A stretch of 64,000 bases of DNA, from positions 1 through 64,000 of the forward strand of contig CAVSLC010000004.1 in assembly GCA_963728565.1 (NCBI GenBank), in the 5' to 3' direction. Under the pieces are notes generated by a model that saw nothing but the letters and a program-made list of their open reading frames with translations, was not told the DNA's origin and ran no database searches. A program made the translations under genes and the position numbers. This document shows, piece by piece, positions 1-64,000 of the stretch (its first letter is position 1; every line of letters starts with the position of its first letter). The DNA is from an uncultured delta proteobacterium. Lineage in GTDB: Bacteria; Desulfobacterota; Binatia; UBA9968.

Positions 1-1002
1 GAAGACTTGAAAGCGCATGCGGCCGTGTGGGTGGATGGTTTTGTCACGGACCGCCTTCTGGTTGAAGTTGCGACGGGGTTGAACAAGCGGACCATCAGTA
101 CGTACGAAGGAAGCAAAAACGGCAACAACAAGTATCTTCTCTACCGCCATCAGCTGGAACGAGGATTGCCCGTGTTCGAAACTCTTCTTGCGGCGACTCC
201 CCGAGAAGTACCAGCCGCGCTCGCTCGCTTGCGACAGTTGGGTTATTCAAAGGCGGTGGTTAAAGCCCAGATCGGCGCCTCCGGCTATGGGATGATCAAG
301 CTCAATACCGAAAACCCGCGGCTCGATAGATTGCCCAACTATCTCTTCTTCGAAGGTCCGTGCATGGTGCAAGGCTGGCTCGATGAAGAAACACCTGGAG
401 TCCGTCGCATCGGCTCTCCCAGCATTCAGATGTTTTTAGATGATGACACTGTTTCCCTGTTCGACTGGACCGAACAGATTCTCAGTGAGGCCAGCGTTCA
501 TGAGGGCAACATGTCACCGCCACCCTACATTCGAGAACATCCTGAGCTCAAGGAAGAGCTTTTCCGACAAGGCGCAATCGCTGGAGAATGGCTGCACGCC
601 CAAGGTTATCGCGGCACCGCCAGCACCGACTTTGTGGTGATAGAACAAGATGGACGCAATCAGGTCATTATCTGCGAGATCAATGCACGGGTGACCGGGG
701 CCACGTATCCCGCAGTGCTGGCGCGACACTTTACGCCTGACGGTTGTTGGAAGATGCGCAACATTCAATTTCGCAAATCACTGGACGGCGATCAGCTTCT
801 TTCCCTCATTGATCACGCCCGAGTGCTCTACCGGCCGGGCAAGGACGAAGGAATCATTCCTTTTAATTTTAACATCGATAACCACGGCAAAGTCATCAAA
901 GGTCAATTCCTCTGCCTGGGAAAAGACCACGAACAATGCAGCGTAGTTTTGGCGAAAGCCTGGACCGAGTTGCCGGTCGAATGGGGTTATGACCGAGACT
1001 AG
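1..1002 (+). CDS. ATP-grasp fold ligase (5'-truncated by window edge)
   Basis: Frame open from base 1. ATP-grasp motifs VVKAQIGASGYG, GYRGTASTDFVV and ICEINARVTG (ExNxR). Stop overlaps the start of the next gene. Confidence 0.75.
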   Translation, partial: EDLKAHAAVWVDGFVTDRLLVEVATGLNKRTISTYEGSKNGNNKYLLYRHQLERGLPVFETLLAATPREVPAALARLRQLGYSKAVVKAQIGASGYGMIKLNTENPRLDRLPNYLFFEGPCMVQGWLDEETPGVRRIGSPSIQMFLDDDTVSLFDWTEQILSEASVHEGNMSPPPYIREHPELKEELFRQGAIAGEWLHAQGYRGTASTDFVVIEQDGRNQVIICEINARVTGATYPAVLARHFTPDGCWKMRNIQFRKSLDGDQLLSLIDHARVLYRPGKDEGIIPFNFNIDNHGKVIKGQFLCLGKDHEQCSVVLAKAWTELPVEWGYDRD

Positions 1003-2128
1003 CCGTAAAGACGAATCTCTGCGCCGGCGGCTGATCGAGCTCACTCGCGATTTGATCATCATTCCGAGCACGCGCGATCGTCCGGAGGATATCCAGCGTT
1101 GCATGGAGTTCGTCATCAACCATGTCGAACTGCCCAACGAACTGACGGTTCGCCGGTTTTGCGAAAATGGCAGTCCATCTACGGTGATCCTGCCGCGCAA
1201 TGTTTCAGCGCCTGAGGTTCTGCTGCTTGCCCATCTGGACGTGGTTGCACGGCCGCAAGCCGCGGAGTACCACTCGTCCGTCAATGACGGGAGAATTTAC
1301 GGGCCCGGCAGCGGCGACATGAAGGGCGAGTTAGCAATCCTGTTAGAAATCTTCCGTGACTTCCATGAGCGCTGCCCGGGAATTTCACTCGGCATCGCGG
1401 TAACCTCGGATGAGGAAAACGGCGGTAATCATGGCACACGCTTTCTGTTCGAAAAAGCCGGGCTCCGGTGCGGGGTTGCCATCATACCCGACTCCGGCTC
1501 ACTCAATGAAATAGCCGTCGAAGAAAAGGGCATTCTTCACTTGAAGCTCAAGACGCATGGCTCTTCGGGCCATGCTTCGCGGCCCTGGCTCGCTGAAAAC
1601 CCTTTGGAGAAATTAATTTCCAAGTTGAACGAGCTGCGCAACTATTTTGAGACTCTTAAAAGCGGCGATGGACATTGGCACCCGACCTTCGCGGTCACTG
1701 TGATGCAAACCGAGAATCGTGTATCGAACCGCATCCCGTCGTTCGCCGAAGCCGTCTGCGATGTTCGCTTCCCGCCTCCCTACAATTCGAACCAGATCAT
1801 TTCTCAGTTAAAACGATTCATGGAGCATAAAATGGAGCTAGAAGTGCTTGTCAGCGCCGAGCCGACTAAGGTTTTCCCTGATCCGCTCTTCCTTACGGCG
1901 ACCGAAGAAATCACGCACAAACCGGTGACACTGATCCGCGAGCACGGCGGAAGCGATGCCCGCTTCATTTGCGGCTATGGAATACCAGTGATCATGTCCA
2001 GACCCTATGTCGGCAATCTGCACGCCGAGAACGAATGGATCGACATCGCTTCAATGGAAACACTCTACCGCATCTACGAACGTTATTTGGACAAAAAGCT
2101 CAGCTTGATCGGCATCACCAGAGGATGA
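989..2128 (+). CDS. M20/M25/M40 metallopeptidase (ArgE/DapE-like)
   Basis: AHLDVV, GPGSGDMKG, SDEENG, GHAS, GGSDAR and HAENE zinc-peptidase motifs. Confidence 0.9.
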   Translation: MTETSRKDESLRRRLIELTRDLIIIPSTRDRPEDIQRCMEFVINHVELPNELTVRRFCENGSPSTVILPRNVSAPEVLLLAHLDVVARPQAAEYHSSVNDGRIYGPGSGDMKGELAILLEIFRDFHERCPGISLGIAVTSDEENGGNHGTRFLFEKAGLRCGVAIIPDSGSLNEIAVEEKGILHLKLKTHGSSGHASRPWLAENPLEKLISKLNELRNYFETLKSGDGHWHPTFAVTVMQTENRVSNRIPSFAEAVCDVRFPPPYNSNQIISQLKRFMEHKMELEVLVSAEPTKVFPDPLFLTATEEITHKPVTLIREHGGSDARFICGYGIPVIMSRPYVGNLHAENEWIDIASMETLYRIYERYLDKKLSLIGITRG

Positions 2129-2222
2129 TCAAAAGAGACAGGGCAAACGTCACTCCGCGATTCTTCCATTCAGGGGATGGCGATTCCCGGTTTCATCATG
2201 AGCAGTACGGGCGTTTTTTGCC

Positions 2223-2456
2223 TTATTGAGCAAAGTTGGGTGGCGCAATCGCCGATGAGACCACTAAAGCAAAGCTGATGATCACGGCCGCCATGACAAG
2301 CGCCATAGCCAGATTGCCTTTTTTGAGCTCCTCCCATTCATCAACAGGCGTTAGCCATGTGAAAACCAACAATACAATCCATAGAGACAGAACCATTGTT
2401 AAAATACCTACGATGCCCCAACCAATCAATTTTAAATATTCGCCAATAATTTCCAT
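2223..2456 (-). CDS. DUF350 family small membrane protein
   Basis: Two hydrophobic helices joined by LTPVDEWEELKKGNLAMA; GAGGAG RBS upstream. Confidence 0.8.
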   Translation of the reverse strand: MEIIGEYLKLIGWGIVGILTMVLSLWIVLLVFTWLTPVDEWEELKKGNLAMALVMAAVIISFALVVSSAIAPPNFAQ

Positions 2457-2767
2457 GCTTCAGTCTCCTCAAGTTGTGCGCCGCAGCCACAGGGCCAACT
2501 CCGTGCTTGTCCGTTTTGCAAATCTATAATCTTTAACCTGCATGAGTGATTTTCGCTTCACATTGTACTTTTGCCCTGATCATCCTTAGCACCATGACCC
2601 GGGCGGATGAATGGCCTGCATCTCTTTACGAACATCGACACACCTATTTAACAATCCCGGATGGTCAATTTGGGCGACCCTAAACGCCCAGTGGGTTTAT
2701 TGTCAAGCTAAATTCAGCAGCCACCCGTACGCCAACTTCGATTTGGCTAGCAGAGGGTTTCCACCAC

Positions 2768-2796
2768 TTGACCCGTTAGGATCGTTAACGTAACGT
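2768..2796 (+). promoter_or_regulatory. sigma70-type promoter of MFS gene
   Basis: TTGACC-N17-TAACGT, ending 26 nt before the ATG at 2823. Confidence 0.5.
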
Positions 2797-2822
2797 CGCC
2801 GCTGTATCATTCCCTGGCGATC

Positions 2823-4139
2823 ATGAGCTTCAATGTTTTCTCCAAGTTTCGATCGAGTATCTTTTACGGTTGGCGTATGGTCGGATTGGTTTCGATCATT
2901 CGCATCGTCGGCGGCGGCCTGCATCAGTTTGGTTTCACAGTTTTCTTCCTTCCGATTAGCCAGGATTTAGGAATCAGCCGGGCGGCGACGTCGTTGGCGT
3001 TTTCGCTTTCGCGGGCGCAGGGCGCGATCGAAGCGCCGTTCGTCGGGTACCTCATTGACCGCTATGGCCCGCGGCCTATCATGGTCACTGCGGTCTTTCT
3101 CGCCGGCCTCGGTTACATCCTTCTGTCCTGGGCCGATAGCTATGCAAGCTTCATGATCGTCTACCTCGGCGTGATCTCTCTTGCGTTCGTTGCCGGTTTT
3201 GTCCACTCGCCGATGGTCGTCGCCAACAGCTGGTTCATTCGTCAGCGAGCGCGCGCGATGACAGTAGTCAGCGCCGCAGTACCTATCGGCGGCGCCCTGA
3301 TATCTCCGCTGCTGGCCATCGGCGTATCGTCGATAGGTTGGCGCTGGGCAGCTTTTCTCTCTGGGTGTGTTTTTCTAATAGTCTGCTTGCCCCTTAGCTT
3401 TCACTTGAAGCGTTCCCCTGAAAGCATGGGATTGCTCCCCGACGGAGAGGCCACAGAATTGAATGAGGGCGCAGATTCGTCGATAAGCCCGGCAGAGGGA
3501 AATGCCAAAGGCGATTTCACCAGCAGGCAAGCGATGACGACGTGGATGTTCTGGGTGCTGGTAACTGCGATGACTGCTCGAGTGACTTGTTACAGCGCAG
3601 CCACAGTCCACTTTATCCCGCTGATGGTTTGGAAAGGGATGTCAGAGAGCGCCGCCGCTTCCCTGCTCGGCGTCTTCGCGCTGGTCAATTTAGTGGCGCA
3701 CTTTGTTCTCGGCTGGATCGCAGATTGGGTAAACAAACCCAAGCTTCTAGCCGCTTGCCACTTACTGCCTGCTCTTTCGGTGGTGCCGCTTCTATTCGAT
3801 TCCGCTGATTATCAACTTTGGTTGTTTGCGATCGGTTTTACTCTACTCGATGCCTCATTTCCAATCGTCTGGGCGACTGTCGGAGATTTTTTCGGTCGAC
3901 GCTACTTCGCGACCATTAGGGGAATGATGAGTTTCTTCTATATGTGGGGAAGCTTTGCCGGTCCGGTCCTCGCAGGCGTGATCTACGATAAGACTCAGAC
4001 GTACTGGATGGTCTTATGGATTTTTCTGGCTTTGTTGATCATTGCCACACTGCTGGTTCTTTCGTTAATCCGGGCATGGACAATTCGCATGATGATGGCG
4101 GCCGGATCTCCAGTCGCGTCAAGTGCAACGACTGCTTAG
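2823..4139 (+). CDS. MFS transporter
   Basis: About 12 TM segments; motif A GYLIDRYGPR; GWIADWVNK in second half. Confidence 0.92.
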   Translation: MSFNVFSKFRSSIFYGWRMVGLVSIIRIVGGGLHQFGFTVFFLPISQDLGISRAATSLAFSLSRAQGAIEAPFVGYLIDRYGPRPIMVTAVFLAGLGYILLSWADSYASFMIVYLGVISLAFVAGFVHSPMVVANSWFIRQRARAMTVVSAAVPIGGALISPLLAIGVSSIGWRWAAFLSGCVFLIVCLPLSFHLKRSPESMGLLPDGEATELNEGADSSISPAEGNAKGDFTSRQAMTTWMFWVLVTAMTARVTCYSAATVHFIPLMVWKGMSESAAASLLGVFALVNLVAHFVLGWIADWVNKPKLLAACHLLPALSVVPLLFDSADYQLWLFAIGFTLLDASFPIVWATVGDFFGRRYFATIRGMMSFFYMWGSFAGPVLAGVIYDKTQTYWMVLWIFLALLIIATLLVLSLIRAWTIRMMMAAGSPVASSATTA

Positions 4140-4279
4140 CCTGGAGCGACTAATTTAACGATTTTAATCACCGGCGAATTCTGTCATTTTGCGCTTGACC
4201 TAATTTGTGAATCCGCCTATGCGTGTCCAATCGCGCTATGTCGTTTTTGCGTAGGAACTTGTTGACTGAAGGAGTCATT

Positions 4280-5356
4280 ATGCGCCGCTTTGGATCCCAC
4301 TATGCTCCCGCGCTCGGTTTCTTTTTCATTGTGTCCGTTATGCTGACGACAATTGGTGCCGATCCGGTTTTTTCACAAGCGCCCTTCTATCAGGGAAAAA
4401 CCATAACTCTCATCATCGGCGCCGGTCCCGGTGGAATGGGTGACTTGCGCGCGAGAGCCCTGGCGTCAGTTCTTGTCAAACACATTCCAGGGAGTCCAAC
4501 CATCACGTTTCAGTATATGGCCGGGGCAGGTGGGCGAAAGGCGGCCAATCATCTTTACAATACGGCACGCGCCGATGGCCTGACGCTCTTCCGAATCTCC
4601 AGCAGCATCATACCTTACGCGGTGTTAGGCGAATCTGGTGTCCAGTACGATATCGATAAGCTCGTTTATCTGGGAACGACGGAACATGTCCTTTACTATC
4701 TGTTCAATACGCGTAAGCAAGCAGGTCTGGATACTCTGGCTAAACTGCGGGCGGCTTCGGGAGTCCGCATCGGCAGCGCTCCTGTAGGCCATACCGGGTA
4801 TATCCAGAGCCGCGTGAGCGCCTACCTCCTGGATATGAAAGAACCTCGGTTCATCCCAGGATATGAAAATGAAGATCTGGACGTTGCTTTCGCGCGTGGG
4901 GAGGTGGACGCGCAGGTCGCTTCAACAAGTACGGTCATTGAGCATGATTTGGTAAACAAAAAATTGGTCGACTTTCACGCCGCCATCGAAGTGCCCAAAG
5001 GACGTAAAGACTCTCGTTTTGCGAATCTGAATCTGCCAGACATCGAAGAGTTCGCCAAGACCGATAAGGAGAAAAAGCTTTTGGACATGATGCGGGGCTT
5101 CCGATCTATCGGCACCGCTCTGCTTCTGCCACCGGCGACTCCAAAAGATCGTGTCGACATTCTCAAGGAGGCCGTGCGAAAGACCCATTTAGATCCGGCA
5201 TTCATCACCGAGTACCGGAAACTCACCGGCGGCGATGAACCGACCCCCCTCATGCCTGACGAGCAAGCGAAAGTTGTTAAAGAGATTCCGCGGGATGCTG
5301 AAACGATAGAGCTGTTTAAAAAGTTCGCCGGAACCGGACCTTTACCGCCGCGTTAA
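4280..5356 (+). CDS. Bug/TctC-family tripartite tricarboxylate transporter substrate-binding protein
   Basis: Signal peptide then FYQGKTITLIIGAGPGG..D and MAGAGG motifs; AAGGAG RBS before ATG 4280. Confidence 0.88.
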   Translation: MRRFGSHYAPALGFFFIVSVMLTTIGADPVFSQAPFYQGKTITLIIGAGPGGMGDLRARALASVLVKHIPGSPTITFQYMAGAGGRKAANHLYNTARADGLTLFRISSSIIPYAVLGESGVQYDIDKLVYLGTTEHVLYYLFNTRKQAGLDTLAKLRAASGVRIGSAPVGHTGYIQSRVSAYLLDMKEPRFIPGYENEDLDVAFARGEVDAQVASTSTVIEHDLVNKKLVDFHAAIEVPKGRKDSRFANLNLPDIEEFAKTDKEKKLLDMMRGFRSIGTALLLPPATPKDRVDILKEAVRKTHLDPAFITEYRKLTGGDEPTPLMPDEQAKVVKEIPRDAETIELFKKFAGTGPLPPR

Positions 5357-5658
5357 GTCAGCCTGGGCTCTTTGTCGTGCTCACCATGTCGGGACTCTTA
5401 CATGGAATTTTGCTAGCTCCACCCGGTAGATGCCAAGCCGCTTCTTCAAGTTCGGCTCGGGCTCGTTATGAAGGATGCTAACGCTTACAGGAACTGTGAT
5501 TTCGAGAGATTATACTATCAGTGCTGCTGTCTGCGCCGGGCTGCGGCGAGCGGTTTCATGAGGCCGCCAGGTATTCCCGGCCCCCAAGAAAGTGGCAGGG
5601 AAAGCCCTCGCGAATGGTAACCTGAATGCGAATTGTCGGAGTACAATTAGCTGGTCGC

Positions 5659-5844
5659 TTAAAGGTCTTCGGAAGGCTCAATTTTTCTTGGTTTCGTCTC
5701 TGCAGCAGAGGGTTTTTGCGGAAAAGGATGCTTTTGCCGGGCAGCCTCTTCCTGCGCTTTGATGGCGTTGAGACGCTTCTGGAACCAAGTTGACTGTGGC
5801 CAACTCCAGTTCTGATCCGTATAGCTTGAAGTGGGTTGTTTCAT
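5659..5844 (-). CDS. hypothetical 61-aa protein
   Basis: GGGAG RBS and a sigma54-type promoter directly upstream; no recognised domain. Confidence 0.55.
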   Translation of the reverse strand: MKQPTSSYTDQNWSWPQSTWFQKRLNAIKAQEEAARQKHPFPQKPSAAETKPRKIEPSEDL

Positions 5845-5871
5845 TGAGTTACTCCCGTAGCGGCGTCACCC

Positions 5872-5887
5872 AGCAAGCGATATGCCA
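5872..5887 (-). promoter_or_regulatory. sigma54 (-24/-12) promoter
   Basis: Minus strand TGGCAT-ATCGC-TTGCT versus consensus TGGCAC-N5-TTGCW. Confidence 0.7.
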
Positions 5888-5962
5888 GCAGCCAACGCGG
5901 GATTTTCGAGCACAATCATGACCAGAACCACTTTGCCATGACAGGACTCAGCCAGTTTCGCT

Positions 5963-5984
5963 CAAATTCGAACAGTCGAATTTG
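5963..5984. promoter_or_regulatory. perfect inverted repeat, candidate enhancer (UAS) for a sigma54 activator
   Basis: CAAATTCGA-ACAG-TCGAATTTG, centred about 110 bp upstream of the predicted sigma54 start site. Confidence 0.45.
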
Positions 5985-6199
5985 CCGCAACAGGGCATAG
6001 GCAGATAGCGCCTGCGTGGCAGAGATCTCTCGATCTGGTCCAATTCACTGTCAACTTTTCAGGATCCGAAACAAGCTGCTTCTATCAAGCGAATGGCGAT
6101 ACTGTGCTTACCATCTTCAATGTCGTCGCTGCCAATCGATTCGGCCTCTACACAAACGCCAAATTAATCGATAAACTTCTTCCCGGTAAATATTTTCCC

Positions 6200-6838
6200 A
6201 TGAATACTAACAAGTACCGATTTATACTGTTGGGATTGATGGTTGCCGCATTGGGCATCGTCATCGGCACGCTTCTCTGGATCAAGCTGGCTCCACCGCC
6301 CCGCTTCGGTGCTAACCAACGGAGTTCTCTGGAAGGAATGAGCCAGTACGGTTCTGTGCCCGAGTTCTCATTAACAGAAAGAAGCGGCAAGACCATTGGG
6401 TCGGAGCAACTGCGCGGCACAATCTGGATTGCCGATTTTATCTATACCGATTGCCAGGATACCTGTCCGCTTCAGAGTGCAGAGATGGCCAGGCTACAAG
6501 ACGAACTGTCGGGGCAAGGAGTCGTGAAGCTACTGTCCTTTTCCGTCAACCCCGACAAGGACACGCCATCAGTTCTTTCCCAGTACGCAGATCGATTTAA
6601 AGCCAGCACAGATCGTTGGCTATTTCTAACCGGCGGGCAAGAAGAGATAAGAAGCCTAGTCCAGAACGGTTTCCGCTTGAGCGTCGCCACCGCCTCGAGC
6701 GATCCCGGCGTGATTCTGCACAGCCCGAGATTGGTATTGATCGACCGGCAAGCGCAAATTCGCGGTTATTACGATAGCCGGGATCACGAAGCGCTACGGC
6801 GTCTCCGCAGAGATGTGGCCATCTTAGTGAAGGATTGA
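6200..6838 (+). CDS. SCO1/SenC family copper chaperone
   Basis: N-terminal TM anchor, FIYTDCQDTCP (CxxxC), SVNPDKDTP, conserved His in ILHS. ATG 6200 preferred over GTG 6104. Confidence 0.9.
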   Translation: MNTNKYRFILLGLMVAALGIVIGTLLWIKLAPPPRFGANQRSSLEGMSQYGSVPEFSLTERSGKTIGSEQLRGTIWIADFIYTDCQDTCPLQSAEMARLQDELSGQGVVKLLSFSVNPDKDTPSVLSQYADRFKASTDRWLFLTGGQEEIRSLVQNGFRLSVATASSDPGVILHSPRLVLIDRQAQIRGYYDSRDHEALRRLRRDVAILVKD

Positions 6839-6851
6839 GGAGATTGTAAAA

Positions 6852-7734
6852 ATGGCAAAGACAAGTAAGAACAGGCCAACCTCCAACATCCAAACAGCTG
6901 CCCCGAGCACAGCCAAACAGCAACCGAACTGGCCGATACTCGGCTTTGGCGATCTCCGGTATGCTCCTGTCCGGTTATCTGACCTATTCCGCTTGGCAGG
7001 GCCAGTCAGTAGCCGGATGCACAGTGGGCAGTGCCTGCGACATCGTACTCAATAGCCGCTGGTCGAAACTGTTGGGCATGCCGATTTCGTTTTGGGGCTT
7101 TTTGGCCTACGCTCTTTTAGCCGCTATCGCCTGGAACAAAACCACGCCTAGTCAGTGGAAGATGGCTTGGACCGTCACCATCATCGGATTGCTTTATAGC
7201 CTCTACCTTACCGGTGTTTCACTGATCGTTTTGGATGCCGCTTGTCCTTATTGCTTGACTTCACTTGGATTGATGACGGCGATTTTTGCCGTGCTCCTCA
7301 TGCGCCGGCCTGCCAAAATGCCGGGTTTTTCTTGGGGACCATGGCTCGGGAAAACCGCGGGGGCGGCGGTTCTGATCATCATCGTCCTCCATCTTCATTA
7401 CTCAGGCTACATCGGAAAAACCGCCGGCCCGGAGGATCCATGGATTCGTGGACTGGTTGAACATCTGGCGAAGACCGATGCCAAATTTTACGGCGCATCG
7501 TGGTGCCCCCACTGCACCGAGCAGAAGGAGCTTTTTGGCCCCTCATCGGCGCGAGTGCCGTACATCGAATGCAGCCCGGGCGGGCCGCGCGCGCCGCAAG
7601 CGCAAGCATGCAATGACGCGGGCATCAAGAGTTATCCGACTTGGATTATCAATGGGCAACGCTATTCGGGCATTCAGTCATTGGACAGCTTGGCTCAGTA
7701 CAGCAACTACAAGTCGGCAGGAGCAAAGAAATGA
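6852..7734 (+). CDS. VKOR-thioredoxin fusion (disulfide-bond formation); one +1 frameshift at ~6945
   Basis: GCTVGSACDIVLNSRWS and CPYC (VKOR), then YGASWCPHC (Trx-like). The N-terminus from ATG 6852 (GAGGAG RBS) joins the main frame if one T of TTT 6945-6947 is removed. Confidence 0.88.
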
Positions 7735-8195
7735 AAACGTTGAATTTACGGGAGATTTTCTTGCTGACACTTTCGGTGGCATCACTGCTGGGGTATCAGC
7801 AGACGGCAAGCGCTGATCCTTCTAAGTACCCTCAGTTTGCCCAACAATCACTGCCTGCCAACGTGCCGCTGGCATTTACATCCATTGATGAGCTGGTCGC
7901 TGAGGTAAAAGCCGGTAAAAAGCCTTCGATTATCGACGTGCGAACGACGGCGGAATACAATGAAGTTCATATTCTCGGCGCCACCTCAGCCCCGCTGGCT
8001 CAATTTAAGGAATACGTAAAGAGTATCCCCAGGGACCGGCCGGTTGTTCTCTATTGAGCCTGCCCACATCACCTGGCCAGTTTGGCCTATGGCATTCTCT
8101 ATGAAAATGGCTATCGCAATATGAAGGTTCTTAACGAAGGCTTGATCGGCTGGCACGAGAGACGTTATCCGATGGAAGGAACCAAGGTTCCTTGA
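7731..8195 (+). CDS. exported rhodanese-domain protein with in-frame UGA (probable selenocysteine, UxC motif)
   Basis: Signal peptide; IIDVR..EY..HILGA; VVLY-[TGA 8055-8057]-ACPHHLA...GYRNMKVLNEGLIGW completes the rhodanese fold in frame; next stop 8193-8195, 10 nt before queC. Confidence 0.8.
8061..8094 (+). promoter_or_regulatory. candidate bacterial SECIS hairpin
   Basis: GGCCA-GTT-TGGCC (8075-8087) with loop G 23 nt after the UGA; outer TGCC/GGCA pairing possible. Confidence 0.55.
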
Positions 8196-8205
8196 ATCAG
8201 GACCC

Positions 8206-8907
8206 ATGGCGCGAAAAAAAGCTGTCATTCTACTTAGCGGTGGAATCGACTCGACCACCGCGGCAGCGATTGCGCGGCGCAATCAGTTCGATCTTCACGC
8301 CCTCACCTTCCGCTATGGCCAGCGTCACGAACGAGAGATCGAAGCCGCTAAAAAGGTCGCGGCTTGGTTGCGAGTCGAGGAGCACCTCATAATTGAGTCC
8401 GGCCTGCGCGCGATTGGCGGTTCGGCTCTGACTGATCGCATGGAGGTTCCCAAAGGCCGCTCGCCATCGGAAATTGAGTACGGCATACCGGTAACGTACG
8501 TGCCGGCGCGCAATACCATCTTCCTGGCATACGGCTTGGCACTGACCGAAAAGATTGAAGCGTCGGACATTTTTTTTGGCGCCAATCAGCTTGACTACAG
8601 CGGCTATCCCGATTGCCGCGACGAATATGTTCGCGCCTTTGAAAGGATGGCCAATCTGGCGACCAAAGCCGCCGTCGAAGGCAAAGTGCAGTTGAAGATT
8701 CACACCCCGTTAATTCAAATGACAAAAGCAGAAATCATTAAGCAAGGAAGCGAACTGGGACTCGACTACAGCCTTACTTGGAGTTGCTATGATCCAACTG
8801 TGGACGGCAAAGCTTGCGCCCTGTGCGACAGCTGTCAGCTGAGGCTAAAAGGTTTCAAAGAGGCAGGTCTTAGCGATCCGATCGCTTACGCAACCACCGC
8901 GGGTTAG
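8206..8907 (+). CDS. queC: 7-cyano-7-deazaguanine synthase
   Basis: LLSGGIDS, TYVPARNTIF, DYSGYPDCR, TWSCY...CALCDSC. Confidence 0.96.
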   Translation: MARKKAVILLSGGIDSTTAAAIARRNQFDLHALTFRYGQRHEREIEAAKKVAAWLRVEEHLIIESGLRAIGGSALTDRMEVPKGRSPSEIEYGIPVTYVPARNTIFLAYGLALTEKIEASDIFFGANQLDYSGYPDCRDEYVRAFERMANLATKAAVEGKVQLKIHTPLIQMTKAEIIKQGSELGLDYSLTWSCYDPTVDGKACALCDSCQLRLKGFKEAGLSDPIAYATTAG

Positions 8908-8915
8908 ATCTTTCA

Positions 8916-9809
8916 ATGCTCCCCGAGCCGTTTACGCCGGAATTCCTGACACAGTTGGAAACGCTTCGTTTACGCACCAGGAAAGAATTTCTCGGCAGCC
9001 ACACCGGCAATTATTCATCTCCTCGACGCGGCACAAGTTTGGAGTTTGCCGACTACCGGCGTTATTCCCCCGGAGATGATCTGCGCTATCTGGATTGGGG
9101 GATCTATGCGCGCACTGATCGGCTTTATATAAAGGTGTTCCGGGAAGAGGTTGATCTGTTCGCCTACGTTTTCATCGATGCCAGCGCATCGATGGCATTT
9201 CCGTCGAGCCAAGAGAAATTCTTACCAGGCGCGCATATCGGATTGGCGCTCTCTTATGTCATTTTGGCGAACCATGATCATGTCAAGCTCCATTTATTAC
9301 ACGGCGCGTCCCTAAGCCCGGCATCGCCATTTTTTCGCGGTCGCCGCCGCATGGCGGAGTGCGTGCGCTTCGCTACCTCGTTAGAGCCGCGCGGTCTCCT
9401 CGATTTAGCGGGGTCGTTAGCCGAGCACCTCAAGAAACTCCGGCGACCAGGCAAAGCAATCTTAATCTCCGATTTTTTGATGCCGGCGCAGTCCTACCAG
9501 CGCGGACTAAATTTGCTACGAGCCCTCAATCTCGATATCGCGGTGATCCAGGTCTTGAGCCGGACTGAAATAGATCCGCCGTTTACCGACGGTGGCTTGA
9601 ATCTGGTGGACAGTGAAACCCAACATGAAATTCGGCTAAGATGGAGCGCTCGCGCGCGGCAAGAGTACCGGACCAAACTGGCGCAGCATAACTCAGAACT
9701 GCGCAGCTTTTGTCATCAAAGCGGGATTCATTACTCTCTCTATGTTAATGACCGGGATTTGGGCGATTTCGTTTTCGCGACCTTACCCGCAATCGGTCTG
9801 TTCAAATAA
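8916..9809 (+). CDS. DUF58 domain protein
   Basis: GTSLEFADYRRYSPGDDLRYLDW, DASASM, ISDF. Confidence 0.92.
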   Translation: MLPEPFTPEFLTQLETLRLRTRKEFLGSHTGNYSSPRRGTSLEFADYRRYSPGDDLRYLDWGIYARTDRLYIKVFREEVDLFAYVFIDASASMAFPSSQEKFLPGAHIGLALSYVILANHDHVKLHLLHGASLSPASPFFRGRRRMAECVRFATSLEPRGLLDLAGSLAEHLKKLRRPGKAILISDFLMPAQSYQRGLNLLRALNLDIAVIQVLSRTEIDPPFTDGGLNLVDSETQHEIRLRWSARARQEYRTKLAQHNSELRSFCHQSGIHYSLYVNDRDLGDFVFATLPAIGLFK

Positions 9810-9818
9810 GATTGCATC

Positions 9819-11643
9819 ATGGAGTTTCTCAATCCCGCAGCCCTTTACGGACTTTTTGCGTTACCCTTGCTCCTGGTGCCTTATCTCGTCCGGCGCAAAC
9901 CACGCCGTGTGGTCTTTTCCAGCCTGCTGTTGTTTATGGAGCATGGTACACAAGCAACTGCCAAACCGTGGGGCCAGCTGCGTCTTCCGCCCGTTTTCTT
10001 TCTTCAGTTGCTCCTGCTGACCTTGTTGATTTTGGCGCTTGCCGAGCCGGTATTCTCTCTCCGGTTATCCAATATCGCCATTGTGATGGACAACTCGGCT
10101 AGCATGCAGGCGCACGAGGATGGCACAGCCCGTATCGCACTCGCCCGGGATCAGGCCAGGAGAGTGCTCGGTGATCTCAGTGCAAACGGTAAAGTAGATA
10201 TTTTCACACTCGTGCCGCAGCTTCAGAAAGTTAACAGAGCACCGCTTTCGCCGTCTGAGGCTATAGGATTGCTGGTCGGCTTGGAGCCCTACGACCTGGC
10301 TGATGCACCGACGAATTATGCCGACCTCTTTAACCAGCTAACCTCCAATCACAAGTATGAGCGCGTCTACTTCATCACCGATCGACCGTTACGAGGCCAA
10401 TCGGGCGCTCGTTCGGGTTCTTACCGTGGGAAAACCGCGAGACAACCTGGCGATAACCGCATTTAGCGTTTCGCCCTCTTCTCTGGTGAACAGACGTTTA
10501 GAGGCGTCCGTCGAAGTTGCTAATTATTCCGCCCAAGATCAACGGGTCAGAGTAACGATAAGGGACGATGGCAGTGGAAGTGCCATAGCCAATCGGGAAC
10601 TCAAGGTTCCGGCGCGACGAACTGCTTCCGCGACCTTCCAGGGTCTCTCCGAGAAGCCATATTATGTTGCTGAAATTGACGACAACGACGCGTTGAGTCT
10701 CGATAATCGGCAATTTGCCATTGCCGCAAACGCGCGTAGCTTGAAGATCCTGGCGGTTTCGCCTCGTCCTCAAGCGCTGAACAGTTTGCGCGCGATCGCC
10801 GGCGTTAGCCTGACCATCGTTTCCCCCGAAGACTACCAGCAGACCGATCGTTCAGGTTTCGGCTTGGAGATTTTTCACTATTCAGCACCAGCCTTATTGC
10901 CGCTCAATCCATCTCTGCTCGTCTTGCCGCCCGACAGCAATGCCGTTGTCAAATTGGGCAAGCCGGTTACACGGCCGGTGGCGTCGGGCTGGCGCGAATC
11001 GCATCCACTGAACCGATATCTCAACATGGCCCTGTTCCGTCCAACGTATGCCCGGCCGTTAATTCCGCAAACAGCCGGCGAAACAATCATCGAAACCGTC
11101 CAAGGACCACTTGCCTTCACGATGGAGCATCAGGGCCAAAGGCTCCTGGTGCTCGGGTTTGATCCTTTTCCGTATCTAGGACGAGAGAATTTGCCGATGT
11201 CGATCTTCACGCTCAATCTTCTTGACTGGTTTGTATCGGCCAGCAGCCCTAAAGGCCGAGCGACAGGGGAGCCAATTGCCCTGAGGGCTACCCGACACGA
11301 ATCAACATTGACTACCCCACGAGGGGAAAAACATGTAGTCAAACCAGCCTCAACTAGCTTCACCAACACCTTTTATCAGGGCATTTACCAGCTCAATCAA
11401 GGTGGCGAGGGTCAGCTCTTGGCGATCAACTATCAATCCGCCAGTGAATCGGATCTGCGGGACAGCAAGCCTCTGGAGATAAAACCAACAGAGAGCGCCA
11501 TCAGCAGCGGTTCGACACTCTTCTCGTTCTGGCCTTATCTGGTTATGGCGTCATTGCTGCTTTTCATTGTCGAGTGGTTCTTTGTCCCGCCAGCCGATCA
11601 CAGGCAATTGCCGCCGGCAGCGGCCCGGCCAAAGTTTTCATGA
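9819..11643 (+). CDS. BatA-domain / VWA membrane protein; one +1 frameshift at ~10403
   Basis: MEFLNP..L..LPLL..Y..RR..FSSL (BatA), LALAEP, DNSASM MIDAS; continues in the 10357..11643 frame (VRVLTVGKPRDNLAI) to a C-terminal TM helix. Confidence 0.8.
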
Positions 11644-14203
11644 AGACTCTGCTAGCCGATGTACAGTTCGCCAAGCCATTGTTTTTGTGGCTACTGATCG
11701 GACTGCCGGTGCTTTGGTTCTGGTTCGCCGACCGTAGATGGTTCGTCCTAATTTGGCGCACGCTGATTCTGGCTGTTCTCATCATCGCCTTAGCCGATCC
11801 GCAATTCGTCACCAAACAGACCAAACGTGAAAGCGAAGAGCGCATCTTCGCCTTCGATGTTTCGAAGAGTATTTCCGCGAGTATGCGCCAATGGATGGAC
11901 AGCTCGGCACAAGGTGCGCTTGCTCCCAATGGCGCTGACCGCACATTGATTTTCGCTGCCGAGGTAAAGGACAGCGCAAACTGGCGCGAATCGATAAAAG
12001 CCGGACCTGCGATGCAGAATACCGTGAAGCCGGAGAATACAAACCTTCAGCAGCTTTTTGAAAATTTGCTATCGCTGCCCGCCGGCGCCTCGCAGCGTCT
12101 ACTTATTTACCGATGGGTGGGAAAACCAGGGCAAGTTGGAGGTAATGTTGCCCGCCATCGCCGCCTCCGGTTTGAAGGTTTTCCCGATTGTGCCGGCGCA
12201 GCGGATGAGCCTTGCCAACATAACCGTAGCCAAACTCGTCGCTCCGACTCATGGGGACGCGGGCGAAGCGGTCAACATCAAAGTCATACTGGAAAATCAC
12301 AATAGCCGAGAGGTGGATGGAACGTTGGTTCTCACTCGCAACGGCGTGACATTCAAAACCGATCCGGTCAAGCTTAAACCCGGCAGTCAGATTCTGTCCT
12401 ATCCGAGCACGCTTGCGGACGGACCCCTAAATTCATACCGCGCCAGCTTCACAGCCCGTCAGGACGAGTTCGATCAATTTGAACCGGACAACCACGCGCT
12501 GGCCTGGACTAGCGTGCGCAGTAAGGGAAAAATTCTCATCGTCAGCGGTCGCATTGAGGGCGGAAGGTACATCGAAGAGATCCTGCGCCGCCAAGGGTTT
12601 CGAAGTGACCTCACGCACAGCCGACTCGGCGCCGGCTCCAAACGGCTTCAATGTAGTGATTTTTAATAATATCGAACGCGAAAAGTTGACCGCAAGCTAT
12701 CTCAGCGCGGTCGAAAGGCACGTTAATGGTGGCAATGGCTTCATTATGCTGGGCAGTGAGTGGAGTTTCGGACCGGGGGGTTATCGCCGCACTCCTATCG
12801 AGACGCTTTTGCCAGTTGAGTTTAAAGATCCACCCAAGCAGGAAGAAAAAAATCGAGCCATCCTACTGGTCATCGATAAATCCGGCAGCATGCGAGAAGA
12901 TAATCGGATCTTGTACGCTCAAGAGGCGGCTAAAGCGGTCGCCCGGCAGCTGAAGGACAATGATTTGATAGGCGTCATTGGCTTTGACGTTGATCCATTC
13001 GTGGTCGTGCCGCTTGCCAGGATGGGCAGCCTCAGAGGATCATTCAATACCGAGATGGAACGATTAAAACCTGCCGGCCGAACGGTGATGCTACCGGCGA
13101 TCATCGAAGCTAAGCGACAGCTTGAAAGACAAAATGCCGGCCACAAGCACGTGATCATTCTAAGCGATGGTGAAACCGGCGGAAGCGGCGGCGACTTCAT
13201 CGATCTGGTTAACGTCATGAAGGCCGAGCAGCAGATTACCGTGTCGGCCGTGGCTATCGGCGCAGAAGCAAACATCCCGCTTTTAAAAAGAATCACCCAA
13301 TACGGCGGCGGTTTTTTTCACCACATTTACGATCCGACGACTCTTCCGCAGATCGTTTTGCAACGGGTTCAAGAGAAGCCGAAGGACGACCCGCCGCCGG
13401 CGGAACGCGATTTTATACCTGTCCCTGAAAGAGGCTCGGAACTGCTGGCCGGCTTCTCCGGCAAGGGGTATCCGCCGCTGCGCGGCTTTATCGAAACCGA
13501 ACTCAAGCGTGGCGCTCAGCTGGACCTCTCAATCACCAAAGAGGGACGAAAAGCGCCACTGCTTGCCTCCTGGCGCTATGGCCGAGGCAAAACAGTGGCG
13601 TTAACCACTGACCTGGAAGGGCGATGGAGCCGCGCTTGGATTCAATGGGCAAGCCTGCCGGAGTTTTGGGAAAAAGTTTTGCAGTGGATTCGCCCCGCCG
13701 GCGATACCCTCATACCGGTTCACGAAGCCAGGATTAGCTTGTCCGGCAGTCAGCCGATTTTGGATCTTTATATATTTGAGGAGACCGCTTCGGAGAGTCA
13801 GTTTCGCTTCGCAGCAAGCGGGAACGGCACTAAAACCGAAGGGATACTCAAAAGGACCGCTGCCGGACATTTCCAGGTTGCCCTGCCGATCTTACCTCCC
13901 GGCGAATACCGGATTGATCTTTTGGAAGAACGGAAGGGCCGCCAGATCGCGTACCCTCCGGTGGGATTTACCGCCACCTACGATCCAAAACGTGAGTTAT
14001 CGCGCCCCGATGTTAACTTAGCGCTGCTTACGAGGTTAGCGGAGACCAGTGGCGGCGAGGTAAACCCAAAATTCATCGAAAAAGTCGAAAGGCAACATAC
14101 CACGGCCACTCATCAACCTGTCCGCGGACCGCTGCTGGCCCTTGCGTTTGCGCTTTTTATCGTCGAAGTCTCTGTGAGAAGGCTTTTTTTAGGCGAGTCC
14201 TGA
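11640..14203 (+). CDS. VWA-domain membrane protein with glutamine-amidotransferase-like region; two +1 frameshifts (~12083, ~12598)
   Basis: ALADP, DVSKS, FTDG, SFGPGGY..TPIE.LLPV, IDKSGSM, LSDG, WRYGRGK spread over three consecutive frames. Confidence 0.8.
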
Positions 14204-14268
14204 GACGTCCAGCCAACCGTTTGTGGATTGACAGCCCCGGCTAAACGGTTTATTCATGTAAAGTTTGT

Positions 14269-15657
14269 ATGCAACTTGGATTCCCATATGGGGGCCCTGG
14301 ACAGCGAACCGGTCAGGCGCTGCAGTTCAAAGGTCTTCAATCTGTCTATAGCCTGCTGATCTGGTTATCCGTACTTGTCGCGACTGGAGCCGCGAAACCG
14401 GCAGAGGCCGACCCCAGCAGACAAGCGGGGGTGCGCAAAGGAGTCGCCAAAGGCAAGATATCAGCCCCTACTCCCCCGGTTGGCCGGCTTACCAATAACA
14501 CCTTGCTCCCTGCTCGGCAGGTAACCGCCTTGAATTATTGGCCTAGGCCGGAATATCTTGTTCATCGTGTCCGGTCCGGAGATACCTTACCCAAAATCCT
14601 TGAACGATTTAACCTGACCGCCAGTGACAAGGAGCTCTGGGGCCGCTCAATTCGCCAACACTTCCGCTCGGGAAAGCTGGCTCCCGGAAGACAAGTTCAT
14701 TTATACTTCGCCAAGCCGGATATCGATGCTCATCGGGCTAGCGAGTCGTTGATGGCACTAGAGGTCGACTTCGACGACTCGATGGATCTGACCTGGGAAA
14801 AAACCGGCCGGAGTGTCTTTTTCGCGCGACGGGAAAAGCCGGTCAATGTTGAGTTGAGAACCGCCACCGCAACTATCGATGACTCTCTATTCACGTCCGG
14901 TATGAAGGCCGGTATTCACAGCAGCCTACTTTCACAATTGACCGATATTTTCACCTGGGATGTTGATTTTGAAAACAGCATCTACCAAGGCGACAGCTTC
15001 AAGATCTTGTACGAGCAGCGCAGCACAAGGGGCCAACCGGACAAGCCGCAGCTGCGAATCCTGGCCGCAGAGTTGATCAATGCCGGTCAGAAAAAGACTG
15101 CGATTTACTTCGAGAAGCAGAAAGGCATGGGCGCATATTACAACATCGAGGGCAGAAGCTTAGCCCGCTCATTTCTTCGCTTCCCGTTGGAATTTGCCAA
15201 CATTACCTCAACGTTTAGCGAGTCGCGGTTTCATCCGGTTTTGAAGACCAGCCTGCCGCACACCGGGGTGGATTTTGCCGCGGAACGGGGTACGCCTGTC
15301 CGAGCTGTCGGCGACGGCATCATTAACCAGGCTGCTTGGAGCGGCAGTTACGGGAAATTAGTTGAAATCCAACATGATGCCGGCTTTGCGACCCGCTACG
15401 CACATCTTTCGGGCTACGGCAATGGTATCCGGAAGGGTAGCGTGGTGAAAAAGGGGCAGGTAATTGGGTTTGTCGGTTCGACCGGCAGAACAACCGGTCC
15501 TCACCTCCATTTCGAGCTCTATAAAGACCAACAATACATCAACCCGCTCAGCCTCGATTTTCCTCCGCAAGACACCATCGAACCCGCGCTGCTAACCGTA
15601 TTTGAAGACCAAAAAAATACCTTCCTAGTCGAATTGACTTCCTTGCCTCAGTCCTAG
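14269..15657 (+). CDS. M23 family peptidoglycan DD-endopeptidase (MepM-like)
   Basis: HTGVDFAA, TRYAHL, GSTGRTTGPHLHFE; LysM/OapA-like HRVRSGDTL. Confidence 0.92.
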   Translation: MQLGFPYGGPGQRTGQALQFKGLQSVYSLLIWLSVLVATGAAKPAEADPSRQAGVRKGVAKGKISAPTPPVGRLTNNTLLPARQVTALNYWPRPEYLVHRVRSGDTLPKILERFNLTASDKELWGRSIRQHFRSGKLAPGRQVHLYFAKPDIDAHRASESLMALEVDFDDSMDLTWEKTGRSVFFARREKPVNVELRTATATIDDSLFTSGMKAGIHSSLLSQLTDIFTWDVDFENSIYQGDSFKILYEQRSTRGQPDKPQLRILAAELINAGQKKTAIYFEKQKGMGAYYNIEGRSLARSFLRFPLEFANITSTFSESRFHPVLKTSLPHTGVDFAAERGTPVRAVGDGIINQAAWSGSYGKLVEIQHDAGFATRYAHLSGYGNGIRKGSVVKKGQVIGFVGSTGRTTGPHLHFELYKDQQYINPLSLDFPPQDTIEPALLTVFEDQKNTFLVELTSLPQS

Positions 15658-15946
15658 CTCGGTCTCTTTAACCGGTCAGCAGTATCACACTGCGCCATCA
15701 TCAGTGGTTTTCTGAGTGAGCATCCAGCTTTTTATCGGCTCGACCAAACAACCAACAATACGTTTCCGGTAAACTGATCCTACGGGCCTCCTTCCGGTTG
15801 TCGAAACACGCTGCCTGCCGCCTGATCTCTGCTCGACTCTTGAGAACATTCTCCGCAAATAGACGAGCTGCTTCTGGACGATGGCATGGTCGGGTTGTAC
15901 ACTCTGATCATCCTACAGCTATTAATCCCAATGGTTGGGCACTGAT

Positions 15947-17189
15947 ATGATCCAGAAGGCCGTGATCTTGAGCACCGGCGACGAACTCACAACCGGACGA
16001 GTCATCGATACGAACTCGGCAGCGATCGCGGAACGCCTTTTCGCCATCGAAATTGAGGTAGCGGCGATTCTGAAGGTTGGCGACAATAAAGATCAGCTCC
16101 TGTGGGCACTGCGCCAGGCCCAAGCGCTGGCAGACATTGTGATCGGCACCGGCGGTCTCGGACCGACCAGTGATGATCTCACAACCGAAGTCGTCGGGGA
16201 ATTTCTCGGGCGTAAGCTTCGGCAGAACGAGGAAGTCGCGAGAGGGCTTCAACAGCGCTTTAAAGAGCGCGGTATCAGTTGGTCGTCTAATAACTTGAAG
16301 CAGGCGATGTTTCCAGACGGATCAACGATCATTTCTAATCCGTTGGGGACGGCTCCCGGGTTTCACGTGCCAATTAGGCCGGACAAGACGCTCCTGTGGC
16401 TTTCCGGGGTGCCACAAGAAATGGTTGCTATGCTGGATCAAACGGTTATACCGTGGATCGAACGCCAGCAGAGCGAAACGGGACATGCTTTTTCCTGCAC
16501 GTTTAAGATTCACGGAATCACTGAAGGCAAGTCTTGATGAGATGCTACGTCCCCTACATCTCGAAAATCATGCGAGATTGTCGTTTCGCGCGCATTATCC
16601 CGATCTTTCTTTGCGACTGATGGTTAGAACTAAGAGGCCGGATGCATCCGTTCTTTTTGAAACGATCAAAAATGAAATCAGAGTAATTGTGGGGGAGCAC
16701 ATCTATGCCGAGGGGGATACAACTCTGGAAGAGGTGATCGGCAGTTTACTTATGGAAAAGCAGCAAACTCTCGCCCTCGCTGAGTCTTGTACCGGCGGTT
16801 ACATCAGCCACCGAGTGACCCGGGTCGCCGGCAGCTCAGCTTACTACTATGGCGGTGCGGTGACGTATTCCAACGAAGCGAAGATACGCTTTCTGGACGT
16901 CCGCCCAGAAACTTTGGAACAACATGGTGCCGTCAGTCGCGAAACAGCTTTAGAAATGTCGGCAGGCATCAAACAACGCACCGGTGCAGATGTTGGGCTG
17001 AGCGTCACGGGTGTGGCGGGTCCTGCGGGTGGCAGCGCGACGAAGCCGGTTGGTACGGTTTGGGTCAGCATCGCTCAAACGGGAAGCCATGAAGCGAAAC
17101 TTTTTAGGTTCGTTGGAGACCGCGAGCGCATTATTCTCGGCACGTCGCAGGTCGCTCTGAATTGGCTGCGTACCAGCCTTCTGCAATGA
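15947..17189 (+). CDS. cinA: competence/damage-inducible protein CinA; one +1 frameshift at ~16530
   Basis: STGDELTTG, GTGGLGPTSDD, GTAPG, then AESCTGG, HGAVS, TGVAGP.GG..KPVG in the next frame. Confidence 0.92.
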
Positions 17190-17203
17190 GGTAATCGTCA
17201 GCA

Positions 17204-17767
17204 GTGATTCGCGCGTTCATCGGGGTGCAGATCGCTCCTGAGGTCCGCGCCCGAATTTCCGAAGCGATAGCGCAGCTGGCGCCGGAAATTTTCGGGATTC
17301 GCTGGGTCCGGGAAGAAAACTTTCATCTCACGCTGAAGTTTCTAGGTTCTATAGAAGAGCCGCACATCGAGCTTATCAGCAACGCGCTTGCTCAAGCCAC
17401 CCACCCCTTTCGGCGGTTTACTATTAGTGCTAAATGTTTCGGAGTATTCCCCGATACCAAAAGGGCTCGCGTTTTATGGGTCGGTCTACAAGGAAGTGAC
17501 ATGCCGGCCCTGGCAAAGAGTGTCGAATCTGTGTTAGAACCCTTCGGCTTTCCCAGCGAAAAGAGAGTCTTTCGGCCCCACTTAACAGTCGGTCGATGGC
17601 GCCATCCGATGGGCTCGGAGCAACAGCTCGAGGGCAAGCTCAAGCTCTGGAAGAATTTCGAATTCGGCGAGTCCGCTGTCGATGAGGTGGTTTTATTTCA
17701 AAGCGTGCCCAACCGGGAGGGCGCGGTATATCGATCCCTTAAAGCGGTCCCGCTCGGCCGCGATTAA
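17204..17767 (+). CDS. thpR: RNA 2',3'-cyclic phosphodiesterase (2H family)
   Basis: Two HxT motifs (HLTLKFLG, PHLTVGR); usual position between cinA and recA. Confidence 0.92.
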   Translation: MIRAFIGVQIAPEVRARISEAIAQLAPEIFGIRWVREENFHLTLKFLGSIEEPHIELISNALAQATHPFRRFTISAKCFGVFPDTKRARVLWVGLQGSDMPALAKSVESVLEPFGFPSEKRVFRPHLTVGRWRHPMGSEQQLEGKLKLWKNFEFGESAVDEVVLFQSVPNREGAVYRSLKAVPLGRD

Positions 17768-17806
17768 ATGATTTCATGACCGATCAATACTAAGGAGACA
17801 AAGTTC

Positions 17807-18859
17807 ATGGATGTAAACCGGGAGAAAGCCCTCGATCTAGCGGTAAGCCAAATCGAAAAACAATTCGGTAAAGGCGCGATCATGAAGCTCGGCGAGGGAG
17901 GTGTGGTAAAAGATGTTCCGGTGATCTCGACCGGCTCTCTTGGGCTTGATATCGCTCTCGGTATCGGCGGCGTACCGCGCGGCCGGGTAATCGAGATATA
18001 CGGTCCTGAATCGTCGGGTAAGACGACCCTGGCGTTGCAAATTGTTGCCGAAGCGCAGAAGCAAGGCGGCATGGGAGCGTACGTCGATGCCGAGCATGCC
18101 TTGGATTTGGGTTACGCGAATAAGCTCGGGGTGAAGACGGATGATTTGTTAGTCTCACAACCGGACCACGGCGAACAAGCCTTGGAGATAGCCGAGACTC
18201 TAGTCCGTAGCGGTGCCATCGATGTCCTGGTGATCGACTCAGTTGCCGCACTCGTGCCCAAAGCGGAAATTGAAGGCGAGATGGGTGATTCGCACATGGG
18301 ATTGCAAGCGCGGCTTATGTCCCAGGCCTTACGCAAACTCACCGGAACCATCGCACGCTCCCACACCGTCGTCATATTTATCAATCAAATCCGTATGAAG
18401 ATTGGTGTTATGTTCGGCAATCCTGAAACCACTACCGGTGGCAACGCTTTGAAATTTTATGCGTCCGTGCGGATGGATATCCGCCGGATCGGCGCATTGA
18501 AGGATGGTGACAATATTGTTGGTGGGCGCACCCGGGTAAAGGTAGTCAAAAACAAGATGGCGCCGCCATTCAAAGAAGCTGAATTCGATGTGCTTTACGG
18601 CACTGGCATCTCTCGCGATGGGGAGATCGTCGATCTCGGCAGCGAAATGGGCATCGTCGAGAAAAGCGGCGCCTGGTACTCGTTCGGCGGCGATAGAATC
18701 GGCCAAGGACGCGAAGCGGCGAAAAACTTTCTAAAAGAACATCCCGAGATTGCGCAGCAAATCATGTCAAGAGTGATGGAGCGTGTCGGCTTGAAGCGAG
18801 AGGAAGCCCCTGTTACGGCCGGGAATGCCGACAGGAAAGAAAAAGCAAAAGTAAAGTAA
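17807..18859 (+). CDS. recA: recombinase A
   Basis: [39 protein letters not shown]. Confidence 0.99.
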
Positions 18860-18878
18860 CAAAAGGTTAGTCTCGGAT

Positions 18879-19382
18879 CTGAACCGAACGAGTTACAGAC
18901 CCAAATCGCCTGATTCGGAGGAGGAGGCGCTTCAATCCGCCCTTCGATATCTCAGCTATCGTGCCCGCAGTGAACGGGAGCTACTCACCCATCTATCCCG
19001 TAAAGGCTATTCAGCCGCCGCCCGAGAGAAGGCTCTGGGAAAACTCCGCTCTCTCAATTACATTAATGATGAGTCCTTCGCGCGGAGTTTGGCTTGGTCC
19101 AGAGCCGCCGGCCGCAACTACGGACCGAAGAGAATTGAACGGGAACTAAGGGCCAAGGGTGTTGGGCAGCCATTGATCCGAGACGTAATCGGCACGACCT
19201 TCGCTCAGGGCGACGAGGAAAAGAACGCTAAAAACTTGCTGGACAAAAAATTTAAAGGAGTCAATCTTCGAGATCCCAAAGTCCTTCGCCGAGCGAGCGC
19301 GTTTCTCGCGCGCCGTGGTTACAGCAGTCAGGTGATTTATAGTCTGATGGGACGCCGCGGGGAGGACGATGTAGAACCATGA
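18879..19382 (+). CDS. recX: RecX regulatory protein (start uncertain)
   Basis: The frame of ORF 19089..19382 is open from 18855 and reads ALRYLSYRARSERE...YINDESFA...GPKRIEREL..KG...LARRGY; the only start-like codon upstream of the core is CTG 18879. Confidence 0.85.
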   Translation: MNRTSYRPKSPDSEEEALQSALRYLSYRARSERELLTHLSRKGYSAAAREKALGKLRSLNYINDESFARSLAWSRAAGRNYGPKRIERELRAKGVGQPLIRDVIGTTFAQGDEEKNAKNLLDKKFKGVNLRDPKVLRRASAFLARRGYSSQVIYSLMGRRGEDDVEP

Positions 19383-22032
19383 TGACTGGAAACGACATTC
19401 GCAGATCCTTCTTGGAGTATTTCACACAGACAGTCTCATACGATTGTGAAGAGTTCTTCGTCTGGTGCCGGACAAAGACCCGACCTTGCTCTTTACCAAC
19501 GCCGGCATGGTGCAATTTAAGAACGTTTTTCTTGGCCAGGAACGGCTGCCCTACTCGCGCGCCGCAAGCTCTCAGAAGTGTTTGCGCATCAGCGGCAAAC
19601 ACAACGATCTGGAGGCGGTCGGCAGGGATACCTACCATCACACGTTCTTTGAGATGTTGGGCAACTGGTCCTTCGGCGACTATTACAAAGCCGAAGCGAT
19701 TGAATGGGCCTGGGAGCTGCTCACCCGAGAGTGGAGTTTGCCCAAAGAGAAGCTCTGGGCGACGGTCTATCTCGACGACGATGAAGCTGAGCGTCTGTGG
19801 GCCAGAATCAGCGGGCTGCCGGCTGAGCGCATTCGGCGCTTCGGGGAGAAGGAAAACTTTTGGGAGATGGGCGAGACCGGGCCCTGCGGGCCCTGTAGCG
19901 AGATCCACCTCGACCGCGGACCTGAAGCGTGCGACAGGAAGGGCCTGGTAGGCCACGTCTGCCAAGTCAATGGCGATTGCGCCCGATACATCGAGCTCTG
20001 GAATCTTGTTTTTATTCAGTACAACCGAAAAGACAACCGTGAGCTGGAAGAGCTGCCGTCAAAACACGTTGATACCGGCATGGGCTTGGAACGCATTACG
20101 GCGGTGCTGCAAAACGTGCTGTCGAATTACGACATCGACTACATGCGCGAGCTAACGGCGGCGGTTGAAAACCTGACCGGGAAACGTTATGGCGCCGATG
20201 CCGCGGCCGATATTTCCTTCCGTGTAATCGACGACCACGCCAGAGCTGTCAGCTTTCTCATTGCCGATGGTGTGATGCCCAGCAACGAGGGGCGTGGCTA
20301 CGTCTTACGACGATTGCTTAGAAGGGCGGCGCGTCACGGCCGTCTGATCGGATTGAAGGAACCGTTTCTTTACCAGGTCGCGACCACCGTCGGAAAAGTG
20401 ATGGGCGAGGCCTATCCTGAGCTTCGAACTGAAGCACAGCGTATCCGTGAGATTATCCGCAATGAGGAAGAGCGCTTCAGTGAAACCTTGGAGAAGGGAC
20501 TGGTGATTCTCGAAGACGCCGCCGCAAAACTCAAACAGCAAGACCAGAAGACGCTGCCAGGCGACGTTGCATTTCGCCTGTACGACACTTACGGTTTTCC
20601 ACTGGACCTGACCGAAGACATTCTTCGCACCGAGAATATTTCCGTCGATCAGCAAGGTTTCGAGAATCTCATGGAGACACAGCGTTCCCGCGGTCGCGAA
20701 GCCCGGACGATTGCGATCGACGTTTTTGACCAGGTTGCGGTTGCGGATGCGGTGACAGCGACTAAGTTCATCGGCTACGATCATCTCGAGGCAGAGTCGA
20801 CCGTCGTCGCCCTATATGCTAACGGAGCAAGTAGAACGGAAGCTGTGGAAGGCGATGTGATCGATCTACTCACGGCTGTGACGCCTTTCTATGGAGAATC
20901 CGGCGGTCAAGTTGGTGACCGGGGTACCATTAGCAGCGCGCGAGGCGATGTCATACAAGTGATGGATACCCAGCATCCAACGCCGCAACTCACAGTACAT
21001 CGGGGCCAAGTAAAGAGAGGCCGCATTCAACTCGGTGATAAAGTGCATTTGGAAGTCGATCAAAAAAATCGCCAGAAGACCAGATTGAACCACTCGGCGA
21101 CTCATATCCTTCATGCGGTGATGCGAGAGCAACTAGGCAGCCATGTGCGACAAGCCGGTTCTCTAGTGACGCCGGATCGGCTGCGTTTCGATTTTAACCA
21201 CACCGGTGCAATATCCGATGAGAAACTTGCCGATATCGAAACCACTGTCAACGACCGAATCCGGCAAGATGCGGCCGTCTCGATCGAGGAAACAAGTTTT
21301 GATAACGCGTTGCGTAAAGGCGCGTTAGCATTTTTTGGCGATAAGTACGGTGATCGGGTGCGGGTGGTAAAGATCGGCGATTTTTCCACCGAGTTATGCG
21401 GCGGCACGCACGTTCATCATTCCGGCCAAATAGGCATTTTCAAGCTTCACGCCGAGGCGGGTGTGGCGGCGGGGGTGCGACGAGTCGAAGCAGTCACCGG
21501 CGAAGGGGCGCTCGGCTTGATCCGACGCTACGAGGACGACTTAAAGCAAATCGGCCACATGCTGCGCGCCGGCGAAGACAGCGCCGTCGAGCGCGTCAGG
21601 AAACTGTTGCAGCAGCAAAAGGAGCTGGAAAAGGAGATCGATCGCCTACGCGCTCAACTTGGCAAGAACCAGATTCCGGACATTTTGGCCAGAAAAGAAA
21701 AAATCAATGGCATCGACGTCTTAATCAGCTGCGTTGACGGAGTCGATCCCAAGCAATTGCGGGAGCTTGCCGATCAACTCAAAGAACAGATGCCCGACGG
21801 TTTTATATTTCTCGCCAGCCAAGGAGACAATGGAGTAAATCTTGTGGCGAGCACGAGCACCGATCTTGCCAAGCGGATCCATGCGGGAAACATAATCAAA
21901 GAAGTCGCGCCCATCGTCGGTGGTGGCGGCGGCGGCCGGCCTGATTTCGCTCAAGCTGGCGGCAAGAATCCAGCGCGAACAGACGAAGCCTTGGCTGAGG
22001 TTAAGAAAATCGTCAGCGCAAAGCTGTCTTGA
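19379..22032 (+). CDS. alaS: alanine--tRNA ligase; two +1 frameshifts at ~19427 and ~19460
   Basis: MTGNDIRRSFLEYF / HTIVKSSS / LVPDKDPTLLFTNAGM lie in three successive frames; HHTFFEMLGN, NHSATH, ELCGGTH, GGGGGRPDFAQAGG. Confidence 0.97.
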
Positions 22033-22457
22033 TGAAAGTAAACACTTCAAAGCTCACTGAGACCACCCAGGGTTTTTGCGACATCATCGATATTACCGCC
22101 AAAGTGACAGCGCAGGTCCGGAACGCCGAGATCAAGGACGGCTTAGTTGCTCTTTTCGTCACGGGCTCGACTGCTGCTCTCACTACCATCGAACATGAGC
22201 CAGGACTCGTTCAAGACCTCAAAGAGCTCGTCGAAAAATTGATTCCGTCCGACAGCCGCTATCATCATGATGATCGATGGGGCGACGATAATGGATTTTC
22301 TCATCTGAGAGCGTCACTGTTTGGACCTTCACTGCAGATTCCCATCGTACACGGCCGCCTGGCTCTCGGAACGTGGCAACAAATTATTCTTCTTGATTTC
22401 GATAACCGGCCACGAACAAGGGAGATCGTCGTCCAGCTCATAGGAGGTAGGGAGTGA
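22032..22457 (+). CDS. yjbQ: YjbQ/UPF0047 secondary thiamine-phosphate synthase family
   Basis: GSTAALT, DNGFSHLRASLFGPS, LGTWQQI..DFDNRPRTR. Confidence 0.9.
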   Translation: MKVNTSKLTETTQGFCDIIDITAKVTAQVRNAEIKDGLVALFVTGSTAALTTIEHEPGLVQDLKELVEKLIPSDSRYHHDDRWGDDNGFSHLRASLFGPSLQIPIVHGRLALGTWQQIILLDFDNRPRTREIVVQLIGGRE

Positions 22458-23479
22458 AAGACGAGAAGAACAGATTGCTGACTAGTGCGCTACCAAAAGA
22501 AAACGCACACTTGGAACTTAACGATCCACGCCTGTTCCGCGATCTCTTAGGCCAACATGATCAGCATATCAAGATTCTGCAGCAGGCCTTGGATGTGAGA
22601 ATTCGGGTGCGCGGCTCGTCCCTCGAAATCGAAGGCGACCCTCTCCAAGTGGAGCTTGCCGGCCAGATTATCCGTCAGCTGTACGGGCTATTGGAAAAAG
22701 GCTATCCGGTCTATCCCAGCGATGTCGACTATGCCATTCGCATTCTGAGCGGCGACAGCAGGGCTAAACTACAGGATATATTCCTCGACACCATCTATAT
22801 CTCAGCGCACAAGCGGACGATCACTCCGAAAAGCATCGCGCAAAAGGCTTACATCGATGCAATTCGCCGCTATGACATCGTATTCGGGATCGGACCTGCA
22901 GGTACTGGCAAAACTTATTTAGCCATGGCTATGGCGGTTGCCGAGTTGATGAAAAACAATTTTGTGCGCATCATTCTCACTCGCCCGGCGGTGGAGGCCG
23001 GCGAGAAGTTAGGTTTTCTGCCCGGCGATTTAGCCGAGAAAGTCAATCCGTATCTGCGACCGCTGTATGATGCGCTGCATGACATGGTGGATTTCGATCG
23101 CGCGCGGAAATTGGTCGAGCGCGGCACCATCGAGGTTGCGCCGCTCGCCTTCATGCGAGGACGGACATTGAACGATTCCTTCGTAATCCTCGATGAAGCG
23201 CAGAACACAACCCCCGAACAGATGAAGATGTTTCTCACGCGCCTGGGCTATGGCTCGAAGGCGGTCATCACCGGCGATGCGACACAAATCGATTTACCTG
23301 CCGGAAAAGCTTCGGGACTTAAGGAGGCTTTTCGCATTCTCAGAGGGGTACACGGCATTCGCTTCGTCAACTTCACCGAAAAGGATGTTGCCCGTCATCA
23401 TTTGGTGCAAGAGATCATCACCGCCTACGAGCGCGATGAAAACCAGATTGCCTCGGCCGATCGTGCTGATAAGAGATAA
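22454..23479 (+). CDS. phoH: PhoH-family ATPase with N-terminal KH-like region
   Basis: GPAGTGKT, RPAVEAGEKLGFLPGDL, APLAFMRGRT, DEAQN. Confidence 0.95.
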   Translation: MKDEKNRLLTSALPKENAHLELNDPRLFRDLLGQHDQHIKILQQALDVRIRVRGSSLEIEGDPLQVELAGQIIRQLYGLLEKGYPVYPSDVDYAIRILSGDSRAKLQDIFLDTIYISAHKRTITPKSIAQKAYIDAIRRYDIVFGIGPAGTGKTYLAMAMAVAELMKNNFVRIILTRPAVEAGEKLGFLPGDLAEKVNPYLRPLYDALHDMVDFDRARKLVERGTIEVAPLAFMRGRTLNDSFVILDEAQNTTPEQMKMFLTRLGYGSKAVITGDATQIDLPAGKASGLKEAFRILRGVHGIRFVNFTEKDVARHHLVQEIITAYERDENQIASADRADKR

Positions 23480-23520
23480 CGCAAAGCTTCTGCATGATTG
23501 CGGCAAACGTAGGGGTTGCA

Positions 23521-24654
23521 CTACTGAACTGCTTCGAGTGTTACTTTCGTCTGTACGGTTTTACCATCGCGCAGCAGCGCCACAGTCACGACATCGCCGA
23601 CCTGGTGATCTTCCAGGATGAGAAAGAGGTCATTGGGTGACTCCACCTTTTTACCTTCAATAGCAGTAATCACGTCGCCGAGAATCACCCGTCCCGAGCT
23701 CTCACGCCGGGTCGGCCGAATTCCTGCTTTGGCCGCCGGACCGCCACGCATCACATCGACGATCAAAACCCCGTTGATTCCTATTTTCTTGGCGATCTGT
23801 TCTTCGGCCAATTCGATTCCCAGGCCAGGCCTGATGATCTTTCCACTGCGAATCAACTCCGGCACGATCCGATTAACCGTGTCGACTGGAATGGCAAAGC
23901 CGATACCCGCCGAAGCTCCCGTCGGGCTATAAATCTGCGTGTTGACGCCAATCAAACGTCCCGCGCTGTCGAGCAACGGACCGCCGGAGTTTCCCGGATT
24001 GATCGCTGCGTCGGTTTGAATGACCCCTTGTATGGGGCGGCGGGTCACCGAATCGATTTCGCGGCCGAGCGCGCTGATCACGCCCGTGGTCAATGATTGG
24101 TCCAGACCGAAAGGGTTGCCGATGGCAAAGACGCTCTGGCCAACTTGTAATTCCTTGGATGATCCCAGTGGAATCGGACGCAGCCGATTAGGCGGAGCAT
24201 CGATTCGCAGAACCGCTAGATCCTTATCGGCAGCAACACCGACGACCTGAGCCTTCCAATCGGATTGATCTCCTAAAGTCACCCGGGCTGCAGCGGCATT
24301 TTGAATAACGTGAAAATTGGTGATGATGTTGCCTTTGGTATCCCAAACAAATCCGGAACCGGTCCCTTGCGGTATCTGGTAAAGATTCAACGTAAACAGA
24401 TCCCGTTGAACTCCGATAGCGGTGATGTTGACCACCGCCGGCGAAGCTTGTCTAAATAGCCCAATGGTCGACCTTTCATCGGGCCAAAGCTCTCCGCGTG
24501 GCGAGACTGCACGCGGAGCCGCCTTGGGATCATTTAAGGTGGCGCTATCAAGCCACGGTTGTTGCCCCAATACAAACGTCACTAACGCAATCGAAATTGC
24601 GGCCGCAATGGGCGCCCAATGGGAGAGCCTGGCCTTGGGAAAATTATTGTCCAT
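23521..24654 (-). CDS. HtrA/DegP-like serine protease with one PDZ domain
   Basis: GTGSGF, TNFHVI, DLAVL, QTDAAINPGNSGGPL. Confidence 0.95.
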   Translation of the reverse strand: MDNNFPKARLSHWAPIAAAISIALVTFVLGQQPWLDSATLNDPKAAPRAVSPRGELWPDERSTIGLFRQASPAVVNITAIGVQRDLFTLNLYQIPQGTGSGFVWDTKGNIITNFHVIQNAAAARVTLGDQSDWKAQVVGVAADKDLAVLRIDAPPNRLRPIPLGSSKELQVGQSVFAIGNPFGLDQSLTTGVISALGREIDSVTRRPIQGVIQTDAAINPGNSGGPLLDSAGRLIGVNTQIYSPTGASAGIGFAIPVDTVNRIVPELIRSGKIIRPGLGIELAEEQIAKKIGINGVLIVDVMRGGPAAKAGIRPTRRESSGRVILGDVITAIEGKKVESPNDLFLILEDHQVGDVVTVALLRDGKTVQTKVTLEAVQ

Positions 24655-24715
24655 CTGCAGTCCTTTTGATCTGTGAAACTTCGATTTTATCTGTGTAGTT
24701 TTCGATCAACCGCTA

Positions 24716-24777
24716 AACCTAGGGACGGGTGAAGGTATTGTCAAGCGATTGACTCGTCGATGTCCCATGCTTAGGTT
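24716..24777. promoter_or_regulatory. back-to-back sigma70-type promoters for htrA (-) and hsp20 (+)
   Basis: Minus: TTGACA-N17-TAGGTT (24744-24716). Plus: TTGACT-N17-TAGGTT (24749-24777). Confidence 0.6.
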
Positions 24778-24818
24778 CGAGTCAGAAAATCTAACGCCGC
24801 CTGGAAGGAGGGGCAATC

Positions 24819-25265
24819 ATGGAATCGACAAGATGGGAACCTTATGAAGGACTGAACCGATTACAAGCTCGTATTCACGATCTATTCGATGAGAGTCTGA
24901 ATCGGGCTCGGTCATACCCGAACGCAGCTGGAGGATCGTGGCTACCCCCGGTGGATATCCTGGAGAGCAAGGAGGCCTATCTGATTCGGGCCGAACTTCC
25001 GGGGATGAAAAAAGAGAACTTCAATCTGGAATTCAATGATGGGACTTTGACCCTTAGCGGGGAGAGGAAATTCGACGAACCCGCTAACGGCGTAGAGTAC
25101 CATCGCGTCGAAAGAGTTTCCGGAAAGTTTTCGCGATCCTTCCACCTACCGCAAACCGTGAAGCCGGATGCGATTAGCGCCAATTATCGCGATGGCATAC
25201 TCGAAATACAGGTGCCTAAAGCGGATGAGGCAAAACCCCGCCAGATCGCCATCAATGTAAGCTGA
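24819..25265 (+). CDS. Hsp20/alpha-crystallin small heat-shock protein
   Basis: PPVDILE, AELPG, LSGERK, ERVSGKFSRSF.LP, A.YRDGILEI.VPK. Confidence 0.95.
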   Translation: MESTRWEPYEGLNRLQARIHDLFDESLNRARSYPNAAGGSWLPPVDILESKEAYLIRAELPGMKKENFNLEFNDGTLTLSGERKFDEPANGVEYHRVERVSGKFSRSFHLPQTVKPDAISANYRDGILEIQVPKADEAKPRQIAINVS

Positions 25266-25447
25266 AACCACCGCAGAGACCTGGGGGAAAGACGAAGCTC
25301 CTCCCAGGTCTTCGCCATTCTTCCTATTGACTGTGTTACCTGTCGCGTGAGCTTGCGGCTTCCGCGACGTGGCTAAACTTGACGCCCGTTTCCGCAGGAG
25401 CAACTTTCGTTTTTCCGCACTCATGTAAGTCTTCTCGATACAACATG

Positions 25448-25484
25448 AAAAAAGGGGCGTCCCGAAATTCGGGCGCCCCTTTTT
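25448..25484. terminator. bidirectional intrinsic terminator between hsp20 and groEL
   Basis: A6-GGGGCGTCCCG-loop-CGGGCGCCCC-T5. Confidence 0.8.
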
Positions 25485-25521
25485 CTTCACTTAGCCATTA
25501 TCGGTCTTAAGAAGCTCGCTC

Positions 25522-27159
<1,638 letters not shown>

Positions 27160-27450
27160 TTATTCGATTACACCGAGGATGTCATCTTCGCGCATGATCA
27201 GATGTTCCTCGCCATCGAGCTTGATTTCCGTGCCAGAATATTTACCAAAAAGAATCTTATCGCCTGGCTTCACTCCCAGGGGTATAACCTTGCCGTCATC
27301 CTGTCTACCAGGACCAGCGGCGACGACCTTTCCTTCCTGCGGCTTTTCCTTAGCCGTGTCCGGAATGATGATACCGCCCTTGGATTTCTCTTCCTCCTCA
27401 ATGCGCTTTACTATCACCCTATCATGTAGGGGACGAATCTTGGTTGCCAT
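27160..27450 (-). CDS. groES: co-chaperonin GroES
   Basis: [31 protein letters not shown]; AGGAGG RBS before ATG 27450. Confidence 0.98.
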
Positions 27451-27555
27451 CTTTCCTCCTGAAATAGCTGAATTTACGTGTCCCGAAGGGACATGTTGGT
27501 TGGCCAACAATTTAATCTCGCTTAGCGAATCGTCAAGGGGGTGAAAAGAAATTTT

Positions 27556-27936
27556 CTATTTACCTGATGCTTTAGGCGGATTCGCGATGCTCCTTATGTA
27601 GGCAAGTAAATCCTGCAGCTGATTGTCTTTCAAAACACCACCCCAAGCAGGCATAAAAGAAGACTTACCCACCGCCGCACCGCCTCTGGAGATGATAGCC
27701 ACAAGGAATTCGTCGGACAACGAGTTCATTAGCTTGCCATCGGTATGGTCCGCGGGCTTGACGGGAAGCACTTTCCCCGCCGCCCCATCGCCTCGTCCTT
27801 TATCTCCATGACAGCTCGAACAGTAGGTCATATAAAGCTTTTGCCCCTCTGCCGCACTCTGAGTCCGGCCCAAATCGGGCGCGGCTAGAGTGAGGGTGCT
27901 AAAAGTCAGACCTAAGATGCTGATTCGCTGCAACAT
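27556..27936 (-). CDS. periplasmic monoheme cytochrome c
   Basis: Signal peptide, CSSCH, distal Met in MPAW. Confidence 0.92.
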   Translation of the reverse strand: MLQRISILGLTFSTLTLAAPDLGRTQSAAEGQKLYMTYCSSCHGDKGRGDGAAGKVLPVKPADHTDGKLMNSLSDEFLVAIISRGGAAVGKSSFMPAWGGVLKDNQLQDLLAYIRSIANPPKASGK

Positions 27937-28109
27937 GAGCTGTCGACGAAGTAAACTTTCCTGATGTAGCAGATATGTGATCGAAACGGTAGAGGTTACA
28001 GCAAGAACCTATAGGACAGCCGTTCCGATCAGATATTTTCCTGGTTGTCGCTATAGCCGGAGTAGTGATAAGAGATTGGACTGAATACAGCGAAAAAGCG
28101 GAGGTGTTT

Positions 28110-28730
28110 ATGCTCAAGATTTGGGGCCGCACAGACTCCTCGAATGTGCAAAAAGTGCTCTGGTGTTGCGGTGAGCTCGATTTGGAATTTAACCGGATAG
28201 ACTGGGGTGGAAAATTCGGCGGTAATAAAGAGCAAGCATATCGGGATTTGAACCCTAACGGCTTAGTGCCGACCATACAAGACGGCGACTTTGTTCTTTG
28301 GGAGTCCAACTCGATTATGCGCTATCTAGTCGAAAAATACGGGCACGGAAGACTCCTGCCATCGACACCGGAAGGCCGCGCCAACGCCAATCGGTGGATG
28401 GACTGGCAGCTTTCCACATTCAATCCGATCATCGTACCGCTTTTTTTTGCGACCATTCGAACGCCGGCGGACAAACGCGACCCTACAGCAATTGAATCTG
28501 CCTTAGACAAGAGCGCTCAAGCATGGCAGATCGTTGAGAACCAGTTGGAGGGAAATAAATATTTAGCCGGCGACGAATTCTCGATCGGTGATATCCCTCT
28601 AGGGGTTTGGGCGCATCGTTGGTTTAACCTGCCCATTGAACGGCCGAAACAGAAAAATCTCACCGCTTGGTATGAACGATTAACCCAGCGCAAACCCTAC
28701 CAACGCCATATTATGATTCCGATAACGTGA
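28110..28730 (+). CDS. glutathione S-transferase (GstB-like)
   Basis: MLKIWGR..SSNVQKV, NPNGLVPT, WESNSI; GGAGGT RBS before ATG 28110. Confidence 0.93.
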   Translation: MLKIWGRTDSSNVQKVLWCCGELDLEFNRIDWGGKFGGNKEQAYRDLNPNGLVPTIQDGDFVLWESNSIMRYLVEKYGHGRLLPSTPEGRANANRWMDWQLSTFNPIIVPLFFATIRTPADKRDPTAIESALDKSAQAWQIVENQLEGNKYLAGDEFSIGDIPLGVWAHRWFNLPIERPKQKNLTAWYERLTQRKPYQRHIMIPIT

Positions 28731-28787
28731 CGCGCTGCCTCCAGTAATCCAATCCGAAGCAAAACGGCGCAAAAGACCATCTGTGTT

Positions 28788-30272
28788 TTACTTCACAAAG
28801 AAACGCAGTGATTGCGTGGTGTATTGGCTTAAAGGCGAGAAATAGATTCCCAAAATAACGGTTAGAACCGCCAACGGTACCATCAAAGTGAAGTTGTGGC
28901 CGGCAATGGCGACTACTTTATCGCCCGGATCGGGAGTATCCAAAAACATCACCTTGACGACCTTGGCATAGTAGTAGAGGGAGATGACGCTGTTCGCTAC
29001 CGCCACCAACGCCAGAATTATAAAAGTTCCGCCTTCTTTCAAAACCGCGGCGAATAGAAAAAATTTGCCGATAAATCCCGCAAACGGCGGCAAACCGGTC
29101 AGAGAAAACAGGAAAATGGAAAAGCAAACTGCCGGCACGACCGCGCCGCGCCAAGCTAGCCCACGATAGCCATCAATGTCTTCGCTGCCGGTATGATTAG
29201 CCACCATGCCAACCACTAGGAACGCGCCGACATTCATAATCAGATAGACAACGATGTAGAACAGGATGGCGCTGAGGCCGTCATTAGTCAGTATCGCCAA
29301 TCCCATGAGCATATAGCCGGCATGCGCGATGCCCGAATAGGCCAGCATGCGCTTTAAGTTTCTTTGATTAAGAGCGCACAGATTGCCCACCGTCATGGTG
29401 ATCATGCTGGCGAACAACAGGATCTGAGGCCACTCAACGCCCGGTAAAAACGCCCAGTCGCCAGCGGCTGAAACGGCGGAGATGCCGGGGTAAAAAAATC
29501 GGATCAAGATCGCCAGGCCTGCGGCGTTAGAGGCCACCGAAAGAAACGCCGTAAACGGTGTCGGCGCGCCTTGGTAAACATCCGGCGACCACATGTGAAA
29601 GGGCACGAAAACAATTTTGTATCCGAAGCCGGCAAATACGAACATGAAGGCCATGAACAAGCCAGCCTTATTCAACTCGGTTTTTGCCAGCACCTGTTGA
29701 ATCGCCGCATAGTCGAGGCTGCCGGTCATTCCGAAGATCCAGCTCATGCCGTAAATCATCGTTCCTGAAGCGACGCCGCCGTAGATCAGATATTTTAGCG
29801 CGGCCTCGCTCGAGCGGCGGTTTCTCGGTAAAAAGCCGGTGAGAACGTAAGAGGTTAAACTTACCAATTCGAGCGATAGGTAGGCGGTCAGAAGATTACT
29901 TGATGAGGCCATGAAAAAAATACCCAGAGCGCATGTCAATAGGAGGGTATAATATTCACCCTGATAAACCTGCTTGATCTCGGCGCTGCCGAGCGACATC
30001 CAGATTGCGCAAATCGCCGCCAGCAGAGTGACTATTTTGAAAAAAAGGCTGAAATTGTCGAGCACAACCATGCGATGGAAGAGCCAGCCCTGCGGCGCGG
30101 TATAAAGATCAAACGCAGACAACAACGACGCTACGCACCCGATAATGGCTACTACCGCTAGATTACGCTTGTTGCGAATAAACAAGTCCAGAACGATAAG
30201 CAATATGATAGTTCCCGTGAGGATCAGCTCCGGGCCAGAAAAATTCAGACTCTCTAAGTTGTTCAGATCCAT
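28788..30272 (-). CDS. nuoN: NADH-quinone oxidoreductase subunit N
   Basis: EAALKY, PFHMWSPDVYQGAPTP, KRMLAYS; operon position. Confidence 0.95.
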   Translation of the reverse strand: MDLNNLESLNFSGPELILTGTIILLIVLDLFIRNKRNLAVVAIIGCVASLLSAFDLYTAPQGWLFHRMVVLDNFSLFFKIVTLLAAICAIWMSLGSAEIKQVYQGEYYTLLLTCALGIFFMASSSNLLTAYLSLELVSLTSYVLTGFLPRNRRSSEAALKYLIYGGVASGTMIYGMSWIFGMTGSLDYAAIQQVLAKTELNKAGLFMAFMFVFAGFGYKIVFVPFHMWSPDVYQGAPTPFTAFLSVASNAAGLAILIRFFYPGISAVSAAGDWAFLPGVEWPQILLFASMITMTVGNLCALNQRNLKRMLAYSGIAHAGYMLMGLAILTNDGLSAILFYIVVYLIMNVGAFLVVGMVANHTGSEDIDGYRGLAWRGAVVPAVCFSIFLFSLTGLPPFAGFIGKFFLFAAVLKEGGTFIILALVAVANSVISLYYYAKVVKVMFLDTPDPGDKVVAIAGHNFTLMVPLAVLTVILGIYFSPLSQYTTQSLRFFVK

Positions 30273-30278
30273 AGTCGG

Positions 30279-31802
30279 CTAAGAAGGCAGATGCGGAATG
30301 ACAATCTGGTTGATGTTGTCGAGCGAGGCGCGCAATAGATCCAGAACCACGCTCGGGTAAACTCCAACCAGAATAACAATGGCTCCAAGCGGGATTAAGG
30401 TGAATAATTCGCGGCTATTGACCTCCGGAAGCGCTATGTATTTTTCATTGACCGGGCCGAGATAAACACGCTGTATGGTCCATAGTAAATACCCCGCCGT
30501 AAGAATCACACCGGTAGCGCCGAGGATCGCCAGGATGGGATATTTCTGCCATGTGCCGAGCAAAACCAATACCTCCGAGATAAATCCGGAAAGCCCGGGC
30601 AAACCCATCGAAGCAAAAACCGCCAGCGCCGTAACCCCTGTGTACAGAGGCATCACCGCGGCCAGACCGCCAAAACCTTCGATATCGCGATGGTGCGCCC
30701 GATCGTAGATGACTCCCACCAGAAGGAAGAGCATGGCAGTAATTGTGCCGTGATTGAACATCTGCAACACCGCGCCGTTGATTCCTTGAGTGGTAAAACT
30801 CGCCATGCCGAGCATCACGTATCCCATATGGCTGACGCTGGAATAGGCGACCAATTTCTTGAGATCGGTCTGCGCCATAGCGCACAGCGCGCCGTATATG
30901 ATATTCCACGCCCCGAGCGCGCCCAGGAGCCAATAAGCCATATCGGCCGTTGCTACCGGCATCATCGGGTAGTTGATTCGGAGAATCCCGTAGGTGCCCA
31001 TTTTGAGAAGCACGCCTGCGAGAATGACCGATATCGCCGTCGGCGCCTCGACGTGCGCGTCAGGAAGCCAGGTGTGAAATGGAAAAGCCGGTATCTTGAT
31101 GGCAAAGCCGATAAACAAGGCAATCCAAACTACGTGCTGGAAGCCCCAACGCAACTCAGTGAACGGCCAAAAGGGAAGAATTTGCGTGCTGTAGGTGTTG
31201 GCCTGCGCCATCATCACCGTCATATCGAAAGTGTTCGGATTGGTATTAAAATAGAGGGCCAACATCGCCAGCAACATGAGCACGCTGCCAAAAAGGGTGT
31301 AAAGAAAAAACTTGATGGCGGCATACTCACGCCGCGGCCCGCCCCATATGCCAATCAGGAAGTACATAGGTAACAACATGACTTCCCAGAAAATGTAGAA
31401 AAGAAAAAAGTCCAGAGCAGCGAAAACGCCCATCATTCCCGCTTCGAGCATGAGGAAAAGCGCGAAGTATCCTTTCACGCCTCGATCGATGCCAAACGAC
31501 GCAAAGATACACAGGAAGCTCAGCAGAGCCGTCAGCAGAATCATAGAAATGCTGAGACCATCGACACCGACGAAGTATTGGATGTTGTAAGCCGGGATCC
31601 ATGGCAGCTTCTGAACAAACTGAAATCCGCTTTGGGTGGTGTCAAAGTTGGCGTATAGCCAGCAGCCCATCAGCAAGGGCGGCACAGTCGCTGCCGCCGA
31701 AACCCAGCGAATCAAATTGTATCCCTTGCTCGGCAGCAACAGCACGACGACCGCTCCGGCGAGAGGAATGAAAATCATGTACGTGAGAACGCTCTGTTCC
31801 AT
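30279..31802 (-). CDS. nuoM: NADH-quinone oxidoreductase subunit M
   Basis: FWEVMLLPM, PFHTWLPDAHVEAPT, LLKMG. Confidence 0.96.
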   Translation of the reverse strand: MEQSVLTYMIFIPLAGAVVVLLLPSKGYNLIRWVSAAATVPPLLMGCWLYANFDTTQSGFQFVQKLPWIPAYNIQYFVGVDGLSISMILLTALLSFLCIFASFGIDRGVKGYFALFLMLEAGMMGVFAALDFFLFYIFWEVMLLPMYFLIGIWGGPRREYAAIKFFLYTLFGSVLMLLAMLALYFNTNPNTFDMTVMMAQANTYSTQILPFWPFTELRWGFQHVVWIALFIGFAIKIPAFPFHTWLPDAHVEAPTAISVILAGVLLKMGTYGILRINYPMMPVATADMAYWLLGALGAWNIIYGALCAMAQTDLKKLVAYSSVSHMGYVMLGMASFTTQGINGAVLQMFNHGTITAMLFLLVGVIYDRAHHRDIEGFGGLAAVMPLYTGVTALAVFASMGLPGLSGFISEVLVLLGTWQKYPILAILGATGVILTAGYLLWTIQRVYLGPVNEKYIALPEVNSRELFTLIPLGAIVILVGVYPSVVLDLLRASLDNINQIVIPHLPS

Positions 31803-31825
31803 CTTCTACATTCTCCAGTTAAAAC

Positions 31826-33859
31826 TCAGCTCCAGTAACGCAACTTGATGATGATGGCGAGCACCACTGCGATGAGAATTCCATAGAGATAACTATTGAT
31901 GTTACCTGTTTGAACTCTGCGGAATTTATTGCCCGCCCAGAAGGTGAAATTGGCTACGGCATTGACCAAAGCATCGACGATATAATTATCGAATAGCCCG
32001 TTCAGCCACGAGACAAAACGAGTCAAGCTCGCCGTGCCGTTGACGATCCCATCCACCACATACTTATCAAAGGCGGAAAAGAGCTGCGCGAGCAGCAAGG
32101 TGCCGTTGACGAAAACGGCCTGGTAGATTTCGTCCAAGTACCATTTGTTATGGAACAAACGATAGAAGGCTCCACCGGCAAGAGCCGCGAAGCGATCGGG
32201 TGAAAGCGCGCCGCGGTAGTACATCAGATAACCGAGCAATGCTCCGGTAGCAGCAACCGCAATAGAGATCCCCATCAAGCCCAGTTCGAGCGCGTGCGAG
32301 CCATGATGATCACCATGCGCAATCACCGGTTCGAGCCACTCGGCAAATTGGCTGCCGCCAAAGACCGCGGGCAAGCCGATCCAGCCAGCTAACAACGCGC
32401 CGCCGGCTAAAATGACCAGTGGCAGGGTCATTACGTTGGGCGACTCATGCAGATGTTCCTGGGTGTGATGATCGGCCCGGCACTCGCCAAAGAAGACCAT
32501 AAAAAGTTGGCGAAACATATAAAAAGCCGTCATGCCGGCGCCGAGGACCGCTAAGGCCCATATCACCGGATGGTGGTTCGAGAAGGCCAGCCAAAGAATT
32601 TCGTCTTTAGAGAAAAATCCAGCGGTTCCCGGTGTCCCCGATATTGCCAATACTGAAATCAAGAAAGTGAAAAACGTTAGCGGCATGTAATTTTTGAGGC
32701 CGCCCATCTTGCGCATGTCTTGTTCGTGATGCATGGCGTGAATGACACTGCCGGCGCCGAGAAACAAGCAAGCTTTGAAGAATGCATGAGTCATCAAATG
32801 GAATACCGCGGCAGCATAGCCACCAACACCGATTCCGATGAACATGTATCCCAGCTGGCTTACCGTGGAATAAGCCAGTACTTTCTTGATGTCGTTTTGG
32901 GTCAGTGCAATTGTCGCTGCTAAAAGAGCCGTCATCACGCCGATTACCGCAATGAGCTGCAAAGTAAAAGGCGCCATGGAGAAAAAGACATTCAGCCGGG
33001 CAGTCATGTAAACGCCGGCAGTGACCATCGTGGCGGCATGGATCAAGGCGCTGACTGGAGTTGGCCCGGCCATGGCATCGGGAAGCCAAACGTAAAGCGG
33101 TATCTGCGCGGACTTACCTGCAGCTCCGACGAATAAGAAGAGGGTTGCGACCGTTGCGACGCTGAAACCCCAGATCGTCTGTCCTTCCAGGCTCGATGCC
33201 CAGCTTGCCATTTCGCGGAAAGTCAGGGTCCCATGGCCTTGAGCATCGAGAGTCCAGAATAGCAAAAACATTCCGAGGACAAAGCCAAAGTCGCCGACCC
33301 GGTTGACGATGAACGCCTTATTTCCAGCCCGGGCATTGGCGTGATCTTGGTACCAAAAACCGATCAATGCATAGGAGCACAAGCCCACGCCCTCCCAACC
33401 GACAAACATGAGCAACAAACTGTCGCCAAGCACCAAAGTCAGCATCGCGGCAGTAAACAGATTTAGATAGGCGAAGAAACGCCAAAAACCTTCATCGTCG
33501 TGCATGTAACCGGTGGCGTAGATGTGAATCAATCCGCCGATGCCGGTCACAATCAGAATCATCACCGCGGAAAGTGGATCCACCAAAAAAGCCATATCCA
33601 CTTTGAGCGAGCCGAGATCGATCCATCTGTAAAGATTATCGATCAGAGACCGCTGCTCGGGAGGAAGCGCCTTGAGTTGAACAAAAGCCATCACCGATAG
33701 CGCGAAGGCGATGATCACGGGCGCACAAGCGATGACCGCGATTGCGCTCTTGCCCATTCGCTTTTGGATCTTGAAACCCAACAGACCATTGATGATCGCG
33801 CCAATCAAAGGCAGGAATATAATCCAACGCAGGAAATCAGTCTGTATGGGTTGATCCAT
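31826..33859 (-). CDS. nuoL: NADH-quinone oxidoreductase subunit L
   Basis: GWEGVG, GKSAQIPL.VWLPDAMAGPTPVSALIHAATMV, HAFFKA. Confidence 0.97.
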   Translation of the reverse strand: MDQPIQTDFLRWIIFLPLIGAIINGLLGFKIQKRMGKSAIAVIACAPVIIAFALSVMAFVQLKALPPEQRSLIDNLYRWIDLGSLKVDMAFLVDPLSAVMILIVTGIGGLIHIYATGYMHDDEGFWRFFAYLNLFTAAMLTLVLGDSLLLMFVGWEGVGLCSYALIGFWYQDHANARAGNKAFIVNRVGDFGFVLGMFLLFWTLDAQGHGTLTFREMASWASSLEGQTIWGFSVATVATLFLFVGAAGKSAQIPLYVWLPDAMAGPTPVSALIHAATMVTAGVYMTARLNVFFSMAPFTLQLIAVIGVMTALLAATIALTQNDIKKVLAYSTVSQLGYMFIGIGVGGYAAAVFHLMTHAFFKACLFLGAGSVIHAMHHEQDMRKMGGLKNYMPLTFFTFLISVLAISGTPGTAGFFSKDEILWLAFSNHHPVIWALAVLGAGMTAFYMFRQLFMVFFGECRADHHTQEHLHESPNVMTLPLVILAGGALLAGWIGLPAVFGGSQFAEWLEPVIAHGDHHGSHALELGLMGISIAVAATGALLGYLMYYRGALSPDRFAALAGGAFYRLFHNKWYLDEIYQAVFVNGTLLLAQLFSAFDKYVVDGIVNGTASLTRFVSWLNGLFDNYIVDALVNAVANFTFWAGNKFRRVQTGNINSYLYGILIAVVLAIIIKLRYWS

Positions 33860-33887
33860 GGAGCTCTTCTATCCTACAACATGCACG

Positions 33888-34205
33888 CTATTCTTTGAGA
33901 GTTTGCGCGGCTTCGACATCGATCGTGTGGAAAAGCTGGAAGATCGCCAAGACGATGGCTAAGCCAACCGCGGCTTCGGCCGCGGCAAGCATGATCACGA
34001 ACATGGCATAGATTTGGCCATCCAGATTTCCGCTGCCGAAATGAGAAAAAGCAACGTAGTTGATGTTGGCGCTATTGAGAATCAACTCGACACCCATCAA
34101 AACACTGATTGCATTGCGCCGCGTAAGAACACAGAGCAGGCCTAATGAGAAGAGAAGCGCGCCGATGATAAGGTAGGAGGTCAGCTCGTTGGGTGAAAAG
34201 ACCAT
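33888..34205 (-). CDS. nuoK: NADH-quinone oxidoreductase subunit K
   Basis: RRN..LMGVELILN, AAAEAAVGLA. Confidence 0.96.
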   Translation of the reverse strand: MVFSPNELTSYLIIGALLFSLGLLCVLTRRNAISVLMGVELILNSANINYVAFSHFGSGNLDGQIYAMFVIMLAAAEAAVGLAIVLAIFQLFHTIDVEAAQTLKE

Positions 34206-34207
34206 GG

Positions 34208-34708
34208 CTATTCTTTGATCTCCTTGCGGGAAAGAACCACCGCGCCGATCATCGCGGCGAGCAGCACCAAAGAAGCCAGTTCAAAAGGCAGCAAATAGTT
34301 CTCCAGGAATAGGTCACCAATTTTGGCCGTGGTCGGTTGATGGGCAACTTCCTTTACCCTCACCCAAGGAGTCTCGCGAATGGTTTGGATTAAAATAACC
34401 AAGAAGACGCCGACGATCAGCAAACCGGGAACTCGGCCGGCGGCGCGGTTCGTGATCTCGACGTCGGTAATGCGATGCGTCAGCATCACCGCAAACAGGA
34501 TGAGGACTAAGATCCCGCCGACATAGATAAGGACCTGCACGCCTGCGACGAAATCGGCGCCAAGAAAAACATACAGGCCGGCAACTCCGGCAAAAGTTCC
34601 AAGCAGCGAAAAGGCGGAATAAATAATGTTTCGTGAAAACGCCACCACTGCGGCGGAACCCACGGTAATGATCGCGATCAGATAAAAAACCGCCGTTGAG
34701 ATATCCAT
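34208..34708 (-). CDS. nuoJ: NADH-quinone oxidoreductase subunit J
   Basis: QVLIYVGGILVLILFAVML, YLLPFELAS. Confidence 0.96.
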   Translation of the reverse strand: MDISTAVFYLIAIITVGSAAVVAFSRNIIYSAFSLLGTFAGVAGLYVFLGADFVAGVQVLIYVGGILVLILFAVMLTHRITDVEITNRAAGRVPGLLIVGVFLVILIQTIRETPWVRVKEVAHQPTTAKIGDLFLENYLLPFELASLVLLAAMIGAVVLSRKEIKE

Positions 34709-34821
34709 GCTTGGTTAAATTTAGGAACGACAGGCAGAAGGCTTCTGGCTGAAATACAGGAAGATTGATTTGGTATCAAGGGGTATCGGGCAATCGACCA
34801 GCCTCCGCCCCGCGTCAACAA

Positions 34822-35379
34822 CTATTTGTCATCTGCCGCGGCTCCGCCATCGGGCGTGGCAAATTCATCTAAATACTTTTGTCCGATGTCCACTTTCACA
34901 ACCAGCGTAGGATCCGTTTCCCCGCCCTTCTTGGGCTTGTAAAGCGACGAGGGCTCGGGCGCGAAGTGACGCACCAGTCCGGCGGGATTATAACTGGCTC
35001 CTTCGAATTCCTGCGAGTGACGGATCGACCCGGTCGGACAAACTTCCGAGCACAGGCCGCAATACATGCACTTGCAAATGTCGATGTCGAAGTGCGTGAA
35101 CTGGCGCTGCTTGGTCTCCTTGTTCATGTCAATGCCGATGGTGATACAGGTGATCGGACAGACGCGTTCGCAAGCCAAGCAGCCGGTGCAAATATCGAGA
35201 TCGACTTCAAGAATTCCACGGTAGCGGCGCGGCAAGGTCTCCTGAATTGGTACCGGGATCTTATCCGGGTACTGGATCGTCATCGGACGTCGCACCAAGT
35301 GTGAGAAGGTGATTGACAGTCCTTCGAAAACGGACTTTACCGTGTCCTTGATGTCCCTTACATAACTGACAACTCCCAT
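34822..35379 (-). CDS. nuoI: NADH-quinone oxidoreductase subunit I (2x4Fe-4S)
   Basis: TIQYP, CTGCLACERVCP and CMYCGLCSEVCP. Confidence 0.95.
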   Translation of the reverse strand: MGVVSYVRDIKDTVKSVFEGLSITFSHLVRRPMTIQYPDKIPVPIQETLPRRYRGILEVDLDICTGCLACERVCPITCITIGIDMNKETKQRQFTHFDIDICKCMYCGLCSEVCPTGSIRHSQEFEGASYNPAGLVRHFAPEPSSLYKPKKGGETDPTLVVKVDIGQKYLDEFATPDGGAAADDK

Positions 35380-35389
35380 AACCCCCCAA

Positions 35390-36586
35390 TTAAATGTGCG
35401 GCTTGAAATAAAGCTCCGGCTTGGCCTGGCGGATTTGGAAGCTTACCCGGAGTAAGAAAATGATGATGATCGCGACGCCCAGTCCAAACATGGCAGCGCT
35501 GATGATCCGTTGCAGATTAGCAGGCACAAACATGAATGCGACCGTTCCAAGTAGACAGATGAAGGAGAGCGGAACCATGTACTTCCAGCACATCGACATC
35601 AATTGATCCACGCGCACCCGCGGTAGGGTCGCCCGGATCCACATCGCAACAAACACCCACAGATACGCCTTAAGAAAAAACGTGGTGAACTGGGCCACGG
35701 CCAAGAGTACAGGGCTATTCTCAAAGATTCCCAGTGGCGGGACCTGCCACCCACCTAAAAACAGGGTCGTGGCCACCGCGCCGATTACATAAAGATTGCC
35801 CCATTCCGCGAAAAAGAAGAAAAGGAAGCGCATGCCGCTGTACTCGGTGACGTATCCCGCCACCAGTTCCGATTCGGCTTCCGGTATATCGAAAGGGGTG
35901 CGGTTGCCTTCAGCTAAAGCCGCAGTGAAGTAAAGAAAGAATCCAGCGAAAGTAAATGGATTATGAAACAGATACCAGTCCCATGGTGCCCAGCCTTGTC
36001 CTTGTATGATACCCTGCATACTCAGCGTGCCGGCCAAAAACACAATCATCAGCACCGACAGTCCGGCAGGAATTTCATAGCTGACGATTTGCGCTGCGGA
36101 GCGCATCCCGCCAAGCAGAGACCATTTATTATTGGAGGCCCAACCCGCCATCAGTATGCCGACAACCACGAGCGAAGTCACAGCCAAAAGATAGAGAATC
36201 CCGATGTTTAAATCCGCAACGATAAGTTGCCCGCCGAATGGAATGACCACGAAACTGCAAAGAAATCCCATGAAGACGATGTAAGGCGCAAGCGAAAAAA
36301 GCTTCGAGTCGGCCGCTGTCGGAATGATATCTTCTTTCAAAAGATTTTTGATGCCGTCGGCCAACCACTGGAGTATTCCCTGCGGCCCTACACGGTTTGG
36401 TCCGACACGGGACTGCATCCTGGCCCAGACTCGCCGTTCCAGCCAGCTGGTCACTCCCGCTAGCGGCGCTACGAAAACCGACAAAACTACAAACGCTGCC
36501 AGCAGCATGGCGATGGTGTAAACCACCTCCTTGGGGATTCCGGCAAAAGCGCCGTCGCGCATCAATTGGTCAAGGTAAGCTTGCAT
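35390..36586 (-). CDS. nuoH: NADH-quinone oxidoreductase subunit H
   Basis: RVGPNRVGP.G, AQIVSYE, NRTPFDIPEAESELVAG. Confidence 0.97.
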   Translation of the reverse strand: MQAYLDQLMRDGAFAGIPKEVVYTIAMLLAAFVVLSVFVAPLAGVTSWLERRVWARMQSRVGPNRVGPQGILQWLADGIKNLLKEDIIPTAADSKLFSLAPYIVFMGFLCSFVVIPFGGQLIVADLNIGILYLLAVTSLVVVGILMAGWASNNKWSLLGGMRSAAQIVSYEIPAGLSVLMIVFLAGTLSMQGIIQGQGWAPWDWYLFHNPFTFAGFFLYFTAALAEGNRTPFDIPEAESELVAGYVTEYSGMRFLFFFFAEWGNLYVIGAVATTLFLGGWQVPPLGIFENSPVLLAVAQFTTFFLKAYLWVFVAMWIRATLPRVRVDQLMSMCWKYMVPLSFICLLGTVAFMFVPANLQRIISAAMFGLGVAIIIIFLLRVSFQIRQAKPELYFKPHI

Positions 36587-36603
36587 GATCTTCGAATTTA
36601 GAT

Positions 36604-37746
36604 TTAGCGGTCGATTTCCGGCGCGTCCACGTCAAGACTGCCAATCAAGACGATCAAATCGGCCAACATAATCCCCTTGCTCAACTTATCGATGATACTC
36701 ATCGCGGTGTAAGAGCCGGTCCGAATCCGCACCCGATAGGGATATTCGCTGCCATCGCTGATGACATAAAAGCCCATATCGCCGCGGGGCGCTTCAACGC
36801 GCACATAGCACTCGCCCGCTGCTGGCCTAAATTTCCGCGGCACTTTCGAAATTGCCGGCCCGGGGGGAAGCATCTTCAGACATTGCCGGACGATTTTGCA
36901 GCTCTCCTGCAGTTCGCGGATACGGACCCAGTAACGATCAAAGCTATCTCCCAAAATGCCGATATGACCTGTGCCTACTGGAACATCGAATTCCAGTTCC
37001 GGGTAAACGGAATAGGGAATGTCACGGCGGATGTCCCACTTCAATCCGGAGCCCCGTAGATTCGGACCAACCAGATTGTATTGCAGCGCGTCTTCCTTCG
37101 AGACTACGGATACACCGGCCAATCGCTCGATAAAGATTTTGTTTTCCGAAAGCAGGCGATTGAACTCTTCGACAATCGGCTCGAAGTGGTCGAGAAACTC
37201 AGCAATACGCCCGCAGGTTTCCGGTAAAATATCGTACCCGACACCGCCAATGCGGATGTAATTATAGGTAAGCCGAGCGCCGCAGATCTCCTCCATCAAG
37301 TTATTGATGGTTTCGCGCTCGCGCAGCGCGTGAACAAACGGTGTCATCGCGCCGATGTCCTGCCCGAAAGTTCCGACCGAAATCAGATGGCTGGCTAGGC
37401 GATTGAGCTCGCATGCAATCACCCGGCAGAACTCTCCCCGTCGAGTGACCGGCGTTCCTGAAAGTTTTTCCGCCGCCATGCAGAAAACCTGATTGGCAAA
37501 CATGGCCGCCAAGTAGTCGGCGCGGTCCGTATAAGGCACGTAGCCGTGCCAGGTTACTTTCTCGCCTATTTTTTCAATAGAACGGTGCAAATAACCCACA
37601 TCTGGAATCGCTTCACCGATGACTTCGCCGTCGGTTTTCACCACGAAACGCAAGACCCCGTGCGTGCTCGGGTGTTGCGGGCCGACGCTGATGGTCATGT
37701 CCTCGGTGTAAAGTCCGGTATCTTGGTTCTGAGCAATCTCGTTCAT
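36604..37746 (-). CDS. nuoD: NADH-quinone oxidoreductase subunit D
   Basis: GPQHPSTHGVLR, GYLHR..EK, EAPRG; no NiFe CxxC motifs. Confidence 0.96.
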   Translation of the reverse strand: MNEIAQNQDTGLYTEDMTISVGPQHPSTHGVLRFVVKTDGEVIGEAIPDVGYLHRSIEKIGEKVTWHGYVPYTDRADYLAAMFANQVFCMAAEKLSGTPVTRRGEFCRVIACELNRLASHLISVGTFGQDIGAMTPFVHALRERETINNLMEEICGARLTYNYIRIGGVGYDILPETCGRIAEFLDHFEPIVEEFNRLLSENKIFIERLAGVSVVSKEDALQYNLVGPNLRGSGLKWDIRRDIPYSVYPELEFDVPVGTGHIGILGDSFDRYWVRIRELQESCKIVRQCLKMLPPGPAISKVPRKFRPAAGECYVRVEAPRGDMGFYVISDGSEYPYRVRIRTGSYTAMSIIDKLSKGIMLADLIVLIGSLDVDAPEIDR

Positions 37747-37753
37747 CGAAATC

Positions 37754-38260
37754 CTATCGCAGCAGCTTTTCTACCAAGGGAGCGCGTTGCGTGCTGATGC
37801 CGTCGTATTCTTCCTGCTCGATATAGTCCTTGCGCAGGGGATATCCCTCCCAATCTTCAGGCAAGAGAATCCGGCGCAGATCGCTATGCCCTTCGAAGAT
37901 AACCCCAAACAGATCGAAAATCTCGCGCTCGAACCAATTGGCAACCTTCCAAATATTCTCAACAGTCGCTATTTTCGGATTATCTCGAGGCAAGTCGACT
38001 TTGAGGACAATTTGGTGCCTACCGCTGTAAGAATAAAGATGATAAACGAGCTGGATTTTCTCTTCCTTAGGCCAGTCCACTGCCGTTTGATCCGACAGCA
38101 CCTCAAACTTCAGGTCAGCGTCATCACGTAGAAAGCGGCAAACTTCGACGATTTCTTCGGCGCCGACGAATAGATAAGGCTCCGGAACATCGGCCTTGAA
38201 GCCGCTGACTTTTCCCGAAAATTGTTTTTCGAGCCGCGAAAAAATTTCAGCGGGTTGCAT
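37754..38260 (-). CDS. nuoC: NADH-quinone oxidoreductase subunit C
   Basis: ANWFEREIFDLFG..F.GH.DLRRIL...W.GYPLRKDY. Confidence 0.96.
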   Translation of the reverse strand: MQPAEIFSRLEKQFSGKVSGFKADVPEPYLFVGAEEIVEVCRFLRDDADLKFEVLSDQTAVDWPKEEKIQLVYHLYSYSGRHQIVLKVDLPRDNPKIATVENIWKVANWFEREIFDLFGVIFEGHSDLRRILLPEDWEGYPLRKDYIEQEEYDGISTQRAPLVEKLLR

Positions 38261-38262
38261 AC

Positions 38263-38775
38263 TTAGACCTGAGCCGCGGGCTCCGGCTCACTGTTTGACT
38301 TCACCAGCCAGCGCTCACGCATCATCTTGTCTTGAATCCGCAACAAACCTTCGGTCAGCGCCTCTGGGCGCGGCGGGCATCCCGGCACATAGACATCGAC
38401 AGGAACGATCTTATCGACACCTTTGCACACCGAGTAGGCTAGCTGGAAAAGGCCGCCACAGTTTGAGCAGCTACCCATCGAAATAACATATTTTGGATCC
38501 GGCATCTGATCGTAAAGAAGTTTGGTCCGCTTCGCCATTTTATACGTCAGTGTTCCGGCAACGATCATCAGATCGGATTGCCTTGGAGTCGCCCGGGGAA
38601 CGGCGCCGAACCGATCCAAATCAGCCCTCGGCCCGCCGGTTTGCATCAATTCGATGGCGCAACACGCCAAGCCGAATAGCATATACCACTGTGAAGATGC
38701 CCGCCCCCAGTTAAGTAGGTCATCCACTTTGGTGGTAAAAACCGTTTCCGGCAATGAATTAATTAGTGGTTTCAT
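38263..38775 (-). CDS. nuoB: NADH-quinone oxidoreductase subunit B
   Basis: [27 protein letters not shown]. Confidence 0.97.
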
Positions 38776-38796
38776 CGAACCCTCCGAAGATCGGCG

Positions 38797-39183
38797 CTAT
38801 GCCCTAACCTTCTTGATCCAGTCGAGATCACCTTTAACCCAGGAATAAATCAGACCCAGGAATAAGATTCCGACAAATATGAATATTTTGATAAACGCGA
38901 ATAGTCCCTCGCCGCTTTCGATAAGATTCCGAAAGACGACGGCAACGGGGAAAATAAAGGCAATTTCCACCTCAAAGATAATAAAGATGAGTGCCACGAG
39001 ATAAAAACGAATATTGAAATTGACCCAGGCACTCCCCGTGGAGGGCTCGCCACACTCATAGGTCGACAGTTTACGAGCCTGAGGATTTGCCGGCCGAAGC
39101 AGACGCCCGATCAACAGGTTCACCCCGACGAATCCAAGCCCTAATGCCGTAAACACCAGGACATTAGCAAAATCAAAAAGCAT
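38797..39183 (-). CDS. nuoA: NADH-quinone oxidoreductase subunit A
   Basis: [28 protein letters not shown]. Confidence 0.96.
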
Positions 39184-39393
39184 TAAGGTTTCTGCAGTAA
39201 ATACTTAAAGATAGGTCAACATTTCCTTATAACCATAAAAGCCATTGAGAATCAACCTTCGAGAACGCCGGTCCACCCTCATGTATTTGCCATTGCTAGC
39301 TTTTTTGAATAGAGTCGTGCCGATCGCCAGCTCAATAGCTTCATACGATACAAACATTCCACCCAGCGAAGGCAGACCGTGCCAATACCTTCC

Positions 39394-40359
39394 ATGAAAC
39401 CTACCATCAGCTGGCACATCAGCGTAATCGTCCTGCTCGCTTTTCTGATGTTCGGGACCAGGGAGTCGCGAAGTCAAACTAAACCCGCTCCTGTGCGTGT
39501 TGCCTACAGCGCGCTATCAGCCGGGATTGGGGTCCTCTGGCTCACCCACGAGCAAGGGATTTTCCGCAAGCATGGCTTGGAATCGAATCTGGTATATATG
39601 CGCAGCGGCACTACTGCGGCACAAGCATTATTAGCGGGTGAGATCCAGTTTGGCCATCTTTCACCGGCGCCCATGCTGACGGCGTGGGCCCAGGGCGCCG
39701 ATATCGCTTGGGTGGGAACGACCATCCATCAAATGGTCTTTACCCTAATCACGGATGCAACCATCACCAAAGCAGCTGATCTCAAGGGAAAGAAAATCGG
39801 CATTACTCGCATCGGTTCGGCAAGTGATCTCGCCTTGCGCACTGCTCTGGAACATCTTGGGCTGGGCATCAAAGATGTTGCCGTGATCTCGATGGGAGGT
39901 ATCCCGGATATTCTTGCCGGGATGAGAGCCGGAGCCATAAATGGAGGAATTCTATCCCCGCCCACTTCAACGGCTGCCCGCGAGTTGAGCTATCGCCCGC
40001 TTGTTCACATCCCCGATCTGGGCAAGGAATTTACTTTTTCAGGCATCGCAGCAAAAAAGACTTTTATTCAAGGCCAACCCAATGTCGTCAGAGGCTTTAT
40101 GGCAGCACTTACCGACGGCGCGAAAATCTACAAAGAAGACAACCGTGCCGCCGTCAGGGTTTTACGAAAATACCTGCGCGCCGAAGACCGGACACTCGAA
40201 GAGGGCTACAAGGAATACGACGCAGCCATTTCCAGTCCGCCCTATCCGGGTCTTAAAGCGTTGGAAGCTGTGCGCGACAGCTTGGTCGATTCGGCGCCGC
40301 AACTCAAAAAATTTGATTTGAAAATGTTCATCGACGATGGCTTCGTAATGCCGCGTTGA
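39394..40359 (+). CDS. NitT/TauT (SsuA/THI5-like) ABC substrate-binding protein
   Basis: Signal peptide, GIFRKHGL, DLKGKKIGITRIGS. Confidence 0.88.
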   Translation: MKPTISWHISVIVLLAFLMFGTRESRSQTKPAPVRVAYSALSAGIGVLWLTHEQGIFRKHGLESNLVYMRSGTTAAQALLAGEIQFGHLSPAPMLTAWAQGADIAWVGTTIHQMVFTLITDATITKAADLKGKKIGITRIGSASDLALRTALEHLGLGIKDVAVISMGGIPDILAGMRAGAINGGILSPPTSTAARELSYRPLVHIPDLGKEFTFSGIAAKKTFIQGQPNVVRGFMAALTDGAKIYKEDNRAAVRVLRKYLRAEDRTLEEGYKEYDAAISSPPYPGLKALEAVRDSLVDSAPQLKKFDLKMFIDDGFVMPR

Positions 40360-40448
40360 ACAGCTGCGCAAGCAAGTCCGGCCAACCGAGAGAATCGGGA
40401 CCGTTGTATATTCATTTTGGACTTTTCTTGCCGCCTCGGGAGGGCCAC

Positions 40449-41660
40449 ATGAGAATCGAAACAGAACGAAAAATGAAACGCTGGCGCGACCAGCGCTGGA
40501 TATTGGATCAGGTCATCCAAGCACGGGGGATCGACTGGGATCAGGGACGGACAGGTAAAATTCTACGTAACTGCGGCCCAGGGGTTCAAAGCGATCTTCA
40601 AGAAGTTTGCCGAAGAATCCAGAAGTTCGTTGACATCTCGCGCGAATTCGCGCGCGCCGCAACCCGCCGGGAACAGCAAGCACGTGAAGCCGAAGCCGCA
40701 GGACACTTGCCGGAAGCGCGCGAACATTTCTATATTGCGGCGTGCTTCTACACCAATGCGATGTGGGCGGTGTATGAAGACAGAAATGCCCAACGAATTA
40801 ACTGGCAAGAGAAAAAACGCGCCTGTTATGACAAATTCATTCGCTACGCCGGCCGTCCCATCGAGCGGGTAGAACTTCCCTGGCAAGGCAAACTCATCCA
40901 TGCGCTCCTGCACCTGCCTTCCGGCACCAAAGCTGGCGAGAAAGTGCCGTGCGTCATGTACATCCCGGGAATGGATGGTGTCAAAGAAGACAATCCCGCA
41001 ACCGGTGATCCGTTTCTCGAACGCGGCATCGCCGTCTTCGCCATTGATGGCCCGGGTCAGGGCGAGACGCGTGAAGGCGGGCTCACCTGTACTGCATCGA
41101 ATTACGCCGATGCCGGGAAGCTTGCATGTGATTACCTCGTGAAAAGGTCGGAAATCGACTCCGGCCGGCTTGCGATTCTGGCTTCGAGCATGGGCTCCTA
41201 CTGGGCGCCGCGAGTGGTGGCCGAAGAAAAACGTTTCAAAGCCTGCGCGGTGAGCGGCGTTTGCATGGAGCCGGGGCAGTACGCCATTTTCAACATGTCA
41301 TCACCGACATTCAAGCTTAACTATATGTACATGTCCGGGTATGACGACGAAGCTGCGTTCGATGAGTTTGCCAAGTCCCTGACTTTGAAAGGCGTTACAG
41401 CCAAGATAACCTGCCCGTATATGGTCGTTGCCGGCGAAGACGACGAGCATTGCGATATGAAGTTTGTCTATGAACTGATGGGTGAAATTCCCGCTGCAAA
41501 AGTTTTATACGTATTCCAAGGAGAGCGGCATTCGATCCGCAATCCCCGCGCACGATCCCTGTTGATCAATTGGCTGGTCGATCGGCTGCTGGATAAACCG
41601 TTTAAGTCGGAGAAAATCTTTGTCGATACCAGTGGCAAAGAGATCCATGCAGATTGGTAG
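40449..41660 (+). CDS. alpha/beta hydrolase (FrsA / 2,6-dihydroxypseudooxynicotine hydrolase-like)
   Basis: PGMDGVKE, IDGPGQGE, nucleophile elbow ASSMGS, Asp in AGEDD, His in GERH; GGAGG RBS before ATG 40449. Confidence 0.85.
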   Translation: MRIETERKMKRWRDQRWILDQVIQARGIDWDQGRTGKILRNCGPGVQSDLQEVCRRIQKFVDISREFARAATRREQQAREAEAAGHLPEAREHFYIAACFYTNAMWAVYEDRNAQRINWQEKKRACYDKFIRYAGRPIERVELPWQGKLIHALLHLPSGTKAGEKVPCVMYIPGMDGVKEDNPATGDPFLERGIAVFAIDGPGQGETREGGLTCTASNYADAGKLACDYLVKRSEIDSGRLAILASSMGSYWAPRVVAEEKRFKACAVSGVCMEPGQYAIFNMSSPTFKLNYMYMSGYDDEAAFDEFAKSLTLKGVTAKITCPYMVVAGEDDEHCDMKFVYELMGEIPAAKVLYVFQGERHSIRNPRARSLLINWLVDRLLDKPFKSEKIFVDTSGKEIHADW

Positions 41661-41736
41661 CCCGAAGCAGTCCTCATACCCATACGGCAATCTCCCATGC
41701 CATTAACACAGTGACCGGCTTATCTCAGGTAAATTG

Positions 41737-42897
41737 ATGCGCATAGCATATGGTGATCTGATCGGCGGAATCAGTGGCGACATGTTCGTCGCCGCGATCC
41801 TGGACCTGGGGCTGTCTCTTGAAGTTCTAAATCGGGAATTGCGAAAAATCCCCACATTGAAATTCGAACTCAATGTTGCAAAGAAAACCGTCCACTCGAT
41901 TGCTGCGACACATTTTCAGGTAAAGCCGCCGAGCAATGAAGCGCCGCGCTCCTGGAAACAGATTCGCCAGCTCATGGAGACGAGCGAACTGGCCCAAGAC
42001 GTCAAACAAACCAGCGTCAAGATCTTCCACCGTTTGGCCGAGGCCGAGGGAAAAATCCACGGTGTACCTGCGGAAGAAGTTCATTTTCACGAAGTGGGCG
42101 CAACCGATTCGATCGTCGACATCGTCGCAGCTGCAGTCGGCTTTCACGAGCTGAAGATCGACGCTGTGCATTTTTCCAAAGTACCGCTCGGACGCGCTTT
42201 GACGCACAGCGGCCATGGTCCGTTGCCGGTGCCGGGTCCTGCGACTCTGGAGCTGCTGAAAGGCATTCCGGTTCAGTGGGCTGCGCTCGAAGGCGAAACC
42301 GTCACTCCCACGGGAGCCGCGATCATGTCCGTGTTAGGAACCAGCTTTGGCGAACAACCGAGCATGACAGTGGAAAAAATCGGTTACGGCGCCGGACAGA
42401 AAGAATGGCCGGATCGTCCGAATGTAATTCGGCTTGTCCTCGGCGCCATCATCGACTGGCGGCAAGAAGAAATGCTCGTCATCGAAAGCAACATCGACGA
42501 CATGAACCCGCAGTTTTTCGAGCATGTCATGGATCGGCTGTTCGAGGCCGGCGCTCGAGATGTCTTTTTCTCGCCGATCCAAATGAAGAAAAACCGTCCC
42601 GCCGTGCTGGTGCGAGTTATCGCTGAGCCGCGCGATCGGGACAGGCTGGCGAGGATACTATTTGAGGAAACAACCACCATTGGCCTACGCTATCATTCGG
42701 TGGGCCGCATAATCCTCAACAGAACCGAGGCAACGATCAAAACACGCTTTGGCGATGTGAAGGTAAAAATCTTTCAGGAACCCGGCGGCGAAAAGCGCAT
42801 CAACCCTGAATACGACGATTTAAAACGGATCGCCATCGAGAAAAAAATCCCGCTCAACGTCCTGCGGGACGAGATTGTAAAAAGCTTCAAGGATTAA
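41737..42897 (+). CDS. larC: nickel-pincer cofactor biosynthesis protein LarC
   Basis: GISGDM, AEGKIHG...VHFHEVGA.DSIVD, GETVTPTGAA, ESNIDDM, MKKNRP, ETTTIG, PEYDD. Confidence 0.93.
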   Translation: MRIAYGDLIGGISGDMFVAAILDLGLSLEVLNRELRKIPTLKFELNVAKKTVHSIAATHFQVKPPSNEAPRSWKQIRQLMETSELAQDVKQTSVKIFHRLAEAEGKIHGVPAEEVHFHEVGATDSIVDIVAAAVGFHELKIDAVHFSKVPLGRALTHSGHGPLPVPGPATLELLKGIPVQWAALEGETVTPTGAAIMSVLGTSFGEQPSMTVEKIGYGAGQKEWPDRPNVIRLVLGAIIDWRQEEMLVIESNIDDMNPQFFEHVMDRLFEAGARDVFFSPIQMKKNRPAVLVRVIAEPRDRDRLARILFEETTTIGLRYHSVGRIILNRTEATIKTRFGDVKVKIFQEPGGEKRINPEYDDLKRIAIEKKIPLNVLRDEIVKSFKD

Positions 42898-43051
42898 CGA
42901 GGCCGTGCCTATCGGCAAATGTGACGGCGTGCTCGGCTCGGGCTCGGGAAGATACTCGCGTGGGCATCGGATAGTACCATCAAAAGGCTGTTCTCAATCG
43001 TGGAATCATGAGAAGGAATGAGAACAAGGCCACATCATGAGCTCTAGGCCA

Positions 43052-43777
43052 TCACCTAAGTGGTCGCCCACATAACACCGAATCTATGATCCGAAGATCA
43101 AATTGCTCCGCGAAAGAGTACGCGGCTTTATTGTAAGCATCTTCAGATGCGGCGGCGAACGGCAATTCTCCAGCACATCTCACTGCAGTGAGTGTCGAAA
43201 GAGCTTCACGGTTGGTCTCCGCCGCCAGCGATACGCCGCTTTCCAGCCGGTTCAAAACGTAACCAAGAACGCGTAGACCTTGGCAGCGGGCGTGTTCGAG
43301 CGTCAGCAGCAGATGATTGATCATACCGAGACGATTGGCGGCAATTACGATAACCGGAAGTTTGAGAACTCTGGCCAAGTCAGCGTAGGTATAGCTGGGT
43401 AATAGCGGCACCATTAGTCCGCCAGCGCCTTCAACAAGAGTGATGTCGTGACCTGAACGGATCTCGTCATAAACATTCATCAATCTGTCGACTTCCAGTG
43501 TGATGCCTTGGCGTTGTGCCGCCACACTGGGCGCCAGCGGTTCACGCAATTGATAAGGACATATTTTATCCAGCGGATCTTGAGAGGCGGACGCCTCTTT
43601 CAAAAGAATGGCGTCTTCGGGATAAAGTCTACCTTGTCGTTCAGCGCAGCCGCTTTCCGCCGGCTTCATCACGCCGACCCGGTATCCGGACTCACGCAGA
43701 AGGGCCGCCAGCTTGCACGCGAAAAAGGTTTTGCCGACGCCGGTGTCTGTGCCGGTGATGAAAACTCCCTTTCCCAT
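43052..43777 (-). CDS. bioD: dethiobiotin synthase
   Basis: FITGTDTGVGKT, KPAESG, EGAGGL.VP, LGMINH. Confidence 0.96.
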   Translation of the reverse strand: MGKGVFITGTDTGVGKTFFACKLAALLRESGYRVGVMKPAESGCAERQGRLYPEDAILLKEASASQDPLDKICPYQLREPLAPSVAAQRQGITLEVDRLMNVYDEIRSGHDITLVEGAGGLMVPLLPSYTYADLARVLKLPVIVIAANRLGMINHLLLTLEHARCQGLRVLGYVLNRLESGVSLAAETNREALSTLTAVRCAGELPFAAASEDAYNKAAYSFAEQFDLRIIDSVLCGRPLR

Positions 43778-45135
43778 TAGTTTTCCGTCACGACGCGAAT
43801 AGACTCGTGCACCGTATCCAAAAGTAAAGCGAGCTCGGCATCCGTAACCGATAGCGGTGGCATCAATATGATGATGTCTGCCAGGGGTCGGATCATGACA
43901 TTGCGTTTGCGCGCTTCCATGATCACTTTGTGACCAATGCGCTTCTCAGCGGGATAACTTTTGCGGCTGGCCTTATCCTCGACCAGCTCGATGCCGACCA
44001 TGAAACCCCATTGCCGCACATCGCTAACGTGCGCCAATGGCAGAAACTCTTCTCGGAGCCGCTTCTTTAAATACGAGATTCTCGGCTGCATGTTGTCGAC
44101 GATGTTTTCTCTCTGGAATAACTCGAGATTCGCAAGCGCCGTCGCACAACCGAGCGGATTGCCCGTGTAAGTATGGCCGTGAAAGAAGGTTTTATAATCT
44201 TTGTAGTCCCCTAGGAAGGCGGCAAAGACTTGTTCGCTGGTTAATGTCGCTGCCAGGGGCAGGTAGCCGCCGGTGATTCCTTTGGCCAGACAGACGATAT
44301 CGGGCCTTATCCCCGCGTGATCGCACGCGAACATTTTCCCGGTGCGGCCGAACCCCGTCGCTACTTCATCCACCACTAACAGAACCCCATAGCGCCGGCA
44401 GATTTCATCGAGAGCTTGCAAATATTCCACGGGGTGGGCCCACATCCCCGCGGCTCCCTGCATAAGCGGCTCCACGACCAGAGCGGCCAGAGTATCTTTA
44501 TTCCCGCTAATTTTTCTCTCCGCTTCATCGACAGCCGCATGAAGCGCCTCATCTCCGCTCATTTTCTGGTGGTAGCGAAAGACATGCGGCGGCGTGATTC
44601 GCACCACCGGAAACAGCAGGCTCTTGTGATAACGATGAAAGGTTTCCGAATAGCCCATGCTCATGGAGCCGACGGTATCGCCGTGGTATGACTCCGTCAG
44701 AGTCGCAATCAGGGTGCGCTTGGCTTGTCCCTCTAACTGCCAGTACTGGACCGCGATTTTGAGAGCCACTTCGACTGCCGTGGCGCCGCTGTCGGAATAG
44801 AAAACCCGCTGCAGTCCTGGAGGAGCCACTTCGATGAGCTTTTGCGCCAGCTCAATGCCGGGCACATGGCTCAGCCCAAGAAATGTCGAATGGGAAATGC
44901 GATCGAGCTGGCCGCGTATGGCATCGTCGAGCTCTTTTTTCCGATGCCCGTGAACGTTGCACCAAAGTGATGAAACTCCATCGAAATACCTGCGGCCGTT
45001 GATGTCGATCAGGTAATGCCCTTCGCCTTGGCTGATAATGCAGGGCTCCTCACCGATCCATTCCTGCATTTGCGTGAACGGATGCCAGAGGTATCTATGA
45101 TCCAGCTGCTTGAGGTTGTCGTAGTATTGAGTCAT
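43777..45135 (-). CDS. bioA: adenosylmethionine-8-amino-7-oxononanoate aminotransferase
   Basis: LWHPFTQM, DSGATAVEVALK, YHGDT, DEVATGFGRTG, AKGITGG, HGHTYTGNP. Confidence 0.96.
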   Translation of the reverse strand: MTQYYDNLKQLDHRYLWHPFTQMQEWIGEEPCIISQGEGHYLIDINGRRYFDGVSSLWCNVHGHRKKELDDAIRGQLDRISHSTFLGLSHVPGIELAQKLIEVAPPGLQRVFYSDSGATAVEVALKIAVQYWQLEGQAKRTLIATLTESYHGDTVGSMSMGYSETFHRYHKSLLFPVVRITPPHVFRYHQKMSGDEALHAAVDEAERKISGNKDTLAALVVEPLMQGAAGMWAHPVEYLQALDEICRRYGVLLVVDEVATGFGRTGKMFACDHAGIRPDIVCLAKGITGGYLPLAATLTSEQVFAAFLGDYKDYKTFFHGHTYTGNPLGCATALANLELFQRENIVDNMQPRISYLKKRLREEFLPLAHVSDVRQWGFMVGIELVEDKASRKSYPAEKRIGHKVIMEARKRNVMIRPLADIIILMPPLSVTDAELALLLDTVHESIRVVTEN

Positions 45136-45148
45136 TGCGGCTTGATCG

Positions 45149-46303
45149 CTAATGAACCGCTGCGAATGCCTCGAGCGCTCGATCTATTTGATGTGATGTA
45201 TGTGTCGCCATAAGCGTGATCCGCAACCGCGACGTTCCTGGCGGCACTGTCGGTGGACGGATGCCCTGAGCAAAAATACCGCGATCGAGCAATCGTTCCG
45301 ACAGGCGCATACACTGATCGGCATCGCCGATCATCAGCGGCAAGATCTGGCTTCGGCTGTCACCCAGCGAATATCCTAATCTCGCCAATCCATCTCGGAC
45401 TCTCGCGCAATTATAGCGCAACACACGCCGCCTTTCGGGCTCATGCTTGATCAATTCAAGAGCGGCAACGCCCATCGCCATGACAACAGGCGGCAGCGAT
45501 GTCGTGAATATAAAACTGCGGCAACGATTGATCAGCAGCTCACGCAGTGCCACGCTACCCGCGACGTATGCGCCAAACCCTCCCAGCGCTTTGCCGAGGG
45601 TGCCCATCTGCACGAGCACGCGCTCGCCTAGCCGCAATTGCGAAACGAGGCCGGCGCCGTCGGGTTCGTACACGCCCGTGGCATGCGCCTCATCGACCAT
45701 GGTCATGGCATCGTATCTTTCCGACAGCTCGACAATCTGTTTCAGCGGCGCTTCGTCCCCGTCCATGCTGAAAAGGGATTCGGTGACGATCAACTTACGC
45801 GAGCTGCGCGGCGCGTGCCTCAGGCCATCTTCCAGTTGATCGACATCGCAATGCCCGTATACGACAATTTTCGCCCGCGATAGGCGGCAACCATCGATGA
45901 TGCTGGCGTGATTGAGCGCATCGCTGAAAACCACATCGCCATCGCCGACCAGGGTGGGGATGATTCCTGTGTTGGCTTGGAAACCGGAATTGAAGATCAG
46001 TGCGGACTCGGTCCCTTTCAATTGAGCAAGCTTGATTTCAAGCTCTTCATGCAGAGTCATGTTCCCGGAAATCAGACGCGAGGCGCCCGACCCGCAGCCG
46101 TAACGGCCGAGCGCATCCGTTGCGGCTTTCCTCAGGGCCGGGTGATTGGCCAATCCCAGATAGTTGTTTGACGAGAAGTTTAACACTTCGCGGCCATCGA
46201 CCATCAAAGTCGGGCCTTGTTCGCCCTCTACAGACCGAAGACGGCGAAATAGCGACGCCGATTTGAGAGCTTGCAGTTCGTCCTCGATAAATTGCGGCAT
46301 CAT
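45149..46303 (-). CDS. bioF: 8-amino-7-oxononanoate synthase
   Basis: SSNNYLGL, NHASIIDG, FSMDGD, DEAH, GTLGKA, IRPPTVP; adjacent to bioA/bioD. Confidence 0.95.
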   Translation of the reverse strand: MMPQFIEDELQALKSASLFRRLRSVEGEQGPTLMVDGREVLNFSSNNYLGLANHPALRKAATDALGRYGCGSGASRLISGNMTLHEELEIKLAQLKGTESALIFNSGFQANTGIIPTLVGDGDVVFSDALNHASIIDGCRLSRAKIVVYGHCDVDQLEDGLRHAPRSSRKLIVTESLFSMDGDEAPLKQIVELSERYDAMTMVDEAHATGVYEPDGAGLVSQLRLGERVLVQMGTLGKALGGFGAYVAGSVALRELLINRCRSFIFTTSLPPVVMAMGVAALELIKHEPERRRVLRYNCARVRDGLARLGYSLGDSRSQILPLMIGDADQCMRLSERLLDRGIFAQGIRPPTVPPGTSRLRITLMATHTSHQIDRALEAFAAVH

Positions 46304-46395
46304 TTGGTGTGAACTAATAATACAGAGGTACTGTCACCGCAAGACGAGATCGTGATGGATCGGTCGGCAGTTGATTGAAACCACGGTAGAGACGT

Positions 46396-47055
46396 TCACG
46401 CGGCCGACAAGCTCTCTAGCTTCCGCTTAACCAGTTTCAGCTCGGAAGCAAAACGACGGTACTCTTGTTCGCGCTCGTCGTTGTCGCGCTGCCGAAGAAT
46501 GGCAGATGGATGAATGGTGACAAAGGTAAGTTTACCGAAAACGGAGTCGATAAACTTGCCGCGCTCTTTCAGGATCGCTACAGACTTACCGATAACCGAC
46601 TGTGCGGCCGTAGCCCCGAGGCAGACAAGAATCTCGGGCTGCACTACTGCTATTTCGACCTCGAGCCATGGCCTGCATGCAACGACCTGGCGAACAGAAG
46701 GCTTCTGATGCAGGCGCCGCTTGCCACGCCAGATCCACTTAAAGTGCTTCACCGCATTGGTCACGTAAACTTCATCGCGGGAAATTCGCGCGTCTTCCAG
46801 CGCCCGGTCAAGCATGCGGCCGGCCGGACCTACGAAGGGTTCACCTTTCTGATCTTCTATGTCGCCAGGCTGCTCACCCACCAGCATCACACTTGCATGG
46901 CCGGGCCCATCGCCAAAAACGGTCTGAGTGGCATTGAGGTAGAGATCACATCCTTTACACGATTTTGCCGCCTGCCGGAGAGATTCGAGCGAACGGTTTC
47001 GGGGCAAGAAATCGCTGGCCGAAATGTTTCCGGCTTTTTCGATCACCACACGCAA
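46396..47055 (-). CDS. udgX: UdgX-family uracil-DNA binding protein (family 4 UDG-like)
   Basis: CxxC Fe-S ligands, GEQPG, NAVKHFK, R-loop GKRRLHQKP, HPSAIL. Confidence 0.9.
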   Translation of the reverse strand: MRVVIEKAGNISASDFLPRNRSLESLRQAAKSCKGCDLYLNATQTVFGDGPGHASVMLVGEQPGDIEDQKGEPFVGPAGRMLDRALEDARISRDEVYVTNAVKHFKWIWRGKRRLHQKPSVRQVVACRPWLEVEIAVVQPEILVCLGATAAQSVIGKSVAILKERGKFIDSVFGKLTFVTIHPSAILRQRDNDEREQEYRRFASELKLVKRKLESLSAA

Positions 47056-47222
47056 AGCCTATCACTTGCACAGTTTGAGTCTAGATAGCTGGCTGGCTGG
47101 CATTATTAATCTATGAAGGATCGCCCCGTGCTTGCGTTTGTCCTGGCAACACCCGTTTAGTTTGCTACTTTCGCTCGCGCTGGATTAAACTCTTCTGACA
47201 AACTTATTGGACAGAAAGATAA

Positions 47223-48584
47223 ATGGCCAAACCCAAAACATTTTACGCCTGTCAGAGCTGCGGCTATCGAGCGCCCAAGTGGCTGGGCAAATGTCCCGAC
47301 TGCAATCAATGGAACAGCTTTGCTGAGGAGAGGCTTGAAAGAGCAACCAGCGTACGCGGTGAACTCAGCCTCGGAACCAAAGAAGATCCGGCCCCGATTC
47401 ATGAAATCAACACGGCAGAAGAAGGCCGTCTGCAATGTGGAATCGGCGAGTTCGATCGAGTATTGGGCGGCGGTCTGGTGCCGGGATCGGTTATTCTCAT
47501 CGGCGGCGATCCCGGCATTGGCAAATCGACCCTGTTACTGCAGGCATTTGCCGCGATAAGCCAGAAAGGACTTACTTGCCTTTATGTCTCGGGCGAAGAA
47601 TCACCGCGGCAAATCAAAATGCGCGCCGAACGATTGGGCATCGTCGCGCCCAATCTGCTCGTTCTCAGTGAAACCTCTTTGGAGAGAATCATAGAGCATG
47701 TCAAGCACATCCAACCCGGGCTGCTCGTCATCGATTCGATCCAAACTATTTTCAGTCCGACGATTCCATCCGCGCCCGGCAGCATAGCCCAGGTGAGAGA
47801 AAGCTCTGGCTCAATCATCGTGCTGGCGAAAAAGACCGGCCTAACGACTTTCTTAATCGGTCACGTTACCAAGGACGGCGCCATCGCCGGCCCGCGCCTG
47901 CTCGAGCACATGGTCGACACCGTGCTTTATTTCGAGGGCGAGCGCGGCCATTCGTTCCGTGTTCTGCGCGCCGTCAAGAATCGTTTCGGCTCGACCAATG
48001 AAATCGGCGTATTTGAAATGAAGGAAGCGGGACTCAAAGAGGTTAGCAATCCCTCCGAAATCTTCCTGATGGAGCGCCCGCTTCAGGTCCCGGGTTCGGC
48101 GGTGGTCTGCAGCATCGAAGGCACACGACCAATTTTGGTAGAGCTCCAGGCGCTGGTGAGTCGATCGTTCCTAGCCGTGCCTCGGCGGACCACCATCGGC
48201 GTAGATCACAACCGGGTCGCTTTGCTCGTCGCGGTTCTTGAAAAAAAGATGGGCGCCAAGCTTTTCGATCAGGATATTTTCGTCAACGTTGCCGGCGGCG
48301 TTCATGTCGACGAGCCGGCGGTCGACCTCGGGATCGTCGCTGCAATCGCTTCGAGCAGCCGCGAGAACGTTCTCGATCCGAAAACAGTTTTCTTCGGAGA
48401 AGTCGGTTTGGCCGGAGAGATCCGGGGCATCTCTCAAGCCGAAACCCGAATCAAGGAAGCAGGAAAATTAGGCTTTGAACGATGCATTCTTCCCGCCAGC
48501 AACAGCGCACAACTCCAACATATCAAACATCCCAAATTGTCGGGGGTGAGCTCCCTATCCGAGTGCTGGAAGGTGATGTTCTAG
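47223..48584 (+). CDS. radA: DNA repair protein RadA/Sms
   Basis: C4 zinc finger, GDPGIGKST, KNRFG. Confidence 0.98.
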   Translation: MAKPKTFYACQSCGYRAPKWLGKCPDCNQWNSFAEERLERATSVRGELSLGTKEDPAPIHEINTAEEGRLQCGIGEFDRVLGGGLVPGSVILIGGDPGIGKSTLLLQAFAAISQKGLTCLYVSGEESPRQIKMRAERLGIVAPNLLVLSETSLERIIEHVKHIQPGLLVIDSIQTIFSPTIPSAPGSIAQVRESSGSIIVLAKKTGLTTFLIGHVTKDGAIAGPRLLEHMVDTVLYFEGERGHSFRVLRAVKNRFGSTNEIGVFEMKEAGLKEVSNPSEIFLMERPLQVPGSAVVCSIEGTRPILVELQALVSRSFLAVPRRTTIGVDHNRVALLVAVLEKKMGAKLFDQDIFVNVAGGVHVDEPAVDLGIVAAIASSSRENVLDPKTVFFGEVGLAGEIRGISQAETRIKEAGKLGFERCILPASNSAQLQHIKHPKLSGVSSLSECWKVMF

Positions 48585-48772
48585 ACATTGATTTATCGTG
48601 GGAGCGTCGATGGTGGTGATCCACCGTCAATCCAAATGCGCTATGCGCGTGCGAGTGAAAATCGCATTGAGAAAAACGGGCGATCGTTTTAGATTTTGGC
48701 TGCTTATCATCAATCCTTTCACCACCTCCTCTTGTATCCGAAACCATGCTTGGTTATTAATAATACCGCCGT

Positions 48773-48858
48773 GCCGGAGTGGTGGAATGGCAGACGCGCC
48801 GGACTCAAAATCCGGTAGGGGAAACCCTGTGTGGGTTCAAGTCCCACCTCCGGCACCA
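48773..48858 (+). tRNA. tRNA-Leu (anticodon CAA)
   Basis: Acceptor GCCGGAG/CTCCGGC-A-CCA, anticodon arm CCGGA-CTCAAAA-TCCGG, long variable arm, T-arm GTGGG-TTCAAGT-CCCAC. Confidence 0.97.
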
Positions 48859-49021
48859 AGTTTTTCAGTTCCTTAGTTGGCGCGCCTGTCGCTGCGCCTC
48901 GGCCAGATTGCAGTTGGACTATGCAGGTATCTTCCCTGCCATTGAACCACACGTCAACAGTATTGCCCTTGCCGCTCGAATGCTCGTTTAGCGATCGCTC
49001 AAACAGCTCAAACAGCTCCTC

Positions 49022-50350
49022 TTATGATGATGCCGAGCGAACTTGTCGCATATTTCCGGCAAAGGGAGAGTTAACTAATTCAGTTTCGGGTCCAAGAAAT
49101 GAGGGGACAGTTTGGCCTTCGATAGCAGGAGCGGAGCGTGTCAAGTCCATCCCTACCTGCCGCCGAATTTCCAACGACCTGCCGCGCGATGCGGTTCGGG
49201 CCGCAGCCAACCATTCCAGCAGCGCCGCCAAAGCAATCATGATCGCGATGCCGGTCGCAGATACCGCCAACTGCATCGGCCATCGGCCGAAGACTTCGTT
49301 CAGTATCACATGTCCGAACACCGCGAGTACGGCACTAAGGCAGAAAATATGAAGCGAGTGACGTCCGCAGAGAACAAAAGGGCGCGCAACTTGACTAGCA
49401 AAGAACCGCCCCTGGGGATGAATCATGTGTCCTACCAACAACGCTAGGGCGAATATGTTCAGGAAACGAATCAATCCTAGATTCGTCTTACTCAAGAACA
49501 GCCACAGCGGCTCGCCTGGGATAGGACTTTTTATCGTACCGTAGAAGCCTTGCAGCGTCCAATTGAACCTAATCAAGAATCCGGCGACCACGAAGCCTGC
49601 GGCAAGGTAGATCCGCCAGCGACGGTCAAGCCAAAAAGCCTTCGCATGGTTGCTTCGCCAACCCAGCCAAGCACCCAGATAGAAAAGCGCTTGCCATGCG
49701 AACGGATTGAAACCCCAGTCCGCTGAGCCAGGCCACGCTGGCGGTGCAATCCAGCCATAGAACTGTACCGCAACCCAGAGCGATAAGGACGCGAGGATCA
49801 CGGGCTCCGGCCGGAACCGGAATCCGGCGAGCACTATGGGAAGGAATCCGAGACAGACAATGTAAAGCGGCAGGATATCCATGAAGCCCGGCTGAAATTG
49901 CAGCAACAATACTTTCGCCAGCGCGCGGCCAGGCTCCTGGAAAAAGAGTGGCGTGCCGATGAAATAATCAATGTAACGCGAAGTACTGAGGAGATCGGCG
50001 GTGTAGGAAATGGTCGCTATAAGCGTTACGAACAGGACGATGTTGGCAACATACAGCTGCCACACGCGGTAGTACACTCGAATTCCGGTCGTCAAAAAAC
50101 CCTCGCGCTCGATGCTGCGACTGTAAACGGTGCCTGCGGTGAAGCCGGAAACAAAGACGAAGACCTCAGCGGCGTCAGCGCACATCACTGCCTGAAGCGT
50201 GAACCACGCCAGAATGTTCCCCGGGATGTGACAGATAAAAATGGAGAAAAGAGCTAGGCCACGGAAAAAATCGAGCCGGAGGTCGCGCTCAGTGGCTATT
50301 GGGCCTCTTTCGCCGGTGAAGAGCGCCCACAATATGTGTAGTCTTGGCAT
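49022..50350 (-). CDS. opgC: OpgC-family membrane protein (periplasmic glucan succinyltransferase-like)
   Basis: RDLRLDFFRGLAL...H, DAAEVFVFVSG, DILPLY, WGFNPFAWQ, KTNL..IR, CGRHSL.IFC. Confidence 0.88.
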   Translation of the reverse strand: MPRLHILWALFTGERGPIATERDLRLDFFRGLALFSIFICHIPGNILAWFTLQAVMCADAAEVFVFVSGFTAGTVYSRSIEREGFLTTGIRVYYRVWQLYVANIVLFVTLIATISYTADLLSTSRYIDYFIGTPLFFQEPGRALAKVLLLQFQPGFMDILPLYIVCLGFLPIVLAGFRFRPEPVILASLSLWVAVQFYGWIAPPAWPGSADWGFNPFAWQALFYLGAWLGWRSNHAKAFWLDRRWRIYLAAGFVVAGFLIRFNWTLQGFYGTIKSPIPGEPLWLFLSKTNLGLIRFLNIFALALLVGHMIHPQGRFFASQVARPFVLCGRHSLHIFCLSAVLAVFGHVILNEVFGRWPMQLAVSATGIAIMIALAALLEWLAAARTASRGRSLEIRRQVGMDLTRSAPAIEGQTVPSFLGPETELVNSPFAGNMRQVRSASS

Positions 50351-50378
50351 ACGTGCGGACTTCCCAGAAAAGCCGCAC

Positions 50379-50394
50379 CGCTAAGGCTGTGCCA
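50379..50394 (-). promoter_or_regulatory. probable sigma54 promoter of opgC
   Basis: TGGCAC-AGCCT-TAGCG; GG-N10-GC spacing intact; ~18-nt leader as in the other two sigma54 sites. Confidence 0.5.
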
Positions 50395-50810
50395 GTGCCT
50401 TTCGCCGGACACGTACGGAAGGTGCCGCTTAAAACATGACAATTCTGTAACGGAAAAAGCCCGTGTTTCAGGAATTCGCGTGAAAAGGGTCGTCTAGCCC
50501 GAAACGTACACGTAAATGCCCCAACCCGCCACATAGATCGATCCTACTAACGCCACGGAGCTTATCCGAGTAACGTTTCCTGATCAAAGGGAACATTCAG
50601 CCCGCTGCGCCTGGGCGCATTTGCTAGTGACTATGAGCATTCCGCGGAACTGATCATGTAGAAAGCGGTGATATACGGCGTTCTTCAATCAGTCACCTAC
50701 GAAGCCGCACTAATCGGATAGATCGGTAAATCAATCATGCCAAATAAAGAAAATAATTGACAACAACTGACAACTTGCTCCAATATATGCCAAGCATTTA
50801 GGAGGAACTC

Positions 50811-51842
50811 ATGGAAAAATTTACTATGGCTGGAATAATCTTCGGCGGTCTTTTTTCATTTTCAGCGCTGCTTGGTGTCAGCTACGGCGCCACCGCAGCC
50901 TATAAGTTCACTACTCGAGACATACCGCTGCAATTTAGATTTTTAGGCGCTGCCCGGGAAGATATCGTTCGGTTCACAGACATCAATAATAAGGGGGAAA
51001 TAGTCGGAAACAATTTTGCCGGCGATGGATTCCTCATCAACAAGAAGCGCGAACCAATCGAGATCCGTTGTCCCGGTGATCAAAACGACAATCACAGCAC
51101 CCTCGTTTCGGGTATTAACAAAGTCGGACAAGTAGTTGGTTCCTGTACCGACGGGGCTTTCGTGCGCGATAGGAACGGCAATATCACCGTGCTTAATTTT
51201 CCGGGCGCGGAGGGCACGGTGGCCTCAGGAATAAACGACCTGGGCCATGTCGTAGGTCAATATTGGGGAACTCTTTTCGGGCAGGCGTTACAAAGGTTTC
51301 ATGGCTTTATCTGGAAGAACGGAGAGTACATCACCATTGATGCCGCCTTTCCTAACGCGATGTTCACATCGTTATCGGGGGTGAACAATGCCGGGCAGAT
51401 CATCGGCACGTACTTACATCAGCGGCCCGGCAGCAGCGACCCCAACGATTATGATAGCGAGTTAGCGTTCGTCTACGATAACGGCAGCTTCACTTCGTTG
51501 GATTTTCCGGGTGCCACCGCACCGTTCATATGTTGTGGAGCAACGACGCTGCCGATGGACATCAACAATGCCGGGCAGATAGTTGGATCAACCTACGATG
51601 GCGCAGGGAACTTACGGTTCTTTCTATATGATGACGGAAAGTACTTCGTGATTACTGGCCTGCCTGATGACGTTACGGACTTCGGCAGCGCATGGGGATT
51701 AAACGATCGGAGCGAAATAGCAGGCACCTACATCCGCAGGGTGCGTTGCGAAGGGTGCGGTATTGGGGGTGGACCGGGACATACCTTCGATTTGCACAGT
51801 TTCGTCGCCGAGCCGAAGCCTACTCACAAGAAAAATAAATAA
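50811..51842 (+). CDS. secreted repeat protein (HAF-like repeats, probable beta-propeller)
   Basis: Signal peptide; six (G/D)(I/V/L)Nxx(G/S)(Q/E/H)(I/V)xG repeats; AGGAGG RBS. Confidence 0.8.
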   Translation: MEKFTMAGIIFGGLFSFSALLGVSYGATAAYKFTTRDIPLQFRFLGAAREDIVRFTDINNKGEIVGNNFAGDGFLINKKREPIEIRCPGDQNDNHSTLVSGINKVGQVVGSCTDGAFVRDRNGNITVLNFPGAEGTVASGINDLGHVVGQYWGTLFGQALQRFHGFIWKNGEYITIDAAFPNAMFTSLSGVNNAGQIIGTYLHQRPGSSDPNDYDSELAFVYDNGSFTSLDFPGATAPFICCGATTLPMDINNAGQIVGSTYDGAGNLRFFLYDDGKYFVITGLPDDVTDFGSAWGLNDRSEIAGTYIRRVRCEGCGIGGGPGHTFDLHSFVAEPKPTHKKNK

Positions 51843-51857
51843 GGAACCGACACGAAG

Positions 51858-52124
51858 ATGGCAAGAAAGCATTCGTTGGTTTTTAGAGGTATTTCGAATG
51901 TCGCTCATCATCGCAGCATCTTTCTGCTACGGCATACAGAAGACCTCTTTAGAAACTTTCGGCGGGTCGCCAGCTACCTTAATTTTTGTACACCAGTGCT
52001 GTCGCGAATTTCGACTCCAATTATGGTGGCGATGGGTATTCTGGCGGTTACTGCTCTGGTTGTCACGGTGATCTACGAACGCGCCTCCGTTTTCTTGTCG
52101 GTGGTCCGCAGTGTCGTCGATTAG
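51858..52124 (+). CDS. possible small membrane protein
   Basis: Follows the previous gene by 15 nt with AAGGA upstream; one hydrophobic helix; no recognised domain. Confidence 0.3.
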   Translation: MARKHSLVFRGISNVAHHRSIFLLRHTEDLFRNFRRVASYLNFCTPVLSRISTPIMVAMGILAVTALVVTVIYERASVFLSVVRSVVD

Positions 52125-52269
52125 ACGCGGGAATTTTTTCCACGCAACGGGCTGCCGGTGATTCGAAAGCGCGCGCCTATTTAGGGGTTCAGCAAACAGG
52201 TATTCATAACTAACTAAGTGCAGGGCGGACTCGCTTGTCCACCCTGCACGCTCCATCGCGGTTTGAACG

Positions 52270-52740
52270 TTAACGCCGTGACGCTTCTCTGCCTGAAGGC
52301 ACGCGCGTCCACGTGGTTCCATTCTCCCACTCGATTCTGTCGCGTCGAACGTTGCCTCGTAGACCACGTTCCCAATCACGGGCATTAACCTCGCCATTCC
52401 GACTAATTTCCAGCCGGCTAGAATCACCCCGCTCATTCTTGGCCTCGAGCCCATCCCGAGAAGAAATGATTTGGGTACGCTTATCGCGGTCCCCATTCAA
52501 GTACCAGGTGCCCTCCAAGTCGCGCAGATCATCTCTCGAGCTTGCGGTAGTGCCATTGATTATTCCATCCCACCAGTTTCCCCGACGATCATCTCGCCGA
52601 TCGTCTCTGCGATCATACCTCCCATCATCTCTCCGGTCGTAGCGGCGATCATCTCTTCTATCATCCTGCGCGCTGGCCATTGGAATATGCATCAATGCTG
52701 CAATCAAACCTGCCGACAATAGTACGCTTATATTTTTCAT
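52270..52740 (-). CDS. secreted protein with (D/Y)DRR repeat and conserved ~75-aa beta-rich domain (paralogue A)
   Basis: AGGAGG RBS before ATG 52740; signal peptide ending ASA; domain shared with 52974..53351. Confidence 0.8.
   Translation of the reverse strand: MKNISVLLSAGLIAALMHIPMASAQDDRRDDRRYDRRDDGRYDRRDDRRDDRRGNWWDGIINGTTASSRDDLRDLEGTWYLNGDRDKRTQIISSRDGLEAKNERGDSSRLEISRNGEVNARDWERGLRGNVRRDRIEWENGTTWTRVPSGREASRR
52582..52665 (-). repeat. seven tetrapeptide units DDRRDDRRYDRRDDGRYDRRDDRRDDRR
   Basis: 12-bp period, degenerate at synonymous positions. Confidence 0.85.
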
Positions 52741-52767
52741 GATTTTTCCTCCTGGCTGCTCGAATTT

Positions 52768-52783
52768 CGCAACCGTCATGCCA
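52768..52783 (-). promoter_or_regulatory. sigma54 (-24/-12) promoter of paralogue A
   Basis: TGGCAT-GACGG-TTGCG; predicted start ~52757, just before the RBS. Confidence 0.7.
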
Positions 52784-52910
52784 CGCTCGATAAACTCGCC
52801 TGTTCGCGCTTAGCATTCTTCGATGTGCCGGTGGCGGGACGAATTAAAAGCGGGTGAACCAGCGGAGGCACACTTGACTTAGAGGAGCGGTTGAACAAAA
52901 TCTAGAGCTC

Positions 52911-52955
52911 AAAACGAAAGGGGCCATCTCGCATCAATCGGAGACGGCCCTTTTT
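52911..52955 (-). terminator. intrinsic terminator after paralogue B
   Basis: Minus-strand stem GGGCCGTCTC/GAGATGGCCC (one G-U pair, a mismatch on the plus strand) followed by CTTTCGTTTT. Confidence 0.65.
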
Positions 52956-52973
52956 CAATCAGGAACAATCAGG

Positions 52974-53351
52974 TTAATATCGTCTGCCAGTCCGATAGCT
53001 GGGTTCCCGGGTCCACGTGGTGCCGTTTTCCCATTCAATGCGACCGCGTCGAACATCCCCGCGCAGGCCACCCTCCCAATCCCGAGCGTAAACGTCGCCG
53101 CTCCGGCTAATTTCTAAACGCGTAGTCTGACCGTTTTCGTTTCTGGCCACGAGTCCACGGCGCGAAGCGTTTATTTCGGTTTTTCTAGATCGCTCACCGT
53201 TTAGATACCATGTGCCTTCCAATGGCTGCGGAGCATTCCTGTTATTTCTCCACGAAGGCCAACCGTAACCCTGCGCTGAAACGGTGCTCGGACTGTTCAC
53301 GATTCCAATCGCTAGAGCTAAGAGCAATCCAATTAAAGTAGCCTTATTCAT
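52974..53351 (-). CDS. secreted protein, paralogue B
   Basis: GGAGG RBS; signal peptide ending VSA; LEGTWYLNG...RIEWENGTTWTR domain. Confidence 0.8.
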   Translation of the reverse strand: MNKATLIGLLLALAIGIVNSPSTVSAQGYGWPSWRNNRNAPQPLEGTWYLNGERSRKTEINASRRGLVARNENGQTTRLEISRSGDVYARDWEGGLRGDVRRGRIEWENGTTWTREPSYRTGRRY

Positions 53352-53428
53352 GATTGAACCCTCCTACAAGTTAGCTGCCAAATACTCTTCCCGAAGTAAT
53401 CTCATCTATTTCACACCGATCCGCTTCA

Positions 53429-53458
53429 TTAGACGGTTTACCTTTCCGTTAGTTTACC
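53429..53458 (-). promoter_or_regulatory. ECF-sigma promoter of paralogue B
   Basis: GGTAAAC-N16-CGTCTAA, matching the motif upstream of the ECF sigma gene. Confidence 0.7.
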
Positions 53459-53686
53459 TCCGGCTTGAGCGAGTTTTTGGCATCGGGCGGTAAATCGCTC
53501 GCGACAAAAAAATGAAAGTCCGCAAAACAGAAGGGTCGATCTTCTCAGACTACAAAATCAACAGGCGTCGAATGCTATGATGGGGTTACACCGGCGCAAT
53601 TATCGCGCGCCAGCAAATTGACTCGCTCCGGGGCTTGTTTAAGAACGTTCAGCTCCCAGTGACGTGGCGCGGTGCGGCGATGAAGC

Positions 53687-53959
53687 TTACCTATTGTCGC
53701 GACGCTGCCGTTGCTCTTCATAACGCTGCTTGAGCCTATCCCGGCGATCCTGCGGTAGACGCTGCCAGCGGTCCCACTCCTCACGCAAGTGCTCCTTGTC
53801 TTGAGGCGGGAGATTTTGCCATCGCTGGTAATTCCGTAACACTTTATCTTTTTCTTTGGGGCTTAAGTTGCGCCAGTTATCGCCGCCATTAGCTGCCCAT
53901 CCGGCCAGTGGCGACAGCAACAATGCGGCGAACAATAGCGAAACAAGAACGTGTTTCAT
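53687..53959 (-). CDS. DUF3106-like exported helical protein
   Basis: Signal peptide; repeated WxxLxPxx(K/R) units; third gene of the ECF operon. Confidence 0.75.
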   Translation of the reverse strand: MKHVLVSLLFAALLLSPLAGWAANGGDNWRNLSPKEKDKVLRNYQRWQNLPPQDKEHLREEWDRWQRLPQDRRDRLKQRYEEQRQRRDNR

Positions 53960-54021
53960 CTGATGATCAGCTCTCCAAAAATAGTCTTGATAATCTGATA
54001 ATTCATCGGCCGAGCCTCGCC

Positions 54022-54543
54022 TCAAACGGCATGGGCCTCGGCTTTGCTGGTTTCCAGCCCTTCAAGCCCGCTCAAGGCTTCCAGCATGTCGAGTGATCTA
54101 AAGAACTCCAACTGTTCGGTGTCGGTCACTATTTCCCTGGGAATTCTTTCTTGCGGTTGGTTGTAGAGCGAACTTAGACTTCCCTTGCTTAGAACCACGC
54201 CGAAAGCCAGAGCAGCAATAACCGCTGTGCCAAACGCAGGAATCATCCACGTGCGCATGGGCACAAAAAGTTTGCGCCAGTAGGATTTTCGCTCGCGCTG
54301 ATGCCTTAACTTGGCGATGGTCTCCCGATAGTAATCGTCCCAGAACGACTGCGGAAGCTCTTCGGGCAGCGCCATCTGCGGCAGCAATCGATGTAAATCT
54401 TCAATAAAGCGGCCGCAACCGCCGCAATCGCCGAGATGCTGTTGGAGCCGGCGCTTTTCCTGATCAGCGATTTCGCCGTAATAGTAGAGCACCAAATCCT
54501 CTTCCAGCTCTTTGCACATGGTTTCCAACTTTTTCGCAGCCAT
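54022..54543 (-). CDS. membrane-bound zinc-finger (ZAS/zf-HC2) anti-sigma factor
   Basis: HLGDCGGC (HxxxCxxC), one TM helix, directly after the ECF sigma gene. Confidence 0.88.
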   Translation of the reverse strand: MAAKKLETMCKELEEDLVLYYYGEIADQEKRRLQQHLGDCGGCGRFIEDLHRLLPQMALPEELPQSFWDDYYRETIAKLRHQRERKSYWRKLFVPMRTWMIPAFGTAVIAALAFGVVLSKGSLSSLYNQPQERIPREIVTDTEQLEFFRSLDMLEALSGLEGLETSKAEAHAV

Positions 54544-54557
54544 TATCGTTACTCTCC

Positions 54558-55106
54558 CTAAACAAACTCAACCAGACACTGGCGCAACGCCGCTACCGCG
54601 CGATGCAAGTAGACTCGAACGGTTCCTTCGGTAGTCTTCATGACTTTGGCGATATCTGCGATGGGCAGGCCTTCATGGTTTCGCAAGATAAAAGCCGTGC
54701 GCTGTTTGTTTGGCATGGCATCCAAAGTCTTGTCCACACGCCGCTTGGTCTCCCCGGCAATTGCTTCCTGGTCCGGACCGGAGGTATTATCCGTCAGCTC
54801 CTTCCGCTCCCGTTCGTCATCCCGTTCGCTTTCGAGCCGTTCCCAAACGACCTTCCCTTTTCGCCGCGTGTGATCCAAACAGAGATTGACGACCAAACGA
54901 TAGAACCAAGTGTAAAAACTCGAGCGCCCGTCGAACTGCTTGATGCGTGAGAAAGCTCGCAAAAAAGCCTCCTGGGAAAGATCTTTGGCCTCTTCCGTAT
55001 CCCGCGTAAAATCCAGGGCGATCCGGAAGGCTTTCTCCATGTAACGACGGACAAGTATCTCAAAGAACTTACCCTCGCCCTGCTGACACAGTGCCACAAG
55101 CTCCAT
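54558..55106 (-). CDS. ECF sigma-70 factor
   Basis: EAKDLSQEAF, FDGRSSFYTW.YR..VN, region 4 IADIAKVM....GTVRV.LHRA. The frame stays open upstream (EDLPD before the Met), so the start may be slightly earlier. Confidence 0.95.
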   Translation of the reverse strand: MELVALCQQGEGKFFEILVRRYMEKAFRIALDFTRDTEEAKDLSQEAFLRAFSRIKQFDGRSSFYTWFYRLVVNLCLDHTRRKGKVVWERLESERDDERERKELTDNTSGPDQEAIAGETKRRVDKTLDAMPNKQRTAFILRNHEGLPIADIAKVMKTTEGTVRVYLHRAVAALRQCLVEFV

Positions 55107-55195
55107 ATCGGGAAGATCTTCCGGCGAACGATTTCCAGGCGTTGCGTGAATTGATTTGCCCTGCCTCTGCTCGTGTTCTAAGGGTCCCTAGAGGC

Positions 55196-55225
55196 TTAGA
55201 CGTTCAGCCTTAAAAAAGGTTAACC
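55196..55225 (-). promoter_or_regulatory. autoregulatory ECF promoter
   Basis: GGTTAAC-N16-CGTCTAA upstream of the sigma gene. Confidence 0.7.
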
Positions 55226-55451
55226 GCCCTACCGGCGGCTAAATCCAGCGAGGCGAAAGGACTGGAGGATTGGTCAGTACAGTCGCAATCGGGTGCTACT
55301 GGGGGAACTGCGCGCTGACCAAGAAGGCCAAAAATTGTAGATCAATGGCGGGCCTACACCCGGGTGTTTAGCGCCAAGGCGCATGACCCAGGGACTCAGA
55401 ATTGTACAATCAGTATCAGAAGCGCGCCGGCTGCTCCGACCTCGATTACTG

Positions 55452-56114
55452 CTAGTGCCCCGGTTCCTCGCCGATGCCGACAATCCTGATACTGCCATGC
55501 TTGGATTTGTATTTCCGGTTGAGAGAGATGATGACGCCGGTTAGCCCCTCGATGACATACGCGTTGCTTCCTGGACCGCCGTCGAACGCGCGCGCACCGA
55601 TACGGCGGATAATCTCCATCACTTTCTCCTTGGCATCAGCTTTGTCGCCGCAGACCAATACATCGCCGAGCGGTGAATCCACATCGGCCAAATCGACGGC
55701 CGATATGTTATGAAGCGCGCCGACCACCGGCGCCTCGTCACCGAGAATCTGCTGCGCCTCCTGCAATGCCGAACCGGCTGGCGGCACAAACGGTTTACCC
55801 TTGTTTAATGGCACGACCGTATCGATGATGATTTTTCCGGCTACCTGTCCTTTGATGTCCTGGACCATTTGAGCATGGCCTTCATAAGGGACAGCGATGA
55901 CGACGTAGTCGGCGCCGCGAATCGAATCCTGATTAGTCATGCCGACCATTTCCCCGGCGCGAAGAGTCGGCTTTAAAGTTTCCACCGCTTTCTTGGCTTT
56001 CTCCGCATCGCGCGAACCGATAATGATTCTCACTCCGGGCGCCCCCAAACGGAGCGCCAGCGCGCCGCCTAGATTTCCCGTCCCACCAACAATTGCCACG
56101 CTAAGGTTTTCCAT
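55452..56114 (-). CDS. npdG: NADPH-dependent F420 reductase (Fno/NpdG)
   Basis: GGTGNLG, IGSRDAEKA, DTVVPL, GSALQE, HNISA; in the cof operon. Confidence 0.92.
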   Translation of the reverse strand: MENLSVAIVGGTGNLGGALALRLGAPGVRIIIGSRDAEKAKKAVETLKPTLRAGEMVGMTNQDSIRGADYVVIAVPYEGHAQMVQDIKGQVAGKIIIDTVVPLNKGKPFVPPAGSALQEAQQILGDEAPVVGALHNISAVDLADVDSPLGDVLVCGDKADAKEKVMEIIRRIGARAFDGGPGSNAYVIEGLTGVIISLNRKYKSKHGSIRIVGIGEEPGH

Positions 56115-56124
56115 GTTCTTGATT

Positions 56125-56874
56125 CTACCGGAAAAGATCCTCCGTTTTAGGACGCAGGAGATCCTTCACCGATCCTTCCTCCTTCTCAATCTCACAGCCG
56201 CGCACGACCACGACCGGCAATGCCTCTTTTTTTCTCATCACCAGCTCAGCCGCGGCCGCAATTTCGTCGGCAATCGCCGTTACCGCCGCCCTGAGTTCGT
56301 AACCGTAATGATCCTTTGTTCCACGTTCGTCTTTGATCGGCTTGAGCCCCGCAATCCCCACCGCCACATCAACCGTGCCCAACCGCCATGCACGGCCGAA
56401 ACTGTCGCTAATGATAATCGCTGGAGATAGGCCGACTAGCTCTTTGATTTCAGCGCGGATCTTCCGAGCCGAGGCGTCGGGATCTGTCGGCAACAGCGCG
56501 GCTTTTCCCAACCCTACATTGGAGCAGTCCACGCCTGCGTTAGCACAGACAAAACCGTGATGGGTTTCGACGATCATCGCCCGACCGCCTCGGCGCACAA
56601 TGCGCTGGCTTTCAGACAGAATCAATTCAACCAGGGCAGGATCTTTGTCGAGCTCCCGACCCAATTCCCGCGCATTATCCGACACCAGAACTCCGTCGAG
56701 TGGAAGCAACCTGCCTTCCGATTTGGAGACAATTTTTTGCGCGATGACGAGAACATCATCGGGCTCGAGCACAACACGATTGCGTGAGCAGGCGTCAACA
56801 ATCAGCTTTCCAATCGGATCACCGGCGCCGACCTCGCCGATTCCAGCCAACCCAAAGATCTCTACTCGCTTCAT
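56125..56874 (-). CDS. cofE: coenzyme F420-0:L-glutamate ligase (single domain)
   Basis: QKIVSKSEGR, GFVCANAGVD.SN, LP.DPDASA, SDSFGRAWR.G. Confidence 0.95.
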   Translation of the reverse strand: MKRVEIFGLAGIGEVGAGDPIGKLIVDACSRNRVVLEPDDVLVIAQKIVSKSEGRLLPLDGVLVSDNARELGRELDKDPALVELILSESQRIVRRGGRAMIVETHHGFVCANAGVDCSNVGLGKAALLPTDPDASARKIRAEIKELVGLSPAIIISDSFGRAWRLGTVDVAVGIAGLKPIKDERGTKDHYGYELRAAVTAIADEIAAAAELVMRKKEALPVVVVRGCEIEKEEGSVKDLLRPKTEDLFR

Positions 56875-57560
56875 GCTTCTCCAACGCGCCGGCTCGGTTG
56901 TGAGCGTTGGTCGGCGACAAATCGCCGCAGCGTTTTGAGGGTCGCGCTGCCGTCTCGCGAAATGGCCAGATACCTTTCCAAATCCTTGGGCTCATCGATA
57001 TCCAATGCTATGCGCTCATTCTCGAAGCAACGAACCGGCAAGCCTTGCGCTGAAACCTGGCTTAAATGGTACCTAAAACTGTCGTAGCCGAAGCGCAATT
57101 TGATGATATCAGGCGGGGCTAGAAGCAACGCATTGGTCCCAAGTCGATCGTGAGAAGGAACCAACAAGGCAAACGGCGCGATCTGGCCGTCTGGAACTTG
57201 CGCGAGAACTGATTCGATATCGCCGCTGCGAACCAGCGGCAGGTCGCCGGGAATGATCATTACCGCTTCGTCCCCGCCATCCTTCAAGCTAGTACGGGCA
57301 AAATCCACGGCGGCAGTTTCGCCGGTTTCCGCGTTCTCAAGGATAACTCTTGCGCCCAATGATCCGGCAATCGCCGCGACCTTGTCATCTCCCGTCACCA
57401 CCACTGTTTCTTTTAGCCCATGCGCCTGTAACACTTGGCTCAGCACATCGCGAAACATCGCTTCAGCAAGAGCTTCACGCTCGGCGCTGCCAAGAAGCAC
57501 GCTCAGACGCTGCTTGGCGTTACGAAACCCTTTGACAGGGATAAGGGCGGTTACTTTCAT
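56871..57560 (-). CDS. cofC: 2-phospho-L-lactate/PEP guanylyltransferase
   Basis: IPVK.F..AKQRL, PGDLP, GTNAL, FG.DSF..H, LDID.P.DL. Confidence 0.93.
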   Translation of the reverse strand: MKVTALIPVKGFRNAKQRLSVLLGSAEREALAEAMFRDVLSQVLQAHGLKETVVVTGDDKVAAIAGSLGARVILENAETGETAAVDFARTSLKDGGDEAVMIIPGDLPLVRSGDIESVLAQVPDGQIAPFALLVPSHDRLGTNALLLAPPDIIKLRFGYDSFRYHLSQVSAQGLPVRCFENERIALDIDEPKDLERYLAISRDGSATLKTLRRFVADQRSQPSRRVGEA

Positions 57561-57591
57561 TCATCACCGGAAAATTTTCTTAGCACTATTC

Positions 57592-58512
57592 TTATAGCAA
57601 GGCCAAGACTTGGCGTGCCAACCGCTGCTTGTCGGCCAGGCTGTTCATCCGGATATTTGCCGAAAACGGTTCCACCCCCAGTTCCTTAAGATCGTTCTGA
57701 AGGTACTGGTCTTCCCTATCGATCATTAGAACATCCAGGAGATCGGCGTAGCCCTTGGCCACACCGCTTACCGAAGGCTCCAGGTCGTTAACTGTCATCA
57801 ACATATGGGCCGGACCGCTGATCGCCGATCGCGCGATAATTGGACTGACACCGACGATTTTGCCGCGAGCTTCCCTCAGGGCCTGGCGAATCCCCGGCAC
57901 GGCAAGAATCGGCCCAATGCTTGTGACCGGATTGCTCGGACAAATAACGATCCCGGCAGCGTTGCCAATCGCTTGAAGCACGCGCGGCGCCGGTTTGCTT
58001 TCATCGATGCCGGCGAAGAACACCCGTTTGACTTCCGGCGCCCAGCGCTCGCGCACAAAATATTCCTGGAACGATAGTTCTCCACCCGCCGTGACGATTC
58101 GGGTTTCCACCCGATCGTCCGACATTGGCAGAATCTCCGACTTGACGTCGAGTGCCGTGCGAATCCGCTGTGTCACGTCAGATAAGGGAACCCCTTGTCG
58201 CAAAAGATCGGTGCGCAAAATATGCGTTGCCAAATCTCTATCGCCGAGGTTAAACCACACTTCCTCGCCCAAGCGCCGCAGCTGTTCCAAAGCGACAAAG
58301 CTTTCGCCAGCCAGACCCCAACCTTTTTCTTCGTCGTTGAGACCGGCAAGCGTATAGACAATCGTATCGATATCCGGCGAAACATGGAGTCCATGAAACA
58401 TCGCATCATCCGCGGTATTGCAGATGACGGTCAGGTCGGCGGGATCGATCTCCGCCGCGAGACCTTGAACGAGTTTGGCGCCGCCGGTACCGCCGGTTAA
58501 AGCTAAGATCAT
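57592..58512 (-). CDS. cofD: 2-phospho-L-lactate transferase
   Basis: GGTGGAK, NTADD, SPDIDT..YTL, LGDRD.ATH, FQEYFV, PSNP.TSI.PIL. Confidence 0.96.
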   Translation of the reverse strand: MILALTGGTGGAKLVQGLAAEIDPADLTVICNTADDAMFHGLHVSPDIDTIVYTLAGLNDEEKGWGLAGESFVALEQLRRLGEEVWFNLGDRDLATHILRTDLLRQGVPLSDVTQRIRTALDVKSEILPMSDDRVETRIVTAGGELSFQEYFVRERWAPEVKRVFFAGIDESKPAPRVLQAIGNAAGIVICPSNPVTSIGPILAVPGIRQALREARGKIVGVSPIIARSAISGPAHMLMTVNDLEPSVSGVAKGYADLLDVLMIDREDQYLQNDLKELGVEPFSANIRMNSLADKQRLARQVLALL

Positions 58513-58532
58513 GGCTAAACGGGTCGCGACGG

Positions 58533-59735
58533 CTAGACGTCGAGCGGTTGACTCTCCGGGTTTTTGCCCAGTGGACCATTGTTTTTTACCAGCCCGTCCT
58601 CACCGCATAGTTGGTCGACATAGGGCAGAATACTTGGGGATAGGAATCTATCGGCTTGATGAATGTATTCAGGGTAGATAGGTAATCGCGCCCGCAGCTC
58701 GAATCCCGCCGAGGCGCTCTTTTCGCGTAGTCGCTCTAGCGCCGGCCATGGCGCTTCAGGATTGATGAAGTCCGGGGTCAGCGGCGATACGCCGCCCCAG
58801 TCATTGATGCCGGCTTCCAGGTAAAGCTCATAAGCGTCGGGTGTCAAATTGGGCGGGGCTTGGATATTCATGCGACCGCCGAATATCAAACGCGCCAGAG
58901 CGATGGTTTTCAACATGTCCCCCGGCGCGGGCTCCGGATGAAGACACATCGGGATAGTCGGCTTGACGCGAAAGTTTTGGATAATCACCTCTTGAATATG
59001 GCCGTAACGCTCATGCAGCGCGCGGATCGCAAAAAGCGCGTCGACTCGTTCCGCCCAACTCTCGCCGATGCCGATCAGAATACCCGTGGTAAAAGGAATG
59101 CGAAGCTTGCCGGCCTGCTCAAGAGTGCGTAGACGAACCTTGGGCTTTTTGTCCGGCGCATTATCGTGGGCGCCGCCGCTCAACAACAAGCGCTCGCTGG
59201 TGCTCTCAAGCATCAACCCCATACTGGCATTCACCAGTTTCAAGCGGTGCAAATCACCCCTGCCCATCACCCCAGGATTGGCGTGTGGCAACAACTCGGT
59301 TTCTTCAAGCACCGTTCGGCAGGCTTCAAAGAGATAATCCAAAGTGCGTTGGAACCCGCGTTCGGCTAAGAAGGCCTTCATCGGCGGATAGATCGCCTCA
59401 GGTTTGTCGCCCAAACTGAAAAGCACTTCGGTGCAGCCAAACAATCTTCCATGGCGCGCCACGCGAACCACTTCCTCAAGGGTCATTGTTTTGGCGCCAG
59501 CTTCCTCCGGCGCTTTGCGAAAGGTGCAGTAACCGCAGAAGTCGCGGCACAGATTCGTCAACGGAACAAATACTTTCGGCGAAAAAGTGACCACTCTGCC
59601 TTTGTGCACGTCGCGAAGCTGCGCCGCGGTGGCAAGCAATTCGTGCAATTCGTCTGCTTCGACGTTGCACAGGGCAAGCGCCTCGGATCGCTCGAGCAAT
59701 TTTCCTTGAAGACACTCTTTCAGCGCTTGCTGCAT
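58533..59735 (-). CDS. cofG: FO synthase subunit CofG (radical SAM)
   Basis: KVFVPLTNLCRDFCGYCTF, LPHANPG, PFTTGILIGIGE, QEVIIQNF, IQAPPNL, GINDWGGVSP.T.D. Confidence 0.95.
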   Translation of the reverse strand: MQQALKECLQGKLLERSEALALCNVEADELHELLATAAQLRDVHKGRVVTFSPKVFVPLTNLCRDFCGYCTFRKAPEEAGAKTMTLEEVVRVARHGRLFGCTEVLFSLGDKPEAIYPPMKAFLAERGFQRTLDYLFEACRTVLEETELLPHANPGVMGRGDLHRLKLVNASMGLMLESTSERLLLSGGAHDNAPDKKPKVRLRTLEQAGKLRIPFTTGILIGIGESWAERVDALFAIRALHERYGHIQEVIIQNFRVKPTIPMCLHPEPAPGDMLKTIALARLIFGGRMNIQAPPNLTPDAYELYLEAGINDWGGVSPLTPDFINPEAPWPALERLREKSASAGFELRARLPIYPEYIHQADRFLSPSILPYVDQLCGEDGLVKNNGPLGKNPESQPLDV

Positions 59736-60054
59736 CAGCCTGTTGCATATCGGATCGGCATAGTTGGGTCAACTGCAACTTCAATCGTGAAATCAGCCTG
59801 TCCCGCCAACAAAATGATCAGCAGGTAACGGCCACACATTCTCGAGGTCGTATGGGGATCAAGGACGGCGCTAAACCCAATCAACGGGAGCTCTAATTGC
59901 TCGCTTGAGCAAAGCTATTCTGAATGATACGAGTCTGGCTGGATTAAGCATCTGAATTTCGCCAACAAACGCCGGCACGGTTCGTCAGCCCTGTTGCCGA
60001 ACCGCCGTCGTGAAAAATAAACCATCAGAAAAATGGTCACCGGGGGAACGGGTC

Positions 60055-61254
60055 ATGGATAACTTTGACGATGTGCTTGTGATTGATGCTGACGGCCATG
60101 TATACGAAGGCAACGTCGATCTCGCCAGCCGTATGCCTGAGAAGTGGCGCTCGCAGGCTCCCGTGCGACTAAAAGACAACCAGGGTAACTCGCGCATCAT
60201 GTTGGAAGGACGCCTTTGGTCCGCCTCTCAAGGTCCCGGTCCCGGTGTCAGCGGCCCGATGACCGAAAAAGCGCGGGGTTATCGACCAGGCATGGTCGAC
60301 CCGTTAGCACGATTGAAGGATATGGATGAGGAAGGCATCGATGTTGCCGTGCTGTTCGGCACGCAAATAGCGCTCACGGTAAATGGGCTGATGAACGGTG
60401 AGCTGGCCGCTGTGCTTTGCCGCGCGGTCAACGAATGGCTGTTGGAGTATTGTTCCGCCGATCCCAAGCGCTTGCTTGCAGTCGGCCTGATCCCGTGCCA
60501 GACGCCGCAAGCCGCGGTCAAAGAATTGGAATTTCTCGCCAAAGCCGGCGCGGTCACCGCAATGCTGCCAACCAACGTCTACGGGCGCAACATGGGTGAT
60601 GGGATGTTCGATCCGATTTATGACTGCGCACAGTCCCTCGGCATGACTTTGAGCGTTCATCCGCAGACCGGCCACGACGGCGTTCCGGGTGTCTCCGGCG
60701 TGATGGGCGCGGGCAGCGAGCGGTTTTTCAAATACGTCTACGTGCATATGACCGCGTTTCCTTTCGAGCTAATGATCGCCATGATGCACATGATCGGCGA
60801 GGGAGTTTTTGACCGCTATCCGAAGCTGCGCGTAGGTTTCATGGAGGGCGGCGCCGGCTGGCTGCCATTCTGGGCCGAACGATTTGATGAGCACATCGAG
60901 AAGCTTGCACCGCAAATGCCGGAGTTGAAACGCCGCCCCAGCGAGATCATCCGCGGCGAACAAGTCGTGCTCACCTGCGAATCCGAAGAGACCGGCCTCG
61001 ATCGGGTGTTCGCGGCCAACGGCGAAAACACGGTTCTCTACGCTTCGGATTACTGCCATTGGGATTGTCACTTTCCCTATTCGGTGAAGGACGTCGTCGA
61101 TGGGGAGGATTTAACTTTTCCTCAAAAGGAAAGATTGTTAAACCGCAACGCGATCGAGTTCTTCAAACTGAAGAGCCTGCCGCAACCCGCTGCTCTTAAG
61201 AAAGCCCGTCAAAGCTGGGCAAGCATAGGCCGGCAAAAGATCGCCACCGCCTGA
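60055..61254 (+). CDS. amidohydrolase_2 family protein
   Basis: IDADGH, DMDEEGID, GVFDRYPKL..FMEGG.GW, YASDYCHWD. Confidence 0.9.
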   Translation: MDNFDDVLVIDADGHVYEGNVDLASRMPEKWRSQAPVRLKDNQGNSRIMLEGRLWSASQGPGPGVSGPMTEKARGYRPGMVDPLARLKDMDEEGIDVAVLFGTQIALTVNGLMNGELAAVLCRAVNEWLLEYCSADPKRLLAVGLIPCQTPQAAVKELEFLAKAGAVTAMLPTNVYGRNMGDGMFDPIYDCAQSLGMTLSVHPQTGHDGVPGVSGVMGAGSERFFKYVYVHMTAFPFELMIAMMHMIGEGVFDRYPKLRVGFMEGGAGWLPFWAERFDEHIEKLAPQMPELKRRPSEIIRGEQVVLTCESEETGLDRVFAANGENTVLYASDYCHWDCHFPYSVKDVVDGEDLTFPQKERLLNRNAIEFFKLKSLPQPAALKKARQSWASIGRQKIATA

Positions 61255-61272
61255 TCACAAGAGGGAGCTTTG

Positions 61273-62250
61273 ATGAACCCGAAAACCTCGGACAGAGCAA
61301 GCCACCGCGGCGTGCTCGTCGCCAGCCTCTCGTTAGCCTTCATTCTGCTCCTGGGCAGCAGCGTTCGCGGCGCCGAAGGCCTGCAGAAAATCAGAGTCGG
61401 TTTTCCTTCCCTGGCGTTCTCATACATGCCGTACTACGTCGCTCAGGAAAAAGGGTTTTTGAAACAATATGGCTTGGAAGCCGAGTACATCCAGATGCGC
61501 ACAGGCATTCAGCCTCAAGCCGTCATCAATGGCAATATCAACTTTTTCCCATCGGTCTCCACCGGGATTTCCGCGGCGGTTTCCGGCTTGCCGCTGACGG
61601 TGGTATTGAATTTCTGTGACGGCACGCCGTGGATCCTGGTCACGCAGAAGGAGATCAACAAGCCGCAGGATCTAATCGGCAAGCAGGTGGCGGTCTCAGG
61701 CCTGCGAACATCGCCGCATTACTTTTTGCAGGCGGCTCTCAAGAAATGGGAAATCGCCGAGAAAGACGTCGGCATTATCAGCACCGGCGGCACTGCCGAC
61801 AGCTTTATCGCCCTTGCAAGCAACCGGGTCGCGGGCACAGTGTTGACGCCGCCGTTCGATGACAAGGCAGTCTCTTTGGGCTACAAGAAATTCATGTTCC
61901 TGGGCGACTTGGCGGATATTCCCTACGTCGGCGTGGTTACTTCGCAGGCGCAAATCAAAAATAATCGCGAGATGGTGCGCAGAACGCTTGCTGCGCTCAC
62001 CGACTCCGTCGCCTGGATTCGCGCCAACCGCGCCGAAAGCAGCAAGATGATCGCCAATAAGTTTAAAATCACTGCCGCCGAGGCCGAGCAGACCTACAAT
62101 ACGTTGATCAAGATTCTTAACAAGGACGGACGACTCGATCCCAAAGTCGCGCGCGGCTATTTGGAGCTGCTACGACAGGAGCGGCCAATTGCGGCGGATT
62201 TCGACCCGCAAAAGGTGCTTGATTTCTCTCTATTGCCAGGGAGTCGCTAG
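61273..62250 (+). CDS. NitT/TauT ABC substrate-binding protein
   Basis: Signal peptide, VAQEKGF..YGLE, DLIGKQVAVS. Confidence 0.88.
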   Translation: MNPKTSDRASHRGVLVASLSLAFILLLGSSVRGAEGLQKIRVGFPSLAFSYMPYYVAQEKGFLKQYGLEAEYIQMRTGIQPQAVINGNINFFPSVSTGISAAVSGLPLTVVLNFCDGTPWILVTQKEINKPQDLIGKQVAVSGLRTSPHYFLQAALKKWEIAEKDVGIISTGGTADSFIALASNRVAGTVLTPPFDDKAVSLGYKKFMFLGDLADIPYVGVVTSQAQIKNNREMVRRTLAALTDSVAWIRANRAESSKMIANKFKITAAEAEQTYNTLIKILNKDGRLDPKVARGYLELLRQERPIAADFDPQKVLDFSLLPGSR

Positions 62251-62256
62251 TCACCC

Positions 62257-62922
62257 ATGAAGCTGCGAAACAAATCTACTTCTATTGTTCTGATCATCGC
62301 AGTCTGTTCTAATTTCGCGCTGGTCGTTCTCAATCCTGCGGTGGCGCAGTCACCCCGGCACATCAAAGTGCTGGTCGATAGCCAGCAACAAGTCACAGGC
62401 AATCATGACGAGGTGCAAGGAACCGGCAGCATCGTAATTCATGGAGGCGGCGCACAACCCTCCGGCCGGGTGACGGCCGGCAACCGGCAGACAACGGTTC
62501 AGCGATCCACCGGGATTTTTACCTTGGTGCAAGATGGCGGCGAGTCGATTTTAACGATGGCAACGAGAGTGCCGCAGACCCAGGTAAGCTTCTATCGCGA
62601 TTACGCCGGCCGGATCGGCTACATCGATCGGCGAATTACTTTCACCGAGGTTGGAACTTCGTTGCGTGTCGCCGCCAACGCTCTTGCAGACAAGCAGATA
62701 CGGGTCAGACTAACGCCTCGGATAAGTTATTTTTCTGCCGAGCGTTCCGGCGCCATCGATTTCACCGAGGCAATGACTGAGATGATCGTTCCCAATGGCC
62801 AACCCGTGTCGCTAGGCGGTTCAACGAGCCGCTTACACGAACTCACCCGGCAGATCTTAGGATACAGCGAGCGCACCAGCAGCAGCGAAACCCAGTTGGT
62901 TTTAACTGCGACGTTACAGTGA
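62257..62922 (+). CDS. short secretin-like (type II/III secretion system-related) domain protein
   Basis: Signal peptide; VQDGGES.L, EVGTSL.V, IRVRLTPRIS, T...VPNGQPV.LGG resemble the secretin C-terminal core. Confidence 0.55.
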   Translation: MKLRNKSTSIVLIIAVCSNFALVVLNPAVAQSPRHIKVLVDSQQQVTGNHDEVQGTGSIVIHGGGAQPSGRVTAGNRQTTVQRSTGIFTLVQDGGESILTMATRVPQTQVSFYRDYAGRIGYIDRRITFTEVGTSLRVAANALADKQIRVRLTPRISYFSAERSGAIDFTEAMTEMIVPNGQPVSLGGSTSRLHELTRQILGYSERTSSSETQLVLTATLQ

Positions 62923-63048
62923 TTGGTTTCAAGAGGTACATTCGCAGGGGATGTATTTTGTTTCATCATTGCTCGCGCCAGAAAACGGCGGAAGTTATTG
63001 ACAACCTAGCCCTGCGAGGTGCTCAAATAAACTATAGGAGGACTGGTT

Positions 63049-64000
63049 ATGGGATTTAAAGGTTATACGATCATTGATGGTGACGGTCATGTGATTGAGG
63101 ACACCAAGGCTATGGTTGGGTTCATGCCTCAACCCTACCGCGATAAGTTCGATACCCATCCATTCTTCAATCCGTTTCCGCCGCTGGATCACCTCCATTC
63201 AGCCAACATGCACGATTTCCAGCCGGGAGCATTCAACAAAGTCGGTCCGGACGGTTGGTTGGATTTCCTTGAGGATGTGGGAATCGAGACAACCGTTCTT
63301 TACACCACGCTTGGCCTGGCGTTCGGGAAAATTGTCAGCCGCGATTGGGCGATTGACGTCGCGCGCGGCTACAACGACTGGTTGTATCATGAGTACCTGA
63401 AGAAAAGTCCGCGGTTCAAGGGAATAGCTTTGATTCCGCTCCAGGAAACGCAGGCCGCTGTTGAAGAGCTGAGAAGGGCGGTGAAGGAACTGGGCATGTG
63501 CGGCGCGATGCTGCCGTCCACCGGTATTCAATCGAATCTCGGTGATCAGCGTTATTGGCCGATCTATGAAGAAGCCGATCGTTTGGGTTGCGCACTCGGC
63601 GTTCATGGCGGTGCGCACGAAAACATGGGGCTGGATGACTTGAGCCCGTATGCTCCGGTTCACGCTCTCGGTCATCCCTTCGGTCAGATGATTTCGTTCG
63701 CCGGCATGGTCTTCAACGGCATCTTCGATAAATTTCCTAATGTGAAATTTGGTTTTATGGAAGGGGGCGTCGCTTGGCTGCTGATGTGCTTGGAACGTTT
63801 CGATCGCTCTTGGGAAACACACATCCAGCATGATCCGCGCAAACGTTTTCTTAATCTACGCCCCAAAGAAAAAGTCCGTGAATATATCTCGCGACACATC
63901 GACGAAGGCCGGATCTTTATCGGCTGCGAAGGCGAAGAGCCAGATATCGCCTACGCGATCGAGCGGGTAGGCAATAAGCCGTTCGTTTTTTCCAGTGACT
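63049..64000 (+). CDS. amidohydrolase_2 family protein (3'-truncated by window edge; not in ORF track)
   Basis: AGGAGG RBS; MGFKGYTIIDGDGHVIE...GIFDKFPNVKFGFMEGG.AW...FSSD, in frame to the window end. Confidence 0.9.
   Translation, partial: MGFKGYTIIDGDGHVIEDTKAMVGFMPQPYRDKFDTHPFFNPFPPLDHLHSANMHDFQPGAFNKVGPDGWLDFLEDVGIETTVLYTTLGLAFGKIVSRDWAIDVARGYNDWLYHEYLKKSPRFKGIALIPLQETQAAVEELRRAVKELGMCGAMLPSTGIQSNLGDQRYWPIYEEADRLGCALGVHGGAHENMGLDDLSPYAPVHALGHPFGQMISFAGMVFNGIFDKFPNVKFGFMEGGVAWLLMCLERFDRSWETHIQHDPRKRFLNLRPKEKVREYISRHIDEGRIFIGCEGEEPDIAYAIERVGNKPFVFSSD

Follow-up and report, generated by a model that had tools for sequence, protein, structure and literature searches.

A probable selenocysteine-containing exported rhodanese with a U-x-C active-site loop, encoded directly behind a VKOR-thioredoxin fusion in Binatia

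The window analysed here, 64,000 nucleotides of a contig from the draft genome of an uncultured Binatia bacterium (80.6% complete, 28 contigs), very probably carries at 7731-8195 a gene for an exported rhodanese in which selenocysteine (Sec) is encoded by an in-frame TGA. The original prediction had read this gene as a hidden selenoprotein, and four lines of evidence support that reading: the TGA is retained among relatives, the genome has the Sec machinery, independently assembled contigs agree on the codon, and a hairpin of bacterial SECIS type follows it. In the proposed mechanism, the mRNA would be translated through the UGA at 8055-8057 as Sec; SelB with Sec-tRNA(Sec) would be recruited by a hairpin within the coding sequence, GGCC-AGUUU-GGCC, 18-30 nt after the UGA; the 154-residue pre-protein would be taken across the membrane by a 28-residue signal peptide; and the mature protein would consist of one rhodanese domain, in which Sec takes the place of the catalytic Cys and a further Cys follows at +2. 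The features of the locus, all on the forward (+) strand, are as follows.

6104..6838, +: SCO1/SenC-type membrane-anchored copper chaperone / thiol-disulfide protein (Pfam SCO1-SenC, 93.4 bits), the first gene of the cluster; coordinates as in the ORF list, the likely start being an ATG near 6200
6946..7734, +: VKOR-thioredoxin fusion (Pfam VKOR, 79.8 bits), a quinone-linked generator of disulfides resembling DsbB, with a periplasmic thioredoxin domain of its own (residues about 160-262)
7719..7723, +: ribosome-binding site AGGAG, seen in the sequence 7 nt before the ATG at 7731
7731..8195, +: full candidate selenoprotein gene for an exported single-domain rhodanese, 154 codons plus a TGA stop
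7731..7814, +: predicted signal peptide of 28 residues, MKTLNLREIFLLTLSVASLLGYQQTASA, judged by eye, with predicted cleavage before DPSKYPQFAQQ
8055..8057, +: UGA codon, probably decoded as selenocysteine (U109), where the rhodanese loop canonically has its catalytic Cys
8061..8063, +: TGC codon of Cys111, candidate resolving partner of U109 (U-x-C)
8075..8087, +: putative core bacterial SECIS, the apical hairpin GGCC(A)-GUU-(U)GGCC, assigned from pairing conservation, synonymous freeze and a published model
8061..8094, +: possible longer form of the SECIS in which 8061-8064 and 8091-8094 pair as a lower helix, uncertain
8193..8195, +: true stop codon TGA of the rhodanese gene, seen in the sequence
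8206..8907, +: queC, the downstream neighbour (Pfam QueC, 245 bits)

Is the TGA at 8055-8057 a stop? As the original prediction stated, it follows ...PVVLY as codon 109 of 154, and another 45 codons (ACPHHLASLAYGILYENGYRNMKVLNEGLIGWHERRYPMEGTKVP) lie in the same frame before it closes with a TGA at 8193-8195. That stop lies 10 nt ahead of the queC start codon, the ATG at 8206; were the first TGA to end the gene, 148 nt (8058-8205) would separate the two. Read through, the stretch becomes ...VVLY-U-ACPHHLASLAYGILYENGYR, with the loop U-A-C-P-H-H. TGA stops both the rhodanese and the VKOR gene and, since it also ends the rhodanese gene itself, is an ordinary stop in this organism; in related loci the second stop is TGA, TAA or TAG. 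The 45 codons past the TGA evolve as protein-coding sequence, under selection at the amino-acid level in about 100 loci: mean column entropies at codon positions 1, 2 and 3 are 0.34, 0.17 and 0.98 over codons +13 to +44, and 0.56, 0.37 and 1.35 upstream of the TGA.

The TGA occupies the same column in all 24 genome loci compared (the window and 23 Binatia genome loci), in 80/80 metagenome loci kept out of 184 relatives, in each of the 21 strong matches found by searching 41 genomes of the order, and in 4/4 Entotheonella-type loci from other phyla; the downstream coding is kept as well, and TAA or TAG replaces the TGA in none of these loci. Related loci are kin and such counts overstate independence; even so, the conservation of the TGA is far beyond chance. 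These data bear on the simplest alternative, in which the TGA is a true stop that leaves a 108-residue truncated protein or a pseudogene, followed by non-coding DNA or a separate small ORF (8082-8195). Gene callers do annotate a stop there, and in one related locus (L009) the tail has been lost through a deletion. But a 108-residue product would be a rhodanese devoid of its active-site loop, the downstream codons complete the Pfam domain and the fold, and neither the selection that acts on these codons nor a conserved stop that is always TGA is expected of a terminated frame; this explanation is extremely unlikely.

Still harder to believe is that TGC or TGT was turned into TGA by faulty sequencing or assembly. 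The genome is a draft, and the original prediction itself suspected errors nearby; against this, the same TGA is present in more than 100 independent assemblies, and Logan contigs from two metatranscriptome studies read across the codon, with no deviating letter reported. Those of two DNA runs leave the codon uncovered, a gap that carries no weight either way. Because the independent assemblies agree, the caveat about nearby errors leaves the rhodanese gene unaffected. Several metagenome studies of soil and rhizosphere also have the gene in their contigs. Public databases hold the protein as a truncated rhodanese or hypothetical protein of 105-111 residues: this is the length of 117 among the best 120 database homologues, and the six homologue sequences inspected all end at ...LY.

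The match of the reconstituted protein to the Pfam Rhodanese model (PF00581) scores 53.6 bits (cut-off 22.2); it runs from residue 53 to residue 143, through the TGA, and takes in positions 3-101 of the model's 102. The claim that the TGA sits at the catalytic Cys holds up in HMMER alignments, which place residue 109 on the active-site Cys of 6mxv and of domain 2 of 1yt8; in 72 sequences of a Cys form of this rhodanese, the matching column holds the first Cys of C-x-C-P-H. In a structure model (pLDDT 85), the active-site loop, two helices and one strand all lie after residue 108. The closest PDB structures found with Foldseek are generic rhodaneses (TM about 0.6), with no special analogue among them, and the ESM Atlas returns generic rhodanese clusters only; as modelled, the fold is that of a rhodanese. 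At the N-terminus, a basic n-region, a hydrophobic core and an A-x-A site before a conserved DPS are present in 24/24 loci as judged by eye, and the structure model places a helix at residues 6-23, with residues 17-27 at low confidence. On this visual evidence the N-terminus is a candidate for the cleavable signal peptide of the original prediction, and the protein is presumably periplasmic, as that prediction also proposed. Its mature N-terminus, DPSKYPQFAQQ, is conserved. So is the loop, as C/U-x-C-P-H-[H/E], over about 120 aligned Sec and Cys forms (in a divergent Sec lineage it reads U-[AQ]-C-P-R-H). Within it, the Cys at +2 (Cys111) is invariant in all aligned Sec and Cys forms; for the Cys forms, this follows in part from how the search pattern was built.

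Decoding of UGA as Sec in bacteria involves a SECIS hairpin in the mRNA. In the bSECIS model given in the Figure 2 legend of a 2026 review (PMC13188914), a loop of 3-9 nt sits on a stem of 4-16 bp, the loop has a G as its first or second nucleotide (N1-G-[G|U]-N-N2), the distance from UGA to loop is 16-37 nt, and the minimum free energy is at most -7.5 kcal/mol. The predicted hairpin, GGCCA-GTT-TGGCC, is indeed present at 8075-8087, with its loop G (8080) 23 nt past the A of the TGA. Set beside the model as presented there, its stem of 4-5 bp, its loop A-G-U-U-U (whose A and terminal U are able to pair) and its UGA-to-loop spacing of 21-22 nt all fall within the published ranges; the apical hairpin alone folds at -7.4 kcal/mol, borderline and just short of -7.5, while with the lower helix the value is -9.3 kcal/mol and for a 66-nt stretch -14.4 kcal/mol. 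The fold energy is ordinary for the composition (z = 0.36; 121/200 shuffles fold at least as well). A genome-wide scan for RGUYU-loop hairpins after in-frame TGA codons gives 25 candidates, compared with 7-30 for eight scrambled loops; after the other stops the scan gives 9 (TAA) and 10 (TAG). Taken alone, then, the hairpin is no more than expected by chance and its loop motif does not discriminate, so only cases supported by homology count (selD, glutaredoxin, formate dehydrogenase and the rhodanese). An Rfam search returns no SECIS family, its sole match being a chance one to sR4 (E = 2.3).

Comparative evidence is what sets this hairpin apart. Its stem is paired in all but one of 83 distinct sequences (746/747 cells), and the basal pair occurs as GC, GU, AU and CG, four pair types; covariation is sparse, with two sequences in which both sides of the stem have changed. 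The apical hairpin is kept in the divergent lineage, whose proteins are 40-44% identical, and in other phyla. In TGA forms, and in these alone, synonymous sites are frozen across the nine codons around GGCC-AGUUU-GGCC: at codons +4 to +12 the normalised synonymous entropy is 0.18, as against 0.70 at 38 conserved codons elsewhere (p = 1.6e-5), stem plus loop are kept in 0/70 distinct Cys-form sequences, and one Cys form (L043) encodes the identical peptide ACPHHLASLAYG with other codons. By these comparisons, the hairpin behaves like a SECIS and the RNA constraint appears specific to Sec, in line with the SECIS-like element originally proposed. The lower helix (8061-8064/8091-8094) is paired in 100% of the 83 Binatia-type sequences, with almost no variation; it is given less weight because it is not conserved in the Entotheonella-type loci, in which 0-1 of its four pairs form.

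The genome has what is needed to make and insert Sec: selA (521.7 bits), selD (382.3 bits, with a Sec TGA of its own), selB (a SelB winged-helix domain of 81.3 bits in a 645-aa frame) and tRNA-Sec (on contig C25) are all found, as the original prediction required. In the same genome, selD and a UxxC glutaredoxin gene also have an AGUUU loop after their Sec codons, and a GGUCU loop follows the Sec codon of the Tat-type formate dehydrogenase. Three of the four genomes from other phyla have a strong selA, the fourth a weak selA-like match; within the order, selA is strong in 39/41 genomes, so its co-occurrence with the rhodanese cannot discriminate. Could the UGA instead be read as an ordinary amino acid, such as Trp, Cys or Arg, through near-cognate decoding? 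The inserted residue is not readable from sequence alone, and one database protein (P0012) has W at this column, probably where a gene caller read TGA as Trp. But the codon coincides with the catalytic residue, a Cys in homologues; it is followed by a Sec-specific RNA constraint; the genome combines full Sec machinery with other Sec genes that share the loop; and TGA terminates this very gene and its neighbour. Ordinary decoding is therefore very unlikely, and insertion of Sec remains the preferred reading.

What might such an enzyme do? Its genomic setting offers some clues. An RTGA overlap between the rhodanese start and the VKOR gene (in the window, the VKOR stop TGA at 7732-7734 overlaps the rhodanese ATG), a GGAG-type site and a predicted signal peptide are found in 24/24 loci. 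Within the order, the rhodanese gene adjoins VKOR in 18 of the 21 genomes that hold it, the other three having it on fragmented contigs. The VKOR fusion, whose Cys motifs are a loop pair, CPYC at residue 100 and, beyond another hydrophobic segment, CPHC at residue 187, is present in 36/41 genomes of the order; as 17 of the 41 have VKOR without the rhodanese, VKOR is not dedicated to it. SCO1, with one TM-like segment and a C-x-x-x-C motif, lies upstream of VKOR in 22/23 related loci (the 23rd is cut by the flank) and also in the divergent lineage. The four Entotheonella-type loci have no VKOR or SCO1 neighbour, and none of the 74 Cys-form loci has VKOR, SCO1 or QueC next to it; in both sets the neighbours are lineage-specific, with no shared theme. 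Downstream, queC follows in 22/23 close loci; it was considered as a part of the system and rejected, as it is not adjacent to the gene in the divergent lineage, and it probably stands outside.

The order-wide position behind the VKOR-thioredoxin fusion and SCO1 suggests a periplasmic selenol/thiol redox role, and the start-codon overlap leads to the hypothesis that the selenoprotein is linked to quinone-driven disulfide generation. In a tentative model, which we would hold at somewhat below an even chance, U109 and C111 form a selenenylsulfide, which would make the protein a redox-active or sulfur-relaying envelope enzyme, with the VKOR-linked thioredoxin domain as its likely re-oxidant; the Entotheonella-type genomes that lack VKOR and SCO1 neighbours, and a VKOR that is not dedicated to the rhodanese, speak against a VKOR-linked mechanism. 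In a more speculative and, on balance, doubtful extension, the VKOR-thioredoxin fusion and the rhodanese would belong to one redox module of the envelope, linked to quinones, with the rhodanese as its selenium-bearing part. Oxidation by the fusion would turn U109/C111 into a selenenylsulfide, and the rhodanese would use this unusually reactive Se-S bond either as a catalytic oxidant or for handing on sulfur or copper, with SCO1 and the maturation of cytochrome oxidase as one conceivable target. If true, this would be the first selenoprotein tied to DsbB/VKOR disulfide-generating machinery, and the fusions of Cys forms to di-haem cytochrome c would follow the same logic with a different electron sink.

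Two other functions can be imagined for the same selenoprotein, both rather unlikely. One is that of a PspE-like periplasmic sulfurtransferase acting on thiosulfate or sulfane sulfur, in which Sec merely replaces Cys and carries a Se-S persulfide-like intermediate, C111 and VKOR being incidental. The rhodanese fold with Sec on the catalytic position would suit this role, PspE is itself described as a periplasmic single-domain rhodanese (PMC2593051), and there is weak similarity to the PspE and GlpE models; yet these scores (27.6 and 20.4 bits) are far below the cut-offs (102), a simple sulfurtransferase has no need of the invariant +2 Cys, Cys forms are recurrently fused to di-haem cytochrome c, and the start codon overlaps VKOR in 24/24 loci. 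The second would turn U109, C111 and the following His into a metal (copper) site, making the protein a periplasmic copper chaperone or reductase that works with SCO1 in cytochrome oxidase assembly. SCO1 is conserved two genes upstream, the divergent lineage included; the C/U-x-C-P-H-[H/E] loop persists over the roughly 120 aligned forms; the review tabulates UxC for a Cu/Zn efflux transporter selenoprotein (PMC13188914); and one locus (L209) has a CopD-like neighbour, albeit below threshold (26.8 bits, cut-off 32.1). However, the first His becomes Arg in the divergent Sec lineage and the second becomes Glu in several Cys forms, the motif is conserved among Cys forms partly because the search pattern asked for it, and SCO1 adjoins 0/74 Cys-form and 0/4 Entotheonella-type loci. 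The selenenylsulfide model is preferred over both.

Rhodaneses with Sec have been described before, as have exported selenoproteins, and the protein described here is almost certainly, as judged from its sequence, an uncatalogued UxC variant within the class of Sec-rhodaneses. Identifying it corrects the annotation of truncated rhodanese entries and would place selenium in an envelope enzyme of Binatia and Entotheonella-type bacteria. None of the curated family models catches the rhodanese at 7731-8195. Among the closest known proteins are uncurated, exported Cys forms with the loop Y-C-[AG]-C-P-H-[HE], found in Methylomirabilota, Sericytochromatia, many Halobacteria, Desulfobacterota, Myxococcota and Cupriavidus. 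They share 26-50% identity and the same loop with Cys for Sec, and all look extracytoplasmic, with signal peptides or twin-arginine plus lipobox leaders; some are fused to di-haem cytochrome c, recurrently, or to a DedA/VTT membrane domain. They differ in having TGC or TGT in place of TGA, and no SECIS hairpin. E. coli PspE is likewise a small, exported single-domain rhodanese, but it has one Cys, no Sec and no link to VKOR, and neither the PspE models (27.6 and 25.0 bits; cut-offs 102 and 126.3) nor that of GlpE (20.4 bits; cut-off 102) reach their thresholds. PspE together with DsbC is described as partly replacing DsbA/DsbB in disulfide formation (PMC5403849, citing Chng et al. 2012); a periplasmic rhodanese can thus, by that account, feed the disulfide system. 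Redox selenoproteins with UxC or UGC motifs, as tabulated (UGC TlpA-family, Prx-like and thioredoxin-like Sec.2 proteins), also combine Sec and Cys one residue apart in envelope-type thiol-disulfide proteins, but on a thioredoxin rather than a rhodanese fold.

Among Sec-rhodaneses, the review distinguishes five forms (PMC13188914): forms 1, 2 and 4 have UxxS or UxxG motifs, form 3 has CxU, and form 5, TsoB, is a rhodanese/DsbD fusion-like protein with UxxxxU; a UxU form is reported in a study of Olavius symbionts (PMC1976440). Like the present protein, the listed forms are comparative-genomics predictions with Sec in the active-site loop. UxC is absent from the five when compared by their tabulated motifs, to which supplementary lists may add, and would be a sixth form for that catalogue. 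TsoB is remote (21.4 bits; cut-off 805), the protein here being a single domain of 154 aa and not a fusion. In a Blastocatellia MAG, one locus (L030) that resembles form 3 by motif reads FYCT-TGA-PSEH, with a GC stem and a GUU loop after the UGA. Form 3 itself is represented by the best-scoring curated family, NF041203 (rhodanese_LYCAU, "rhodanese-related (seleno)protein"), which scores 57.3 bits here (50.4 bits in the genome search), short of its cut-off of 115. In both, the only domain is a rhodanese domain, and its active-site loop has Sec and Cys two residues from each other and then a Pro. They differ in that NF041203, in the order given by its model name and the review's CxU, has LY-C-A-U with Sec at +2, whereas the loop here would read LY-U-A-C, with Sec and Cys swapped; the present rhodanese adds the P-H-H continuation, the DPSKYPQFAQQ mature N-terminus and the VKOR context. 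Set side by side, the two families would show which of two neighbouring redox residues becomes Sec.

The gene at 7731-8195 (+) is laid out as the original prediction described it, with an in-frame TGA, a 45-codon continuation and queC close behind, and the original interpretation is supported: its identification as a selenocysteine (Sec) rhodanese is solid, and the protein is probably exported. The features concerned are, in their order along the strand:

SCO1/SenC gene, upstream of the VKOR fusion: membrane anchor, CxxxC motif
VKOR-thioredoxin fusion gene, directly upstream of the Sec-rhodanese: a pair of Cys in a loop, CPYC, one more membrane segment, and a thioredoxin (Trx) domain with CPHC
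7731 (+): ATG start of the Sec-rhodanese, preceded by AGGAG and overlapping the upstream gene's TGA stop
8055-8057 (+): in-frame TGA, codon 109, after ...PVVLY
8061-8064 with 8091-8094 (+): lower helix, uncertain because it is lost outside the Binatia forms
8075-8087 (+): apical hairpin GGCC-A·GUU·U-GGCC
8193-8195 (+): final stop TGA, after 45 open codons; queC follows 10 nt further (8206)

With the TGA decoded, the product has 154 residues. The Pfam Rhodanese match, which scores 53.6 bits (cut-off 22.2), covers residues 53-143 and 3-101 of the 102 model positions. It spans the TGA, and the domain is therefore complete only upon decoding. In HMMER alignments, residue 109 falls on the active-site Cys of solved rhodaneses, which bears out the proposed placement of the TGA on the catalytic column. 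The codons beyond it behave as coding sequence: across 97 distinct sequences, mean entropy at codons +13 to +44 is 0.34/0.17/0.98 at positions 1/2/3, the same third-position-dominated pattern as in the undisputed upstream part (0.56/0.37/1.35). An AlphaFold2 model (120-sequence input; mean pLDDT 85) places a strand at 105-108 (VVLY), a loop at 109-113, a helix at 114-125, a strand at 131-134 and a helix at 137-143; judged by this model, a 108-residue product would be without the active site and about one third of the fold.

Is the TGA a genuine codon? Homologues keep it at the identical column in all 24 Binatia-type loci compared at the DNA level (the window and 23 close genome-bin loci), in 80/80 metagenome loci kept out of 184 relatives, and as the single in-frame TGA in each of the strong matches found in 21 of 41 sampled genomes of the window's order; these sets partly overlap and their members are kin, and the counts exceed the number of independent events. 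One copy from the order search (G169:C2:672048-672467) gives a match that holds a TAG besides its TGA. In a class-wide sample, 9/151 genomes have the Sec-rhodanese, all nine inside this order. Outside Binatia, TGA followed by T/A-C-P-H-H is present in 4/4 loci belonging to Candidatus Entotheonella and one other bin, reached using P0101, the nearest database protein with an apparent Cys. In two metatranscriptome studies, contigs run across the codon and no alternative letter is reported; this support comes from contigs, not reads, and RNA libraries may carry DNA. Conservation across the locus sets excludes sequencing error and a pseudogene. Among the best 120 of 442 relatives gathered from 5.8 billion proteins, 117 are 105-111 residues long, and all six that were inspected end in ...LY; gene callers everywhere thus halt at the Sec codon, and the Sec-rhodanese is presently mis-annotated as a truncated protein.

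Several individual sequences depart from this pattern. P0012, a full-length database version (154 aa), has W in place of Sec (...LY-W-ACPHH...), a gene caller having presumably translated TGA as Trp on a short contig. P0101 (163 aa) reads C-A-C-P-H-H, against TGA-[AT]-C-P-H-H in its four closest genome relatives (L207-L210, 54-80% identical), and could be a true Sec-to-Cys replacement within a Sec lineage. P0138 (157 aa), 46% identical kin of a divergent lineage of Sec forms, has G-N-R-P-R-H in place of U-x-C-P-R-H, lacking the two redox residues and retaining the remaining domain and the signal peptide. At a related locus, L009:3325-3405, the TGA and hairpin are retained and a deletion, which could be real or a misassembly, fuses the frame about 17 codons past the TGA to the queC start region (…ILYEN-AKKSCHST*). 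One DNA run and two RNA-library runs contain short pieces of contig that match only the Sec codon and hairpin (8052-8099); their flanks differ from the window, and their loose ends, once translated, resemble the Entotheonella/P0101-type relatives, whose 38-nt Sec codon and hairpin stretch agrees with the window's almost letter for letter. Elsewhere in the window, same-strand ORFs in a BatA/VWA region (9819-10466 and 10357-11643) overlap by ~110 nt, which may reflect a frameshift-type assembly error of the kind originally suspected nearby.

The genome has the machinery for Sec: selA, selB and selD cluster on contig 28, and tRNA-SeC lies on contig 25. Its selD (C28:38599) has its own Sec codon (…AAG-U-AAKLG…), followed by GUGCA-AGUUU-UGCAC. 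A glutaredoxin gene (C7:40637; L205:293-736; Pfam Glutaredoxin, 51 bits) has an in-frame TGA in place of the leading Cys of CxxC (G-U-S-S-C) and then a hairpin of 6-7 bp whose loop, AGUUU, is the same as in selD and the Sec-rhodanese; judged from its sequence, it is likely a further selenoprotein. A twin-arginine formate dehydrogenase-like gene (C14:30118; L206) reads …ARI-U-HSSSV… with a GGUCU-loop hairpin; formate dehydrogenase matches on this contig fall in several frames, perhaps owing to frameshifts in this draft genome. Otherwise TGA is a stop in this organism, terminating both the Sec-rhodanese and VKOR genes. Among the four genomes from other phyla, selA is strong in three, and the fourth gives a weak match only.

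The predicted SECIS hairpin fares differently by itself and in comparison. According to the Fig. 2 legend of a 2026 review (PMC13188914), bacterial SECIS elements have a 3-9 nt loop, a 4-16 bp stem, a G within the first two positions of the loop (usually N1-G-[G|U]-N-N2, N1 paired with N2), a UGA-to-loop distance of 16-37 nt and an MFE no higher than -7.5 kcal/mol. The apical hairpin agrees with this legend in loop, stem, loop G and spacing; the computed energy is -7.4 kcal/mol for this hairpin by itself and -9.3 once the lower helix is included. Its fold is not better than those of shuffled sequences, no Rfam family matched, and scanning the whole genome for hairpins of this type behind in-frame TGAs yielded 25 candidates, where scrambled loops yielded 7-30. 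The hairpin alone is thus little proof, and the SECIS case rests instead on evolutionary constraint. Over 83 distinct sequences, 746/747 pair cells hold standard pairs, with basal pairs of GC (67), GU (14), AU (1) and CG (1), and these pairing values were matched by just 2/500 shuffles. Synonymous sites in codons +4 to +12 (CAT CAC CTG GCC AGT TTG GCC TAT GGC) are all but frozen (normalised entropy 0.18, against 0.70 at 38 conserved codons elsewhere; p = 1.6e-5). The Cys forms, relatives with TGC/TGT instead of TGA, provide the decisive control: stem and loop are kept in 0/70 of their distinct sequences, and one of them, L043, has the same peptide ACPHHLASLAYG after TGC, written CAC CAC CTC GCG AGC CTC GCC TAC GGC; this links the freeze to the TGA rather than to the protein. 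At 40-44% protein identity and in other phyla the apical hairpin persists, and in one locus, L199, it is re-shaped at the same position.

The N-terminus looks, by eye, like a signal peptide in 24/24 loci (K/R residues, a hydrophobic core, A-x-A, then conserved DPSKYPQFAQQ), and the mature protein is a single rhodanese domain with the loop U-A-C-P-H-H (U-[AQ]-C-P-R-H in the divergent lineage, U-T-C-P-H-H in the Entotheonella type). The other rhodaneses of the genome are ordinary cytoplasmic types. The wider, uncurated Cys-form family (Y-C-[AG]-C-P-H-[HE]) occurs in Methylomirabilota, Sericytochromatia, many Halobacteria, Desulfobacterota, Myxococcota and Cupriavidus, nearly always with export signals or fused to a di-haem cytochrome c or a DedA/VTT membrane domain. 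Some Cys forms (L053-L055, L078, L082 and P0239, with L082 coming from a Binatia bin) carry a signal peptide and an N-terminal CcoP-like di-haem cytochrome c before the C-x-C-P-H rhodanese, an architecture that no curated family covers.

What might the enzyme do? Its start overlaps the VKOR stop (RTGA) in 24/24 loci; queC lies downstream in closer relatives only. Of the 41 genomes in the order sample, 36 hold VKOR and 21 the Sec-rhodanese, which lies directly downstream of VKOR in 18/21, the other three being on fragmented contigs. In four genomes with VKOR and no rhodanese, tblastn recovers VKOR in 4/4, with SCO1 beside it in 3/4 (none in L201), and unrelated genes, with no rhodanese remnant, follow it. 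The rhodanese is thus an accessory gene, always behind a housekeeping disulfide generator within this order. The best reading we can infer is that U109 and C111 would form a selenenylsulfide in an envelope redox or sulfur-relay enzyme, which the Trx domain of the VKOR fusion would re-oxidise. Two observations point the same way: among the Cys forms, fusion to cytochrome c would attach an electron sink to the C-x-C loop, and the periplasmic rhodanese PspE is reported to be able to support disulfide formation (PMC5403849, citing Chng et al., 2012). Against this reading, the four Entotheonella-type genes have neither VKOR nor SCO1 neighbours; a copper site acting together with SCO1 and plain sulfurtransferase chemistry are both live alternatives. 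The VKOR link is the part of the finding worth testing.

Searches on Binatota with selenocysteine and on rhodanese with VKOR returned nothing on this protein; supplementary tables lay outside them and could list it. Exported selenoproteins are not new, given the Tat-type formate dehydrogenase of the same genome and a '(seleno)lipoprotein' family in NCBIfam. Rhodaneses with Sec have been predicted since 2005 (table in PMC1088965), and a UxU form is reported in PMC1976440. The 2026 review (PMC13188914) gives five forms, UxxS, UxxG, CxU (NF041203), UxxG and UxxxxU (TsoB); its UxC entries are limited to a thioredoxin-like protein and a Cu/Zn efflux transporter. A different rhodanese gene in a Blastocatellia MAG (L030:3001-3330), with FYCT-TGA-PSEHSS and a hairpin UGCCG-GUU-CGGCA ~20 nt past the UGA, resembles the known CxU form; its frame is closed immediately before the matched stretch. 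The best NCBIfam match of the window's protein, NF041203 'rhodanese_LYCAU', scores 57.3 bits against a cut-off of 115, and the PspE, GlpE and TsoB models score far under theirs; the protein therefore falls outside every curated Sec-rhodanese family. Unlike NF041203, its nearest curated family, in which Cys precedes Sec (CxU), it has the reverse order (UxC): rhodanese-domain selenoproteins were already known, and what is new is a UxC form, probably exported and VKOR-coupled, in Binatia.
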